Positions 1-64,000 of a DNA stretch of 64,000 bases are shown here, in pieces. The stretch's first letter is position 1, and every line of letters begins with the position of its first letter. Source of the stretch: a virus (Duplodnaviria > Caudoviricetes); the IMG/VR virus record IMGVR_UViG_3300020036_004254; one strand, given 5' to 3'. Position numbers and translations under genes: made by a program. The notes under the pieces are model-generated. The model was not told the DNA's origin. It searched no databases and worked only from the letters and a program-made list of their open reading frames with translations.

Positions 1-11
1 GAAAAACACAA

Positions 12-809
12 ATGCGTACATTCCAAAAAGTTGGTTCAACTGGCGTTGTTAACGTAGCGTCTTCATTGTGGCGACAGGGCAACTTGCCTTCAGCGGGTGG
101 CGTTGCGTCAGCCGCCCCGGGTGGTCGTGCGCCAACGGATGCTACAACAGGTGCTTTTGTGTTCAACAACGCCTCTGGTGCAGACACCCTGCACTTTGTC
201 TCGGCCTTTATAACAGCAAGCGTTGCGGCAAATACGCTATTATTGTACGATAGAATTTTTGATGTGGCCAAGACGATGAACTCTACTACCGCAGAATCCG
301 TTACGGGTGTTCCTACGCGATATCAGTCATCAACATCAACAGACCAAGACTATGCTGGCGGAAACTTCTGCTTCCCAGAAGTAGGTGGAACCGCGCTCGC
401 CAACACCGCGCACAACTGGACAGTGTGTCAGTATCGAAATCAAGCGGGGACGGACGCACAATCATTTCCGTCGGCAACGGGTGTGGCACAGGCTATCGTG
501 GACCGTTTGGACCTTCTACCCGGATATTGGTTCATGCCTCTCGCCGCTGGTGATACAGGAGTTATGGACCTCCATCAGATGCAATGTTCTGCGGCTGTAG
601 CAACTGGTGTCATTAACTTTGTTATTGGACACCCTCTTGCGATTATTCCATGTCCAGTCGCCAACCTTGTCGCGCCAACAGACGGATTGCGCGGACCTTT
701 CCAAGTCTCTAGAATTTTTGATGATGCGTGTTTGGCACTTCTGGAACTTCCAAAACCCGCCACCACAGCCACCACATATAGCGGTGTGATAAACTTAGTT
801 TCCGGGTAA
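12..809 (+). CDS. Putative virion accessory protein (may begin upstream of the window)
   Basis: Ala/Thr/Gly-rich 265-aa ORF; frame is open to the window edge; lies upstream of the neck genes. Confidence 0.6.
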   Translation: MRTFQKVGSTGVVNVASSLWRQGNLPSAGGVASAAPGGRAPTDATTGAFVFNNASGADTLHFVSAFITASVAANTLLLYDRIFDVAKTMNSTTAESVTGVPTRYQSSTSTDQDYAGGNFCFPEVGGTALANTAHNWTVCQYRNQAGTDAQSFPSATGVAQAIVDRLDLLPGYWFMPLAAGDTGVMDLHQMQCSAAVATGVINFVIGHPLAIIPCPVANLVAPTDGLRGPFQVSRIFDDACLALLELPKPATTATTYSGVINLVSG

Positions 810-814
810 TATAG

Positions 815-2893
815 ATGTTTTTTGATGGTGGGTTTTTTTTCGACGGTAACGGAACAACCCCCCTTGATTATGAGGGGTTGTTGCCGTTAGAAGACGCGAT
901 ATCACCTTCTCCGTCCCCAACCCCGACCGTCACCCCAACAATAACTCCATCGATAACCCCCTCTTCAAGTGAAGGGGGGGCACCGTCTGTTACCCCTAGC
1001 GTTACCCCATCAGTAACGAGTACCCCATCCGTTACACCTTCTGTTACTCCAAGTGTTACGCCATCGGTTACTCCGTCGGTCACACGCACCCCCAGTGTTA
1101 CTCCATCGGTGACACCGAGTATTACACCGAGTATTACAGCAACACCGTCGGTCACACCGTCTGTAACTCCGTCGGTGACACCGAGTATTACAGCAACACC
1201 GTCAGTCACCCCTTCTGTAACGCCGTCGGTCACACCGAGTATCACAGCAACACCGTCGGTTACACCTTCTGTTACTCCGTCGGTCACACCAAGTATTACG
1301 GCAACCCCGTCTGTTACTCCGTCAGTAACACCGTCGGTCACACCGAGTGTCACCCCTTCTCAAAGTGTTGCGGCTGAACCATCGGTCACGCCTTCTGTTA
1401 CGCCAAGTGTCACATCAACCCCTTCTGTAACACCGTCGGTCACTTCAAGTGTATCCGTAACGCCGAGTGTTACACCAAGCATTACCCCATCGATTACCCC
1501 GTCGGTCACTAGTACGTCAAGTGTCACCCCATCTGTAACACCAAGTATTACTTCAACACCGAGTGTCACCCCATCTGTGACACCATCGGTCACCCCGAGT
1601 GTCACAGCAACACCGTCTGTCACACCGTCGGTAACCCCGTCTATTACACCAAGTGTTACCAGAACACCGAGCGTTACACCAAGTGTCACACCGAGTATTA
1701 CGTCGAGTGTCACCCCAACGGCATCAATCACCCCAAGCATTACCCCATCGATTACCCCGTCGGTCACTCGTACACCGAGTGTCACCCCATCGGTGACACC
1801 ATCGGTAACTCCTAGCATTACGGTAACATCAAGCGTTACACCAAGTGTCACACCAAGTATTACACTTTCAACATCATCGACCCCATCAGTAACCCCGTCG
1901 ATAACACCAAGCATCACCAGAACCCCAAGTGTCACGCCAAGTATTACATCAAGCGTGACACCAACGGCATCAGTCACCCCATCTGTCACCCCGAGTATCA
2001 CTCCGTCCGTTACTCGCACACCGAGTGTCACCCCAAGTATCACTTCATCGGTTACCCCGTCGATAACACGGACCCCGTCTGTTACAGCGTCGGTCACGCC
2101 TTCAATCACAGCCAGTGTCACCCCAAGCGTCACCCCGTCCGTTACCCGCACCCCGTCTGTTACGGCGTCGGTCACCCCAAGCGTTACCCCAAGCGTTACC
2201 CCATCGATTACCCCGTCTGTCACTCGCACCCCGAGTGTCACCCCAAGCATCACAACGAGCGTCACCCCATCAATTTCTTCGACGGCGTCGGTCACCCCAA
2301 CACCGTCGGTCACCCCATCGATAACCCCATCGGTTACCCCAAGTATCACAGTTTCGGTCACCCCATCAATCTCTTCGACTGCATCGGTAACACCGAGTAT
2401 CACCCCTTCAATAACAGCTTCAGTTACCCCGTCGGTGACTGCGAGTGTCACCCCGTCAGTTTCCGTCACACCAACGCCAACCGCGTCGGTGACCCCAAGT
2501 ATTACCCCAACCGTTACCGCCACACCGAGTATTACCCCCTCAATAACATTAAGTGTTACACCAAGTGAAACACCTTCTGTTTCGGCAACACCGTCTGTCT
2601 CAACAACCCCTTCAGTCACCCCGTCTGTTACCCCAACCGTTACCCCAAGTATCACCCCAACGGTTACTCCGTCTGTCACGCTCACCCCATCGATTACCCC
2701 GTCTACATCAAGTTTTTCTGAACCACAGTTTGTCCCGGTCAAACTAGAAGAATTGTTGAATGTCGATGCATTGACCCATGGGTTAGACGATGATTTTTCT
2801 CTTGTATATGACGAGGAAACACAAACATGGAAAACCAAGAGTATTCGGGATATTCGAATTCAAACTCTAAATGTCGATGGCGGCAGTTTTTAA
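815..2893 (+). CDS. Mucin-like (VTPS)n repeat virion protein with C-terminal DGGSF motif
   Basis: About 600 aa of V/I-T-P-S repeats; C-terminus LEELLNVD...LVYDEETQTWK...NVDGGSF resembles T4-like fibre/accessory proteins. Confidence 0.8.
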   Translation: MFFDGGFFFDGNGTTPLDYEGLLPLEDAISPSPSPTPTVTPTITPSITPSSSEGGAPSVTPSVTPSVTSTPSVTPSVTPSVTPSVTPSVTRTPSVTPSVTPSITPSITATPSVTPSVTPSVTPSITATPSVTPSVTPSVTPSITATPSVTPSVTPSVTPSITATPSVTPSVTPSVTPSVTPSQSVAAEPSVTPSVTPSVTSTPSVTPSVTSSVSVTPSVTPSITPSITPSVTSTSSVTPSVTPSITSTPSVTPSVTPSVTPSVTATPSVTPSVTPSITPSVTRTPSVTPSVTPSITSSVTPTASITPSITPSITPSVTRTPSVTPSVTPSVTPSITVTSSVTPSVTPSITLSTSSTPSVTPSITPSITRTPSVTPSITSSVTPTASVTPSVTPSITPSVTRTPSVTPSITSSVTPSITRTPSVTASVTPSITASVTPSVTPSVTRTPSVTASVTPSVTPSVTPSITPSVTRTPSVTPSITTSVTPSISSTASVTPTPSVTPSITPSVTPSITVSVTPSISSTASVTPSITPSITASVTPSVTASVTPSVSVTPTPTASVTPSITPTVTATPSITPSITLSVTPSETPSVSATPSVSTTPSVTPSVTPTVTPSITPTVTPSVTLTPSITPSTSSFSEPQFVPVKLEELLNVDALTHGLDDDFSLVYDEETQTWKTKSIRDIRIQTLNVDGGSF

Positions 2894-2910
2894 CATTATA
2901 GGAGAAACAT

Positions 2911-3033
2911 ATGTTTTTAGTGTACATCGGAGGGGTATGGGTTTCTAAACCCATCAAAGTTTTTATCAATGGGGTGTGGGTCCAAAAGCCCTTAAAGCGA
3001 TTTGTCGGCGGCGTTTGGACGCTTTCGTCATAA
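2911..3033 (+). CDS. 40-aa protein with three (G/N)GVW repeats (absent from ORF track)
   Basis: AGGAG RBS then ATG; MFLVYIGGVWVSKPIKVFINGVWVQKPLKRFVGGVWTLSS*. Confidence 0.7.
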   Translation: MFLVYIGGVWVSKPIKVFINGVWVQKPLKRFVGGVWTLSS

Positions 3034-3036
3034 ATA
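3029..3036 (+). promoter_or_regulatory. T4-type late promoter (CATAAATA)
   Basis: One mismatch to TATAAATA, just upstream of gp13. Confidence 0.6.
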
Positions 3037-3063
3037 CAGCATAACCATTTACAGGATATCAAC

Positions 3064-4056
3064 ATGCCAGCCTTACCAAGTGTAACCCCCACGCCTGTTC
3101 ACATGTCTACCCGCCAGCAATTAAAGGATTATTGCTTGCGCCGTTTGGGTGCGCCTGTCATTGAAATCAACGTAGACGACGACCAAGTGGAAGACCGTAT
3201 TCAAGACGCGATTGAGTTGTTCCAAGAATACCATTTTGATGGAACAGAACGCATGTATTTGAAATGCTTGATTGAAGCATCTACATTGGAGTTTACCACA
3301 CCGGATGCCAATCTCTTTATTAATGGAGAAATCATTACAGGGGCAACGTCAGGGGCAACGGCCAAGGTCTATGATGTGCCTTCGTCTACAACGATTCGCC
3401 TGAAACAGACACAGGGGACGTTTGAAGCAGGGGAGACGATTTCTGGTGGAACCAGTGGGGCCACGGTAACCGCCAGCGTCTTCACCCTCAAGAACTGGGA
3501 CCAGCAATATTTGGAGATTGCCGACGCCGTGTTGGGTGTCAACCGCATCTTTATTTTGGGTCCGGGCACGGCAGGAATGAACACCCGTAACATCTTCGAT
3601 GTGGTGTATCAGTTTCGCTTGAATGACATGTACGATTTGATGTCCACCGACCTGATTTATTACGCGCAGGTCAAACAGCATTTGTCGTTGTTGGATATGA
3701 TGTTGCCGGGAGAACGGTCTATTCGTTTCAACCGTAAGTTGGACCGTTTGTACATCGATGTGAACTGGCCAGAAATTCTCACCCCGGATACTTACATTAT
3801 AGCAGAATGCTATAGATTGGTGGACCCAGAAGAGTTCACCAAGGTCTATAATGATTTGTTCATCAAGCGATACGCCACCGCGTTGATTAAGCGGCAGTGG
3901 GGAAATAACATGAAGAAGTTTCAAGGGATTGAACTCCCGGGTGGAGTAAAGTTAAACGGGAAGGAAATCTATGACGAAGCGGTAGAAGAAATTGCGAAGA
4001 TTGAACAGGAAATGCAAGAACGATACGAATTACATCCATTTTTCGAGGTGGGGTAG
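3064..4056 (+). CDS. 13: Neck protein gp13
   Basis: LKDYCLRRLGAPVIEINVDDDQVEDRI and LIKRQWGNNMKKFQGIELPGGV are gp13 signatures. Confidence 0.93.
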   Translation: MPALPSVTPTPVHMSTRQQLKDYCLRRLGAPVIEINVDDDQVEDRIQDAIELFQEYHFDGTERMYLKCLIEASTLEFTTPDANLFINGEIITGATSGATAKVYDVPSSTTIRLKQTQGTFEAGETISGGTSGATVTASVFTLKNWDQQYLEIADAVLGVNRIFILGPGTAGMNTRNIFDVVYQFRLNDMYDLMSTDLIYYAQVKQHLSLLDMMLPGERSIRFNRKLDRLYIDVNWPEILTPDTYIIAECYRLVDPEEFTKVYNDLFIKRYATALIKRQWGNNMKKFQGIELPGGVKLNGKEIYDEAVEEIAKIEQEMQERYELHPFFEVG

Positions 4057-4060
4057 AGAA

Positions 4061-4663
4061 ATGTTTTTTTTCACCTATAAGACCACCAATTTAGTCAACG
4101 GCAAGTACTACTTCGGACGCCATTCTTCTGTGAGTTTAGAGGATGGGTATCTGGGGTCTGGAATAGCCCTAAAAAATGCGGTTAAAAAATATGGGGTAGA
4201 AAACTTTCAACGTGAAATTCTCGCATTTTATCCCACAAAAGAATCTCTTGTAGAAGCGGAAAAAGAACTCATTAAAGAAGAAGTTGTAAATGATAAGATG
4301 TCATACAACATGAAAATTGGTGGCTGGGGTGGAAGTTCTTCAGAGGAATGGACTCAAGAAAGGAGAAATAATCATTCTATGCTTGCAAAAGAAAGAATGA
4401 AAAGTGCTGAGCTGAGAAAAGGTGTATCAGAACGGGCTAAAAAAATGTGGCAAGATGGTAAAGGCATAACTCCACCAAACGTGAGTGGAATAAAACGTTC
4501 TGATGAAACAAAAGGAAAAATAAGTAAGTCTCACAAAGGGATGAAAAAGAAGTGGGTCACGAATACCTCTAAAAAGGGAACAAAACATTCAGAAGAAACG
4601 CGAAGAAAAATGTCAGAATCTCGCAAAAGGTTTTTAGAAAGAAAGGATTTGAATGTCTACTAA
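4061..4663 (+). mobile_element. Free-standing Seg-like GIY-YIG homing endonuclease with NUMOD3-like repeats
   Basis: FTYKTTNLVNGKYYFG..YLGSG..KKYG.ENF; GIKRSDETKGKIS and GTKHSEETRRKMS; AT-rich; inserted between gp13 and gp14. Confidence 0.88.
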
Positions 4664-5387
4664 TTTTTATTTTCAATCTGGTACCAACATTGGGACCACC
4701 AACGAACAGCGGTTGGTGGAAGATTTGATTATTGAAGCCATTCAGATTAAGGGTCACGATATCTATTACATGCCAAGAACGTCGGTCACCCCGGACCACA
4801 TATTGGGCGAAGACATCATGAGTCGCTTTACCCAAGTCTATCCGATTGAAATGTATCTGAACAACGTTCAGGGGTGGGAAGGGGATGGGGAGTTGATGTC
4901 AAAGTTTGGTATTCAGGTAACAGACCAAGCAACGTTCGTGGTGTCGAAAAGACGATGGGAAGATGCGATTGCGTCTCAGACGGATGATTTACAACTTCCG
5001 CTTCGCCCTGCTGAAGGGGATTTGTTGTACTTTCCAAAGACCAAAGCCTTTTTTGAAATCAAGTTTGTCAACCACTTGGACCCGTTTTTCCAACTGGGAA
5101 AGTTTTACGTGTATTCTCTTCAGTGTGAGTTGTACCAGTATAGTTCAGAAACTATCAACACCGGAAATGAAGAGATTGATGAGCGAGCGGCAGAGAAAAC
5201 ACAGGATATATTCGACTTCCGATTTCTTACACAGACAGGCGGCGTATTGTTGACACAAAGCGGAACGCCTCTGATTTTGGCGTCAAGTTCACAGGTTGAA
5301 GACTCGTTTGACGATACAACACCGTTCCAGACCGAAGCAGAGGATGTTGTTGATTTTGACGTAATAGACCCGTTTGGGGAGTTTTAA
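4653..5387 (+). CDS. 14: Neck protein gp14
   Basis: EQRLVEDLIIEAIQIKGHDIYYMPR, RPAEGDLLYFP, FFQLGK; synteny. Confidence 0.93.
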   Translation: MSTNFYFQSGTNIGTTNEQRLVEDLIIEAIQIKGHDIYYMPRTSVTPDHILGEDIMSRFTQVYPIEMYLNNVQGWEGDGELMSKFGIQVTDQATFVVSKRRWEDAIASQTDDLQLPLRPAEGDLLYFPKTKAFFEIKFVNHLDPFFQLGKFYVYSLQCELYQYSSETINTGNEEIDERAAEKTQDIFDFRFLTQTGGVLLTQSGTPLILASSSQVEDSFDDTTPFQTEAEDVVDFDVIDPFGEF

Positions 5388-5389
5388 CC

Positions 5390-6193
5390 ATGTTTAAGCA
5401 CAAGCACTTCTATCATCAGCACATTAGAAAAGCGATTATTGCATTTGGCACGTTGTTCAACGGTATTTACGTAGACCGTAGTGACGAAACAGATACACTC
5501 ACCAAACGTATCAAAGTTCCGTTGTCATATGTGCCAAAACAGAAATTCATTGCGCGTATTGGCGCGGCTCCGGATTTGGAAGGTGGTCGTACTGCGTTTG
5601 AAGTGGTCTTGCCACGTATTGGGTTTGAGATTAAGGGTCTTGAATATGATAGTAAACGGAAACTTGCTATCACACAAAAAGTTAAATCGGTCCAGACTGA
5701 CGGAAGTTTAAAACACGCATTTACGTCAACCCCATACAATCTCAAAATTGATATGAGCGTGTACGCCAAAAATCAGGACGATGGGTTGCAAATCCTCGAA
5801 CAAATTCTCCCCCATTTCAATCCAGACTTTAACGTCTCTGTGAATGAAATCCCCTCCCTTGGGGTGTCCAGAGATTTGCAGTTTGTGTTGGACGGAATAG
5901 AACTCGAAAACGAGTATGAAAGCGATTTCAAAGAACGAGTCAAGGTGATTTACAATCTTCACTTCACAATTAAAATCAACTTCTTTGGATTTGTTGATGA
6001 CGCAAGCATCATTAAGAGAACAATCATCAACATTTTGACCGATTCTGAGTTGGTCAATGGTGTCGTTCCGACTGGAACGCTCAACGGTGAACGAATCACC
6101 ACAACCACAGACCCCTATGGGGCAGACCCAACATCTGATTATACCTATGTGGTAGAATTTGATAACATTTACTTTGGTGAACCGGAAGTATAA
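5390..6193 (+). CDS. 15: Tail sheath stabiliser/terminator gp15
   Basis: FYHQHIRKAIIAFGTLFN, KVPLSYVPKQKF, QILEQILPHFNP. Confidence 0.93.
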   Translation: MFKHKHFYHQHIRKAIIAFGTLFNGIYVDRSDETDTLTKRIKVPLSYVPKQKFIARIGAAPDLEGGRTAFEVVLPRIGFEIKGLEYDSKRKLAITQKVKSVQTDGSLKHAFTSTPYNLKIDMSVYAKNQDDGLQILEQILPHFNPDFNVSVNEIPSLGVSRDLQFVLDGIELENEYESDFKERVKVIYNLHFTIKINFFGFVDDASIIKRTIINILTDSELVNGVVPTGTLNGERITTTTDPYGADPTSDYTYVVEFDNIYFGEPEV

Positions 6194-8449
6194 ATGAAAA
6201 GACCAAATCGTTCTTCCACTCTTGTATCGACAGGAAGTCCAAAGACTATATTCCCAAAAATAAACGTCTCCGACATTTTCGTTGACGGTGAATGGTATTT
6301 GTACCCATCGGCAACCCCAAGTCCCACCCCGTCAACTACTGTGTCAGTGTCGGTGTCAGGAACACCAACGCCTACAACAACCCCTTCAATGACGAGAGGG
6401 GCATCACCATCGGTTACCCCGTCAGCCACCCCTTCTATTTCTGTTTCTACAACACCGACTCCAACCGCCTCGGTGTCGTTGACTCCATCACGAACCCCGT
6501 CAGTGACTCCGTCGCGTTCAGCGTCCCCGTCTCCATCCGTGACCCCGTCGATTACACCTTCAATTACGCGAACCGCGAGTGTGACACCATCGGTGACGCC
6601 TTCTATCACGGTTTCTACGTCTGTCACCCCGTCGGTTACGCCTTCGATTACGCGAACCGCTTCTGTCACGCCGTCAATTACTATTACCCCATCGATTACA
6701 CCGTCTGCCACACGAACCCCATCCGTAACACCAACCGCGACACCAACTCCGACACAAAATGCGTCGGTTTCAGTGACGCCGTCCGTAACGCCTTCGATTA
6801 CGGTTTCTACGTCTGTCACCCCGTCCGTAACCCCGTCGATTACGGTTTCTACGTCTGTCACCCCGTCGGTGACGCCTTCGATTACGGTTTCAAGAACGCC
6901 TTCCGTCACACGCACCCCCTCAATCACACCAAGTGTTACACGGTCGGTGACCCCGTCGGTGACTCCGTCCATCACAAGAACACCATCGGTCACACCATCG
7001 GTCACACCATCAATAACGGTATCTCGGTCGGCAACACCATCCGTGACGCCATCCGTTACCGCTTCCGTGACGCCATCGATAACGGTTAGCCCGTCGGTCA
7101 CGCCGTCAATCACCCCATCGATAACGGTTAGCCCGTCGGTCACACCGTCGGTCACGCCATCAATAACGGTTTCGAGAACACCATCGGTGACCCCATCCAT
7201 CACCCGTTCGGTGTCAGTAACACCAACTCCGTCGATAACACGTACTCCGTCTGTTACTCCATCCATCACACCGTCTATCACTCGCAGTGTATCAGTCACG
7301 CCGTCAGTGACCCGCACCCCAAGTGTTACTCCAACCGTTACACCAACAGCAACCATCACAACTATTTGTTACGTGACCGGAATGGTGTTGACTGGTCCGG
7401 GTCAAGTATCATGGGATGCCGCCTGTGCATTAAGTAGTACAGGAGATACGACCGTTTATACAGATGGGGTATTGTTTTATAGTGACTTCCCATGTAGTGG
7501 TGGGTTAGTGCTAGACGGATATTACAAGACGGTTGATAACGGGTGGGTATATTACATTAACGGTGTATATACTGATAACAATACCTGCGGTGTCGCACCA
7601 TCCCCATCACCCACCGCTACACCATCAATCACCGCCACTCCATCGGTGACTCCATCCATCACCCCAACCCCGTCGGTGACACCATCGGTGACCCCGTCGG
7701 TGACACCATCGGTGACCCGTACCGCGTCGGTGACCCCGTCTGTGTCACAGACACCTAGCGTTACGCCAAGCATCACCCCTTCTATTACCCGCACACCATC
7801 GGTAACCCCGTCGGTAACCCCGTCGGTAACCCCGTCGGTAACCCCAACCGTTACACGTACATCAAGTGTGACTCCATCGGTAACCCCGTCGGTAACCCCG
7901 AGTATTACGAGAACACCGAGCGTCACACCAAGTATTACCCCTTCAACAACCAGAACTCCTTCTGTGACACCAAGTAGAACACCTTCTGTCACACGTACTC
8001 CATCGATAACCCCAACGGTCACCCCAACGGCCACCATCACCACTATTTGTTATGTGACTGGTGCATCTTTGACTGGACCGGGACAAGCATCATCGGCACT
8101 CGCGTGTGCATTGAGCGACACGCTGGATATTGAAGTATATACCGATGGGGTGTTGTTCTACAGCGACTTCCCGTGTAGTGGTGGGTTGGCTCTAAATGGA
8201 TACTACAAGACGGACGCCAATAGTTGGGAGCGATATGTGTCTGGTGAACTTATAAGTACTGGTAGTTGCGTGATTCCGCCGTCACCGTCCGTCACCCCAA
8301 CAGTGACCCCAAGCGCATCAGCAGGGTGTCCTGATTTTGGGACAAATATTTGTCAGGGTATTGACTTGTACATTGCTGATGGTGCCTGTGGCTGGTCGCA
8401 AATCTGTCTGAACAACACCGCGTGTGGCGGTACTACAGAATGTTCTTAA
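6194..8449 (+). CDS. Mucin-like (VTPS)n protein with two duplicated Cys-rich domains and a Cys-rich tip
   Basis: VTPS stalks separate two ~80-aa copies of TICYVTG..LTGPGQ..ACALS..VYTDGVLFYSDFPCSGGL..GYYKT; the C-terminal ~40 aa hold 6 Cys. Confidence 0.8.
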   Translation: MKRPNRSSTLVSTGSPKTIFPKINVSDIFVDGEWYLYPSATPSPTPSTTVSVSVSGTPTPTTTPSMTRGASPSVTPSATPSISVSTTPTPTASVSLTPSRTPSVTPSRSASPSPSVTPSITPSITRTASVTPSVTPSITVSTSVTPSVTPSITRTASVTPSITITPSITPSATRTPSVTPTATPTPTQNASVSVTPSVTPSITVSTSVTPSVTPSITVSTSVTPSVTPSITVSRTPSVTRTPSITPSVTRSVTPSVTPSITRTPSVTPSVTPSITVSRSATPSVTPSVTASVTPSITVSPSVTPSITPSITVSPSVTPSVTPSITVSRTPSVTPSITRSVSVTPTPSITRTPSVTPSITPSITRSVSVTPSVTRTPSVTPTVTPTATITTICYVTGMVLTGPGQVSWDAACALSSTGDTTVYTDGVLFYSDFPCSGGLVLDGYYKTVDNGWVYYINGVYTDNNTCGVAPSPSPTATPSITATPSVTPSITPTPSVTPSVTPSVTPSVTRTASVTPSVSQTPSVTPSITPSITRTPSVTPSVTPSVTPSVTPTVTRTSSVTPSVTPSVTPSITRTPSVTPSITPSTTRTPSVTPSRTPSVTRTPSITPTVTPTATITTICYVTGASLTGPGQASSALACALSDTLDIEVYTDGVLFYSDFPCSGGLALNGYYKTDANSWERYVSGELISTGSCVIPPSPSVTPTVTPSASAGCPDFGTNICQGIDLYIADGACGWSQICLNNTACGGTTECS

Positions 8450-8464
8450 TCAAAGGAATGAAAT

Positions 8465-8890
8465 ATGTTTGAAAGTCTAGATGAAAAGTTTGGTGTAGGC
8501 CCAACCATACTACCAACAAAAAGTGAATCTGAAGACGAACTACCCCCAGAAGTCTTGAGCGACGAAGAAGTTGCACGACGGGCATTGCGGGACATGATTG
8601 TAAAGGGTCGAGAGGGTGTAGAAACCGCTCTCAACTTGGCCAAGGGGTCTGAGTCCGGAAAGGCATATGAAGCATTGGCACAGATGATTAAAGTTGTTTC
8701 TGATTCTTCCAAGGATTTGCTCATCATTCAGAAAATCAAAAAAGATATTGGAAAGAAAGAAGCCCCGGCTGGCCCCAAGACACAAAACAACCTGTTTGTT
8801 GGTTCTACTGCCGAGTTGATGAAAGCTCTTCGAAAGTCGTCGTTAGAACTTTTACCTGAAAATGAAATCCAACCTGCAAATGATAACTGA
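8465..8890 (+). CDS. 16: Terminase small subunit gp16
   Basis: KAYEALAQMIK, QNNLFVGSTAELMK; precedes gp17. Confidence 0.9.
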   Translation: MFESLDEKFGVGPTILPTKSESEDELPPEVLSDEEVARRALRDMIVKGREGVETALNLAKGSESGKAYEALAQMIKVVSDSSKDLLIIQKIKKDIGKKEAPAGPKTQNNLFVGSTAELMKALRKSSLELLPENEIQPANDN

Positions 8891-10529
8891 AGATTTTGTT
8901 GAAGAAATTGATTATGAAGACGAAGACAATCAATCGTCCTATCATGGTAACCCCAATCTAAAACAGATTGGGGAAAAACGTGAATTTACACAGGAACAGG
9001 CTGATGAGTTAGCCAAGTGTATGACGGACCCAATCTACTTCATTGAAACCTATTGCAAGATTGTTTCCTTGGACCATGGATTGGTGCCATTTAAACTCTA
9101 TGAATGTCAAAAGAAAAAGGTTAAAACAATCCTTGGAAACCGTAAAGTTATTGTCATGGAACCGCGTCAGAACGGAAAGACGGTGGTTGCCGCTGGTTGC
9201 ATTTTGCACTACACTTTGTTTCAAGAACGTAAGAGTGTGGCGGTTTTGGCGAACAAAAAGGATGGTGCCTACGAAGTCATCGACCGATACAAGATTATGT
9301 ACGAAAATCTTCCTCGGTGGATGCAACACGGTGTCAAAAAATGGAACGAAGGTAGCGTTATTCTTGAGAACGGCAGTAAGGTATTTGCCGCCGCGACCAC
9401 CACGAGTGGTATCCGTGGTAAGTCTATTAACTGGTTGTATATTGACGAAGCGGCCATCATTGCCAACAACTTGGCAGAAAAATTCTTCGCCTCTGCCTTC
9501 CCGACCATTTCTTCTGGTAAAACCACGAAGATTCTCATGACTTCTACCCCACTGGGGTACAATCATTTCTGGAAGTTCTGGAACGAAGCGAAAACGGGGA
9601 AAAACGACTTTGTGCCATTGTTCATCCCGTATTGGGAAATCCCGGGTCGAGACGAGGCTTGGGCCTTGGAACGCAAGCGTGAACTGGGTCCGGTTAAATA
9701 TAATCAAGAGGTTGCCTGTGAGTTCTTGGGGTCATCCAACACCCTTATTAACGCAGAAACATTGGCAACCATGTCATCTGTTGAACCTCTTCGAACCAGT
9801 TTGAATTTGGATGTTTACGAAGAACCCAAAAAGGGACACACCTATGTGTTGATAGCTGATACGGGGCGCGGCGTCGGTGGCAACTTTTCAGCATTCAGTG
9901 TTATCGATGTAACCGAGGTTCCGTACAAGTTTGTCGCCAAATATCGAAGAAATGACATCGCCCCCATGCTGTACCCAACGGCCATTCACAAAACTGCTAA
10001 AGATTACAACGATGCCTATGTTTTGGCAGAAATCAACGATGCGGGTGGACAAATTGTTGATATTTTGTATTACGAGTATGAATATGAAAATATCATTAGC
10101 ACCGTCAATGAAAAGGGTAAAGTCTATGTCAGCCCGGGGTTTTCTAAGCAGACCACCCTTGGGGTACGAACCACTAAGAGTGTGAAGCGTCAGGGGTGTT
10201 TTGCAATCAAGAGCATCCTTGAAGAACACAAAATGGAGCTTTTTGACGCGGAAACCATCAAGGAGTTTTCCACATTTGTTGAGAAAAACGGTGTCTACAT
10301 GGCCGACGAGGGGTATGAAGACGATTTGGCCATGGGATTGGTGTTGTTCGGATGGCTGACTACCAACCAATATTTTACCGAATTGACAGATATCAACATT
10401 CGAAAGAAGCTCTATGCTGAACAAATGAAGCAAATTGAGGAAGAAATGACCCCGTTTGGGCTTATTCAGGACGGTACAGAAGAAGAATATTTTGTAGACG
10501 GAGGGGATGTTTGGCGTAATGTCGAATAA
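8880..10529 (+). CDS. 17: Terminase large subunit gp17
   Basis: YHGNPNLK, Walker A PRQNGKT, Walker B LYIDEAA, STPLG, DDLAM; start may be 8862. Confidence 0.95.
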   Translation: MITEDFVEEIDYEDEDNQSSYHGNPNLKQIGEKREFTQEQADELAKCMTDPIYFIETYCKIVSLDHGLVPFKLYECQKKKVKTILGNRKVIVMEPRQNGKTVVAAGCILHYTLFQERKSVAVLANKKDGAYEVIDRYKIMYENLPRWMQHGVKKWNEGSVILENGSKVFAAATTTSGIRGKSINWLYIDEAAIIANNLAEKFFASAFPTISSGKTTKILMTSTPLGYNHFWKFWNEAKTGKNDFVPLFIPYWEIPGRDEAWALERKRELGPVKYNQEVACEFLGSSNTLINAETLATMSSVEPLRTSLNLDVYEEPKKGHTYVLIADTGRGVGGNFSAFSVIDVTEVPYKFVAKYRRNDIAPMLYPTAIHKTAKDYNDAYVLAEINDAGGQIVDILYYEYEYENIISTVNEKGKVYVSPGFSKQTTLGVRTTKSVKRQGCFAIKSILEEHKMELFDAETIKEFSTFVEKNGVYMADEGYEDDLAMGLVLFGWLTTNQYFTELTDINIRKKLYAEQMKQIEEEMTPFGLIQDGTEEEYFVDGGDVWRNVE

Positions 10530-10537
10530 CCTCAAAG

Positions 10538-10545
10538 TATAAATA
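10538..10545 (+). promoter_or_regulatory. T4-type late promoter TATAAATA
   Basis: Perfect consensus upstream of gp18. Confidence 0.85.
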
Positions 10546-10668
10546 CAGAGTACAACAATTCCTCGCATAAGAGCCGTGTCTTTTCCTCGCTCGTAATGAT
10601 AATGCAAAGTGTGATGAAGGGGAAACGAATTGTAAATACACTCATTATCTCAAATAGGAGCAAATCTA

Positions 10669-12576
10669 ATGGCATTTCAACTTTCTCCCGGCGTTACTGT
10701 CGTAGAAACTGACCTAACTACTACTATCCCTTCGGTTCCTACCTCAATTGGTGGGTTCGTTGGACAGTTTCAGTGGGGACCAGTTCTTGACGTACAGGAT
10801 ATCGCGTCAGAGCTAAACCTTATTCGGTATTTCGGAAAGCCGAACGCCAGCACGTACACCAGTTTCTTTTCCGCCGCAAACTTCCTTGCATACGCCAACA
10901 ATCTGAAGTTGGTTCGTGTTGTTGGGTCTGGTGCGGTAAATGCGGTGGCCGATGGTTCTGCCGTGGCAGTGTTGAACAGCACCTCATGGGAAGATTCATA
11001 TTCCACGGACAATGCTGATGCGTATGGTCCGTTTGCGGCGAAGTACCCGGGTCTATTGGGTAACAGCCTTCGGGTGTCTATCGCTGACAGCGCAACATTC
11101 GAAAAGACCTTGACTGGTTTGATTACTACCACAAACAACAGCGCAACGGTGAGCGGAGCCAGCGGAACATTGTTCCTGACGGAGTTGCACATCGGTGCTA
11201 AGATGTATTCCGGTGGTGTTTTGCTTGGTACGGTATTGTCCATTGCCAGCGACACATCAGCCACCCTTACTGCTGTCTGTACCAACGCGGCAGGTAACGT
11301 CTTTACGTCTGCCGTAGGTAAGGCATACTGGGTATTCCGTGACCTGTTCGACAGCGCACCGGGAACCTCAACCTACGCGGAACAGTTCGGTGGGTCATTG
11401 GACGAAGTTCACATGATTGTTGAAGACCATGACGGATTGTTCACGGGCACCCCGGGAACCATTCTTGAGAAGTTTGTTGGTGCATCAAAGGCCGTTGACG
11501 CGAAGACGTTCGACGGGGCAACTAACTATTACAAGGAACTTCTTGCCACATCAGATTATGTGTGGTGGATGGACGCTCCTACCGCATGGTTGGACACCGA
11601 TAACTGGGGTTCTGCGTCATCAGCAACATTTGAAACATTGAATGGTGCCGTGGTATGCAAGCTTGCTGGTGGTTTGGATGGGTCAACACCGTCTGTTGGA
11701 AACGTTGAAGCGGGTTACGACCTGTTCCTTGACGCAGACCTTGTTGACGTAAACATTTTGTTCACGGGTCATTGGTCAATGGCTGTTGGTAAGTATGTCA
11801 TCGAAAACATCGCTGAAGTCCGAAAGGACTGCGTGGTGACGGTTTCCCCTTCATTGGCCTCTGTGTATAACAACGGCGGAAGTGAGGCAGAAGACATTGT
11901 CACAGAACGAACAGCGGTTGCATTTAACGTAAACAGTTCATATGGATTTATGGACGGTAACTGGAAGTATCAGTACGATAAGTACAATGATGTGTACCGT
12001 TGGATTCCGTTGAATCCTGATGTGGCGGGTTTGATGGCACGTACTGACGACACAAACGACCCATGGTGGAGTCCGGGTGGTTTGACCCGTGGTCAGATTA
12101 AGAACGTGACCAAGTTGGCGTGGAACCCGACGCAGTCGGCCCGTGACACCCTGTACAAGAATGGCATCAACCCAGTCATCACCAAGCGTGGACAGGGAAC
12201 CGTTCTGTGGGGAGACAAGACGCTGTTGTCCAAGCCGTCTGCCTTTGACCGCATCAACGTGCGCCGTCTCTTCATTGTGTTGGAGAAGAGCATTGCGATT
12301 GCTGGCGAGACGCAGTTGTTCGAATTTAACGATGCATTCACCCGCTCGTATTTCCGCAACGTGGTTGAACCATTCCTTCGTGATGTGAAGTCTCGTCGCG
12401 GTGTTACGGATTTCATGGTGGTGTGTAACGAAACAAACAACACCGAAGAAGTAATCAACGGTAACGAGTTTGTGGCTGACATCTATATCAAACCAACGAG
12501 AAGCATCAACTTCATCACTTTGAATTTTGTGGCAACCCGTGAGGGTGTTTCGTTCACAGAAATTCAGGGTGCCTAA
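10669..12576 (+). CDS. 18: Tail sheath protein gp18
   Basis: MAFQLSPGVTVVETDLT, WGDKTLLSKPSAFDRINVRRLF, IYIKPTRSINFITLNFVATR. Confidence 0.96.
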   Translation: MAFQLSPGVTVVETDLTTTIPSVPTSIGGFVGQFQWGPVLDVQDIASELNLIRYFGKPNASTYTSFFSAANFLAYANNLKLVRVVGSGAVNAVADGSAVAVLNSTSWEDSYSTDNADAYGPFAAKYPGLLGNSLRVSIADSATFEKTLTGLITTTNNSATVSGASGTLFLTELHIGAKMYSGGVLLGTVLSIASDTSATLTAVCTNAAGNVFTSAVGKAYWVFRDLFDSAPGTSTYAEQFGGSLDEVHMIVEDHDGLFTGTPGTILEKFVGASKAVDAKTFDGATNYYKELLATSDYVWWMDAPTAWLDTDNWGSASSATFETLNGAVVCKLAGGLDGSTPSVGNVEAGYDLFLDADLVDVNILFTGHWSMAVGKYVIENIAEVRKDCVVTVSPSLASVYNNGGSEAEDIVTERTAVAFNVNSSYGFMDGNWKYQYDKYNDVYRWIPLNPDVAGLMARTDDTNDPWWSPGGLTRGQIKNVTKLAWNPTQSARDTLYKNGINPVITKRGQGTVLWGDKTLLSKPSAFDRINVRRLFIVLEKSIAIAGETQLFEFNDAFTRSYFRNVVEPFLRDVKSRRGVTDFMVVCNETNNTEEVINGNEFVADIYIKPTRSINFITLNFVATREGVSFTEIQGA

Positions 12577-12601
12577 CATATACAGTTTAAGGAGAATATA
12601 G

Positions 12602-13177
12602 ATGGCAGAACTAATGAATATCAACGACTTTAAGACTCGTTTGGGCGCGGGTGGTGCGCGTCCAAACCAGTTTAAGGTATGGTTAAACTTCCCGTCACCA
12701 ATTCCCAGTGCGGATTCTGACAACCTAATGGTGACGGCGGCATCGCTTCCGGCATCAAACGTCAACCCCACGATTGTGCAGTATCGCGGTCGTGAAGTCA
12801 AGCTTGCTGGTGAAAGAACCTATGACCCATGGACCATTACTGTTATCAACGACACGAAAATGTCGTTGCGTAGCAAGTTTGAGCAGTGGTCAAACATGAT
12901 GAACATCCGAGACAACAACGGGGGTGTCACACTTCCTGCGAAGTATATGGTTGATTTTTCGGTTGAGCAACTGGACCGAAACAACGAAATCATCAGAACA
13001 TACGGATTCTATGGGGCATTCCCCATCACGGTATCTGAAGTTGGTCTGTCGTATGGGTCCAACGATGTTATCTCAGAATTCACCGTAACGTTCCAATATC
13101 AGTCTTTTGAGATTCTCAACCCTAGCTTTGCACGAGTGGTTCCAGCAAACGATAACGCCGTTGGCGTCAATCGGTAA
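12602..13177 (+). CDS. 19: Tail tube protein gp19
   Basis: GGARPNQFKV, YRGREVKLAGERTYDPWTITV, EFTVTFQY. Confidence 0.95.
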   Translation: MAELMNINDFKTRLGAGGARPNQFKVWLNFPSPIPSADSDNLMVTAASLPASNVNPTIVQYRGREVKLAGERTYDPWTITVINDTKMSLRSKFEQWSNMMNIRDNNGGVTLPAKYMVDFSVEQLDRNNEIIRTYGFYGAFPITVSEVGLSYGSNDVISEFTVTFQYQSFEILNPSFARVVPANDNAVGVNR

Positions 13178-13202
13178 TAGCACCCTTTAATCGGGACACA
13201 TA

Positions 13203-14849
13203 ATGGCATTTGATATTTTTGGATACACAATTCGTCAGGAGGAGCCACAACAAGCGCAAAAAAGCTTTGTTCCTCCTTCTGACGATGGAGCGTATGATAC
13301 GTTTAGAGCAGGTGGTCACTTTGCGACTTATCTTGACCTTGACGGTGCGGCAAAGACAGAAGGAGAGTTAATCAAGAAATATCGTGACATTTCTATGATG
13401 GCCGATGTGGACATGGCTATTGAAGATATCGTCAACGAATCGATTGCGAACGTGGACAACGATGCGCCAATCAAGATTAACTTGACCAAGGTTAAGTTAT
13501 CAGACAATATCAAAAAAGACGTAGAAAAGGCGTTTCATAAAATTGAACGGTTGATGAAGTTGGATAAACGCGCACAAGATTACTTCCGTCGGTGGTACAT
13601 CGATGGGCGAATCCACTTCCATAAAGTCATCGATGTCACCAAAAAGAAGGAAGGGTTGAAAGACATTCGATACATCGACCCAAGAAAAATCAAGAAGGTT
13701 CGTGAAATCCACAGAGAAAAAGATTTAAAGACTGGTGTGGATTTCATCAAGAAAACTGAAGAATATTTCGTATACAATTCCTCTGGTGTAGCGGCGACCC
13801 GTGGGTCATCTACCCCAATATCAACACAGGGATTGAAGATTACAAAGGATTCTATTGCGTATGCACCGTCTGGTCTAATCGACCAAGATAACAATATGGT
13901 GTTGAGTTATATGCACAAGGCTATTAAACCAGCCAACCAGTTGCGTATGATGGAAAACGCCTTGGTAATTTACCGTTTGGCTCGTGCCCCAGAACGTCGA
14001 ATTTTCTACATCGATGTGGGTAATCTTCCAAAGATTAAGGCCGAGCAATACGTAAAAGACCAGATGAATCGGTACCGCAACAAACTGGTCTACGATTCGA
14101 ACACAGGTGAACTCCGAGACGACAAGAAGTACATGTCGATGCTGGAAGATTTTTGGTTGCCCCGTCGTGAAGGTGGAAAGGGCACCGAAATCGATACACT
14201 CCCGGGTGGTGATAACCTTGGTCAAATCGAAGACGTTATTTACTTCCAGAAGAAACTCTATCAGGCGTTAAACGTTCCGATGTCTCGTTTGGAACAGCAA
14301 GGTGGGTTGAACTTTGGTCGTGCCGCTGAAATCACCAGAGACGAGTTGAAGTTTGTCAAGTTCATTGACAAGTTGCAGAATAAGTTCAGCACGGTTATAC
14401 ACGATTTGGTACAGACCGAGTTGTTGTTGACCAATGTCATGACCAGTCAGGAATGGGAAGACATTCAATATGACATTCGTTACGACTTTGCTCAGGATGC
14501 CTACTATGCCGAGTCCAAGAAGCAAGAGATTCTTCGGTCGCGTTTTGATTTGCTTGGGTTGATTGCTCCGTATCAGGGATTGTTTGTTGATATGAAGTAT
14601 TGCATGAAGGAAGTATTGAACATGACCGATGACGAAATCAAGGATATCAACGAAGGTATCAAGAAAGACCCACCGAACCCCATGGGTATGGGTGGCATGA
14701 TTCCGGGTGGTGGAAATCCGATGTTGGACCCCCAGTCACCCATCTTGAAAGCCTCTGTCGCACCAAAACCCAACACTTCTAAGACTGCACCCAAAAAGCC
14801 AAAGGCCAAGGCTCCTGCGGGTGGGTCATCAGCCGGGAAGCCTAAGTAA
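13203..14849 (+). CDS. 20: Portal vertex protein gp20
   Basis: IYRLARAPERRIFYIDVGNLPK, EDFWLPRREGGKGTEIDTLPGG. Confidence 0.96.
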   Translation: MAFDIFGYTIRQEEPQQAQKSFVPPSDDGAYDTFRAGGHFATYLDLDGAAKTEGELIKKYRDISMMADVDMAIEDIVNESIANVDNDAPIKINLTKVKLSDNIKKDVEKAFHKIERLMKLDKRAQDYFRRWYIDGRIHFHKVIDVTKKKEGLKDIRYIDPRKIKKVREIHREKDLKTGVDFIKKTEEYFVYNSSGVAATRGSSTPISTQGLKITKDSIAYAPSGLIDQDNNMVLSYMHKAIKPANQLRMMENALVIYRLARAPERRIFYIDVGNLPKIKAEQYVKDQMNRYRNKLVYDSNTGELRDDKKYMSMLEDFWLPRREGGKGTEIDTLPGGDNLGQIEDVIYFQKKLYQALNVPMSRLEQQGGLNFGRAAEITRDELKFVKFIDKLQNKFSTVIHDLVQTELLLTNVMTSQEWEDIQYDIRYDFAQDAYYAESKKQEILRSRFDLLGLIAPYQGLFVDMKYCMKEVLNMTDDEIKDINEGIKKDPPNPMGMGGMIPGGGNPMLDPQSPILKASVAPKPNTSKTAPKKPKAKAPAGGSSAGKPK

Positions 14850-16099
14850 TGTCAAAATTGTTGAACGAAAGAAATTCCGAAAACAAATCCAAGAAAAACC
14901 AGTGGTTCAAGGATACCTCGGCACGAACGCAAGAAGGTGATGGGTCCAAGCGTGATGGTCGAGAGATTGCTCAAGGTGGTCGTGGAATGGACCACGTGTT
15001 CAATCGTAATCGCGCCCAAGAGAAGTTTCGTCAGAAATTTGGAAAATATAAGTTTGTCCCACGAAAAATGACTTCAGAGGAAAATGATATGTCAAAAAAA
15101 GATGAAGGGTCAGTTGCAATAAACGAAATGAAGTACGGCGCAACCCATGAGTTCCGTGGAACTACGGAGTTTATGTCAAAGTGTGCAGACAAAGTCCTGA
15201 AGAAGCACGGAATTCAGGTACATAGCATTGAAACATTGCCAGACGAAAAGGAGACTATTTACCACGTGAGTGGTTCTGTCGATGCCATTTCTAAAGCCTC
15301 TTCTGCGTTGTGGGATGAGGTGAGTGGAAGTTCAAAGCCCATTGCATACAAGCCAACAAAGTTTCAAGGTTCACATAAAAAGTATGTTGTAGAAGAAACC
15401 GAACTCAACGAGGAAGAAATGGAAACAGAACAGGATATGACCACAGAAGAAATTCTTGAAGTTGGCCCAGCGGCTATTATGTCGGCTATCTCCACCGATA
15501 GTGAAGATGCAGATGAAATCTTTCAGTCTGTCATGGGAGCCAAGATTGACCACATTCTAGACGGTCTTAAGAATGAGCTTGCCGCTGGAATGTTTGAGAC
15601 ACCAGAGGAAGTGACGACAGAAAATCTTATTGCTGTATTGGGCGACATCGGCGTTGAGTTGACGGAAGAGCAGTTGGAAGAGGCGAAGTTGAGTGGCGAG
15701 GGCCGCAAGATTTCTACCTCGGATGCCAACGCACACAAGGCACAGGAAGCAGAGCATCGCGGTGATTTTGCCGGGGCTAAGGTATTCTGGAAGCGTTCTG
15801 GGTTGAATCGTATTGGCACCAAGAACGGCAGTGCCGCCAACCTCAAGCTTCAGATTCGCGGGAAGAGTGTTCGAAAGGAAGATGTCGCAGACATCCTATC
15901 CAGCTTTGGGGTAAATCTCACGGAAGAACAGCTTGAAATCGCAGAAGCCAGCCTATGGAAGCCACAGGCCGCTGGGTTCACCAAGAAGGGTGTTCCGCCG
16001 AAAAAGGGTATGAAGAAGTCTGGTGAGTATGACAAGGCCGCACACGAAAAGTCATCGTCTGCCAGCATGGTTGACCAGATGACCGCAAAGAATCGCTAA
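14849..16099 (+). CDS. Prohead core/internal head protein with a gp67-like segment
   Basis: Follows gp20; acidic segment AISTDSEDADEIFQSVMGAKIDHILDGLKNELAAGMF; repeated LTEEQLE units. Confidence 0.55.
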   Translation: MSKLLNERNSENKSKKNQWFKDTSARTQEGDGSKRDGREIAQGGRGMDHVFNRNRAQEKFRQKFGKYKFVPRKMTSEENDMSKKDEGSVAINEMKYGATHEFRGTTEFMSKCADKVLKKHGIQVHSIETLPDEKETIYHVSGSVDAISKASSALWDEVSGSSKPIAYKPTKFQGSHKKYVVEETELNEEEMETEQDMTTEEILEVGPAAIMSAISTDSEDADEIFQSVMGAKIDHILDGLKNELAAGMFETPEEVTTENLIAVLGDIGVELTEEQLEEAKLSGEGRKISTSDANAHKAQEAEHRGDFAGAKVFWKRSGLNRIGTKNGSAANLKLQIRGKSVRKEDVADILSSFGVNLTEEQLEIAEASLWKPQAAGFTKKGVPPKKGMKKSGEYDKAAHEKSSSASMVDQMTAKNR

Positions 16100-16100
16100 C

Positions 16101-17036
16101 ATGGAACCTATTTCACATGAGGCTCTACAAGATATCCTCCACGATGTACTCGTGGAGGAAGGTGTAGAGTTGACAGAAGTCGTCAATCGTGTGGCAAAGC
16201 GGTTGGCGACGGGAACCAAACCTCGAAAGCGTTTGACCCCCAGTAAGTATTTGAAGAAATACGGTAACCGTTGGCACAACCTGAAAGAAGATGCGGAAGA
16301 ACTTTCTGAAGAGCTAAATCCCGCCACGCGAGAAGATTCGCCTTCTCTCGCACATAAATATACCAAGAAGAACAAAGAGACGGCAGAAGTACGCCGTGTG
16401 GGTATCGATGGAACCTTGCACGAAGCCAAGGGCATGACGCCAACGAAAGCCAAGAAAGAAGAGCGCATTGCCAAAAACCGCACCTTGAAAAATAAGTTCC
16501 GCGACCTTGATGCCAAGCACGAAATGCGAACGTCATCATCAGGCGTTCCGCATACAGCGTCGGGAAAGCGCATGACGTTTGAAGAAGTCATTCCTGCCAA
16601 AGGAAACAAGAAAGACAAGCGAGCCGATGTGGTTGCCAAGGAACTCCCGACCATGCCAGCCGGAATGAATGCTGGTATGCGTATGATGCCTGAAGAAATT
16701 CTTCACGAAATCTCAAGAGATAAGATTTACGGTGCTTACAAGGAACGCTACACGTTGGCAAAAGCACACACCACGGTTGGTAACAAGGCCGAGGCAGAAA
16801 AGAATGCTCATAAGGCATTGAAACATGCGGAATATCATGCGGGATACAACGATTCGCGTGAAAAGTATGCGAAGATTGCGTCCGCTCGTGCGGAAATCGC
16901 CAAACGTGCGAAAAAGGTGCGGAAAGAAGAACCCGCTTCTAAAAAAAAGCCAGAAGCAACACCCGCACCAGAACCAAAGAAGAAAGGGGCATCGAAAAAG
17001 AGTACCCCCAAGACCCCAACTACGAAAGAGGAATAA
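16101..17036 (+). CDS. Lys-rich putative prohead core/internal protein (gp68 position)
   Basis: Basic segments separated by L-x-E acidic motifs (VELTE, ELSEE, ILHEIS); between gp20 and gp21. Confidence 0.5.
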   Translation: MEPISHEALQDILHDVLVEEGVELTEVVNRVAKRLATGTKPRKRLTPSKYLKKYGNRWHNLKEDAEELSEELNPATREDSPSLAHKYTKKNKETAEVRRVGIDGTLHEAKGMTPTKAKKEERIAKNRTLKNKFRDLDAKHEMRTSSSGVPHTASGKRMTFEEVIPAKGNKKDKRADVVAKELPTMPAGMNAGMRMMPEEILHEISRDKIYGAYKERYTLAKAHTTVGNKAEAEKNAHKALKHAEYHAGYNDSREKYAKIASARAEIAKRAKKVRKEEPASKKKPEATPAPEPKKKGASKKSTPKTPTTKEE

Positions 17037-17039
17037 CCG

Positions 17040-17417
17040 ATGGCTATAACCGTACTGAAGAAAACACCAATTCATTGTGTGGTGAAAGTATCTGGGGCTA
17101 GTACAGAAACTATTACATTAGCTACCACATTACTTTTTGGTCCAAATGAAGTGGCGAATAATCCCCGTGTAGATATTATGGGCCTACATTGGTGCATTCC
17201 GGGTGCAACGGCGGCAACTGTTGTGAGAAATGGTGTAACCGTCTTTTCATTGATTGGGGCGTGGGGTGAACAGTTTAACGGGTTTTCAGACACGCAAGAA
17301 AACGAATCAAACATTTCCGTCACCATTCCTGCGGGTGGTGGACAAGTCATTTTGGAATTGTTAAAGGTGTCTGGATATGGCAACACACAGCACCGCAACT
17401 TCAATCAGGACGGCTAA
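17040..17417 (+). CDS. Hypothetical virion protein
   Basis: GAGG RBS; beta-rich 125 aa immediately before gp21. Confidence 0.65.
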   Translation: MAITVLKKTPIHCVVKVSGASTETITLATTLLFGPNEVANNPRVDIMGLHWCIPGATAATVVRNGVTVFSLIGAWGEQFNGFSDTQENESNISVTIPAGGGQVILELLKVSGYGNTQHRNFNQDG

Positions 17418-17419
17418 TC

Positions 17420-18073
17420 ATGAAGATTATTCAAGAGATTAACGAAGAGGTTCAAGTTCTTACCGAGGGAAAGGGTGAGAGCAAGACGTATTTCATCGAA
17501 GGTGTGTACTTGCAGGGGAACATCGCTAACCGAAACAAGCGGTTGTATCCCATGAACACCCTGAGAGAAAAAGTTGAATCCTACAACAAGAACTACGTAG
17601 AGGCCAAGCGAGCCTTTGGTGAACTGGGACATCCAAACGGACCCACCATCAACATGGACCGCGTGTCTCACATGATTACCTCGTTGAAAGAAGATGGAAA
17701 TAACTTTATTGGTCGTGCCAAAATCATGGACACCCCGATGGGTAAAATTGTCAAAACCTTTATTGATGAGGGAGCAAAGTTCGGTGTTTCGTCACGTGGA
17801 CTTGGCACACTCAAGTTGAATTCTAATGGTATCAACGAGGTGCAAAATGATTTCTATCTTGCAACTGCCGCTGATATCGTGGCTGACCCGTCTGCCCCAG
17901 ACGCCTTTGTGCAGGGCATCATGGAGGGTCGTGAATGGTTCTTCGATAGCAAAAAGGGAGAATGGCATTTTCAGGAGCAGGAAGAGATTAAAGAAATGAT
18001 TACCAAGGCCAAAAAGCATCAGTTGGCTGAAGTGAAAATGTTAGCATTTGAGAGATTTTTGAAGGGGTTTTAA
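17420..18073 (+). CDS. 21: Prohead protease gp21
   Basis: NRNKRLYP, GELGHP, GVSSRGLG, DIVADPSAPDAFV. Confidence 0.96.
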   Translation: MKIIQEINEEVQVLTEGKGESKTYFIEGVYLQGNIANRNKRLYPMNTLREKVESYNKNYVEAKRAFGELGHPNGPTINMDRVSHMITSLKEDGNNFIGRAKIMDTPMGKIVKTFIDEGAKFGVSSRGLGTLKLNSNGINEVQNDFYLATAADIVADPSAPDAFVQGIMEGREWFFDSKKGEWHFQEQEEIKEMITKAKKHQLAEVKMLAFERFLKGF

Positions 18074-18095
18074 GGCAAGTGAAAGAACGTCCGAG

Positions 18096-18103
18096 TATAA
18101 ATA
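18096..18103 (+). promoter_or_regulatory. T4-type late promoter TATAAATA
   Basis: Perfect consensus upstream of gp22. Confidence 0.85.
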
Positions 18104-18138
18104 CAAACATATGTCACACCAATTTTAGGAGAGCATAA

Positions 18139-19461
18139 ATGTCACTTAAGAAAAAGATGATGGGCCTACTTGAAGCATATCCCGGATACGGCAAGAACCG
18201 TGAGTCGGATTCTCCGTCGCAGGGGTCTTCAAAGAAGCCTGAGGTTCAGGTTCTAGAGAAGGGAAGCGGTGGTGGAAAGACCATCCGTAAGTCAAATGCT
18301 GGCCTTGCACCGTTGGGTGCGAAGGTTGGTGCATTTGAAGAGAAGCCATCCAAGCAGGGTAGCTCACAGGATGCTCCTTCACAAGACCTTGGCAAAGACC
18401 CGGGCGAGCCAGCATTCCGAAAGGCTAAGGGCAAGGCTGGTATTGCAATGAAGGGTCCGGTTGGTAAGGCTCCGAATTTCAAGACAGTTTCCGACCCTGC
18501 CTCTGTGGTGAACATGTCTTCATCAAAGGGTAACGTGCATCAGGAAGAAACCGAAACCGACGAAGAGTTGGTGGAGACGGAAGTCGAGGAGACAGAAGTC
18601 GAAGAGACTGAGGAAGTCGAAGAGTCTGAATTGACCGAGAAGAAGGAAGAGAAGGAAGAGGACGACGACGAAGACGAGGACGAGGATAAAGAGAAGAAGG
18701 ATAAGAAGGAAGCGTTTACCAAGCTGAAGAAGGAAGAGCTTGAGCGTGACGTTGCCAATCTTTTCTCTGAGGAAGTAGACTTGACCGAAGAGTTCAAGAA
18801 TAAGGCAACTGCGTTGTTCGAGGCCGCTGTTGTTGCTCGTGTTGCCCACGAAATGTCATTGGTTGAGGACGCGATTGCGGCCAAGGCGATTGAGATTATT
18901 GCCGAAAACGAAAATGCGCTGATTGAGAAAATCGATGCGTATTTGACGTTGGTTGCAGAACAGTGGATTGCTGACAACGAAGTCGCCGTAGAGAACATGC
19001 TTCGCACCGAGATTGCGGAGAACTTCATGGAAAGTCTACACACCTGTTTTGCCGAGAACTACATCACGGTCCCCGATGAGAAGTACGATGTAATCGGTGA
19101 AATGCAGGAAGCCTTGGATTCTCTTGCAGAGTCACATGAGGAAATTCTTAATGACGCTTCTGCCTTGGCGGAAGAGTTGATTGCGTTGAAGCGCGACAAG
19201 GTTGTCTCTCAGGTAACTGAGGGCATGGCCAAGACGCAGGTAGAAAAGTTCGTTTCTTTGATTGAAGAAGTGACTTTTGAAGACGAAGAGTCTTTCACCG
19301 ACAAGCTATCTATCGTCAAGAAGAATTTGTTCTCGGGTAGTGTTTCTGCCCCGCAGAATGTAGTGGAAGAAGTGGATGGGTCAGAGGCGATTATCTCTGA
19401 GGCAGTTGACCCCGAGATTGCGGCATTGAATGCCAAGATTTCTGGAAAACCGCGATTCTAG
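18139..19461 (+). CDS. 22: Prohead scaffold gp22
   Basis: LTEEFKNKATALFEAAV, IDAYL..VAEQW..NEVAVE, F.ENYITVPDEKYDV. Confidence 0.93.
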   Translation: MSLKKKMMGLLEAYPGYGKNRESDSPSQGSSKKPEVQVLEKGSGGGKTIRKSNAGLAPLGAKVGAFEEKPSKQGSSQDAPSQDLGKDPGEPAFRKAKGKAGIAMKGPVGKAPNFKTVSDPASVVNMSSSKGNVHQEETETDEELVETEVEETEVEETEEVEESELTEKKEEKEEDDDEDEDEDKEKKDKKEAFTKLKKEELERDVANLFSEEVDLTEEFKNKATALFEAAVVARVAHEMSLVEDAIAAKAIEIIAENENALIEKIDAYLTLVAEQWIADNEVAVENMLRTEIAENFMESLHTCFAENYITVPDEKYDVIGEMQEALDSLAESHEEILNDASALAEELIALKRDKVVSQVTEGMAKTQVEKFVSLIEEVTFEDEESFTDKLSIVKKNLFSGSVSAPQNVVEEVDGSEAIISEAVDPEIAALNAKISGKPRF

Positions 19462-19474
19462 AAATTCTGGATTG

Positions 19475-19482
19475 CATAAATA
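19475..19482 (+). promoter_or_regulatory. T4-type late promoter (CATAAATA)
   Basis: Upstream of gp23. Confidence 0.75.
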
Positions 19483-19523
19483 CTAACGTGATTCAAAAGT
19501 AAATTCATCAAAAGGAGAAATAC

Positions 19524-20831
19524 ATGTATCTAATCGAAGAGAGTAAGCTAGACACTCGTTGGGCACCAGTTCTTGAGAACGCGAAGTTCGCCCCGATTAC
19601 TAGCCAGTACCGTAAGGACGTAACGACCATCGTTCTTGAAAACCAGTTCCGCGAAGCTCGCGCACAGGAACAGATGTTGAACGAAGATGCACCAGCGAAC
19701 AACATTTCGGCTTCTGCCGGAATTGATAAGTATGACCCCATTCTTATCTCGCTTGTCCGTCGTTCACTTCCGAACTTGATGGCGTATGACATTTGCGGCG
19801 TTCAGCCGATGACTGGCCCAACAGGTTTGATTTTCGCGTTGAAGAGCAAGTACGGCACCGACCGTAGCAATACTGGTTTGGAAGCGTTGTTCAACGAAGC
19901 CGATACTGATTTCTCAGGTACAGGCACACACGCTGGTTCTAACCCTGTGGACGGTAACCCGTACACCACTGGTACTGGATTGGCAACTGCTGATGCCGAA
20001 GCTTTGGGCACAGGTGGTTCAGGTGGCTCATTCGCTGAAATGACTTTCAGCATTGAGAAGACTTCAGTCACCGCGTTGTCACGCGCTTTGAAGGGTGAGT
20101 ACACCATCGAATTGGCACAGGACTTGAAGGCGGTCCACGGTGCTGATGCCGAAGGCGAGTTGTCAAACATTCTTTCGCAGGAAATGCTTGCGGAAGTGAA
20201 CCGTGAAGTCGTCCGTACCATCTACAAGGTTGCAAAGGTTGGTGCCGCTTCTACCGCAGTACCGGGAACGTTCAACCTTGACGTTGACTCAAACGGTCGT
20301 TGGAGCGTGGAGCGTTTCAAGGGCTTGATGTTCCAGATTGAGCGTGACGCAAACGTTATCGGCCAGCAGACTCGTCGTGGCAAGGGTAACTTCATCATCG
20401 TGTCGGCTGACGTTGGCTCGGCATTGGCGATGGCAGGCAAGTTGGATTACGCAACTGGCTTGACCAACAACCTTGAGATTGATGACACAGGTAATACCTT
20501 TGCAGGTGTGTTGAACGGTCGCTTCAAGGTCTTCATTGACCCGTACAGCGCGAACATTTCAGCCGCCGCACAGTTCTACGTAGTTGGTTACAAGGGCAAG
20601 ACCCCGTATGACGCTGGTATCTTCTACTGCCCATACGTACCGCTTCAGATGGTTCGTGCGACTGACCCGAACAGCTTCCAGCCGAAGATTGGCTTCAAGA
20701 CCCGTTACGGCATGGTCAGCAACCCATTCGTCACCACGAACGGTTTGCAGACAGGAACTCCTGACGCAATGACCTTCACCGCTGGTGCCAACCAGTACTT
20801 CCGTAAGGTCAAGGTTTCGAACCTGATGTAA
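19524..20831 (+). CDS. 23: Major capsid protein gp23
   Basis: DPILISLVRR, GVQPMTGPTGLIFA, ELAQDLKAVHG, FYCPYVPLQM, FQPKIGFKTRYG. Confidence 0.98.
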   Translation: MYLIEESKLDTRWAPVLENAKFAPITSQYRKDVTTIVLENQFREARAQEQMLNEDAPANNISASAGIDKYDPILISLVRRSLPNLMAYDICGVQPMTGPTGLIFALKSKYGTDRSNTGLEALFNEADTDFSGTGTHAGSNPVDGNPYTTGTGLATADAEALGTGGSGGSFAEMTFSIEKTSVTALSRALKGEYTIELAQDLKAVHGADAEGELSNILSQEMLAEVNREVVRTIYKVAKVGAASTAVPGTFNLDVDSNGRWSVERFKGLMFQIERDANVIGQQTRRGKGNFIIVSADVGSALAMAGKLDYATGLTNNLEIDDTGNTFAGVLNGRFKVFIDPYSANISAAAQFYVVGYKGKTPYDAGIFYCPYVPLQMVRATDPNSFQPKIGFKTRYGMVSNPFVTTNGLQTGTPDAMTFTAGANQYFRKVKVSNLM

Positions 20832-20850
20832 TCTTCGGATTGCATGACAG

Positions 20851-20890
20851 AAAAGAGGGTCACCCCTTGAAAGGTGACCCTCTTTCTTTT
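20851..20890. terminator. Bidirectional rho-independent terminator
   Basis: AAAAGAGGGTCACC-loop-GGTGACCCTCTTTCTTTT between convergent gp23 and the minus-strand cassette. Confidence 0.9.
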
Positions 20891-20891
20891 G

Positions 20892-21086
20892 TTACCTGTT
20901 TTTCGAGAGTTTTTGTGCGATATTTCGCGCCTCGGTCATCATGAACATTTCTACGGTTTCTGTGAAATGTTGTTTGGTAACAACTCCTATCGTCTTTCCT
21001 TTTTCATCTATCACATGAAAACACGCAAGATTTGTCGGAGAAGTTAGGTAAAACTCTGGGCTGAGTGTTACTGTTGGTATCATCAT
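20892..21086 (-). CDS. Hypothetical protein
   Basis: AGGAG RBS; start overlaps the upstream ORF stop; last gene of a four-gene minus-strand operon. Confidence 0.7.
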   Translation of the reverse strand: MMIPTVTLSPEFYLTSPTNLACFHVIDEKGKTIGVVTKQHFTETVEMFMMTEARNIAQKLSKNR

Positions 21087-21286
21087 GTCTCCTGTTTTAG
21101 TTTATCTAGTCTTTTTTGGGATGGAACACGGGTTGAAATTGGAATGTCGATGTAATAGAGACTCTCGTAATATCTGGCAAACTTTTGAAAGTCACGAAGA
21201 GCAACATCCTCCTCAATTATCCCTTCCCCTTTTAAGAATCTGCTTAGAGCGTTCTCTTCAGAAGACGCAATGATGTAGAGTTTCAT
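21083..21286 (-). CDS. Hypothetical protein
   Basis: ATGA overlaps with both neighbours. Confidence 0.7.
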   Translation of the reverse strand: MKLYIIASSEENALSRFLKGEGIIEEDVALRDFQKFARYYESLYYIDIPISTRVPSQKRLDKLKQET

Positions 21287-21486
21287 AGAAATCTCAACTT
21301 AGTATCCATCAGTTGTTCGATGACATCCCGGGAAATGTACATTACTGTTCGAATTCCTTCGTCATCTTCTAAAAGGAGTTTGTAGGAACTTGGAACAATT
21401 TGTCCTGAAGGCCAATCTTCGGCTTTCACCTTTACTTTGGTTTGTGTGTTGTTTAGCTTCACGTGGACTGGCATAATCTTGGTCAT
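21283..21486 (-). CDS. Hypothetical protein
   Basis: AAGGAG RBS. Confidence 0.7.
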   Translation of the reverse strand: MTKIMPVHVKLNNTQTKVKVKAEDWPSGQIVPSSYKLLLEDDEGIRTVMYISRDVIEQLMDTKLRFL

Positions 21487-21517
21487 ATTATCTCCTTGCT
21501 ATTTCAGCCTAGTATCG

Positions 21518-21718
21518 TCAGGCCGATGAGACGCTAGAGTCTTTCTCTAGAAGTATTTCTTTTTCCAGTTTTCCCAAATGAACCCCCAATAGGAAAACAT
21601 TCCATGCAACTATTGGATGTCTCAAACAGAACCACCACACTCTTGGGGTGGTCAAAGTGAACCACGCAAAATGTAATGCGAGTCTCATCTTTTGACTATC
21701 CAATTCGTACCACTCCAT
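21518..21718 (-). CDS. Hypothetical hydrophobic, Trp-rich small protein
   Basis: GGGAGG RBS; first gene after the minus-strand sigma70 promoter. Confidence 0.7.
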   Translation of the reverse strand: MEWYELDSQKMRLALHFAWFTLTTPRVWWFCLRHPIVAWNVFLLGVHLGKLEKEILLEKDSSVSSA

Positions 21719-21739
21719 TCTTCCTCCCGAGAGACAGTG

Positions 21740-21747
21740 TATAAATA
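21740..21747 (+). promoter_or_regulatory. T4-type late promoter TATAAATA for gp3
   Basis: Perfect consensus. Confidence 0.8.
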
Positions 21748-21791
21748 CCCTTAGAGTAGGGTGTTCTATGGCTTACAACGGCTACACCCTG

Positions 21792-21820
21792 ATTCTATCA
21801 CCTGTCAACCCCGATGTCAA
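21792..21820 (-). promoter_or_regulatory. Sigma70-type promoter TTGACA-N17-TAGAAT
   Basis: Reverse complement reads ccccTTGACAtcggggttgacaggtgaTAGAAT. Confidence 0.8.
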
Positions 21821-21851
21821 GGGGTGTTTGTAACAACTTCCAAGGATACAG

Positions 21852-22442
21852 ATGACTGTCACGACCACGAGAAGTAAAATCGACATCTCAAATCTTCAAT
21901 GGGACCAACGTAACCCAAGTGATATCAACTACTTACGCCCCAATGGTTTCAGGTTTCTCATCCAAACCCTACCAAAAGTGACGTATTTCGTCCAAACGGC
22001 CAACATCCCGGAAATCACCCTAGGGGTGGCAGAACAGACCACCCCATACTATGACATGCCTCATCCGGGTGAGAAGTTGGTCTACGGCAATCTCGTCTTG
22101 AAGTTCATGATTCAAGAGTCTTTGGGAGACTACTACGAACTCTACAACTGGATGATAGGATTGGGCTTCCCGACAACACGACAGGAATTTATTGACTTGG
22201 TTGGGTCACAAGCCTATCGATTCCCTCTGGTCGCACAAAGTTCAGAAGGCCCTCAACTCAGCGATGCTACCTTGTTGGTCATGGGGTCAAACAACACCCC
22301 CGTGGCGGTGTTCAGCTACTTTGACTGCTTCCCGGTTTCTCTTAGCGCAGTAGAGTTTGATTCGACTGTGGAAAACCCGGAGTATTTTCAAGCAACGGTT
22401 GAGTTTAAGTTTAGACATTTCACTTTTAGTGAAGTGGCCTAA
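21852..22442 (+). CDS. 3: Tail completion/tube terminator gp3
   Basis: NYLRPNGFRF..LPKVTYFVQTANIP, PGEKLVYG, SDATL, FPVSLSAVEF. Confidence 0.9.
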   Translation: MTVTTTRSKIDISNLQWDQRNPSDINYLRPNGFRFLIQTLPKVTYFVQTANIPEITLGVAEQTTPYYDMPHPGEKLVYGNLVLKFMIQESLGDYYELYNWMIGLGFPTTRQEFIDLVGSQAYRFPLVAQSSEGPQLSDATLLVMGSNNTPVAVFSYFDCFPVSLSAVEFDSTVENPEYFQATVEFKFRHFTFSEVA

Positions 22443-22446
22443 CCCC

Positions 22447-22475
22447 TTGACAAACACGGTGTTGCCGTGTAATAT
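22447..22475 (+). promoter_or_regulatory. Sigma70-type promoter TTGACA-N17-TAATAT
   Basis: Upstream of the uvsY/uvsW operon. Confidence 0.8.
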
Positions 22476-22501
22476 TCGACATGTGATTCAGCGAGGATAT
22501 T

Positions 22502-22615
22502 ATGTTTCTTACCGAGTTTATAGACGCAGACAAAAATGAAACACCACCCCCAGTTTTTCACTGGGCGTTGTTGGTGTTGTCTATTGTGTTGCTTTTCTGG
22601 GCGGTCTACCCATAA
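22502..22615 (+). CDS. 37-aa single-pass membrane protein (absent from ORF track)
   Basis: GAGGA RBS; MFLTEFIDADKNETPPPVFHWALLVLSIVLLFWAVYP*; TAATG coupling to uvsY. Confidence 0.6.
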   Translation: MFLTEFIDADKNETPPPVFHWALLVLSIVLLFWAVYP

Positions 22616-23052
22616 TGAAGCTTACTGAGCTTGAAGCAATGTGGAAGGAAGATTGTGTCGTGAATGAACTCAATCTTGGTCAGGAGGCGGCGAGGATTCC
22701 CCGCCTTCACGCCAAGTATTTGGGGCATTTGATGCAATACAAACTTCAGCTAAGAAAGGCTGAGTCTGAGCTTTCTCACATGAAGCGAAACAAGCGGGTG
22801 TGGTATTCTGGTAAGATGTCACAAGAAGACTTGGAAAAACTCCAATGGCCCCAATATCTCTTTAGTGCCGTGCTTAAAAGCGATATGGAGCGCGTCATAT
22901 CCGAGGACGAGCTTGTCATCAAACAAATAGATAAGATTGAGTATCTTCGGAACACGGTGTATGCGATTGAGTCGATTATGAAATCGATTTCAAGTCGTGG
23001 GTGGGATGTGAAGACCGCGCTCGAATTTGAAAAGTTCCGGGCGGGACTATGA
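22615..23052 (+). CDS. uvsY: Recombination mediator UvsY
   Basis: MWKEDC..NL..EAARIPRLHAKYL, WYSGK, ISSRGWDVKTALEFEKFRAG. Confidence 0.9.
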   Translation: MKLTELEAMWKEDCVVNELNLGQEAARIPRLHAKYLGHLMQYKLQLRKAESELSHMKRNKRVWYSGKMSQEDLEKLQWPQYLFSAVLKSDMERVISEDELVIKQIDKIEYLRNTVYAIESIMKSISSRGWDVKTALEFEKFRAGL

Positions 23053-24545
23053 GGCCCGTAGTACAGGTCATTAAGAAAAATGATGTATACATGAAGGTTC
23101 AGGCAGAACCTTATGTGTTGCAAGAACTGAGCGATGCGTTTTCGTTCTTTGTTCCGGGCTATCAACACATGCCGAAATACAAGTGTGGTATGTGGTCTGG
23201 TAAAATTCAACTGCTTAACATGTGGACGGGTGAACTCTACTTGGGGTTGTTGCCCAAGCTTCATGCCTTGTGTGAACGGAACGAGTACACTCTGGACAAT
23301 CAAATCCAGATTACCGCAGATGAATTGACCTACGATGATTTCTACGCATTTGTTGAGTCGTTGAATCTCACGGCCCGTGGTGAATCGATTGAGGCCCGGG
23401 ACTATCAGTTGGAGGCCGCACATCAGGCAATTGTGCGTGGGCGAACCCTGTTGTTATCACCAACCGCCAGTGGAAAATCGCTCATCATCTACATGATTAT
23501 GCGTTGGCATTTGGCCAAAGGTAGAAAGCAGTTGATTGTGGTACCAACCACCTCATTGGTTGAACAGATGACCTCAGATTTTGCTGATTACGGGTTTGAT
23601 GTGAAGCATATTCACAAAATCTACAGTGGTCAGGAAAAAGTCTATGATGCCCCGGTGATTATTAGCACGTGGCAGAGTATCTATGAAATGCCGGATTCGT
23701 TCTTTTCAAACTTTGATGTGATGTTTGGAGACGAGGCCCACCAGTTTAAAGCAAAGTCGTTGGTATCTCTCTTAGAGAAGAGTGTAGACACTCCATATAA
23801 AATCGGGACGACTGGAACCTTGGACGGAAGCAAAACCAACAAGATGGTTCTTGAGGGGTTGTTTGGGTCGGTGTTAAGTGTTACGACAACGAAAAAACTG
23901 ATGGATGCCAATCAAATTGCCAAGCTGAACATCAAGGTCTTGGTCTTGAAGTATCCAGAGGCAGTACGAAAATCCTTCCGCGATGTTGACCCAGATACCA
24001 AACGGGTTAGTAAGAAGAAATATAAAGATGAAGTTGATTTTTTGATTTCTCACCCCCAACGCAATCGGTTCATCCGTAATCTTGCTCTTGACCAAAGCAC
24101 TAACACTCTACTACTGTTCACGTATGTGGAGAAACACGGGAAGTTGTTGTACGATATGATTCAAGAGAAGGCTGGGTCGCGCAAGGTATTTTTTGTCCAC
24201 GGAAAGGTAGACACGGAAACCAGAGAACAGATTCGTGCTATCACAGAAAAAGAGACAGATGCTATTATTGTTGCGAGTTCTGGTGTGTTTTCGACGGGTG
24301 TGAATATTCGTAACATCCATAACATCATTGCCGCATCCCCAACAAAATCCCGCATTCGAAATCTTCAATCTATTGGCCGTGGGTTGCGTTTGGGAGACGA
24401 AAAAAATTCGTGTACGCTGTATGACATTGGCGACGACTTGTCATGGAAGAGCAGACAAAATCACACCTTACTTCACTTAGCAGAAAGGATAACCATATAT
24501 AATGAAGAGTCATTTTCCTACCGAGTCATCCCCGTCCCCCTTTAG
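23049..24545 (+). CDS. uvsW: SF2 helicase UvsW
   Basis: RDYQ, SPTASGKS, GDEAH, LQSIGRGLR. Confidence 0.95.
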   Translation: MRPVVQVIKKNDVYMKVQAEPYVLQELSDAFSFFVPGYQHMPKYKCGMWSGKIQLLNMWTGELYLGLLPKLHALCERNEYTLDNQIQITADELTYDDFYAFVESLNLTARGESIEARDYQLEAAHQAIVRGRTLLLSPTASGKSLIIYMIMRWHLAKGRKQLIVVPTTSLVEQMTSDFADYGFDVKHIHKIYSGQEKVYDAPVIISTWQSIYEMPDSFFSNFDVMFGDEAHQFKAKSLVSLLEKSVDTPYKIGTTGTLDGSKTNKMVLEGLFGSVLSVTTTKKLMDANQIAKLNIKVLVLKYPEAVRKSFRDVDPDTKRVSKKKYKDEVDFLISHPQRNRFIRNLALDQSTNTLLLFTYVEKHGKLLYDMIQEKAGSRKVFFVHGKVDTETREQIRAITEKETDAIIVASSGVFSTGVNIRNIHNIIAASPTKSRIRNLQSIGRGLRLGDEKNSCTLYDIGDDLSWKSRQNHTLLHLAERITIYNEESFSYRVIPVPL

Positions 24546-24972
24546 GGACGATGGAGAGGAGTTTTTTAAGGTCATTCGCTTAAAGACCGGAGAAAACATC
24601 CTCTGCACCATGAGCCGAAACGTTACCTCGGTTGCGTCTGAATCCTACCTTACGTTACACAAGCCTGTGTTGGCGGTGTTGCACAAACAGATGACTAAGG
24701 CAGAGAGTGTTGTGGGAGAGCTATTCCTTCTGCGTCCGTGGATTGGGTGTAGCAATTCCACCGATTTTGTTATGCCCACAGACATCATTTTGACGATGGG
24801 TGACCTTACAAAAACAATGAAGTTCGAATATCTTAAATATTTGGAAGAGTTGGAGGATGCACAAAAATTCATCGATAGGGAAGAGGATGAACGCGCCATG
24901 AACACGGCGATTTACAACCTGTTGACCGATGTCAACCCGGGTAAGCCGATTCATTTTCTTAATGATAACTAG
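24502..24972 (+). CDS. Hypothetical protein (Sm-like, common between uvsW and gp55)
   Basis: KVIRLKTGENILC N-terminus; synteny; start uncertain. Confidence 0.65.
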   Translation: MKSHFPTESSPSPFRDDGEEFFKVIRLKTGENILCTMSRNVTSVASESYLTLHKPVLAVLHKQMTKAESVVGELFLLRPWIGCSNSTDFVMPTDIILTMGDLTKTMKFEYLKYLEELEDAQKFIDREEDERAMNTAIYNLLTDVNPGKPIHFLNDN

Positions 24973-24979
24973 GAGATAT

Positions 24980-25528
24980 ATGAAAAAGGAACGGATTCAT
25001 TATATAGACAATGAACGATTTTTGCAAGAGTTAAAGAAGCATGGGGTTGCAGTACGACGGGCGAAACGATTGAAACAAGAACTCCCGCTTCTCTCCGAAT
25101 ATATTGGAGAATGTTTTATCAAAATCGCCACCAATATGGCACACCGCCCAAACTTCAATAATTACACATTTCTTGATGAAATGATATCAGACGGCATAGA
25201 AAACTGTTTGATTTATGTCAACAACTTTAGTCCAAAGAAATCTACCAATGCCTTTGCTTATTTTAGCCAGATTGTGTGGTATGCTTTTATTCGGAGAATA
25301 CAGAAAGAAAAGCGTCAACTCAACACCAAGTATCGATACATCGAAACATTGGGCGTCGAAGACATCATTCGGCAAGCCCATGACGAGGGTGAATACGAGA
25401 CGCCTTACATCGATTATTTGAAGAATCAAATAACCCAAGCTAGTGTGGAATTGGGTGAACAGCGGGAAAAGGCCCCCGAAATGACAAAGCGGCCTAAATA
25501 CATGACCAAGGCTAAAAAAACCAAGTGA
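24980..25528 (+). CDS. 55: Late-transcription sigma factor gp55
   Basis: HYIDNERF, YIGECFIKIA, RPNFNNYTF..EMISDGIENC, NAFAYFSQI.WYAFIRRIQKEK. Confidence 0.95.
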   Translation: MKKERIHYIDNERFLQELKKHGVAVRRAKRLKQELPLLSEYIGECFIKIATNMAHRPNFNNYTFLDEMISDGIENCLIYVNNFSPKKSTNAFAYFSQIVWYAFIRRIQKEKRQLNTKYRYIETLGVEDIIRQAHDEGEYETPYIDYLKNQITQASVELGEQREKAPEMTKRPKYMTKAKKTK

Positions 25529-25536
25529 GGTAGATT

Positions 25537-26064
25537 ATGAGCAGACTGTTAAATGTTATGATAGACTTAGAGACAATGAGTACGGCACCAAACGCCGCGA
25601 TTGTTTCTATTGGTGCGGTCAAGTTCTCGTTGAACGATGATGCCCCAAATCCCATTGTAGACAGCTTCTATTGCACCATCGACGCCAAGAGTTGTACGGC
25701 GGTTGGTCTACAGATTAGTAAGGCAACGGTAGAGTGGTGGTCCAAACAGCCACGGTCGGTAATGGATGCTCTCCGCAAAGACGCCAAGCCATTGAAGGAA
25801 GTCCTTGTCGAATTTTCCAAGTGGTATGGCTCAACCTCTCTCCCAACGTGGGGATGTGGGGCGAGTTTTGATAACGTCATTGTTGCGTCCGCATACGATG
25901 CGGTTGGGTTGATTCGCCCATGGAAGTACTGGCACGACCGTTGTTATCGCACAATGAAGGAAGTGGTCAAGCTTCCAGAGGACGACCGTCAGGGCACTTA
26001 TCACAATGCGCTGGATGATGCCATGCATCAGACCAACCACCTATTGAAAATTCTGAAGAGCTAA
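25537..26064 (+). CDS. DEDDh 3'-5' exonuclease (DexA/Rv2179c-like)
   Basis: MIDLETMST, WGCGASFD, HNALDDA. Confidence 0.88.
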   Translation: MSRLLNVMIDLETMSTAPNAAIVSIGAVKFSLNDDAPNPIVDSFYCTIDAKSCTAVGLQISKATVEWWSKQPRSVMDALRKDAKPLKEVLVEFSKWYGSTSLPTWGCGASFDNVIVASAYDAVGLIRPWKYWHDRCYRTMKEVVKLPEDDRQGTYHNALDDAMHQTNHLLKILKS

Positions 26065-26066
26065 CC

Positions 26067-26492
26067 ATGAAACCAGCTTCTTTTTCCAAGACTTGTGGTG
26101 CGCCATTTCGGTGCATCTTCAGAGATTACAAGACAAATGGCCCCCTTTCGGGTCATGCGTTGTATGTAACGTTGAAGTTTGTCTGTGCATATCCGAGTGC
26201 GATGTCACACGACGATTTGGAACAATTTGTGTTGAACGATACGCAGTGGGCCAATCAATATTTGGAAGAACTGTTGACTGACACCGTTCTGATTTCTCGG
26301 TTTGACCCTCTTGGAAACGTCATTATCATCATGGAAACGGAGTCATTGATTGACGTTCGGTTGATGGATGACGTATCGCTTGAAGGGTTGTCCAAGATGA
26401 TTAAGGAGGACTTTTCTCTCATGCTAAACCAAAAAACAGAGGGTGTTGTGGAACTGGCTGGCGTCGAGGTTCTTGAGGCTACGTTTGCATGA
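26067..26492 (+). CDS. Degenerate QueD/PTPS-fold protein
   Basis: Aligns by eye with phage PTPS-like proteins (FR..., GHAL...KF, LEE..DTVLI..DP, LIDVR, VEV.E) but lacks the C/H metal-catalytic set. Confidence 0.5.
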   Translation: MKPASFSKTCGAPFRCIFRDYKTNGPLSGHALYVTLKFVCAYPSAMSHDDLEQFVLNDTQWANQYLEELLTDTVLISRFDPLGNVIIIMETESLIDVRLMDDVSLEGLSKMIKEDFSLMLNQKTEGVVELAGVEVLEATFA

Positions 26493-27544
26493 AGATTGCC
26501 ATTGTAACCGACACACACTTTGGGTTGCGCGGGGATTCGGAGGCGTTTGATAACGCCGCCCGTCGATTTTTCACAGACCAATTCTTCCCATACTTAGAAG
26601 AACATGACATTCAAGAAGTGTTTCATTTGGGCGACTTGTTTGATAGGAGAAAGTTTGTAAACTATCAAACGTTGCATAACTGTTTTGAATATTTCAACGG
26701 CCCTGTATCAGATTACGGATTACGTATCATTCCCGGAAACCACGATGTGTATTACAAAAACACCAATCGGGTCAATGCCATTCATTTGTTGTTGGGGAGT
26801 GACTATGACTATGATTCAAAGTACGTGATTTTCACACCAAAAGAGCTTGTAATGGGTGGAAGAAAGATTGCGATGATTCCATGGGTCACGGAAGACAATA
26901 GGGAAGAAACACTCAAGTTTCTTGAGAAAACTGACGCAACCGTGTGTATGGGCCATTTTGATATTGTTGGGTTTAAAATGACCAACGGTCAAGTGTGCGA
27001 ACATGGGTTTGATGCATCGATGTTCAGTAAGTTTGATTTGGTCTTGAGCGGACACTTTCATCATAAGAGTCACAAGGGAAACATTCATTACTTGGGCTGT
27101 CCTTACGAGCAAACGTGGGATGATTTTGGGAGTGATAAAGGATTCCACGTTCTGGACACGGATACGTTGGAGTTAGAGTTTATCAAAAATCCCAATGTCA
27201 TGCACAAGAAAATTCACTATGATGACTCTCAAGACCAGAAGATTGACGCAAAACAGTACAAGGGGTGTATGGTCAAGATAGTTGTGGTGAATAAAACGGA
27301 CTACAAAAAGTTCGATGCATTGGTTGAAAAGCTGTATGTCGCGGGTGTGCTGGATTTGAAAATCATTGAAGATTTGATTGACCTAGAGGGGTTGACTTCT
27401 GATGACACCGAGGTTAACTTGGAAGATACTGCCAGCATTCTATCCGACTACATTGATGACGCTGATATTTCTTTGGAGAAATCACGACTCAAGGTTTTAA
27501 TGAGAACGTTATATATTGAAGCACAAAATGTGGAGAACATATAA
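26489..27544 (+). CDS. 47: Recombination nuclease gp47 (Mre11/SbcD-like)
   Basis: TDTHFG, HLGDLFDRR, GNHD, SGHFH. Confidence 0.95.
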   Translation: MKIAIVTDTHFGLRGDSEAFDNAARRFFTDQFFPYLEEHDIQEVFHLGDLFDRRKFVNYQTLHNCFEYFNGPVSDYGLRIIPGNHDVYYKNTNRVNAIHLLLGSDYDYDSKYVIFTPKELVMGGRKIAMIPWVTEDNREETLKFLEKTDATVCMGHFDIVGFKMTNGQVCEHGFDASMFSKFDLVLSGHFHHKSHKGNIHYLGCPYEQTWDDFGSDKGFHVLDTDTLELEFIKNPNVMHKKIHYDDSQDQKIDAKQYKGCMVKIVVVNKTDYKKFDALVEKLYVAGVLDLKIIEDLIDLEGLTSDDTEVNLEDTASILSDYIDDADISLEKSRLKVLMRTLYIEAQNVENI

Positions 27545-35587: not shown

Positions 35588-38092
35588 ATGCGGTTTTACA
35601 CGAACGTGGCCAGCCACGGTAAGTTTTTGTTGGTGCGTAGTATTCAGGACGGAAAGCATGTTCAAGAGAAGATTCCGTTCCGCCCAACCCTCTTTGTGAA
35701 TTCTGCCAAAGAGTCAAAGTACAAGACCCTGAGTGGGCGTTCGGTTGAGCCAATCGAATTTGATGACCTCAACGAGGCCAAAGACTTCCTCAAGCGATAT
35801 GAGGATGTCACAGACTTTCCGATTTACGGAAACACATATTTTACCTATCAGTATATTTCCAAACAGTATTCAAACAATCTTGAATACGATTTGTCTAAGT
35901 TGCGTGTATGTTCGTTGGACATTGAGGTAGAATCCGAGAGCGGGTTCCCCGAGCCACGAGCCGCAAACGAAAAGGTGTTGCTCATTACCTTGCGAGACAA
36001 GCACACCAAAGAAACCATCACGTTTGGAACCAAACCGTTTGATGTGTCTACTATCAAACATTTTGACCCCACCAACTATACCTATGTGGAGTGTCGGGAC
36101 GAACAAGAATTGTTCCGAAGTTTCCTTCGGCATTGGAAGAATGCCTACCCTGATGTCGTTACAGGGTGGAACAGTCACAACTTCGACCTTCCCTATCTTA
36201 TCAACCGAGGATTCAAGATTCTTGGCGAAGGGGAGATTCTAGACATTTCCCCGTGGAGAAATGTCCGCGAACGCATTGTTTTCATCAACCAGCGGGAAGT
36301 TCAGAACTACGACATTGTCGGAATTGCCAGCCTTGACTATCTAGACTTGTACAAGAAGTTTGGTTCCTACAATGTGCAAGAGAGTTACAAGCTGGACTAC
36401 ATCGCCAAGCAGGAACTAGGCCGTCAAAAGCTTGAGAACCCTTATGATACGTACAAGGAGTTCTATAGGAAAGACTGGAACCTATTTGTGGAATACAACG
36501 TAGTGGACACCCTACTCGTTGACGAGTTGGAAGGCAAGATGAGTTTGATTGACATGGCTATTGCCATGGCGTATGACTCGCGGTGTAACTATGTGGACGT
36601 ATACCACGCCGTGCGGTTGTGGGACTGTATCATTCACGATTTCCTCATGGCCAGAAACATTGTGGTGCCACAACGCCCAAAGGATTTGATGGTGAGGAAG
36701 ATTGAAGGGGGATACGTCAAACTACCATCCCCAAATCGATACAACTGGATTATGAATGTGGATGCCGCGTCAGAATACCCATCCATCATCATGCAGTGGA
36801 ACATGTCTCCTGAAACATTCCGGGGGGTGTGCCCAGATGTTACCGTGGAGAAAATGTTGCAGGGGATTCGACCAGAACTGAATGAGGATGTGTGTCTCGC
36901 CGCCAACGGCGCGATGTTCAGTAAAGCAAAAAAGGGAGTCTTCCCAGAGATTGTAGAGAAGATTTTTGCTGAACGTGTCTTCTACAAGAAGAAGATGATT
37001 GCGGCACAGAAGGAGTATGAGAATACAAAGGATGCATCTTTGTTGAAAGATATTTCCAAGTACAACAACATTCAGATGGCTAAGAAGATTCAGTTGAACT
37101 CGTTGTATGGGTCGTTGGCCAACGAATGGTGTCGATTCTACAACAGCGACATTGCCGAGGCGGTGACGATGACAGGTCAGTACGTCATTCGGAGTGTGGG
37201 TACCGGGATTGACAAATACCTGAACAAGTTGGTGGGAACCGAGGGTCTTGAATACACCTTCTATTCAGATACCGACTCCTGTTATATCACGTTTGAGCGT
37301 TTGGTGCAAAAGCATTTCTCAGGAAAGACACCGGAAGAAATTGTAGACCTGTTGGATAAGATTTTTGAAGACAAAGTAAGCAAGGCTATTGCCAAGGTTA
37401 CTGATGATATCTTTACCTTTACCAACTCACTTCAGCAGAAGATGTTCTTCAAGCGGGAGTCCATTGCCAACACAGGCATTTGGGCGTCGGCCAAGAAGCG
37501 ATATGTGATGAATGTGTATGATTCGGAGGGGGTGCGATACAACCCACCTAAAATCAAAATCGTGGGAATGCAATCAAATCGAAGCGATACCCCAGAAGTG
37601 GTGCGTGGCAAGTTGAAAGAAGCTTTGAAAATCTGTCTCAACGGGGACCAAAAGACCATTCAACAGTTCATCAAGAATTTCCACGATGAGTTTGTCCGGA
37701 TGCCTGTGGAGAAAATCTCGTTTCCCAAGGGTGTGAATGATTTGGAAAAGTATGCTAACGCTCGAAGCATATATAGTAAGGGTACACCGATTCACGTTCG
37801 AGCGGCGTTGCTGTTCAACCATATGGTAAAGAAGAACGGGTTGGAAACAGTGTACGAGGGGATTAAGAGTGGTGACAAGATGAAGTTTGTCTATCTCCTT
37901 GAACCAAACCCCGTGGGAGAAAACGTAATTGGTTTTGTTGGTTCGTTACCCAAAGAATTTGAGTTGGAGTCGTATATTGATTATGAGAGAATGTTTATGA
38001 ACTCGTTTGAAAAGCCGATTACTTCGACACTAACGGTTATTTCATGGAATGCACGACCACAGGCTGTTTTGAATTTTCTACTAGGAGATTAA
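35588..38092 (+). CDS. 43: Family B DNA polymerase gp43
   Basis: DIEVESE, GWNSHNFD, YNVVD, KKIQLNSLYG, YSDTDS, KKRY. Confidence 0.96.
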   Translation: MRFYTNVASHGKFLLVRSIQDGKHVQEKIPFRPTLFVNSAKESKYKTLSGRSVEPIEFDDLNEAKDFLKRYEDVTDFPIYGNTYFTYQYISKQYSNNLEYDLSKLRVCSLDIEVESESGFPEPRAANEKVLLITLRDKHTKETITFGTKPFDVSTIKHFDPTNYTYVECRDEQELFRSFLRHWKNAYPDVVTGWNSHNFDLPYLINRGFKILGEGEILDISPWRNVRERIVFINQREVQNYDIVGIASLDYLDLYKKFGSYNVQESYKLDYIAKQELGRQKLENPYDTYKEFYRKDWNLFVEYNVVDTLLVDELEGKMSLIDMAIAMAYDSRCNYVDVYHAVRLWDCIIHDFLMARNIVVPQRPKDLMVRKIEGGYVKLPSPNRYNWIMNVDAASEYPSIIMQWNMSPETFRGVCPDVTVEKMLQGIRPELNEDVCLAANGAMFSKAKKGVFPEIVEKIFAERVFYKKKMIAAQKEYENTKDASLLKDISKYNNIQMAKKIQLNSLYGSLANEWCRFYNSDIAEAVTMTGQYVIRSVGTGIDKYLNKLVGTEGLEYTFYSDTDSCYITFERLVQKHFSGKTPEEIVDLLDKIFEDKVSKAIAKVTDDIFTFTNSLQQKMFFKRESIANTGIWASAKKRYVMNVYDSEGVRYNPPKIKIVGMQSNRSDTPEVVRGKLKEALKICLNGDQKTIQQFIKNFHDEFVRMPVEKISFPKGVNDLEKYANARSIYSKGTPIHVRAALLFNHMVKKNGLETVYEGIKSGDKMKFVYLLEPNPVGENVIGFVGSLPKEFELESYIDYERMFMNSFEKPITSTLTVISWNARPQAVLNFLLGD

Positions 38093-38093
38093 C

Positions 38094-39152
38094 ATGGGAT
38101 TGATTGAACGGTTGTTGAAGAATAGCACCAGTGACTTTACTGATGTGATGGCGGATTCGGAACTTTTTGGACAGAAGGATTTTGCTCCTACGTTGGTTCC
38201 TGCCGTGAACTTGTTGTTGTCCGGTTCGTTTGCTGGGGGTATTTCCCGTGGACACACCACTTTTGCCGGGGCGTCCAAGCACTTCAAGACGGCGTTCTTG
38301 ATGTTGTGTGTCCGGGCATATTTGGACAAACACCCCGATGGCGTCTGTCTTTTCTATGACACAGAGTTTGGTGCCCCGCAGGAGTATTTCACCACATTTG
38401 GTATTCCTCTTGATAGGGTGGTACACACCCCAATTCATAGCGTGGAAGAATTGACACACGATATCATGACGCAGTTGAACGACCTCAAACGCGAAGACCA
38501 CGTGATTATCATTGTGGACTCATTTGGTAACATCGCGTCAAAGAAGGAGCTTGAGGATGCGTTGGAGGGTAGTGAGAAAGCCGATATGACTCGCGCCAAG
38601 AAACTCAAGGGATTGTTCCGCATGATTATCATGCAGTTGAACACAAAGGACATCCCGATGATTAGCGTGGGACATACCTATAACACCTTGGAACTGTACA
38701 GCAAGCAGATTTTGTCTGGTGGCACCGGATACTACTACGGAGCCAATGATATCTTTTTCGTCGGGCGTAATCAGGAAAAGAACGAGACTACGAAGGAAAT
38801 CGAGGGGTTCAACTTTGTTTTGAACGTGGAGAAATCGCGTTTTGTCCGGGAGAAGCAGAAGATTGCGATTGAGGTAACCTTTGACGGCGGTATCAACATG
38901 TGGTCAGGGTTGCTAGAAATGGCTCTTGAGAGTGGGCATGTCATTAAACCCAAACAGGGGTGGTATCAGAAAGCCTCGGATTCTAGCAAGAGCTACCGAG
39001 AAAAGGATACCAACACCGCAAGCTTCTGGCTCCCGATTCTTGAAGACGCCACGTTCAGCGAGTGGGCTGAGAAGAAGTATCGTCTGGCCAAGGGGGAAAT
39101 CATCAAGGACATTACAGACGACGAAATCGAATCGGATATGAATGATGCCTAG
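38094..39152 (+). CDS. uvsX: RecA-like recombinase UvsX
   Basis: AGASKHFKT, LFYDTEFG, IVDSFGNIASKKE, ADMTRAK, KSRFVREK. Confidence 0.95.
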   Translation: MGLIERLLKNSTSDFTDVMADSELFGQKDFAPTLVPAVNLLLSGSFAGGISRGHTTFAGASKHFKTAFLMLCVRAYLDKHPDGVCLFYDTEFGAPQEYFTTFGIPLDRVVHTPIHSVEELTHDIMTQLNDLKREDHVIIIVDSFGNIASKKELEDALEGSEKADMTRAKKLKGLFRMIIMQLNTKDIPMISVGHTYNTLELYSKQILSGGTGYYYGANDIFFVGRNQEKNETTKEIEGFNFVLNVEKSRFVREKQKIAIEVTFDGGINMWSGLLEMALESGHVIKPKQGWYQKASDSSKSYREKDTNTASFWLPILEDATFSEWAEKKYRLAKGEIIKDITDDEIESDMNDA

Positions 39153-39345
39153 ATTCGAAGTGGTGGTGATTGAAACGGATGGGTTTGGTTGGAATCGCCG
39201 TCTGGAAGATACCGTTTTCTTCCAGACGGAAGAGGCGGCAAAGGCGTTTCAAAAGGCATACAACGCAGAAGGAAACATGCCACAAATTGAAGGAAATATT
39301 ATGATTGCTCTTCAACCAAAGGAAGTACCAAATGACCAACAATGA
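39142..39345 (+). CDS. Hypothetical protein
   Basis: Overlaps both neighbours in the operon. Confidence 0.6.
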   Translation: MMPRFEVVVIETDGFGWNRRLEDTVFFQTEEAAKAFQKAYNAEGNMPQIEGNIMIALQPKEVPNDQQ

Positions 39346-39742
39346 CTATACAGGCCCGAAATACACCGTACACGATTCGGCCAAGCACGAGGAAAAAGGA
39401 ATCCCGACGAACTTCTACATCAGAATTGAAAGCGGTCCTTACGCTGGTGTGGAATATACCTATTCAAAGGTGCAGAATAAGGGTGTTGACGATGATGACC
39501 AGTACCACTTGACTTTTGACTATGTGGTGCTATATTCACCACCACACCTTCCTCGGGTTGTTCAGCGGGATTTTGAAGCGGTCTTGTGGGAGATTTTGTG
39601 TGTCGTGCTTGAAGAAACCGCACAAGCTATCGCCAAGGAAGAACTTGATAAACTAGAGGTAGAGTTTGTAGACGAGTTAGACACAACAGTTCCAGATGAA
39701 TTTCACCCAGAAGAGTTTGTTCAAAAACCGGAGAGTGACTAA
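39332..39742 (+). CDS. Hypothetical protein at the gp40 position
   Basis: IRIESGPYAGVEYTYSKV..LTFDY; between uvsX and gp41. Confidence 0.6.
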   Translation: MTNNDYTGPKYTVHDSAKHEEKGIPTNFYIRIESGPYAGVEYTYSKVQNKGVDDDDQYHLTFDYVVLYSPPHLPRVVQRDFEAVLWEILCVVLEETAQAIAKEELDKLEVEFVDELDTTVPDEFHPEEFVQKPESD

Positions 39743-39981
39743 TGATTCGACGTTTTACGATGTACCGTCGTGGAGATTTGTCCGCTACACACAACGACCA
39801 GCTTGTGGCCCCACCAGACCAGCCCCAGTACGAAGGGGTGGTGTTCAGCGACGGCACTACGGTGTTGCGTTGGTGTACCCCGTTGAAGTCTACTTCTGTA
39901 TGGGCCTCGTTGGAAGATGCGCTGGGGGTTCATGGACACCCGGAAGAGCGATATGGTTCTGAACTGGTGTGGCATGACTAA
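39742..39981 (+). CDS. Hypothetical protein
   Basis: EGVVFSDGTTVLRW..STSVW..VHGH; TAATG coupling. Confidence 0.7.
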   Translation: MIRRFTMYRRGDLSATHNDQLVAPPDQPQYEGVVFSDGTTVLRWCTPLKSTSVWASLEDALGVHGHPEERYGSELVWHD

Positions 39982-40144
39982 TTGGAGTATGACATCGACA
40001 CGGTGGCCCAGAGGTGGCGTTTTGGCGATTGCATATCATTGGTATGATGGTCGTCATTTGGGTATTAGGGGGTTTGACATTTCGGTTGGATTGATTTTCA
40101 AGTCATTCCATTTCTCTTATAGAAAGAAGGCGTCTAATGGTTAA
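39974..40144 (+). CDS. Hypothetical protein
   Basis: Fills the gap before gp41. Confidence 0.45.
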   Translation: MTNWSMTSTRWPRGGVLAIAYHWYDGRHLGIRGFDISVGLIFKSFHFSYRKKASNG

Positions 40145-41516
40145 CATGGAATCCCTCATCATCACGCATTTGTTGCATGATGATGAGTATATGCGAAAGG
40201 TGTTACCGTTCCTGAACTTGGATTATTTTTCAAGTTCAGGCGACCGGAAAATTGTATCCATGGTTCAGAAGTTTGTGGAGCAATACCGAGTTTCTCCGAC
40301 GGTTGAGGCGTTGAACATTTTGGTTCAACAAGAAACCAACTTGAAGGAAAACGAGTACAAGGAGATTGTTTCCACGTTAGAGTCGTGTGTCAAAAAGACT
40401 GATACGCCATTGAATTTTCTTGTTGACGAGACTGAAAAGTTTTGTAAAGAGAAGTCTTTGTTGAACACCATTCGTCATTCGCTTAAGATTATTGACGGGT
40501 TGGACCCCAAGTTTAGTAAGGATTCTCTTCCGGGGTTGTTTCAGGAAGCCTTGGCGGTTGGGTTTGACAACAGCGTTGGTCACGATTACACCGAGGATGC
40601 AGAAGCCCGATACGAGTATTACACGAACGACGAAGTTCGTATTGCATCAGATTTGGCCATGTTGAATCTTATCACTCGCGGCGGCGTCAAACGTAAAACG
40701 TTGAATATCATCATTGCGGGTATTCACGTGGGAAAGACCATGGTGATGTGTCACCTTGCCGCCGCGTATAAGAGTTTGGGATATAATGTGCTGTATATCA
40801 CCATGGAAATGGGTGAGGAAGAGATTGCCGAGCGTGTCGACGCCAATTTGATGAATGTGGCGGTAGACGATTTGGCTACCATGCCAAAGATTATGTTCAT
40901 GAGTCGGATTGAAAAGATTCGGAACAAGTCTGAGGGTCGGTTGATTATCAAAGAGTTTCCGACATCTGGCGCACACGCTGGACATTTCCGGGCATTGATT
41001 AGTGAATTGAAGACCAAACAGAAGTTCAAGCCGGATGTGGTGTTCGTGGACTACATTGGTATCTGTGCCAGTCAGACGGTGAAGTCTGCTGAAAACAGCA
41101 ACACCTTCCTCAAGGCGGTTTCCAAGGAACTGCGTGGGTTGGCGGTTGAGCAGGATTTTGCCATGTGGACTGGCGCACAGTTGACCCGTGGTGGCATCGA
41201 TTCTTCTGACCCAACGATGACCGACACCGCCGAGGCAATCAGCCTTCCGGCCATTGCAGACCTTCAGTTGGCGTTGATTCGAACAGAAGAACTAGACCGT
41301 TTGGGTCAGTTGATGTTGAAGCAACTGAAGAATCGTTACAGAAGAATGTCAAAGAATAAAAGGTTTGTTATCGGTCTGGATGAAGATAAGCAACGCCTGT
41401 ATGACGTAGAACAGGAGGCACAACGAGACATTATGGCAGACCCAGAAGTCAAAAAGGTTCTTTTGTCAGACGGAACGCAGACCTTAACTAAAGATTTTTC
41501 TAAGCTTAAGGTATAG
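40137..41516 (+). CDS. 41: Replicative helicase gp41
   Basis: AGIHVGKT, YITMEM.EE.IAERVDAN, IIKEFPT, VDYIGI, KQLKNRY. Confidence 0.95.
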   Translation: MVNMESLIITHLLHDDEYMRKVLPFLNLDYFSSSGDRKIVSMVQKFVEQYRVSPTVEALNILVQQETNLKENEYKEIVSTLESCVKKTDTPLNFLVDETEKFCKEKSLLNTIRHSLKIIDGLDPKFSKDSLPGLFQEALAVGFDNSVGHDYTEDAEARYEYYTNDEVRIASDLAMLNLITRGGVKRKTLNIIIAGIHVGKTMVMCHLAAAYKSLGYNVLYITMEMGEEEIAERVDANLMNVAVDDLATMPKIMFMSRIEKIRNKSEGRLIIKEFPTSGAHAGHFRALISELKTKQKFKPDVVFVDYIGICASQTVKSAENSNTFLKAVSKELRGLAVEQDFAMWTGAQLTRGGIDSSDPTMTDTAEAISLPAIADLQLALIRTEELDRLGQLMLKQLKNRYRRMSKNKRFVIGLDEDKQRLYDVEQEAQRDIMADPEVKKVLLSDGTQTLTKDFSKLKV

Positions 41517-41552
41517 TCGAGATAAATAGGTGGTCCCTTTCCGGAGTCACCT

Positions 41553-42227
41553 ATGCATTTGGCAAAAGAGATTGATGCCAATATTATGGGGTCGGAACTA
41601 GTGAAATCGTGGGGGACCACGGTGACCACTGCTTCCTTTGAACGAATGATGAATAAAATTGTTAATCCTTTTGGGGCTAAAGCGATTATCAAACGAGTAA
41701 AACTCAAAAAACCGTTGTCCATGAAGGTGTCTGGGTATTTCTGGTCCATCAAACGTGGTCACAAGATTGTGATTCACTACCACTTGGACCATACCAGAAC
41801 ACATATACATTTGCATACCAGACTTATGAATCGGTTGGTGTTTCTTACTAGCCAAACGCTTCAACACGAGTTGATTCATCAGGACCAAGAACGCCGCTTG
41901 GGTGATGATTTCTACTCCAAAAGAGTTCCGGTTGTCTATTCAAAGAGAATAGGCAAAAAGCGAGAAGACAATATCAAATACCTGAGTACTAACGAAGAAA
42001 TCGATTGCTACGGTCAAAATATTGCTATGGAGTTGGTCTATAATCACCCCGGCGAAACGATAACTCAACTGTTTAAAAACATTGAAACCAAGAAATCTCA
42101 GTGTTACAAAAAGTATAAAATTGGGTTGAAAAACACCGATTGGAAACCTGTACAAAAAGCTTTGCTCAAGAAGATATGGAAATGGTTGCCAAAGGTGATA
42201 GCCCCACCACGGGTGAACGCCCCTTGA
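41553..42227 (+). CDS. Putative zincin-type metalloprotease
   Basis: LQHELIHQDQ (HExxH) plus downstream EIDCYG; preceded by GATAAATA (41521-41528). Confidence 0.6.
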   Translation: MHLAKEIDANIMGSELVKSWGTTVTTASFERMMNKIVNPFGAKAIIKRVKLKKPLSMKVSGYFWSIKRGHKIVIHYHLDHTRTHIHLHTRLMNRLVFLTSQTLQHELIHQDQERRLGDDFYSKRVPVVYSKRIGKKREDNIKYLSTNEEIDCYGQNIAMELVYNHPGETITQLFKNIETKKSQCYKKYKIGLKNTDWKPVQKALLKKIWKWLPKVIAPPRVNAP

Positions 42228-42252
42228 CAAACCCCAATAACCCCGTTACGTT
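42224..42252 (+). promoter_or_regulatory. Sigma70-type promoter TTGACA-N17-TACGTT
   Basis: Member of the ccccTTGACAaac family. Confidence 0.7.
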
Positions 42253-42271
42253 CCAAGATGAGGAAGCTCCC

Positions 42272-42487
42272 ATGACCATAGACGATGGATACTATGAGGA
42301 ATACATGCTATATGGTGATGGGGCAATCGTTGCGTTGAAGGAACGAGAAAGTGAAGAAACTATCATATCAGGGGGTACAAGTGAGTCAGTACGAGAAAAT
42401 CTTGAATCGGCTTTATGGAAATGGTTCCATTACGTCTTCGGCGGCGAAGCGAATGAAAATCACGAACCTACGAGCCAGAGTGTGTGA
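42272..42487 (+). CDS. Acidic hypothetical protein
   Basis: GAGGA RBS directly after the promoter; overlaps the next ORF by 137 nt. Confidence 0.45.
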   Translation: MTIDDGYYEEYMLYGDGAIVALKERESEETIISGGTSESVRENLESALWKWFHYVFGGEANENHEPTSQSV

Positions 42488-42587
42488 ACTGCGTGACCGT
42501 GGTCATTTGATTATGACACACAGCACCAACGGGCCACGAGCAGTCTATAGACTGTTTCAGCGGGATGACTACTACAACGCCCGATAA
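42351..42587 (+). CDS. Small winged-helix DNA-binding protein
   Basis: SQYEKIL..L..GSITS..A...ITNLRARVCELRDRGH pattern; TAATG coupling downstream. Confidence 0.65.
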   Translation: MKKLSYQGVQVSQYEKILNRLYGNGSITSSAAKRMKITNLRARVCELRDRGHLIMTHSTNGPRAVYRLFQRDDYYNAR

Positions 42588-42958
42588 TGTACCAGACCAT
42601 CATCGATGTGGCGGTATTTGCTATTCTGGTGTTCATTGCATTCAGCCCAGCTTTTGTTTTTCGTTTAATTGATAAATATTTTCTGGGTGAGAAAATTGAA
42701 CTTTTTGATTCCGACCTTCATCTAGAGCCAGTGACCAGCATTTTGGACGAGTCTTCTTCGGCGTTTAACACCGATGGTCGCATTGACCATGACCAAAAGG
42801 TGTTGAATAACCTGAAAAGCATGATAAAGAAGACCAAAAAGAAGGATGCTAAACGGGTTTGGAAAATGAAACTGGCAGAGTTCGAACGAAAAATTCAGTG
42901 GTTGGCTGTGGCAAATAAAGCCAACGGTCATGAAACAGTATGTAAAATAGCTCGCTAA
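42587..42958 (+). CDS. Hypothetical protein with N-terminal TM helix
   Basis: Hydrophobic N-terminus. Confidence 0.65.
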   Translation: MYQTIIDVAVFAILVFIAFSPAFVFRLIDKYFLGEKIELFDSDLHLEPVTSILDESSSAFNTDGRIDHDQKVLNNLKSMIKKTKKKDAKRVWKMKLAEFERKIQWLAVANKANGHETVCKIAR

Positions 42959-42978
42959 CCACGTGTTGGAAGAGTTGT

Positions 42979-43012
42979 GGGGTCGTCTCCTATAAGGGGC
43001 GACCCCTCTTTT
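42979..43012 (+). terminator. Rho-independent terminator
   Basis: GGGGTCGTCTC-loop-GGGGCGACCCC followed by TCTTTT. Confidence 0.75.
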
Positions 43013-43026
43013 GGCGTTTACCATTT

Positions 43027-43034
43027 CATAAATA
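43027..43034 (+). promoter_or_regulatory. T4-type late promoter (CATAAATA) for the lysis cassette
   Basis: Between the terminator and the endolysin. Confidence 0.7.
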
Positions 43035-43142
43035 CATGTGCAGACGAGGGATGATATACCTATAACAGCCCGAGTTGTTATCAGGGCGGCTACGAGCCAA
43101 TATCAATATCTTACCCCGTTTCACCTTATTCTGGTAAACCAC

Positions 43143-43742
43143 ATGGACATTACTAAACTTAAAGGCACAATACCAGATTCGGTATTGGCCCAAATACCTG
43201 ATGTATTGACGAAGTTTTCCATCTATACACCACTCCGGTTGGCACATTTCTTGTCTCAGTGTGGACACGAAAGTATCAATTTTACGGCAACCGTTGAGAA
43301 TTTGAACTATTCTGAGGCGGCGTTGAATCGTGTATTTGGGAAGTACTTCCCGAATGGGCTGGCCGCGAGCTACGCCAGACAGCCCCAGCGTATCGGTTCC
43401 CGTGTCTATGGGGGTCGTATGGGCAACGGGCCAGAGGAGTCAGGAGAAGGATTCAAGTATCGGGGAAGAGGTTTCATTCAGTTGACCGGGAAAGTCAACT
43501 ACGCCTCGTTTGACAAAGTGGTTGAAGAGAACATTCTTGAAACCCCGGAACTGGTTGCTACCAAATACCCACTGTTGTCGGCTGGGTGGTTTTGGAATAG
43601 CCGCAAACTTAATGATGTGGCTGACCTAGGAGATAGTGACGCCATTGTCACCAAAATCACCAAAATCATTAACGGTGGTTTGAATGGGTATGACGATAGA
43701 CTCAGGTTGTTCAAGAAATTCTACCCATTGCTCAATGCCTAA
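43143..43742 (+). CDS. GH19 endolysin
   Basis: RLAHFLSQCGHES, ENLNYS, YRGRGFIQLTGK.NY, ITKIINGG.NG. Confidence 0.93.
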   Translation: MDITKLKGTIPDSVLAQIPDVLTKFSIYTPLRLAHFLSQCGHESINFTATVENLNYSEAALNRVFGKYFPNGLAASYARQPQRIGSRVYGGRMGNGPEESGEGFKYRGRGFIQLTGKVNYASFDKVVEENILETPELVATKYPLLSAGWFWNSRKLNDVADLGDSDAIVTKITKIINGGLNGYDDRLRLFKKFYPLLNA

Positions 43743-44076
43743 GCACAAAATGTTCGGTTGGTTGTTCACACCACTCAGACCTATTTCTGATTGGTGGCTG
43801 TCTCGTATTATCGTTGACGAATCGGGTGACCCCTCGGCAAAACGTACCATGGGACTTGCGTCTGGATTTGCGTTGGTGTTTTCTCTTGTGTGGAATACCA
43901 TTCATCCAGAAACAAAAATAAATGAAAAGTTGGTTGAAGCTATGTTGTGGGTGTGCCTCGGGTGTCTCGGATTCTCTACCGCCGATAAGTTTTCACCAAC
44001 CGCCACCATTCTAACTAACGCCCACGTTGCAACACCACCTAAAGAAGTTCCACCCCAAGAACCTGAAGTGAAATAA
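43735..44076 (+). CDS. Putative holin (two TM helices)
   Basis: PSAKR motif then two hydrophobic segments; adjacent to the endolysin. Confidence 0.6.
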   Translation: MPKHKMFGWLFTPLRPISDWWLSRIIVDESGDPSAKRTMGLASGFALVFSLVWNTIHPETKINEKLVEAMLWVCLGCLGFSTADKFSPTATILTNAHVATPPKEVPPQEPEVK

Positions 44077-44768
44077 TGACAAAAATATGGGAAATCTTAA
44101 AAGCAATACCACAAACGCTTCAATTGGTTTTGGTTGCCGCTCTGGTATATCTTGGTACAAGTTGGTTTTCTAATAACCAGACCAAGTCTTCTCTTGAAGA
44201 ATACATAGACAAATATACCAAGTTTCAGAAAGAAGCCGAACAGAGTGTTCGTATTATTGACAGTGTCACCAAAGTCAATAAAGAAAAGGATGTACTCATC
44301 CTAACGTATATACAGGAAGCCAATACAGCACGGGCGGAAAATGCTAGGATTCTCAGCAGACTTCCGGACCCTGCGGTAGTGGCTTCTTTGCGTACCAATA
44401 TTGACAGTCTCAAGGCGGCAACCAGCGATAGCGTAGAAATGGCCAGAACAGTGATTCCAGCGCAAGACACACTCATCAAAGCGTTGGACAGCACCGTGGT
44501 GGTCCTTCGATTGTCCCAGTTTAAGATGACGAATGAAAATGTGGCGTTGCGTAGTGCCAACACCTTGTTGATTTCCGAAAAGAGTGCGTTGGAGCTTTCC
44601 TTGGCCGATGCGAGAAGTAAGTTGGTCAATTTGCCTCCACCCCCTGAGAATCCAGACAAGTTTTTCTTTGGACTGTTGAACAAACCGTCGAGAAAACAAC
44701 TCGCGGTTATCGGATTCGTTGGTGGGGTGGTCACGTATGCTGTTGTAGACAACTCCCTTAAAAGGTAA
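44076..44768 (+). CDS. Putative spanin-like protein
   Basis: N-terminal TM, long coiled coil, PPPP hinge, C-terminal hydrophobic segment. Confidence 0.55.
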   Translation: MTKIWEILKAIPQTLQLVLVAALVYLGTSWFSNNQTKSSLEEYIDKYTKFQKEAEQSVRIIDSVTKVNKEKDVLILTYIQEANTARAENARILSRLPDPAVVASLRTNIDSLKAATSDSVEMARTVIPAQDTLIKALDSTVVVLRLSQFKMTNENVALRSANTLLISEKSALELSLADARSKLVNLPPPPENPDKFFFGLLNKPSRKQLAVIGFVGGVVTYAVVDNSLKR

Positions 44769-44772
44769 CTCT

Positions 44773-44780
44773 TATAAATA
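44773..44780 (+). promoter_or_regulatory. T4-type late promoter TATAAATA
   Basis: Perfect consensus. Confidence 0.85.
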
Positions 44781-44800
44781 GAAGAAACCTAGGAGTCTAA

Positions 44801-47512
44801 ATGTCTTACAACTTGACACAACAAGAACTGAACGAAATGCGCGACTGGTCTGCAAAGGCAGAGCAGTTAGTTCGTTTGGGGATGTTGCCAGTTGGACAGT
44901 TACCATATGTTAAAAAAGCATTAAAGGCGGTACAAACGGATAGTTTTTTGCCCCTGATTCTGAGAAAACCGTTCTACAAGTTCATCGATGAACTCTTAGA
45001 ACTATCTCTAGGGGAACCGGGAATCTACCGCCTTATTCGAAACAAGGTTGCCGCCAACAGAAATAATTCTGTGGTGAACCGATATATGCCAGAGGGAACA
45101 ATCATGGACGAAGATGTATTGAACGAGGAAGCCAAGGCTTCTTTCAAGAAGTTGTTGCGCCCAAACTTCTATAAAGATAAAGAGGTGTCTACCAATCAGA
45201 CAGAAACGTCTAAGATTGCAAGCAAGGCGCACTCAAAGGCCAAGGTAACTGAGGAAACAGAAGAGTTGAGTGAACTATCCAAGCCCACGATGAAGAACTA
45301 TATCAAGAAAGCCAAGGATTGGATGAATAATCCAAAAAATAATAATTATGGGGAGAAGAAACTTGGAGATAAAAATCTTTCCAAGAAAGGGATTGATGGC
45401 ATCAAATCGTTGATTAATCAGCCATCGATGGGTGGTGATAGAAAGTTCCTAACCAAAATAGGAAAAAGAACAATGAGTGTTGACCATGCCCGAACAAAGA
45501 TAAAAGAAGAGACACTTAAAGAAGCACTCTTTGACAAGGAGTATTTGAAGAAGATGGCCGCACGGGGTACTCGTTTGGGTGCGCCTACGTCTGCCAAGGA
45601 ATTCAAGGTCGGAAAGCCCAAGGAAAAGTTTACGGTCACCCCAAAATCCGCTACTGATTTCAAGGTGAAGAAAAACACCAACGAAGAGTTGGTGGTGGAG
45701 TTGAAGGCGGATACGTATCTGAGTGCCGGAAGAAAGGCGATTGGTAGACTTCAGACATTGGCCGCGAATCGTGGTATTGACCAGCTTTCCAGCGTCCAGA
45801 ATAAAAGGGGTGCTGTTTCCGTGTCATCAAAAGAAAAAAGACACGCCAAAGGTGCTGAAAATGCCATGTCATTGTTGGCACGAAAAGCCAAGGCAAACGA
45901 AGAAATGGAAATTGCCAACATGGACATTCTTGACGAGGATGTGAACTATCGCAAGACTCCTCAGGGAATGTTGCAAACCTTGTCCAACATGGTCAAGATT
46001 AAGAAGCGTCATGGTGGAAAGGTAAGCGTTAACGACCGTAAGATTGCGTCTAAGGCTCGCAACGAATTGCGCCGACGCAAGTACTTTGGGTCTGGGTCTT
46101 CTATTACCGCCAGCTTTGATACGGCGTATTTGGATTTGGCCGATGTGCTGGCGGAAGAGGGAATCTTCCTGAATGAAGAGCAGTTGGACGAGTTGAAAAA
46201 CACCACCATGATGCGAGCCTATTCAGACCGTATGGACAAGGCCCGTCATCATCGTTCAATGGCCTCTTCACGCGCAAGACACCTTCTACGCCCCAATGAA
46301 GACCCCAAGGTTCGAACCGACCGTGTGCTTGAACGAAAGCACACGAAGAGAGCGGATAAGACCTTGTGGCACATGGCCAACAAGGGACGAAAGGTACAGG
46401 AAGAGGTTGAGTCAATCGAAGAGATTTCCGATGAACTCAAGACTCGTTATGCCGAGAAGGTGCAGAGCAACTTCAAAGAGAAGGGTGTTCGCGCCAAGGG
46501 TCGAAAGCAGTTTGATAAAGTTATCAAGCGTCTCAAGACCGCTGATGCTATTCTTCGAAAGGAAGAGGTTGAGCCATTAGAAGAGATTTCACGCGAATTG
46601 CGTGGTCGATATGTCAACGCGGCCATCAAAGACCGGGAAGCGCGTAGAACAGAAAGAGATAAGGTTGTGAAGCGTGAGAAAAGCAAAAAGACTAGCACCG
46701 GATGGAGTCCTGAAGAAAAGGACAACGACCGTAAATATTTCAATCGCCATAAGGGGATTGATAGAAGCCGCTTGAAGTTTAAGCAAATGGGGCCGAAGAA
46801 AGTTTCTGAGTCTGTAGAACAACTAGACGAACTTTCACGAAAGACGCTAGGTTCATATGTCAAGAAAGCCGTACCGGAAAAGAGTGACGCGGATTGGAAT
46901 TTGGGAATCTTGGCACACAAAAGAAATGAAAACCAAGACTATCCGCTTCCAACGGGCGGGAAATCTTCTGTGAACAAATTGCTTCGAAAGACAGAAAAGC
47001 GTGGTAAAGGCATTCTAACAGCGGCAAAGAAAATGTCAGAATCATATGCCGATGATACCCCACCTGCAAATGATGAGTGGGAGTCTTCGGCCACTAAACC
47101 CAAAAAGAAAATCAGACCGTCCAAATCTACATGGTACAAGAGTGTTGATGATGCGGCTGATGTCAAAGGAGTAGACCCGAAAATGAAAGTACGATTCAAT
47201 AAGGAAGAATTTGAGAAGCGAGTTGCCACCACACTAAACTTGTTTGAAGTAAAGAACATTTCGGAGTTGGACGAGGAAATGAGCAAGTTGTTCATGAGCC
47301 TTGTACAGATGGAAGCCAAGTCCGATTTGGTATATCATGACCAAGCCTACGCACGAATTCAGGCGGCGAAGAAGGGTGGTGTTGATTCTCGTTATCAAGA
47401 AGAGAAGAAAAAGCGCGAAGAAAAAGCCGCCGCCGCGATGTCAGCGGCCAGAGCAGAAATGGGAAAGGCAAAGATTGGTTCCGGATGGTCCAAGCTTCCT
47501 TCCGATAAGTAA
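44801..47512 (+). CDS. Large Lys/Glu-rich late protein, probable internal head polyprotein
   Basis: Repeated E-x-(L/I)-x-E-(L/I)-(S/K) units followed by basic segments; late promoter and AGGAG RBS. Confidence 0.7.
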   Translation: MSYNLTQQELNEMRDWSAKAEQLVRLGMLPVGQLPYVKKALKAVQTDSFLPLILRKPFYKFIDELLELSLGEPGIYRLIRNKVAANRNNSVVNRYMPEGTIMDEDVLNEEAKASFKKLLRPNFYKDKEVSTNQTETSKIASKAHSKAKVTEETEELSELSKPTMKNYIKKAKDWMNNPKNNNYGEKKLGDKNLSKKGIDGIKSLINQPSMGGDRKFLTKIGKRTMSVDHARTKIKEETLKEALFDKEYLKKMAARGTRLGAPTSAKEFKVGKPKEKFTVTPKSATDFKVKKNTNEELVVELKADTYLSAGRKAIGRLQTLAANRGIDQLSSVQNKRGAVSVSSKEKRHAKGAENAMSLLARKAKANEEMEIANMDILDEDVNYRKTPQGMLQTLSNMVKIKKRHGGKVSVNDRKIASKARNELRRRKYFGSGSSITASFDTAYLDLADVLAEEGIFLNEEQLDELKNTTMMRAYSDRMDKARHHRSMASSRARHLLRPNEDPKVRTDRVLERKHTKRADKTLWHMANKGRKVQEEVESIEEISDELKTRYAEKVQSNFKEKGVRAKGRKQFDKVIKRLKTADAILRKEEVEPLEEISRELRGRYVNAAIKDREARRTERDKVVKREKSKKTSTGWSPEEKDNDRKYFNRHKGIDRSRLKFKQMGPKKVSESVEQLDELSRKTLGSYVKKAVPEKSDADWNLGILAHKRNENQDYPLPTGGKSSVNKLLRKTEKRGKGILTAAKKMSESYADDTPPANDEWESSATKPKKKIRPSKSTWYKSVDDAADVKGVDPKMKVRFNKEEFEKRVATTLNLFEVKNISELDEEMSKLFMSLVQMEAKSDLVYHDQAYARIQAAKKGGVDSRYQEEKKKREEKAAAAMSAARAEMGKAKIGSGWSKLPSDK

Positions 47513-47533
47513 TTTTCACATAGGAGTAAGACA

Positions 47534-48190
47534 ATGAGTGGATGGAGCAGAACGCAACGGCCAGAGGCCGATACAACAAAGGATGCAAACTCAATTTTTG
47601 GTGTCGATGGCACTGAAATTGAATTTGCACCGGGAGTCGCCCACATTGGTTGGGTGCATCGTAAAACCGTAGGGGACCGTGTCGTATACGAAACGGTTGT
47701 CGCCATGAAAGAAGCACCAGTCGAAGGAAGCGGTGATGATTCCGTATTCCCGAACGTTTCGTGGAGTGTAACCCCGACCCCGTCAGTCACCCCGTCGGTC
47801 ACACGTACCCCGTCAGTCACACCGTCAGTGACCCCGACCGTAACCACCAGCACCAGCATTGGGTGGTCACCGTCAGTAACCCCGACCTCAACCCCAAGCA
47901 ACAGCATTGGTTGGTCGGCATCAGCAACCCCAACCCCGACTGTGACCCCAACCGCAACCCCGACTGTAACACCAAGTCAGACGATTGGATTCACCCCGTC
48001 GGTAACACCGTCTCCGACCCCGTCAGAGACACCAAGTGTGAGCTTCACCCCAACGGTAACACCAACGGTGACCCCATCGGTTACCCCGTCGGTGACACGT
48101 ACACCGTCCGTGACGCCGTCAGTCACACCGTCGGTGACACGTACACCGTCCGTGACGCCGTCAGTCACACCTTCACCTTCACGCCCGTAA
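47534..48190 (+). CDS. Virion protein with a (VTPS)n tail
   Basis: GVAHIGWV...ETVVAM motif recalled from T4-like virion proteins, then VTPS repeats. Confidence 0.7.
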   Translation: MSGWSRTQRPEADTTKDANSIFGVDGTEIEFAPGVAHIGWVHRKTVGDRVVYETVVAMKEAPVEGSGDDSVFPNVSWSVTPTPSVTPSVTRTPSVTPSVTPTVTTSTSIGWSPSVTPTSTPSNSIGWSASATPTPTVTPTATPTVTPSQTIGFTPSVTPSPTPSETPSVSFTPTVTPTVTPSVTPSVTRTPSVTPSVTPSVTRTPSVTPSVTPSPSRP

Positions 48191-48203
48191 TAGGGGTTAA
48201 TCA

Positions 48204-48647
48204 ATGGCAGATGGCAAACTAACAGACTTCACGGCGGCAACGACGACAGAAGCAACTGATAAGATGTATTTGGTTCGGAATGGTGTGGATTTGTACATTA
48301 CACTTTCCACGTTGTTGGCCAATATACCGTCTGTCATCAAAACGCAGAGTCCCATCTATTTGGGTGGGACTCCGCAGTCATTGGCGGGTGCGGGACTTAT
48401 CACGGTAACACAAACAACAACAGAAATCACGAATACTTCAAGTGTTGGCTTGACCATCAATGATGGTTTGTTTGATGGTCATGTCAAAATCATTCTCACC
48501 ACGAGTGCAACAGGTGTCTCCACCTTGACGGGGGCGAATTTGGCCGTAACGTCAATTGCATTTGACCAAGCCGGGAAAACGATGTTGTTGTTTTGGCGTG
48601 GTACCAAGTGGTGGCCTCTTTCTGGAACCGCTACTATTACCTACTAA
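48204..48647 (+). CDS. Putative virion structural protein
   Basis: MADGKLTDF.AAT N-terminus; Thr-rich; DGHVKII, LLFW.GTKWW. Confidence 0.65.
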   Translation: MADGKLTDFTAATTTEATDKMYLVRNGVDLYITLSTLLANIPSVIKTQSPIYLGGTPQSLAGAGLITVTQTTTEITNTSSVGLTINDGLFDGHVKIILTTSATGVSTLTGANLAVTSIAFDQAGKTMLLFWRGTKWWPLSGTATITY

Positions 48648-48650
48648 ACC

Positions 48651-49022
48651 ATGATTCTAAATGATGAGACGTTCTTACTATATGCAGTAAAGCACTACGA
48701 TAACCCCGGATGTATGGGAATGAAAGAGTTTCAAGATGATTTGAAGCGATTCAAATACATCAAACGGTTATTAAAGCAATACGAAAAAACTGGGGACATT
48801 GTGGAGCGATTGGTATTGAACCATATCATATTACTCCACAATGTTTTTGGAGACGCCACGGTCCCCTTATTGTTTTTCAAATTCGAGAAGCGATATTGGC
48901 CACAGATTAAAACGTTTTTGGTGTTTTTGAACTATCTCCCAGACAATTACATGATTGATGGGGAAAGTGAAAGTACTATTCCACTAGACCAAACACTCAT
49001 TTTTAAACTGAGAAAGATATGA
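48651..49022 (+). CDS. Conserved T4-like hypothetical protein
   Basis: FLLYAVKHYDNP.C...EF.DDLKRFKYIKRLL..ERLVLNHIILLHNVFG. Confidence 0.8.
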   Translation: MILNDETFLLYAVKHYDNPGCMGMKEFQDDLKRFKYIKRLLKQYEKTGDIVERLVLNHIILLHNVFGDATVPLLFFKFEKRYWPQIKTFLVFLNYLPDNYMIDGESESTIPLDQTLIFKLRKI

Positions 49023-49207
49023 AGTCATTTATCGAATTTATTACCGAAGAGGGCGAGGGTGGCGTTCCGGCAAACAACAGTGCGGCCACTCCGGGTATTG
49101 CAAAATACGACCCGCTTCTCGGTAGCAAAAAACTCAAGGCAAGACGAACACAACCACAGACCGTGGGAAGCGTTGTTCGAATTCCCGGCACACCATCACA
49201 TGGGTAA
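49019..49207 (+). CDS. Small protein with a capsid-targeting-like N-terminus
   Basis: MKSFIEFITE resembles the T4 internal-protein CTS (MKTYQEFIAE). Confidence 0.6.
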   Translation: MKSFIEFITEEGEGGVPANNSAATPGIAKYDPLLGSKKLKARRTQPQTVGSVVRIPGTPSHG

Positions 49208-49213
49208 TACAAT

Positions 49214-49729
49214 ATGGCTGACTCTGAACACATGACAAACCAGCTTGAGATTAAGGTTGCACTCATGGAACAAAACATGAACAATTTCAAAAACGTTTTT
49301 GACCGATTGGACACAGCCATCGAAAAGATTGGCGATGTCTCTGGTGTCATTAAACAGATGTTGGCTGTGCATGAACAACGCATTTCAAATCTAGACGACC
49401 GAATCAACTACCACAAAAACGATGCTGAAATGGCCAATGAATCAATTAAAAGGGATGTCAAAGACCTTAATACGCGCATTACCGATGTCAACAAAGAGTT
49501 TACAGCACTCCTTACCTCAACCGAAACAAAGATTTTAGAAAAGCAGGATGAAGTAGAGGAAAGAATTCTTGCCAGTATGAAAGATATGAAGGAGTCTTTG
49601 GTCAAGAGTAACAAGTCATTAGAAAGCCGTGTTAAGACGTTGGAAACATGGCGTTGGATATTGGTGGGTATGGGGACAGCGGTTGGACTGTTGTTGGAAT
49701 ACGTCTACGATGCACTAACCAAGTCCTAG
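49214..49729 (+). CDS. Coiled-coil protein with C-terminal TM
   Basis: RLDTAIEKI..V..MLAVHEQRI, LETWRWILVG. Confidence 0.75.
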   Translation: MADSEHMTNQLEIKVALMEQNMNNFKNVFDRLDTAIEKIGDVSGVIKQMLAVHEQRISNLDDRINYHKNDAEMANESIKRDVKDLNTRITDVNKEFTALLTSTETKILEKQDEVEERILASMKDMKESLVKSNKSLESRVKTLETWRWILVGMGTAVGLLLEYVYDALTKS

Positions 49730-49732
49730 GGC

Positions 49733-49761
49733 TTGACAACGCAGGTTTCATGGGGTACATT
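49733..49761 (+). promoter_or_regulatory. Sigma70-type promoter TTGACA-N17-TACATT
   Basis: Upstream of the primase. Confidence 0.8.
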
Positions 49762-49785
49762 TCTGGACTAACCGGAGTGTACCCC

Positions 49786-50835
49786 ATGTCGTTATATATC
49801 GATGTAACCTACTTGAATCAACTCAGTCCCAAGTTGCCCCTCTTCAAACAGAAGGGGCAATACTTGTGGAACTGTCGTTGTATACTATGTGGTGATTCTT
49901 CAAGCAAGAAAAACAAAACACGGGGTTATTTCTATCGCACCAGACAGAACTTGTACTACAAGTGTCACAACTGTAATGCCAGTATGCATTTTGGTTCGTT
50001 TCTCAAGGATGTAGACCCTGTCTTGTATGACGCATACTACTTTGAGCGGTTTGCGAGTGGGAGTGATGGACGAGCCGCCCACGTTGCCAAAGAAGAGGAT
50101 TTGTTCTCGGGTCTTGAACCCATGAGAGAATTGAAGCTCACCCCTCAGGTATGGGAAGATGATGTGCTTCATGGGGTGTGTCAGAAGGTATCAGACCTTC
50201 CCCCAGACCACCTTGCGCGGGTGTACTGTGCCGCTCGACAGCTTCCGGAACAGGAGCTTTATCGTCTGTATTACATCCCCCATGTCAAAGACATTCTTTC
50301 GGTGGCACCGGAGAAGTACAAAGAATCCCTCAACACCGATGAGCCAAGACTGGTCATTCCGTTTCATAAGGATAACGGAAAGATTGTTGGAGTGTCTCTC
50401 CGGGCACTGGATGATAACAAACGCCGATATATCTCAGTTAAATTCGAGGAAGACACCCCCTTGATTTTTGGGCTGTTACAGCTAGATAAGACACAGCCTT
50501 TTGTGGTATTAGAGGGACAGTTTGACAGCCTGTTTATTCCTAACAGCATTGCCTGTGGCGGAACGTCATTTAACAAAATAGAAACGTTTGGCTTGCCAAA
50601 AGAGCAAATGACCATTGTGTTTGACAATCAGCCTCGTAACAATGATGTGTGTAAAATCATGAAACGATATATAGACATGGGCTATCGGGTGTGTATCTGG
50701 CCGTCTACCGTAGAACAAAAAGATGTGAATGAAATGGTGTTGGCGGGGATTGACCCCATGAAACTTATTGCAGAGAATACCTATCAGGGCGTTCTTGCAG
50801 AACTACAATTTTCAATATGGAGAAAGATAAAATGA
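49786..50835 (+). CDS. 61: DNA primase gp61
   Basis: NCRCILCGDS..KTRGY..YKCHNC, RLVIPF, EGQFDSLF, FDNQPRN, KDVNEM. Confidence 0.95.
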   Translation: MSLYIDVTYLNQLSPKLPLFKQKGQYLWNCRCILCGDSSSKKNKTRGYFYRTRQNLYYKCHNCNASMHFGSFLKDVDPVLYDAYYFERFASGSDGRAAHVAKEEDLFSGLEPMRELKLTPQVWEDDVLHGVCQKVSDLPPDHLARVYCAARQLPEQELYRLYYIPHVKDILSVAPEKYKESLNTDEPRLVIPFHKDNGKIVGVSLRALDDNKRRYISVKFEEDTPLIFGLLQLDKTQPFVVLEGQFDSLFIPNSIACGGTSFNKIETFGLPKEQMTIVFDNQPRNNDVCKIMKRYIDMGYRVCIWPSTVEQKDVNEMVLAGIDPMKLIAENTYQGVLAELQFSIWRKIK

Positions 50836-51683
50836 GAGTGATTTTAGAACCAACCGTAACCACGTTTTCCAAGCAGATATTCATTGAACATCCGGTGTAC
50901 AAGATTCCGGCAGACGGAAATGACGCTGTCAAGATTGGGGCCTTTGCCGCCAAGGGATGTTACGATTCGTTTGGTGAGAACGGTCGCGCCAACGAGGAGA
51001 ATCAGCGTCAGGTGATTGAACACGTTCATGGGTCTGTGCTTGAACATATTCAGGTGGGTGTCTTTATTGAGGGCGTCACTCGTGGGTTGTCCTTGGAGAG
51101 CAATCGCCATCGCCAGAACGCGATTTCTCAGCGGTCTACCCGTTACACCGCAGAAGAGGATGCGGCGATTGTGCTTGAGCCGTATTATGCCGAGCTATGG
51201 CGGAAGTATGTGACGTTGGCACAAATCACCCGCGTTCCCGCAACAGATACACACCCGGGCCGTTGGACCTATCGATATTCAGACACCGTCACCACGTTGG
51301 TCCCGGATTTGAAACTCTTGATTAACTTTTTGAATAGCGCAGAACGTTCGTTTATGGATTACAACGAACAGGTTTGCATTCTTATGTCACTCAATCCCAA
51401 CGACTTGAAGGGGTTTGACCTACGCAAGTGGGCGCGTGGAAAGGCCAGAAACATTTTGCCACACGCATTGGAGACACGAGTTGCCTATACGGGCAATCTT
51501 CGGTCGTGGCGTTGGTTTATTCAGTCACGGTCTGAGAATCATGCTGAACCAGAAATCCGTCGCTTGGCAGATAAGTTGTTGGCCGAGTTGAGGATACACT
51601 ACCCGCTCTATTTCGAGGACTTTGAAAACATTGGAGACTTTGACGGAATCCCAGAGTGGGTTCCAAAGTATCGCAAAGTATAA
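50832..51683 (+). CDS. thyX: Flavin-dependent thymidylate synthase
   Basis: HGSVLEH, RHRQNAISQRSTRY (RHRX7S), GNLRSWRWF..R, EIRRLA. Confidence 0.92.
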   Translation: MRVILEPTVTTFSKQIFIEHPVYKIPADGNDAVKIGAFAAKGCYDSFGENGRANEENQRQVIEHVHGSVLEHIQVGVFIEGVTRGLSLESNRHRQNAISQRSTRYTAEEDAAIVLEPYYAELWRKYVTLAQITRVPATDTHPGRWTYRYSDTVTTLVPDLKLLINFLNSAERSFMDYNEQVCILMSLNPNDLKGFDLRKWARGKARNILPHALETRVAYTGNLRSWRWFIQSRSENHAEPEIRRLADKLLAELRIHYPLYFEDFENIGDFDGIPEWVPKYRKV

Positions 51684-51686
51684 ATA
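51679..51686 (+). promoter_or_regulatory. T4-type late promoter TATAAATA
   Basis: Overlaps the thyX stop codon. Confidence 0.6.
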
Positions 51687-51725
51687 CCCTTCCACCCATT
51701 AGAACCATTTCACAGAGAACGACAC

Positions 51726-52097
51726 ATGAACCAAGCCGAAGTAGCAATTTTTCAGGAAGCCTGTGGCCAGAAGGTGAGCCGCACAATCACGTGGGAAAAC
51801 AATGAACAGGCGGAACTTTACGCCAATTTGATTAGAGAAGAAGTTGGAGAGTTGTTAGATGCATTCGATGCGCGTGACATAGAAGAAGTAGCTGATGGTG
51901 CCGCTGATGCGATTTGGGTGATTCTAGGGTTGTGTAATACTATGGGTATTCCGATTAACCCAGTATGGAGAGAAGTCATGCTCTCCAATATGAGCAAGAT
52001 TCCAGAGGATGGTGTGATTCTCCGTCGAGAAGACGGAAAGGTTTTGAAGCCAGCCAGTTTCTTCCCACCAAACATCAAACAGGTACTAGGACTATGA
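51726..52097 (+). CDS. MazG/PRA-PH-like NTP pyrophosphohydrolase
   Basis: LIREEVGEL, EVADGAAD, V..SNMSK, REDGKVLKP. Confidence 0.85.
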   Translation: MNQAEVAIFQEACGQKVSRTITWENNEQAELYANLIREEVGELLDAFDARDIEEVADGAADAIWVILGLCNTMGIPINPVWREVMLSNMSKIPEDGVILRREDGKVLKPASFFPPNIKQVLGL

Positions 52098-53749
52098 GTG
52101 TAACCGAACCAGTGGTAATGAGTGAGTTTGCCAAGAACATCATGGAGCAGAAGTATTCACACACACTTCCTGATGGGTCAAAGGAAACATGGGAAAACAT
52201 TTCTTATCGTGCCGCCAAGCATGTGATGAAGGCGGTTGGTGCCGGAAAAGAGTTGACCAAACGTGCCGAAGCGTTGATTCGGCGTCGGGCGTTCATGCCC
52301 GGAGGTCGATATTTGTATGCAAGCGGTCGGGCATTCCACCAAACACAAAACTGTTTGTTGTTGAGAGCCGAGGATAGCCGCGAGGGATGGAGTCAGTTGA
52401 TGCAGAAGGCAACCATGGCGTTGATGACAGGCGCGGGTATTGGTATTGACTATTCTGACGTTCGGGCTGAAGGTAAGTTGATTCGTAAGACAGGTGGTGT
52501 TGCTACTGGCCCCATCGCACTTATGCAAATGGTAAATGAAGCGGGTCGTGGTGTCATGCAGGGTGGGTCACGCCGCAGTGCGATTTGGGCGGGGTTGAAC
52601 TGGAACCATGCAGACATTCATAAGTTCATCAGTCTCAAGAACTGGACCCCAGCGGTGCGTCAGTTGAAGGAAGCGGACTATAACTTCCCAGCGACGATGG
52701 ACGGAACAAACATTTCTGTTATCCTTGACGATTTGTTCTTCAAGGCATATCGTGACGAGAAGCACAGTTTGCACAGTCACGCGCAGTCCGTCTATTGGGC
52801 GGTTATCGGACAGATGTTGAAGACAGGAGAACCCGGGTTCTCAGTCAATCTTGGCGCGAACAGTCGGGAGTCGTTGCGGAATGCGTGTACCGAAGTGACC
52901 TCAGAAGATGATAGCGATATCTGCAATCTGGGAAGCATCAACATGGCCCAGATTAACAGTTTGGAAGAAATGCAGGAAGCCGTAGATACTGGCATTGCAT
53001 ATCTTTTGGCTGGCACGGTGTACTCTGATGTACCATATGCCGAGGTAGATAAGATTCGTCAGAAGAATCGTCGCTTGGGTCTTGGTTTGATGGGGTTGCA
53101 CGAGTGGCTATTGTTGCGCGGAAAGAAGTACGGTCCAGATGCCGAACTTCAGAAGTATTTGGAGATTTACGCCACCAGCACGGATATTGCAGAGAAGTAC
53201 GCCAAGCAGTGGGATTTGAGTGTACCTGTCAAGACCCGCGCCATCGCTCCAACCGGAACGATTGGTATCGTGGCGGAAACCACCACAGGCATGGAGCCTA
53301 TCTTCTGTGCGGCGTACAAGCGTCGATATCGCAAGGGGACAGACATGATGGCGTACCAGTACGTCATTGACCCAACCGCTAAGAAACTAGTGGACAAGGG
53401 AGTGAACCCAGACCATATTGAAGATGCCTACACCTTGGCAGAAGATGTGGAACGGCGTGTTGCGTTCCAAGCGTGGTTGCAGAAGTACGTGGACCATTCG
53501 ATTTCATCCACTATCAATCTCCCAGAGTGGGGAAGTGAATTGAACAATACCAACACGGTGCAGAAGTTTGGGACCATGTTGATGAAGTATTTGCCAGAGT
53601 TGCGTGGTATTACCTGTTACCCAGACGGAGCGCGTGGTGGACAACCCTTGACTCCGGTGAAGTATTCAACCGCCATCAAGCACACTGGGGAAGTCTTTTA
53701 CGAGGCAGTTGATGTATGTGACATCACAAAAGCCGGGAGTTGTGGATGA
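52094..53749 (+). CDS. nrdJ: Ribonucleotide reductase, probably class II
   Basis: PGGRYL, QNC, GEPGF, NACTE, CNLGSIN, IAPTGT, C-terminal Cys pair; no beta subunit nearby. Confidence 0.85.
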   Translation: MSVTEPVVMSEFAKNIMEQKYSHTLPDGSKETWENISYRAAKHVMKAVGAGKELTKRAEALIRRRAFMPGGRYLYASGRAFHQTQNCLLLRAEDSREGWSQLMQKATMALMTGAGIGIDYSDVRAEGKLIRKTGGVATGPIALMQMVNEAGRGVMQGGSRRSAIWAGLNWNHADIHKFISLKNWTPAVRQLKEADYNFPATMDGTNISVILDDLFFKAYRDEKHSLHSHAQSVYWAVIGQMLKTGEPGFSVNLGANSRESLRNACTEVTSEDDSDICNLGSINMAQINSLEEMQEAVDTGIAYLLAGTVYSDVPYAEVDKIRQKNRRLGLGLMGLHEWLLLRGKKYGPDAELQKYLEIYATSTDIAEKYAKQWDLSVPVKTRAIAPTGTIGIVAETTTGMEPIFCAAYKRRYRKGTDMMAYQYVIDPTAKKLVDKGVNPDHIEDAYTLAEDVERRVAFQAWLQKYVDHSISSTINLPEWGSELNNTNTVQKFGTMLMKYLPELRGITCYPDGARGGQPLTPVKYSTAIKHTGEVFYEAVDVCDITKAGSCG

Positions 53750-54024
53750 TTATCGTCAAACGATTTACCGCCGCGTGGTGTGCCCCATGTCGGATGCTTA
53801 AGCCAGTCATAGAAGAACTAGAACAGGAATATCCTGATGTCAAGTTTGAAACTATTGATGTGGATGCTAACCTCAATCTTGCCGCAGAGTTTGAGGTCCG
53901 TTCAGTCCCCACCGTGTTGTTTCTCAACCAAGATTTAACCACCTTGCGTACTGTAATCGGGGCACACCCCAAGAAGTTTTACGCAGAGATTCTGAATGAA
54001 CTTGTCCAACAGGAGAACACATGA
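53746..54024 (+). CDS. Thioredoxin
   Basis: WCAPC and VRSVPT motifs. Confidence 0.92.
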   Translation: MIIVKRFTAAWCAPCRMLKPVIEELEQEYPDVKFETIDVDANLNLAAEFEVRSVPTVLFLNQDLTTLRTVIGAHPKKFYAEILNELVQQENT

Positions 54025-54182
54025 ACAAAAACATATATTGCGGACCTTGTGAGTTGGAGTTTCGCATCAAACATGACGCTGATGATGACATCTTTGTTCC
54101 AGAGTTTTGTCCATTTTGTGGAGCAAACCTAGACCTTGAAGAAGAATATGATGTGGACGATGTCGAAGAGGATGAGGAGTAA
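54021..54182 (+). CDS. 53-aa zinc-ribbon protein with acidic tail (absent from ORF track)
   Basis: AGGAG RBS; CGPC...CPFCG...EEEYDVDDVEEDEE. Confidence 0.75.
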   Translation: MNKNIYCGPCELEFRIKHDADDDIFVPEFCPFCGANLDLEEEYDVDDVEEDEE

Positions 54183-54219
54183 GACTAGATAAATAGAGTG
54201 ACCCCAACACGGACACTCT

Positions 54220-54624
54220 ATGTGGATATATGAAGGAAAGGAATTTGACGAAGTACCACCCAAGGTGATTGGATTTGTATACAACATTACCAACACCTTG
54301 GATGGTCGTCAGTACATTGGAAAGAAGCTGTTCAACTTCTCCACCAAGAAACCCCCCAAGAAGGGCAAGGTTCGAAAACGCCGCGTGACCAAAGAATCAG
54401 ATTGGCGCGAATATTACGGGTCAAACGAAGAGTTGAATGCCGATGTGGAAAAACTTGGCAGAGAACATTTTACACGAGAAATACTCTATCTCTGCACAAC
54501 CAAGGGGTGGTGTAACTACCACGAAGCTCGTTTGCAGTTTGAGTTTCGGGTGCTGGAAAACCGGGATAAATTCTACAACCAACAAATTCGGTGCCGCGTT
54601 CACCGGAGTCACTTGAAACAATAG
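54220..54624 (+). CDS. Short GIY-YIG nuclease (endonuclease II-like)
   Basis: GFVYNITN..GRQYIGKK, ESDW.EYYGS, FTREIL, FYN; GATAAATA at 54188. Confidence 0.85.
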   Translation: MWIYEGKEFDEVPPKVIGFVYNITNTLDGRQYIGKKLFNFSTKKPPKKGKVRKRRVTKESDWREYYGSNEELNADVEKLGREHFTREILYLCTTKGWCNYHEARLQFEFRVLENRDKFYNQQIRCRVHRSHLKQ

Positions 54625-54638
54625 GCACATGAACCCCC

Positions 54639-54667
54639 TTGACAAACGGGGTTGACTGGTGTACATT
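54639..54667 (+). promoter_or_regulatory. Sigma70-type promoter TTGACA-N17-TACATT
   Basis: Promoter family member. Confidence 0.8.
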
Positions 54668-54699
54668 CCCTTCATACCCGTGATAGGAGGATTTTGGAT

Positions 54700-54900
54700 A
54701 TGTTTGAACTTTGGCTTCGTATTGTTGTCTTTCTCCCATTTGCCATCGTTGGGTTTCTTTTTATTCTTGTGTCGGAAATAACAGAATATGTTGGAAACAC
54801 AATTTCTAATTGGTCAGAAAAACATGGGCCGTTGGCAATAACCAATCGTCAACGGAAAAAACTTCAAGAGGAAATGCGTTATTATGACACAGAAAACTGA
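54700..54900 (+). CDS. Small membrane protein
   Basis: AGGAGG RBS; N-terminal TM. Confidence 0.65.
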   Translation: MFELWLRIVVFLPFAIVGFLFILVSEITEYVGNTISNWSEKHGPLAITNRQRKKLQEEMRYYDTEN

Positions 54901-55237
54901 TAGTATGTACGATGAAATGATTGTGAAGTTGAAAGATATTCTTCACAAGAATGTTGTGACCGTGCGATTTGTGAAAGAAAGTACAGGGGAAACCAGAGAA
55001 ATGGTGTGTACCTTGGTAGAAAAGTATCTACCGGAGAAGAAAGCCCCGGCGAAGGATGCGCCAGTCAAGGCCCCGCGCAAGCAAAATCCCGATGTGTGCG
55101 TGGTGTTTGATTTACAGCGAGAGGAATGGCGGTCGTTCCGTTACGATTCGGTCATTGAATTCAGCACGATTGAGGGTGTCTATGTCCCAAAGACCCCGTC
55201 AAAGGTTGAGTTGGTGTTTACCCCAAACGAGGTATAA
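54884..55237 (+). CDS. WYL/Sm-like beta-barrel protein (DUF2693-like)
   Basis: VTVRFVK..GETREMVCTL..VFDL..EWRSFRYDSV. Confidence 0.75.
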   Translation: MTQKTDSMYDEMIVKLKDILHKNVVTVRFVKESTGETREMVCTLVEKYLPEKKAPAKDAPVKAPRKQNPDVCVVFDLQREEWRSFRYDSVIEFSTIEGVYVPKTPSKVELVFTPNEV

Positions 55238-55242
55238 ACTCT

Positions 55243-56385
55243 GTGAAGGCTGTCAAGCTACATCATGTCGGTCCCTCTGCCGCTGAACGGGGGACCATTG
55301 GAGAAGAGCCAGATTGGACCCAAGAAAAGGTGACGAACTATTCATCGGCCTTGTCTAGGGGGTTGAACTGGTACAACTATATCTGTGACCACAAGAACTA
55401 CACCAAGTTCTTGGCAGAGTGGATTCAGACTAATCGCTCTGATACGGCCAAAAAAGATTTGTCGCGTTTGGACAAGCTTTCTGAGAAGGAAGTGAATGCC
55501 ACAACCGCCATCTTTGCCAGAATGCATCTGAAGGGATTCCCCCTGAGCGAAGGACATCAAGAGATTATCACAGATTATGTGAATGGTCTGAAGCGTCTGG
55601 ACAAGGTCAAGTCTGAATCGTCTGACGAACCAAAGGGTCCGTCAGTACAAGACCGGATGCGCCAACAGGTGTCTGGGGCCTTGTCAGAAATCGATGTGGC
55701 GGTGGACAACTTCTTGGTTGATAACATTAAAGTAGACTTCGACAAGTTGCGCGATGTTATTTTCAACCCGCTCTTCAAGGGTCCGCACCACGCCATTATC
55801 GAAAAACACCTGAAGCGGTACATTGCGGAATGGCAAGAGGCTGTGGACGCCATGAACGGGAATTTCAGGAACCCAGATTCTAATCAGTTGGCGGAAGGGT
55901 ACGCCTACACGGGTGGACCCAAGTTCATGAACAATCTTATCACCAAGTTCTCTGCTCTACGAAACACCTTGACCACGGAAGGTGCCAAGGTCAAGATGCA
56001 ACGGATTCGGAAGAAGAAGCCTGTGGATAAGAAGAAGATGGTGTCCAAGATGAAGTTCCTCAAGGAGTGTAAGGAACTGGGCTTGACAAGCGTCAATCCC
56101 GCTGATATCATTGGAGCCACCACCCTCTGGGTCTATGACTGCAAGAAGCGCAAGCTTGGAATGTTTGAAGGGGAGTTCTCAGGAAGTTTGCATGTCAAGG
56201 GGACAACCATCCTTGGAGTCAAGCCCTCATTCCAGAAGACCCTGCGAAAGCCAGACCAACAGATGGCTGAGTTCATTAAGCTCAGGAAAAACCAGACCGC
56301 CAACTTCTTTGGCGCAATCAAGGCCAAGCCCCAAGAAATGACGGGCCGAACCAACACTGATTTGATTCTGGTTAGAGTGGACTGA
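55243..56385 (+). CDS. Conserved T4-like hypothetical protein
   Basis: LNWYNY, SVNPADIIGA..LWVYD.KKRKL, VKGTTI..KTLRKP..GRTN. Confidence 0.75.
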   Translation: MKAVKLHHVGPSAAERGTIGEEPDWTQEKVTNYSSALSRGLNWYNYICDHKNYTKFLAEWIQTNRSDTAKKDLSRLDKLSEKEVNATTAIFARMHLKGFPLSEGHQEIITDYVNGLKRLDKVKSESSDEPKGPSVQDRMRQQVSGALSEIDVAVDNFLVDNIKVDFDKLRDVIFNPLFKGPHHAIIEKHLKRYIAEWQEAVDAMNGNFRNPDSNQLAEGYAYTGGPKFMNNLITKFSALRNTLTTEGAKVKMQRIRKKKPVDKKKMVSKMKFLKECKELGLTSVNPADIIGATTLWVYDCKKRKLGMFEGEFSGSLHVKGTTILGVKPSFQKTLRKPDQQMAEFIKLRKNQTANFFGAIKAKPQEMTGRTNTDLILVRVD

Positions 56386-56410
56386 TAAAATACCTTATAA
56401 AGGAGACAAT

Positions 56411-56662
56411 ATGAAAAAATATGTGGTCAGACGTACTAGTGGAAATAGGTACTTGGTAACTGATGGTGATAAGAAAAGTTTTTATGGTCCTTGGGGTTCA
56501 AATGATGTCAACGAGGCCACCAAATACGATAGCCATCATGAGGCCATGGTAAGTCTTTTTCAAACATATGAAAATAGGTGTAGTCGTATCAAAGATGAAA
56601 CTGGGCTTGAAATTGTTCAAGTTCGAGAGATATCAAACCCGCGATGGGAAGTGGTGGAATGA
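56411..56662 (+). CDS. Hypothetical protein
   Basis: AAGGAG RBS; AT-rich. Confidence 0.7.
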   Translation: MKKYVVRRTSGNRYLVTDGDKKSFYGPWGSNDVNEATKYDSHHEAMVSLFQTYENRCSRIKDETGLEIVQVREISNPRWEVVE

Positions 56663-57555
56663 TAATTGTCGATTACAGCCAGATTGCTATCAGCACATTG
56701 ATGGCGGAATTAGCAGGACGCAAGGATGTTCCCATCAGCGTTCCGTTGGTGCGGCACATGCTGGTCAACGCCATGCGGTCGTTCAAGTATCGATTTGGAC
56801 GCACCTATGGACAGTTGGTGATTGCCTGTGACGACCGTCGTTACTGGCGTAAGGAAATCTTTGAACACTACAAGGCCAGTCGAAAAAAGGCGCGTGAAGA
56901 TTCAGGGTTTGATTGGCAATCCATTTTCGAAGCCTTGAATATGGTCAAGCAAGAATTGTCGGAACACTTCCCCTATCCGGTGATTGAAGTGTCTCGTGCT
57001 GAAGCTGACGATGTCATTGCGTCACTGGTTTTCTGGTCGCAGAATAATGATTTGGTTGGTGGTGGTATTCTTGAGGATGCCCAACCACAACCCATCTTGA
57101 TTCTTTCACAGGACCACGATTTCCAACAGTTGCAGATGTACCACAATGTGGAACAATACGCCCCGGTGGAAAAGAAGTTCATCAAAAACGAGAACCCCAA
57201 TCTATTCCTTGTGGAGCATATCCTGCGAGGGGATAAGGGTGACGGGATTCCTAACTTCCTCAGTCCCGCTGAAACCTTTGTCACAGAAGGAATGCGACAG
57301 AAGAATTTGGGAGCCAAGGCTGATGTCTGGAAGCACCTTTCCAAGGATGAGTACTTGACAACACCTGAGTTGAAGGCTAACTTTGAAAGGAATGAGCGAT
57401 TGGTGGACCTCCGGTGTATCCCCCAAGAGATTCAGGACGCTGTCATCGATTCGTACACGAAACAGGTGGCCCTTAGAAAGGACCGCTCCAAATTGCTCGA
57501 CTACTTTGTGAAGTACCAGATGCCTAACATGATGGAGCATTTAAATGAATTCTAG
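56659..57555 (+). CDS. rnh: T4-type RNase H / 5'-3' exonuclease
   Basis: IIVDYSQ, YWRK..F..YKASR, EADDVI, GDKGDGIPN, RNERLVDL. Confidence 0.93.
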   Translation: MIIVDYSQIAISTLMAELAGRKDVPISVPLVRHMLVNAMRSFKYRFGRTYGQLVIACDDRRYWRKEIFEHYKASRKKAREDSGFDWQSIFEALNMVKQELSEHFPYPVIEVSRAEADDVIASLVFWSQNNDLVGGGILEDAQPQPILILSQDHDFQQLQMYHNVEQYAPVEKKFIKNENPNLFLVEHILRGDKGDGIPNFLSPAETFVTEGMRQKNLGAKADVWKHLSKDEYLTTPELKANFERNERLVDLRCIPQEIQDAVIDSYTKQVALRKDRSKLLDYFVKYQMPNMMEHLNEF

Positions 57556-57581
57556 AAACAATAAAATCACCTAGCTAAACC

Positions 57582-57764
57582 ATGATAATTTCAATTTCGA
57601 AAATAGATGATATGGTTGGTGTATTGTCCCTCGTAATAGAAAGTCGTGATGATAGAAATTCAGAACGGGAAATCGTTTCTCTAAAACGCGCTGTTGACGC
57701 TTTGTCAGATTACATTAAATATAAAAACGAAACTAGACAAACTCACATTATGGGGGATGTATAA
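57582..57764 (+). CDS. Hypothetical protein
   Basis: Fills the gap between rnh and ligase. Confidence 0.45.
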   Translation: MIISISKIDDMVGVLSLVIESRDDRNSEREIVSLKRAVDALSDYIKYKNETRQTHIMGDV

Positions 57765-57765
57765 C

Positions 57766-58872
57766 ATGGAAATCGTTCGCTCTTCACAAGTTCTTGTATC
57801 CAAGGCCAGCACTGGTCTTGATAAATTCTGGCAAGGTCATATCGTCACAGACGGTAAGGATTACTTTCTGACTTCTTCTAGCTGGCGCGAGTTGGCTGGT
57901 GGGGGAACGAGTAAGGTGGTGGAGTCCGTTCCGTACTTGGTGACCGTCAAGAACGTGGGGAAGATTAACGAGACAGACCCGCTGGAACAGGCCGAGTCGG
58001 AGTTTGATTCCATGGTCAAGAAGCAGATGGACTCGAAGAACTATCTTCCCAAGGGCACCAAGGCGTCAGCCAAGAAGCTTCCACTTCCGATGTTGGCCCA
58101 GAAGTACCGGGACAAGAGCCACAAGATTCAGTGGCCAGCATTTATCCAAAGAAAATATGATGGAAATAGGATGATTTTCAATGGCGAAAATGCCCAGACT
58201 CGCGGGGGCAAACCATTCCTTGACGGTGTCATCAAGCACTTGAAGTTTGACACAAAGGGATATATTCTCGACGGAGAGTTGATGTTGCCGGGGAATGTTC
58301 CTCTGCAAACGACAATGAAGGCGGTGAAAAAAGTATGTGAAGAGTCTAAGACGCTCGTTTACTGTGTTTATGATATTGTAGACGAATCGCTGACGTTTGA
58401 AGACCGTTATAGAACCCTCAAAGAATTGCTCAAATCTGCTCCGAAGAGTGTCGTATCTGTTGAAACTGTGGTGGTCAAATCGGAATCAGAAATGCAAGCC
58501 AAACACGAAGAGTGGGTTCTTGAGGGGTTCGAGGGAACTATTATTCGAAATGGAAGCGGAAAATACGCCATCAATCAACGGTCGGAAAACCTTCAGAAAC
58601 ACAAAGACTTCCTTGACCAAGAATATGAAATTGTTGGGGTTAAATCTGGCGAGGGCTTATATTCTGATTGTGCTATTTTCCGTTGTGTGACTGAAGATGG
58701 TGAAGAGTTTGATTCCAACCCCGAAGGTACATTGGAATACAAGAGAGAAATCTTCCGTAACAAGGGAAGTTATATCGGAAAGTGGTTGACAGTGAGATTT
58801 TTCTCGAAAAGTTTGTCTGGAAAGCCGCTCATGAATGTTGGTGTCGCTGTGCGAGATAAGGAAGAATTCTAG
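57766..58872 (+). CDS. ATP-dependent DNA ligase
   Basis: PMLAQ, KYDGNR, LDGEL, VYDI, EGTIIRN, LQKHKDF. Confidence 0.93.
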   Translation: MEIVRSSQVLVSKASTGLDKFWQGHIVTDGKDYFLTSSSWRELAGGGTSKVVESVPYLVTVKNVGKINETDPLEQAESEFDSMVKKQMDSKNYLPKGTKASAKKLPLPMLAQKYRDKSHKIQWPAFIQRKYDGNRMIFNGENAQTRGGKPFLDGVIKHLKFDTKGYILDGELMLPGNVPLQTTMKAVKKVCEESKTLVYCVYDIVDESLTFEDRYRTLKELLKSAPKSVVSVETVVVKSESEMQAKHEEWVLEGFEGTIIRNGSGKYAINQRSENLQKHKDFLDQEYEIVGVKSGEGLYSDCAIFRCVTEDGEEFDSNPEGTLEYKREIFRNKGSYIGKWLTVRFFSKSLSGKPLMNVGVAVRDKEEF

Positions 58873-58902
58873 GACTTTACTTGTTTCAGAGCTTGTTGGA
58901 TG

Positions 58903-58910
58903 TATAAATA
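58903..58910 (+). promoter_or_regulatory. T4-type late promoter TATAAATA
   Basis: Directly upstream of the HNH-like endonuclease. Confidence 0.75.
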
Positions 58911-58934
58911 CACATACACCGACAAGGAGAGTAT

Positions 58935-59630
58935 ATGCCAAAGGGAATTTCGGGACGAGAAACCAAAACAACTTGTGTTGAATATTGGGTGACCAAGGGA
59001 TACAGTAGAGAGAATGCAGAAGATGCGTTGAGAGAACATCAGCGCAAAAATGTTTCGAAAGTCAAAAAGGCTTCTGAGGAAAATCAAAAATCAAAAATCA
59101 CCCTAAATCAAACATTTGGAAAGTGGGTAGTCAAAACCCTTGACTTCAAAAGCGGAGAACAATTAGGGCTTATTGGAAAACAGTCAACGTGGTTTGTTCA
59201 AGTAACATGTGTTTGTGGGTTTGAGAAGCATGTGGCCATAAGAAGCCTCGTATCTGGACGAAGCAATGGGTGTAAAACGTGTGTCAAAGCTCGCGGAGAA
59301 TCCCATTCAAAATGGAACGGGTATAAAGATTTGTCTGGTCGTTATTACGGTCAAGTGAAAGAACACGCAAAACGAGCTAAAAGAACGTTTAATATATCGA
59401 AGAAGTTCATGTACGATTTGTTTGAAAAGCAGAATCGTTGTTGTGCTTTGTCGGGTATTGCGTTAACGTGGGGCGATGCTTCGTTGGACCGAATTGACAG
59501 CACTGTGGGATACGAAAAGCATAATGTCCAGTGGGTTCATAAAAAGCTCAATCAGATGAAGTCAGATACACCAATAAACGAATTTCTTGATTGGTGTGTT
59601 AAAGTTTCAAACTTTCAACAGAGTGTATAA
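58935..59630 (+). mobile_element. Free-standing His-Me finger (HNH-like) homing endonuclease
   Basis: CVCG..L.SG.S.GC..C zinc module; CALSG..ASLDRIDS..GY...NVQWV...NQMK. Confidence 0.8.
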
Positions 59631-60142
59631 TGGCAATAACAAACATTGGTGACATCCGAAGAAAGCTTGATGCGTGTATTGCGGGTCGTAATGCCACGGA
59701 TGCGGCAGTGCGGGTATATCAGGACGCCAAGATTTTGGTCAATGATGCATTAGACGCTCTTACCACGGCAGAACAGGTATTGACCGATGCGGCGGCGGCG
59801 GCAGAGGCGGCTTTGGACACCAAGGTGGCGGCAGTTGTTGCGTTAGAAACGGGGATGGAAGGGTTGCTTGACTCTATTCAAAACGCCAAACGCCTCAAGA
59901 AAGGAAATGCGTTGGACACCTGTATTGCTATTCGTGAGGCGATTAATGATACGGCGCAAACTGTTGACCGTTTGAAACGGCAAGCGGAATCTGCCGCTGA
60001 ACTATCTAGCATTGCAGATGCGGCGGTGCAAACCGCTGAATCCGCTTGGTTGGAACGAGTTCGTGTGTATGATAATGCGGTGGCGACAGTGGAAAGTGCC
60101 AGAAACGCGGCCATTGAAGCCGCAAAAATCTTAGGTGTGTAA
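59630..60142 (+). CDS. Ala-rich coiled-coil protein
   Basis: Amino acid composition; TAATG coupling. Confidence 0.65.
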   Translation: MAITNIGDIRRKLDACIAGRNATDAAVRVYQDAKILVNDALDALTTAEQVLTDAAAAAEAALDTKVAAVVALETGMEGLLDSIQNAKRLKKGNALDTCIAIREAINDTAQTVDRLKRQAESAAELSSIADAAVQTAESAWLERVRVYDNAVATVESARNAAIEAAKILGV

Positions 60143-60147
60143 ATATA

Positions 60148-60462
60148 ATGACAGAATCACTTCCCTTCTCATGGAGTGTATTTTGGTCGGGGGTTGCGGA
60201 TATGGCTGGTGCCAGCTATATTCTACCAGTCCTGTGTTTTGCGGCGGCATTTGCTACGGATTGGTGTTGGACAAAATACATCAAGCGAGCGGGTGAAGGG
60301 GCGGCATTTCCTGCGGCGGCGTGGAGTATGGCTATCTACATCCTCTCTTCTCTGAATGTTCTGGCTTACACAAAGAACCCATGGCTCTTGGGTCCAATGA
60401 TTGTAGGATATTTCTTTGGCACATATTATGCAGTAAAACATGACAAAAAGGAGAAGGTATGA
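60148..60462 (+). CDS. Small multi-pass membrane protein
   Basis: Three hydrophobic helices; G.F.GTY motif. Confidence 0.7.
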   Translation: MTESLPFSWSVFWSGVADMAGASYILPVLCFAAAFATDWCWTKYIKRAGEGAAFPAAAWSMAIYILSSLNVLAYTKNPWLLGPMIVGYFFGTYYAVKHDKKEKV

Positions 60463-60833
60463 GTGCAAAACAGGAAATGATTGATGCGGTAAACAAATTT
60501 CGAAATCATTTGATGGCAGAATCAACCTCGTTCCGTTCAATGACACATGATAATGTACTGCGGAGCTTGCATTCTGCGAGACGGGTTGGTAATACTTCTA
60601 CGCTCGCTGGTGTTCTCAAGATAAATCCAAATGCTACACTCTTGGTTGGCAATCGAAGAATGGTTGATGACGTAACAAAAACTCACGGCATTTGTACAAC
60701 TAGGGTACACAGCGCAGAATCATTTTCTCAAAACCCCGGATTTCTCTATTGGGTTAATGGTCCCGTGCTGTTTGATACAACCGCAATAGAAACAATTTTA
60801 CATAACATCAGGAATGAGGTTCAAAATGGCTAA
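60459..60833 (+). CDS. Hypothetical protein with a degenerate P-loop-like motif
   Basis: AAGGAG RBS; ARRVGNTS. Confidence 0.6.
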   Translation: MSAKQEMIDAVNKFRNHLMAESTSFRSMTHDNVLRSLHSARRVGNTSTLAGVLKINPNATLLVGNRRMVDDVTKTHGICTTRVHSAESFSQNPGFLYWVNGPVLFDTTAIETILHNIRNEVQNG

Positions 60834-61434
60834 GTTACAGGTAAATGAAATTCTTGACAGAGTTTCCGCATTAGATGACATGGATTTAAAGATTAAAGCC
60901 ATGGATGACATGTGCAAGAAGGAACCGTATTTGTGGTCATTGCTCAAGATGGCTGTCAACCCGGACTATAAGATTGACCGTCTTCCACCCGGATTGCCAG
61001 AACGGTTTAAGCCAGAGCCAGATTTGCCGTCTAGTATTTCTGATACCAACATTCGAACCGAATTCCGTCGGATTCAGAATTACGTAAAGGGTGGTGCTTT
61101 AAAGGTTATTGACGAAAAGAAGTTGTTGGATAGCTGGACTGCCCTGTTACAGGGTTTGCACTATCAGGAAGCCCTGATTTTGACCATGGTAAAGGACCAA
61201 AATCTTTTGGAAAAATATCCTGATTTTTGGGTCATTTGTCCCGCTCTAGGGATTGAAACGTGTATAAATACAGATGAGGAAACTGGCGACCCAGCCTCGG
61301 CTTTGAAGTCCGTTGACCCAGACACGAAGTCCGCTGAAACCGTCACCGGAAGTCCTGTCCCACCAAGCGTGGATACAGTTACGGAACCGCCCAAAGCGAG
61401 TCCAGCCAAAACCAAGAAAGGAAAAGAGAAATGA
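60826..61434 (+). CDS. Conserved T4-like hypothetical protein
   Basis: VNEILD, LPPG, LLQGLH..EA.IL..VKD..L..KYP. Confidence 0.75.
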   Translation: MAKLQVNEILDRVSALDDMDLKIKAMDDMCKKEPYLWSLLKMAVNPDYKIDRLPPGLPERFKPEPDLPSSISDTNIRTEFRRIQNYVKGGALKVIDEKKLLDSWTALLQGLHYQEALILTMVKDQNLLEKYPDFWVICPALGIETCINTDEETGDPASALKSVDPDTKSAETVTGSPVPPSVDTVTEPPKASPAKTKKGKEK

Positions 61435-61600
61435 TTAGAACACATTTTATACTCTGGACAGAACGGAAATCTGAAGTGACCAAGTCGTCACTTGAGAGCA
61501 AGTCTGGTACACAAGGTTCAAGTTTCTAGTCAGGTTTCCGGTGTTTCTTCGGCCCCTTTCTGGTTACCAAACTGGAAAGGGGCTTCAGATTTTAGGGGGC

Positions 61601-61629
61601 TTGACAAACGCAGGAAGGGGGTGTAAGAT
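61601..61629 (+). promoter_or_regulatory. Sigma70-type promoter TTGACA-N17-TAAGAT
   Basis: Heads the tRNA region. Confidence 0.8.
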
Positions 61630-61654
61630 ATGGGTAACACTCTCTGGGGGTAAT

Positions 61655-61810
61655 GTGGAATACAGCGAAATGATTGAGCGATTGCACCATGTGCTAGCGA
61701 GGTTGGATGGCGAGACACGCAAGTTCTCCGAGGGTGAAGTGAAGAGACAGTTTTTGAAAGATTTAGACGCGGTAGAATGGGCCATCAAGATTGTAGAAGA
61801 GAATCAGTAG
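61655..61810 (+). CDS. Hypothetical protein
   Basis: GTG start after GGGGGT, downstream of the promoter. Confidence 0.5.
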   Translation: MEYSEMIERLHHVLARLDGETRKFSEGEVKRQFLKDLDAVEWAIKIVEENQ

Positions 61811-61816
61811 TATCAC

Positions 61817-61891
61817 GGGAGGTTCGCCTAGCGGCTATGGCACTTGTCCTACACACAAGTATAACCGTGGGTTCGAGTCCCACACTTCCCA
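61817..61891 (+). tRNA. tRNA-Val(UAC)
   Basis: Acceptor GGGAGGT/ACTTCCC; anticodon arm CTTGT-ccTACac-ACAAG; GTTCGAGTC T-loop. Confidence 0.9.
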
Positions 61892-61894
61892 TTT

Positions 61895-62036
61895 GGTTCG
61901 ATACACCAGCCTCGCCAGAGGCGTGAATGCAGATGACGTACCCGTGTCCTGTCGCTAACGGCGAAATCTAGTACTGCATTCTGTAAGGGAGCGTTATCGA
62001 CGTAAGGAACCACACGCTGACATGGGTGGTTCGCCA
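61895..62036 (+). ncRNA. Unknown ~140-nt pseudoknotted RNA
   Basis: Several stems and a 9-bp long-range pairing, found by hand. Confidence 0.5.
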
Positions 62037-62040
62037 ATTT

Positions 62041-62123
62041 GGAGAGTACCGCGAAACGGTTTGCAAGTGGACTTGAAATCCATGGACACCGCAAGGTGTG
62101 GGGTTCGATTCCTCTACTCTCCT
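62041..62123 (+). tRNA. tRNA-Ser(UGA)
   Basis: Acceptor GGAGAGT/ACTCTCC; GTGGA-ctTGAaa-TCCAT; long variable arm; atypical D arm. Confidence 0.85.
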
Positions 62124-62130
62124 CTGAAGG

Positions 62131-62199
62131 TTTTCTGTGGTGAAATGGAGAACACCCTCTGCTAGCGGGGGATTGTGGGTTCGAGTCCCACCAGAAAGA
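62131..62199 (+). ncRNA. tRNA-like RNA with a 4-nt (CUAG) anticodon loop
   Basis: Acceptor TTTTCTG/CAGAAAG; intact D and T arms; shrunken anticodon loop. Confidence 0.7.
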
Positions 62200-62210
62200 T
62201 GAAGCACCCC

Positions 62211-62239
62211 TTGACAAACGCAATGTAAGGGGTTATGCT
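62211..62239 (+). promoter_or_regulatory. Sigma70-type promoter TTGACA-N17-TATGCT
   Basis: Promoter family member; followed by boxA-like GTTTATTGACAACTGAA. Confidence 0.8.
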
Positions 62240-62294
62240 ATAGAAGTGTTTATTGACAACTGAAGATAGTAGTGTACGTTTAGGTACACCCATT

Positions 62295-62370
62295 ACCTAC
62301 CATGGTGCCGTGTTGACATTGTTGGTATCACATCAACACCAGCGCAAGCTGTGTGATATCGATTGGGGGT
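62295..62370 (+). ncRNA. Unknown three-stem pseudoknot RNA
   Basis: 7-bp and 12-bp interlocked stems plus a GNRA hairpin. Confidence 0.55.
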
Positions 62371-62395
62371 TCTCCATTCATCCTAAATGGAATAT

Positions 62396-62478
62396 ACCGC
62401 CATGGCAAAATGGCAAAGCGCCGCACTTAGGATGCGGAGTCCGAAAGGGCATTGTGGGTTCGAGTCCCACTGGCGGTA
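62396..62478 (+). tRNA. tRNA-Leu(UAG)
   Basis: Acceptor ACCGCCA/TGGCGGT; CCGCA-ctTAGga-TGCGG; long variable arm. Confidence 0.9.
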
Positions 62479-62480
62479 CT

Positions 62481-62576
62481 GTGACTGTGATGGAACATGA
62501 TAGACATAGGGAAAGGACAATCCCGGAAGAGAAATTCCAAACGCTCTTCGTATCGGTTTGAATCCGGTCGGTCACG
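62481..62576 (+). ncRNA. Type II tRNA-like RNA with a non-canonical 8-nt anticodon loop
   Basis: Acceptor GTGACTG/CGGTCAC; T arm ATCGG-TTTGAAT-CCGGT; GGGA-aaggacaa-TCCC; oversized variable arm. Confidence 0.65.
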
Positions 62577-62601
62577 TTGAAACAACCTTGTAGTACAAAT
62601 T

Positions 62602-62723
62602 ACCGTTCAGCATGAGCGAGGGGTGATACTGGCCAGTAAGCCCACGGTCCATGCGTTTAACCCGAACTACGGGCGATATCCTGTAGTGGTTAGAAGATGG
62701 GGCGTTCGATTCCCCCAACGGTC
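62602..62723 (+). ncRNA. tRNA mimic with acceptor and T arm plus two long extra arms
   Basis: ACCGTT/AACGGT; GGGG(C)G-TTCGATT-CCCCC; two long internal hairpins. Confidence 0.55.
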
Positions 62724-62734
62724 GCTATATCGTC

Positions 62735-62850
62735 CGTCCCTCATGGTTGGGACGTTAAACAAAGGCCAGAATCGTTGTGTGTCCCTTGAGAAGGAACACT
62801 CTGGTAAGTGGGGATAGTGCCATAATGCAATCTGACTGGTTGCAAACCCC
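62735..62850 (+). ncRNA. Unknown multi-stem RNA
   Basis: CGTCCC/GGGACG, GCCAGA/TCTGGT, TGCAATC/GGTTGCA, GGGG/CCCC. Confidence 0.45.
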
Positions 62851-62855
62851 TTCAC

Positions 62856-62930
62856 GCGCTCATCGAATTTAACGGTTAGTTCAACGGACTTTTAATCCGT
62901 ATGGTGGGGGTTCGAATCCCTCTGGGCGCA
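62856..62930 (+). tRNA. tRNA-Lys(UUU)
   Basis: Acceptor GCGCTCA/TGGGCGC; ACGGA-ctTTTaa-TCCGT; GTTCGAATC. Confidence 0.88.
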
Positions 62931-63006
62931 TTGTACAGTCGAACGTGTCAGCACACACCTAGCTAAGTACGAGGGGCCGTTCCTTGTAACTGTACATTCT
63001 CAGGAC

Positions 63007-63035
63007 TTGACAAACACCACATCCGGTGGTACTAT
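63007..63035 (+). promoter_or_regulatory. Sigma70-type promoter TTGACA-N17-TACTAT
   Basis: Promoter family member. Confidence 0.8.
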
Positions 63036-63057
63036 ACGGAGGTCGGAAGACCATAAA

Positions 63058-63176
63058 TTCCCTCTCGTTCTCAATTTCAAGTCTGACGAACGGTTGATTA
63101 ATGACTTGGTGCGAACTCCACAGCAGAAGCGGTTGCCTTAAGACAGTAAGCGCAACATTGAGTGGGGAAACTGTCA
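63058..63176 (+). ncRNA. Unknown multibranch RNA with a 3' pseudoknot
   Basis: CTCAAT/ATTGAG, CAAGTC/GACTTG, GTTGC..GCAAC; loop GACAGT pairs with 3' ACTGTC. Confidence 0.5.
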
Positions 63177-63179
63177 CAT

Positions 63180-63254
63180 GGCGCATTGGTGTAATAGGCT
63201 AACACGCAGGATTTTCACTCCTGAGACTTACGAGTTCGAGCCTCGTATGCGCTA
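63180..63254 (+). tRNA. tRNA-Glu(UUC)
   Basis: Acceptor GGCGCAT/ATGCGCT; CAGGA-ttTTCac-TCCTG; GTTCGAGC. Confidence 0.85.
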
Positions 63255-63293
63255 TTAGGACAAAAAGACAACAAAAGTAGAGAGTTCGACTCG

Positions 63294-63301
63294 TATAAAT
63301 A
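63294..63301 (+). promoter_or_regulatory. T4-type late promoter TATAAATA
   Basis: Upstream of the endonuclease ORF. Confidence 0.75.
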
Positions 63302-63325
63302 CTAGCAACCTCATCAGGAGCTAGT

Positions 63326-64000
63326 ATGGTTGTAAAGTGTAAATGTGGAGCGGACTTTGAGAATGTCGGTAAATATGGGATTCGTAAGTTTTGTTCGCGG
63401 AAGTGTGCCAACAGCCGTGGACCGAGAACAGAGGAAACCAAGAGAAAGCAATCAATGTCTCTTGTTGGTCGTAATGTTGGTGGAAAACTCGCCAACCCAC
63501 TTCTCAAAGAGAAAAGAAAATGTTTAGGGTGTGATAGCAAATTTGAGTGTTACAAAAAAGCATCCAAACGTTGGTGTTCTCTTAAGTGCAGTAAGAAACT
63601 CTCTGGTGGGTACAGGGAGGGTTCTGGGAACGGGAAGTCTGGGTGGTACAAAGGAATCTTCTGCAATTCTAGCTATGAATTAGCATGGGTGGTTTATCGC
63701 TTAGACCACGGATTTGAAGTGAAAAGATTCTCGGGGTACTTGACTAATGGTGTGTTGAAGTATTATCCTGATTTCATCGTGGGTGACAAACACATTGTTG
63801 AGATAAAGGGGTACCATCGTAAAGAGGTTGATGAGAAGACCGAGCTTGCTAAATCTTTGGGATATGTGATAGATGTCCTATACAAGACAGATTTGCGGGA
63901 GTGTTTTGATTGGATACAAACAAAGTATCACACGAAAAATGTCATCAGCCTTTATGACAACCGAAAACCGAAATTTAGTTATAGATGTCATTTCTGTGGT
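63326..64000 (+). mobile_element. PD-(D/E)xK homing-type endonuclease with zinc fingers (truncated by window end; absent from ORF track)
   Basis: AGGAG RBS; CKCG..FCSRKC, CLGC..WCSLKC, SSYELAW, YYPDF..IVEIKG. Confidence 0.8.

Follow-up and report, generated by a model that had tools for sequence, protein, structure and literature searches.

A phage tRNA gene island in which former type II tRNAs and one conserved structured RNA probably stand among decoding tRNAs

Positions 61817–63254 of the window, by which we mean the whole 64,000-nucleotide stretch of viral DNA analysed here (Caudoviricetes; IMG/VR record IMGVR_UViG_3300020036_004254), hold five decoding tRNAs, three tRNA-shaped elements and three sigma-70-type promoters, with most elements separated by only 0–24 nt as read from the sequence. 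The phage has several T4-like traits, including a late-promoter motif and neighbouring genes for a gp21-type protease, Cpn10, RNase H and ligase. To view the island past the end of the window we used locus L036, which is 99.9% identical to it; the island comprises about 20 tRNAs plus several degenerate copies, and over the reach of L036 canonical genes for Leu-CAA, Leu-UAA and Ser-GCU are missing from it. A DUF6433 gene followed by a tRNA array is found in both close and distant relatives, the latter with arrays of 26–29 tRNAs that retain the order Val, Leu-CAA, Ser-UGA, Leu-UAG, Leu-UAA, Lys-UUU. L035 is the sole relative that covers the region downstream of tRNA-Leu, and the nearest virus record (G001) lacks 61817–63254. 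The features of the region and its flanks are:

61552–61593, + strand: terminator-like hairpin (GCCCCUUUC...GAAAGGGGC) with a U-rich tail, read from the sequence, which would end the upstream unit before P1
61601–61629, + strand: promoter P1, TTGACA-17-TAAGAT, from a motif scan
61670–61810, + strand: 46-codon ORF between P1 and tRNA-Val, with no family match
61817–61891, + strand: tRNA-Val(UAC), from default ARAGORN and Rfam; anticodon loop CCUACAC, with C at position 33
61892–62039, + strand: element A, a conserved structured RNA of 148 nt, from covariation in a five-phage alignment
62040–62124, + strand: tRNA-Ser(UGA), type II, found at relaxed thresholds (tRNA-Sec model, 41.6 bits; ARAGORN -ps85/-ps90)
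62131–62199, + strand: probable former tRNA-Leu(CAA), labelled tRNA-Pyl(CUA) by ARAGORN; from ARAGORN, global matches and alignment
62211–62239, + strand: promoter P2, TTGACA-17-TATGCT, from a motif scan
62246–62395, + strand: leader/spacer B, fold z = -0.45; first ~35 nt conserved, other ~115 nt lineage-specific
62396–62479, + strand: tRNA-Leu(UAG), from default ARAGORN and Rfam
62480–62577, + strand: element C, a type II tRNA-shaped probable relic of 98 nt, from ARAGORN -ps85, global matches and alignment A8
62602–62723, + strand: element D, tRNA-shaped, from the minimum free energy fold, global matches and alignment
62728–62855, + strand: spacer E, fold z = -1.08; no homologue and no support as a conserved RNA
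62856–62930, + strand: tRNA-Lys(UUU), from default ARAGORN and Rfam
62931–63005, + strand: spacer F, fold z = -0.61; no homologue and no support as a conserved RNA
63007–63035, + strand: promoter P3, TTGACA-17-TACTAT, with TG, from a motif scan
63042–63178, + strand: leader G, fold z = -0.20; no homologue and no support as a conserved RNA
63179–63255, + strand: tRNA-Glu(UUC), from default ARAGORN and Rfam
63293–63301, + strand: T4-type late-promoter motif GTATAAATA, preceding an endonuclease-like ORF at 63326–64000+

The first-pass annotation had described a tightly packed cluster fed by three promoters, and this description holds: tRNAs and embedded RNAs lie head to tail in promoter-driven units, with CTTGACAAAC-N-TAnnnT at 61601, 62211 and 63007. 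In the window as a whole the CTTGACAAAC motif occurs as 7 exact copies among 19 matches, against 7.4 expected. The P2 block is conserved in L005 (91%), L006 and L035. P2 is also trailed by a second conserved TTGACA at 62254. Upstream of P1, the 61552–61593 block is kept in L003, L005, L006, L007 and L035; because the consensus scan left its hairpin unflagged, we only infer a terminator function. By reading, L035 and L005 have no counterpart of the 46-codon ORF between promoter and tRNA-Val. At the other end of the region, the late-promoter motif GTATAAATA has 7 copies in the window, every one on the + strand, against 0.28 expected. The idea that spacers encode small proteins deserved checking because small conserved ORFs occupy most of the spacers above 140 nt in distant relatives. 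No plausible ORF was found in any inter-tRNA spacer of 61817–63254, and spacer-encoded proteins are ruled out for the window.

We counted a tRNA as canonical if it reached the Rfam RF00005 gathering threshold (29 bits) or was called by ARAGORN at default settings. Default ARAGORN calls Val-tac, ‘Pyl-cta’ at 62131–62199, Leu-tag, Lys-ttt and Glu-ttc, and the same five pass in Rfam at the gathering score, with 36.5 bits for 62131–62199; tRNA-Ser appears only at relaxed settings. The five canonical tRNAs counted at first pass, which the ARAGORN and Rfam checks bear out, are therefore Val, Ser, Leu, Lys and Glu. tRNA-Ser(UGA) is atypical, having an 8-bp acceptor stem and a 4-bp T stem, and is 90% identical to its L006 copy. 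All five decoding tRNAs have U34, and the C32/C33 of tRNA-Val is specific to the clade.

Between tRNA-Val and tRNA-Ser lies element A, the only spacer that is demonstrably a conserved structured RNA. It begins directly after the tRNA-Val discriminator base, leaves 0–3 nt to either tRNA, and is 148–179 nt long among the aligned phages. Its nested, multi-branch fold, closed by the element's own ends, combines one terminal and one long-range helix with three internal arms and a 3′ hairpin; the terminal helix has 5 bp and is followed immediately by the 7-bp hairpin. In the alignment of five phages (A4) the fold comprises 47 pairs, 95.7% of them paired, and 14 of the 47 show compensatory changes, against 0–2 in slid controls and 0/500 shuffles. 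Some loops are invariant across the alignment. A loop-to-junction pseudoknot is possible; its helix would add 4 pairs, all of them paired and one showing a compensatory change. A 9-bp pairing, ACCCGUGUC/GACAUGGGU, was not adopted because, on our reading of the alignment, it shares positions with the covarying hairpin at columns 73–100 and relatives retain at most about 5–6 of its 9 pairs; a shorter GCGU/ACGC pairing is compatible with the fold.

Element A also lies outside known families. Scanned against Rfam at E up to 10, the region gave only tRNA-clan and chance matches, none of them a family for element A, and pattern scans of IMG/VR and a genome collection returned only the known relative or chance matches, the latter scoring 12–15 bits with model R1 over the pattern alone. 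No R1 copies were found in the arrays of the distant relatives or in T4, and within the window no site is complementary to the invariant loops, as an antisense target would be. Among self-cleaving ribozymes of the kinds that could lie beside a tRNA (theta/HDV-like, hatchet and others), element A has no Rfam match at E up to 10, in a collection (Rfam 15) in which theta ribozymes may not be represented. Nor does it show the double-pseudoknot topology, as the fold supported by covariation is nested with at most one loop–junction pseudoknot. In this one case, then, the first-pass claim of unknown structured RNAs within the cluster is upheld by covariation among relatives.

The first-pass annotation also listed three tRNA-shaped RNAs with no usable anticodon, and these are present at 62131–62199, 62480–62577 and 62602–62723; a 7-nt anticodon loop with U33 on a 5-bp stem is found in 0/3. 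The element at 62131–62199 has Leu-CAA tRNAs as its best global matches (69.5 against a null of 39.4 ± 3.2), and its apparent CUA anticodon arm aligns to the 3′ anticodon-stem strand and variable arm of Leu-CAA. It would thus be a Leu-CAA gene that has lost its anticodon hairpin, so that the variable arm poses as an anticodon arm. It adjoins Ser-UGA, matching the distant arrays. The copy in L035, a phage ~64% identical to ours in the neighbouring protein, carries a different lesion, an insertion of roughly 50 nt with no anticodon loop, and the acceptor stems of the two copies differ by compensatory changes. L005, L006 and L007 do not have the relic.

Element C has a perfect 8-bp acceptor stem, a 7-bp variable arm and a T loop UUUGAAU; the loop in the anticodon position is purine-rich and has no U33, and the conserved loop bases are gone. 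Element D is closed by an acceptor-like helix (ACCGUU/AACGGU) and has two long arms and a canonical-looking T arm (GGGGCGUUCGAUUCCCC); a credible anticodon arm is absent. The six best global matches of element C are all Leu-UAA (56 against a null of 44 ± 3.3, z about 3.6), and element D best matches Ser-GCU (62.5 against 47.5 ± 2.7, z about 5.5), signals that belong to global alignment and are not significant under strict local scoring. Neither has an Rfam tRNA match at E up to 10. Element C sits directly after Leu-UAG, where distant arrays place Leu-UAA, and is probably a former tRNA-Leu(UAA). Element D, whose second arm aligns with the Ser-GCU variable arm, is probably a former tRNA-Ser(GCU), though it is not located where the distant arrays have that gene. 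L035 lacks counterparts of both and has other degenerate tRNA copies instead.

The best matches of the three elements are exactly Leu-CAA, Leu-UAA and Ser-GCU, the tRNAs kept by relatives and missing as canonical genes here over the reach of L036. Judged from sequence, the three are best explained as derivatives, damaged in the anticodon arm, of ancestral type II Leu-CAA, Leu-UAA and Ser-GCU tRNAs. Their stems are better retained than neutral decay predicts, and this, together with a relic common to two phages despite different lesions, leaves room for some residual selection on relic shape. With moderate confidence, we read 61817–63254 as the first 1.4 kb of a ~10-kb tRNA gene island in an uncultured T4-like freshwater phage, containing five decoding tRNAs, three former tRNAs and one selected structured RNA.

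We propose a model where the three host-type (sigma-70) promoters would give rise to polycistronic precursors. Since none of the tRNA genes encodes CCA (by sequence reading), maturation would have to use RNase P, 3′ trimming and CCA addition, presumably with a cut by RNase P at each acceptor-like helix, as in T4. The type II Leu-CAA, Leu-UAA and Ser-GCU genes of an ancestral dense array would have lost their anticodon loops via deletion, insertion or substitution while retaining acceptor and T arms. These former tRNAs are probably still excised by the tRNA-processing enzymes and would serve at most as punctuation in an array undergoing erosion and turnover. The terminal helix and 3′ hairpin of element A may stack as a tRNA-like minihelix for RNase P and the 3′ trimming enzymes; if so, element A could be released between tRNA-Val and tRNA-Ser as a stable small RNA, like T4 RNAs C and D. 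The other spacers would be promoters, leaders and trailers.

A more ambitious view, akin to that of the first-pass annotation, is that every inter-tRNA segment (A, B, E, F and G) is a functional structured RNA and that tRNA punctuation releases a deliberate toolkit, possibly of decoys. The tight packing and several promoters would suit such an arrangement, and element A demonstrates selection on the RNA of at least one spacer. However, of the roughly five non-tRNA folds that had been counted, only A has comparative support: B, E, F and G are no more stable than shuffled sequence (z -0.2 to -1.1), and they have no homologue in L035, L005, L006, L007 or elsewhere in the window, a weak negative given a divergence so great that BLAST misses even the true tRNAs of this phage and L035. 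Where this phage has B, L005 carries an insert of unrelated sequence and L035, L006 and L007 have nothing. No tRNA ancestry was detected for A, B, F or G. Unconserved spacers had been named at first pass as counting against the proposal; four of the five folds are unconserved, which comes close to that condition, and element A is conserved. The mimics look like eroded tRNAs, no result obtained here favours decoy activity, and we regard a deliberate toolkit as very unlikely. Hardly credible at all is a working amber-suppressor tRNA (CUA) at 62131–62199, for stop recoding or regulated read-through, despite the ARAGORN call, the Rfam score, the presence of A73 and the Leu-CAA ancestry, Leu-CAA being a classical source of Leu-inserting amber suppressors. 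Its loop (UGCUAGC) has G33 in place of U33, the D stem has 3 bp and the variable region 3 nt, the ‘anticodon arm’ is homologous to a former variable arm, and the L035 copy has no anticodon loop of any kind. TAG is an ordinary stop codon in this phage, ending 12 of 60 chosen long ORFs, and ORFs in the standard code span 86% of the window.

The tRNA-shaped elements could instead be functional mimics that do not decode, with acceptor, T and variable arms under selection, acting as decoys or sponges for host factors that bind tRNA, such as nucleases with cleavage sites in the tRNA body or variable loop, or serving a phage enzyme as substrates. The stems are well retained even though loop identity bases are lost, the Leu-CAA relic has its compensatory acceptor changes, and all three elements, which probably go back to type II tRNAs, retain a long arm of the variable type. 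Past the window, L036 and L035 each have a tRNA-like element whose G+C stem carries a 6-nt loop, and the acceptors of these two are unrelated, with most positions paired in both (6/7 in L035). The clade-specific C33 of tRNA-Val would also fit nuclease-evading loop variants (PMC10264068). Yet the lesions in the window and L035 are different and independent, the Leu-CAA relic is missing from three close relatives, mimic content differs between this phage and L035 (the only pair comparable over the whole region), and an RNA lacking the anticodon loop would make a poor decoy for anticodon nucleases; we therefore consider functional mimics unlikely. Homing-endonuclease traffic, in which free-standing nucleases repeatedly cut tRNA genes and repair left deleted, patched or duplicated copies, is an improbable source of the former tRNAs. 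It competes with the relic explanation over the origin step alone and can otherwise coexist with it. An endonuclease-like ORF with a late promoter directly follows tRNA-Glu, relatives carry GIY-YIG/SegE and other nuclease genes nearby, the old anticodon loop of the L035 relic holds a perfect palindromic hairpin, and SegB-type nucleases significantly co-localise with phage tRNA genes and drive rearrangements (PMC13096335). Against this, no nuclease ORF adjoins any of the three relics within 61817–63254, and for the 63326 ORF there is just a weak PHROG endonuclease match, with Pfam giving no family.

The preferred reading, of eroded tRNAs beside one selected RNA, has its nearest parallel in the T4 tRNA cluster, which also has small non-tRNA RNAs within a few bases of tRNA genes, promoters driving them and a free-standing nuclease gene. 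There, RNAs C and D (species 1 and 2; rnaC and rnaD) abut tRNA-Arg, with rnaD 1 nt from it and rnaC 6 nt from rnaD, and segB lies inside the cluster; the roles of the two RNAs are unknown (PMC3014915, PMC9697503). The comparison with them made at first pass was apt, in that rnaC, at 139 nt, combines a canonical T arm with two long arms as element D does, although only the layout is shared. Element A, in contrast, resembles rnaC and rnaD neither in sequence nor by model: R1 finds nothing significant at either, its best match in the T4 locus lies elsewhere (E 0.5), and neither RNA has an Rfam family. T4 has 8 tRNAs and 2 RNAs, against about 20 tRNAs plus several degenerate copies here, and RNAs C and D accumulate stably, whereas the elements of this phage are known from sequence alone. 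Theta (minimal HDV-like) ribozymes are likewise structured RNAs immediately beside a phage tRNA gene (PMC10879173), but the nested fold of element A, which the element's ends close, differs from a minimal double pseudoknot. Evasion of anticodon nucleases has been proposed for phage tRNAs whose anticodon loops are variant (PMC10264068), and the cluster resembles that case in being rich in U34 tRNAs and in the C32/C33 of its tRNA-Val; that model, however, concerns decoding tRNAs that replace cleaved host tRNAs, and the three tRNA-shaped elements cannot decode. They are closer to the tRNA pseudogenes of large phage arrays, with tRNA ancestry, disabled anticodon arms and an array intact in relatives, and differ in that their stems are unusually well kept.

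Phage tRNA clusters have attracted renewed interest as anti-defence loci, and to our knowledge RNAs C and D of the T4 cluster have gone fifty years with no assigned function. Element A adds one clean new RNA motif with strong covariation to such clusters, and the Pyl(CUA) call at 62131–62199 is a warning to annotators of phage suppressor tRNAs. It is tempting to speculate that the clade deliberately keeps anticodon-less type II tRNA bodies, together with element A, as an RNA counter-defence or regulatory set, which we think quite improbable. If it were true, the bodies could, for instance, sequester host sensors or nucleases for which the tRNA body or variable loop is the recognition feature, and tRNA processing would free element A as a new RNA with a protein-binding or catalytic role. 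Functional relics would amount to a new class of RNA decoys; present evidence favours erosion. Either way, the locus shows where anticodon-less ‘tRNA mimics’ may come from, namely the type II tRNAs of an ancestral array.

Judged from sequence comparison, the cluster comprises five decoding tRNAs along with three relics of type II tRNAs and a single structured RNA that is conserved and new, all set among ordinary leader and trailer sequence. ARAGORN at default settings and Rfam at gathering score both called four of the decoding tRNAs and a nominal tRNA-Pyl. The fifth, a type II tRNA-Ser with the anticodon loop CUUGAAA (decoded as Ser-UGA), scored 41.6 bits against the tRNA-Sec model in a permissive Rfam scan and was also recovered by ARAGORN at relaxed thresholds, as were two more cloverleaf-like elements. 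Because these tRNAs, the relaxed-run elements and the promoters were all found, the first-pass annotation was right to count five tRNAs, three tRNA-shaped elements and three promoters.

Features of the tRNA cluster (window coordinates)
61601, 62211 and 63007: promoters P1, P2 and P3, of the form CTTGACAAAC-N-TAnnnT
61817-61891, + strand: tRNA-Val (tac)
61892-62039: element A, the Val-Ser spacer RNA
62040-62123: type II tRNA-Ser(UGA)
62131-62199, + strand: 'tRNA-Pyl' (cta)
62246-62395: spacer B
62396-62479, + strand: tRNA-Leu (tag)
62480-62577: element C, cloverleaf-like
62602-62723: element D (cloverleaf-like call at 62631-62725)
62728-62855: spacer E
62856-62930, + strand: tRNA-Lys (ttt)
62931-63005: spacer F
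63042-63178: spacer G
63179-63255, + strand: tRNA-Glu (ttc)

No tRNA gene of the region encodes CCA, as read from the sequence, and no plausible ORF was found in the window's spacers. A further TTGACA at 62254-62259, about 40 nt 3' of P2 and kept in the relatives L005, L006 and L035, may be a tandem promoter ahead of tRNA-Leu. The anticodon loop of tRNA-Val(UAC) (61848-61854) reads CCUACAC, with C32 and C33, in the window, L035, L005 and L007, and the usual UUUACAC in L003, L006 and distant relatives. Few decoding tRNAs show such a conserved loss of U33. This C33 fits the nuclease-evading anticodon-loop variants proposed for phage tRNAs (PMC10264068).

The phage behind the window is novel: its ligase is only ~31% identical to that of any GenBank phage. 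Gene neighbours in the window and its relatives include RNase H, ligase, a gp21-type prohead protease, Cpn10, endonuclease V and SegE-like nucleases. The motif GTATAAATA occurs seven times in the window, against 0.28 expected, always on the + strand (10537, 18095, 21739, 51678, 58902, 61262 and 63293), which suggests T4-type late promoters; neighbours and motif together mark the phage as T4-like, with late promoters of this type. On a JGI metagenome contig with 99.9% identity to the window (L036), the tRNA island continues for at least 7 kb past the window end, with ~13 additional tRNAs.

Relatives were found via the DUF6433 gene (60814-61434) upstream of the cluster and fall into two sets. 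In the close set (L035/L001, L005, L007, L003 and L006; 64-77% amino-acid identity), tRNA-Val always lies just 3' of this gene. In the distant freshwater set, the gene is 28-35% identical and is followed by a dense array in which 26-29 canonical tRNAs repeatedly show the order Val, Leu-CAA, Ser-UGA, Leu-UAG, Leu-UAA, Lys-UUU. In these arrays (L015, L021, L026-L028, L030 and others), small conserved proteins are encoded by most of the spacers that exceed 140 nt. Among the products are a protein of 123-128 aa from the spacer between Ser-UGA and Leu-UAG, a lipoprotein-like peptide of 55-62 aa from the Gln-Ala spacer, and membrane-like peptides of 45-55 aa; a Thr-Arg spacer ORF has its own ribosome-binding site. 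In the window, the block between the DUF6433 gene and P1 (61412-61630) is kept in all close relatives, and by reading contains a ~32-codon ORF, which overlaps the upstream stop codon, and a strong hairpin that carries a U-rich tail.

The three tRNA-shaped elements are, on alignment evidence, former tRNAs. Each was globally aligned to all distant-array tRNAs and scored against a shuffle null. The top match of 62131-62199 is Leu-CAA (69.5 vs 39.4 +/- 3.2), as it is for the L035 homologue. The six best matches of element C are all Leu-UAA (56 vs 44 +/- 3.3) and the top match of element D is Ser-GCU (62.5 vs 47.5 +/- 2.7), the ancestry of these two not being significant under strict local scoring. 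Leu-CAA, Leu-UAA and Ser-GCU are exactly the isoacceptors that have no canonical gene in this phage's island, as far as L036 reaches.

The lesions differ between lineages. In a multiple alignment with Leu-CAA, 62131-62199 has lost the anticodon loop and the 5' strand of the anticodon stem; the leftover 3' strand and the long variable arm refold into a hairpin that ARAGORN takes for a CUA anticodon arm. Deletion and refolding explain why the element has G33, a 'variable region' of 3 nt and a length of 69 nt. A role as amber suppressor is unlikely: of 60 long ORFs chosen, 12 stop at TAG, and ORFs read in the standard code take up 86% of the window. The L035 copy retains the variable arm, and a ~50-nt insertion with a perfect palindromic hairpin replaces its anticodon loop. 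The relic is absent from L005 and L006, where tRNA-Ser directly abuts the promoter, and from L007, where just 45 nt separate tRNA-Ser from tRNA-Leu. In element C the Leu-UAA D arm, anticodon stem and T arm are still recognisable, while G18/G19, U33, the anticodon and C56 are gone; element D has a second long arm that aligns to the Ser-GCU variable arm. Neither has a counterpart in L035, which has other degenerate copies, among them a C33-bearing Glu-like gene adjoining the real tRNA-Glu. The relics themselves probably lack a function; in all three, stems are better preserved than loops, so that some selection may act on their shape.

Element A is a real structured RNA, both conserved and new. 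It is conserved in L035, L005, L003 and L007, and RNAalifold predicts 47 pairs, 14 with compensatory changes. By explicit count 95.7% of cells are paired, with 14 doubly changed pairs against 0-2 in every slid control, and none of 500 shuffles reached the observed values. The predicted fold comprises a 5-bp terminal helix, a 6-bp long-range helix, a variable hairpin, a long arm containing an inner hairpin and, immediately after the terminal helix, a 7-bp 3' hairpin. The junction GCGU and the 3' hairpin loop ACGC can form 4 bp, fully paired with one compensatory change. In the alignment, the long single-stranded stretches UACACCAGCCU and CACACG..G.CAUGGGUG are invariant, and GGCGAAAU has one change, in L005. 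A covariance model found no more copies in the window, distant arrays, T4 or IMG/VR; there was no Rfam match, no detectable tRNA ancestry, and no antisense target of the invariant loops within the window. Element A probably accumulates as a stable RNA.

A different RNA module, AACGAGGCGUYGAU...ACGCCUACAA, is common to L006:1895-2050 and L001:7429-7500. It occupies element A's place 3' of tRNA-Val in L006 and follows tRNA-Leu in L035, where its folding z is -2.98. Modules seem to move between array positions. A conserved 120-aa ORF, not in the window, lies between tRNA-Val and tRNA-Ser in L003 (10969-11175) and L006 (2064-2426), in the former directly 3' of element A, in the latter 3' of the replacing module.

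Spacers B, E, F and G lack support as functional RNAs. They fold no better than shuffled sequence (z -0.2 to -1.1) and have no homologues in any fetched locus, and the position of B holds almost nothing in L035, L006 and L007 and an unrelated insert in L005. Element A itself gives z = -1.05, and BLAST fails to match even true tRNAs between the window and L035 because of their divergence, so these results amount to a lack of support and do not disprove a function.

The T4 cluster offers a close parallel, with tRNA-Arg, 1 nt, rnaD, 6 nt and rnaC in succession and the homing endonuclease gene segB within it. T4 rnaC folds with a terminal closure, two long arms and a canonical T arm, a plan that element D, as modelled, shares. 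T4 RNAs C and D are stable, expressed late and of unknown role (PMC3014915; PMC9697503), and neither has an Rfam family. Element A, with three times the size and a nested topology, differs from theta ribozymes, the minimal HDV-like ribozymes next to phage tRNAs (PMC10879173).

Phage tRNA genes co-localise with homing endonucleases, which rearrange them (PMC13096335), and an endonuclease-like ORF with a late promoter lies 3' of tRNA-Glu in the window. In this stretch (63293-64000; L036:3690-4618) a T4-type late-promoter motif stands upstream of the ORF, which encodes 259 aa with two Cys-rich repeats, matches PHROG only weakly and has no Pfam family. Past the window end, L036 carries a tRNA-like gene 78 nt 3' of the ORF, whose 6-nt loop (AUUGCA) sits on a perfect 5-bp G-C stem. 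The loop of its counterpart at the equivalent array position in L035 is likewise 6 nt long; the acceptor sequence there is unrelated, with 6/7 positions paired.

RNase P and 3' trimming would excise the passenger RNAs from between the tRNAs. Taken together, the window contains a phage tRNA cluster of the T4 style that is undergoing erosion and turnover.
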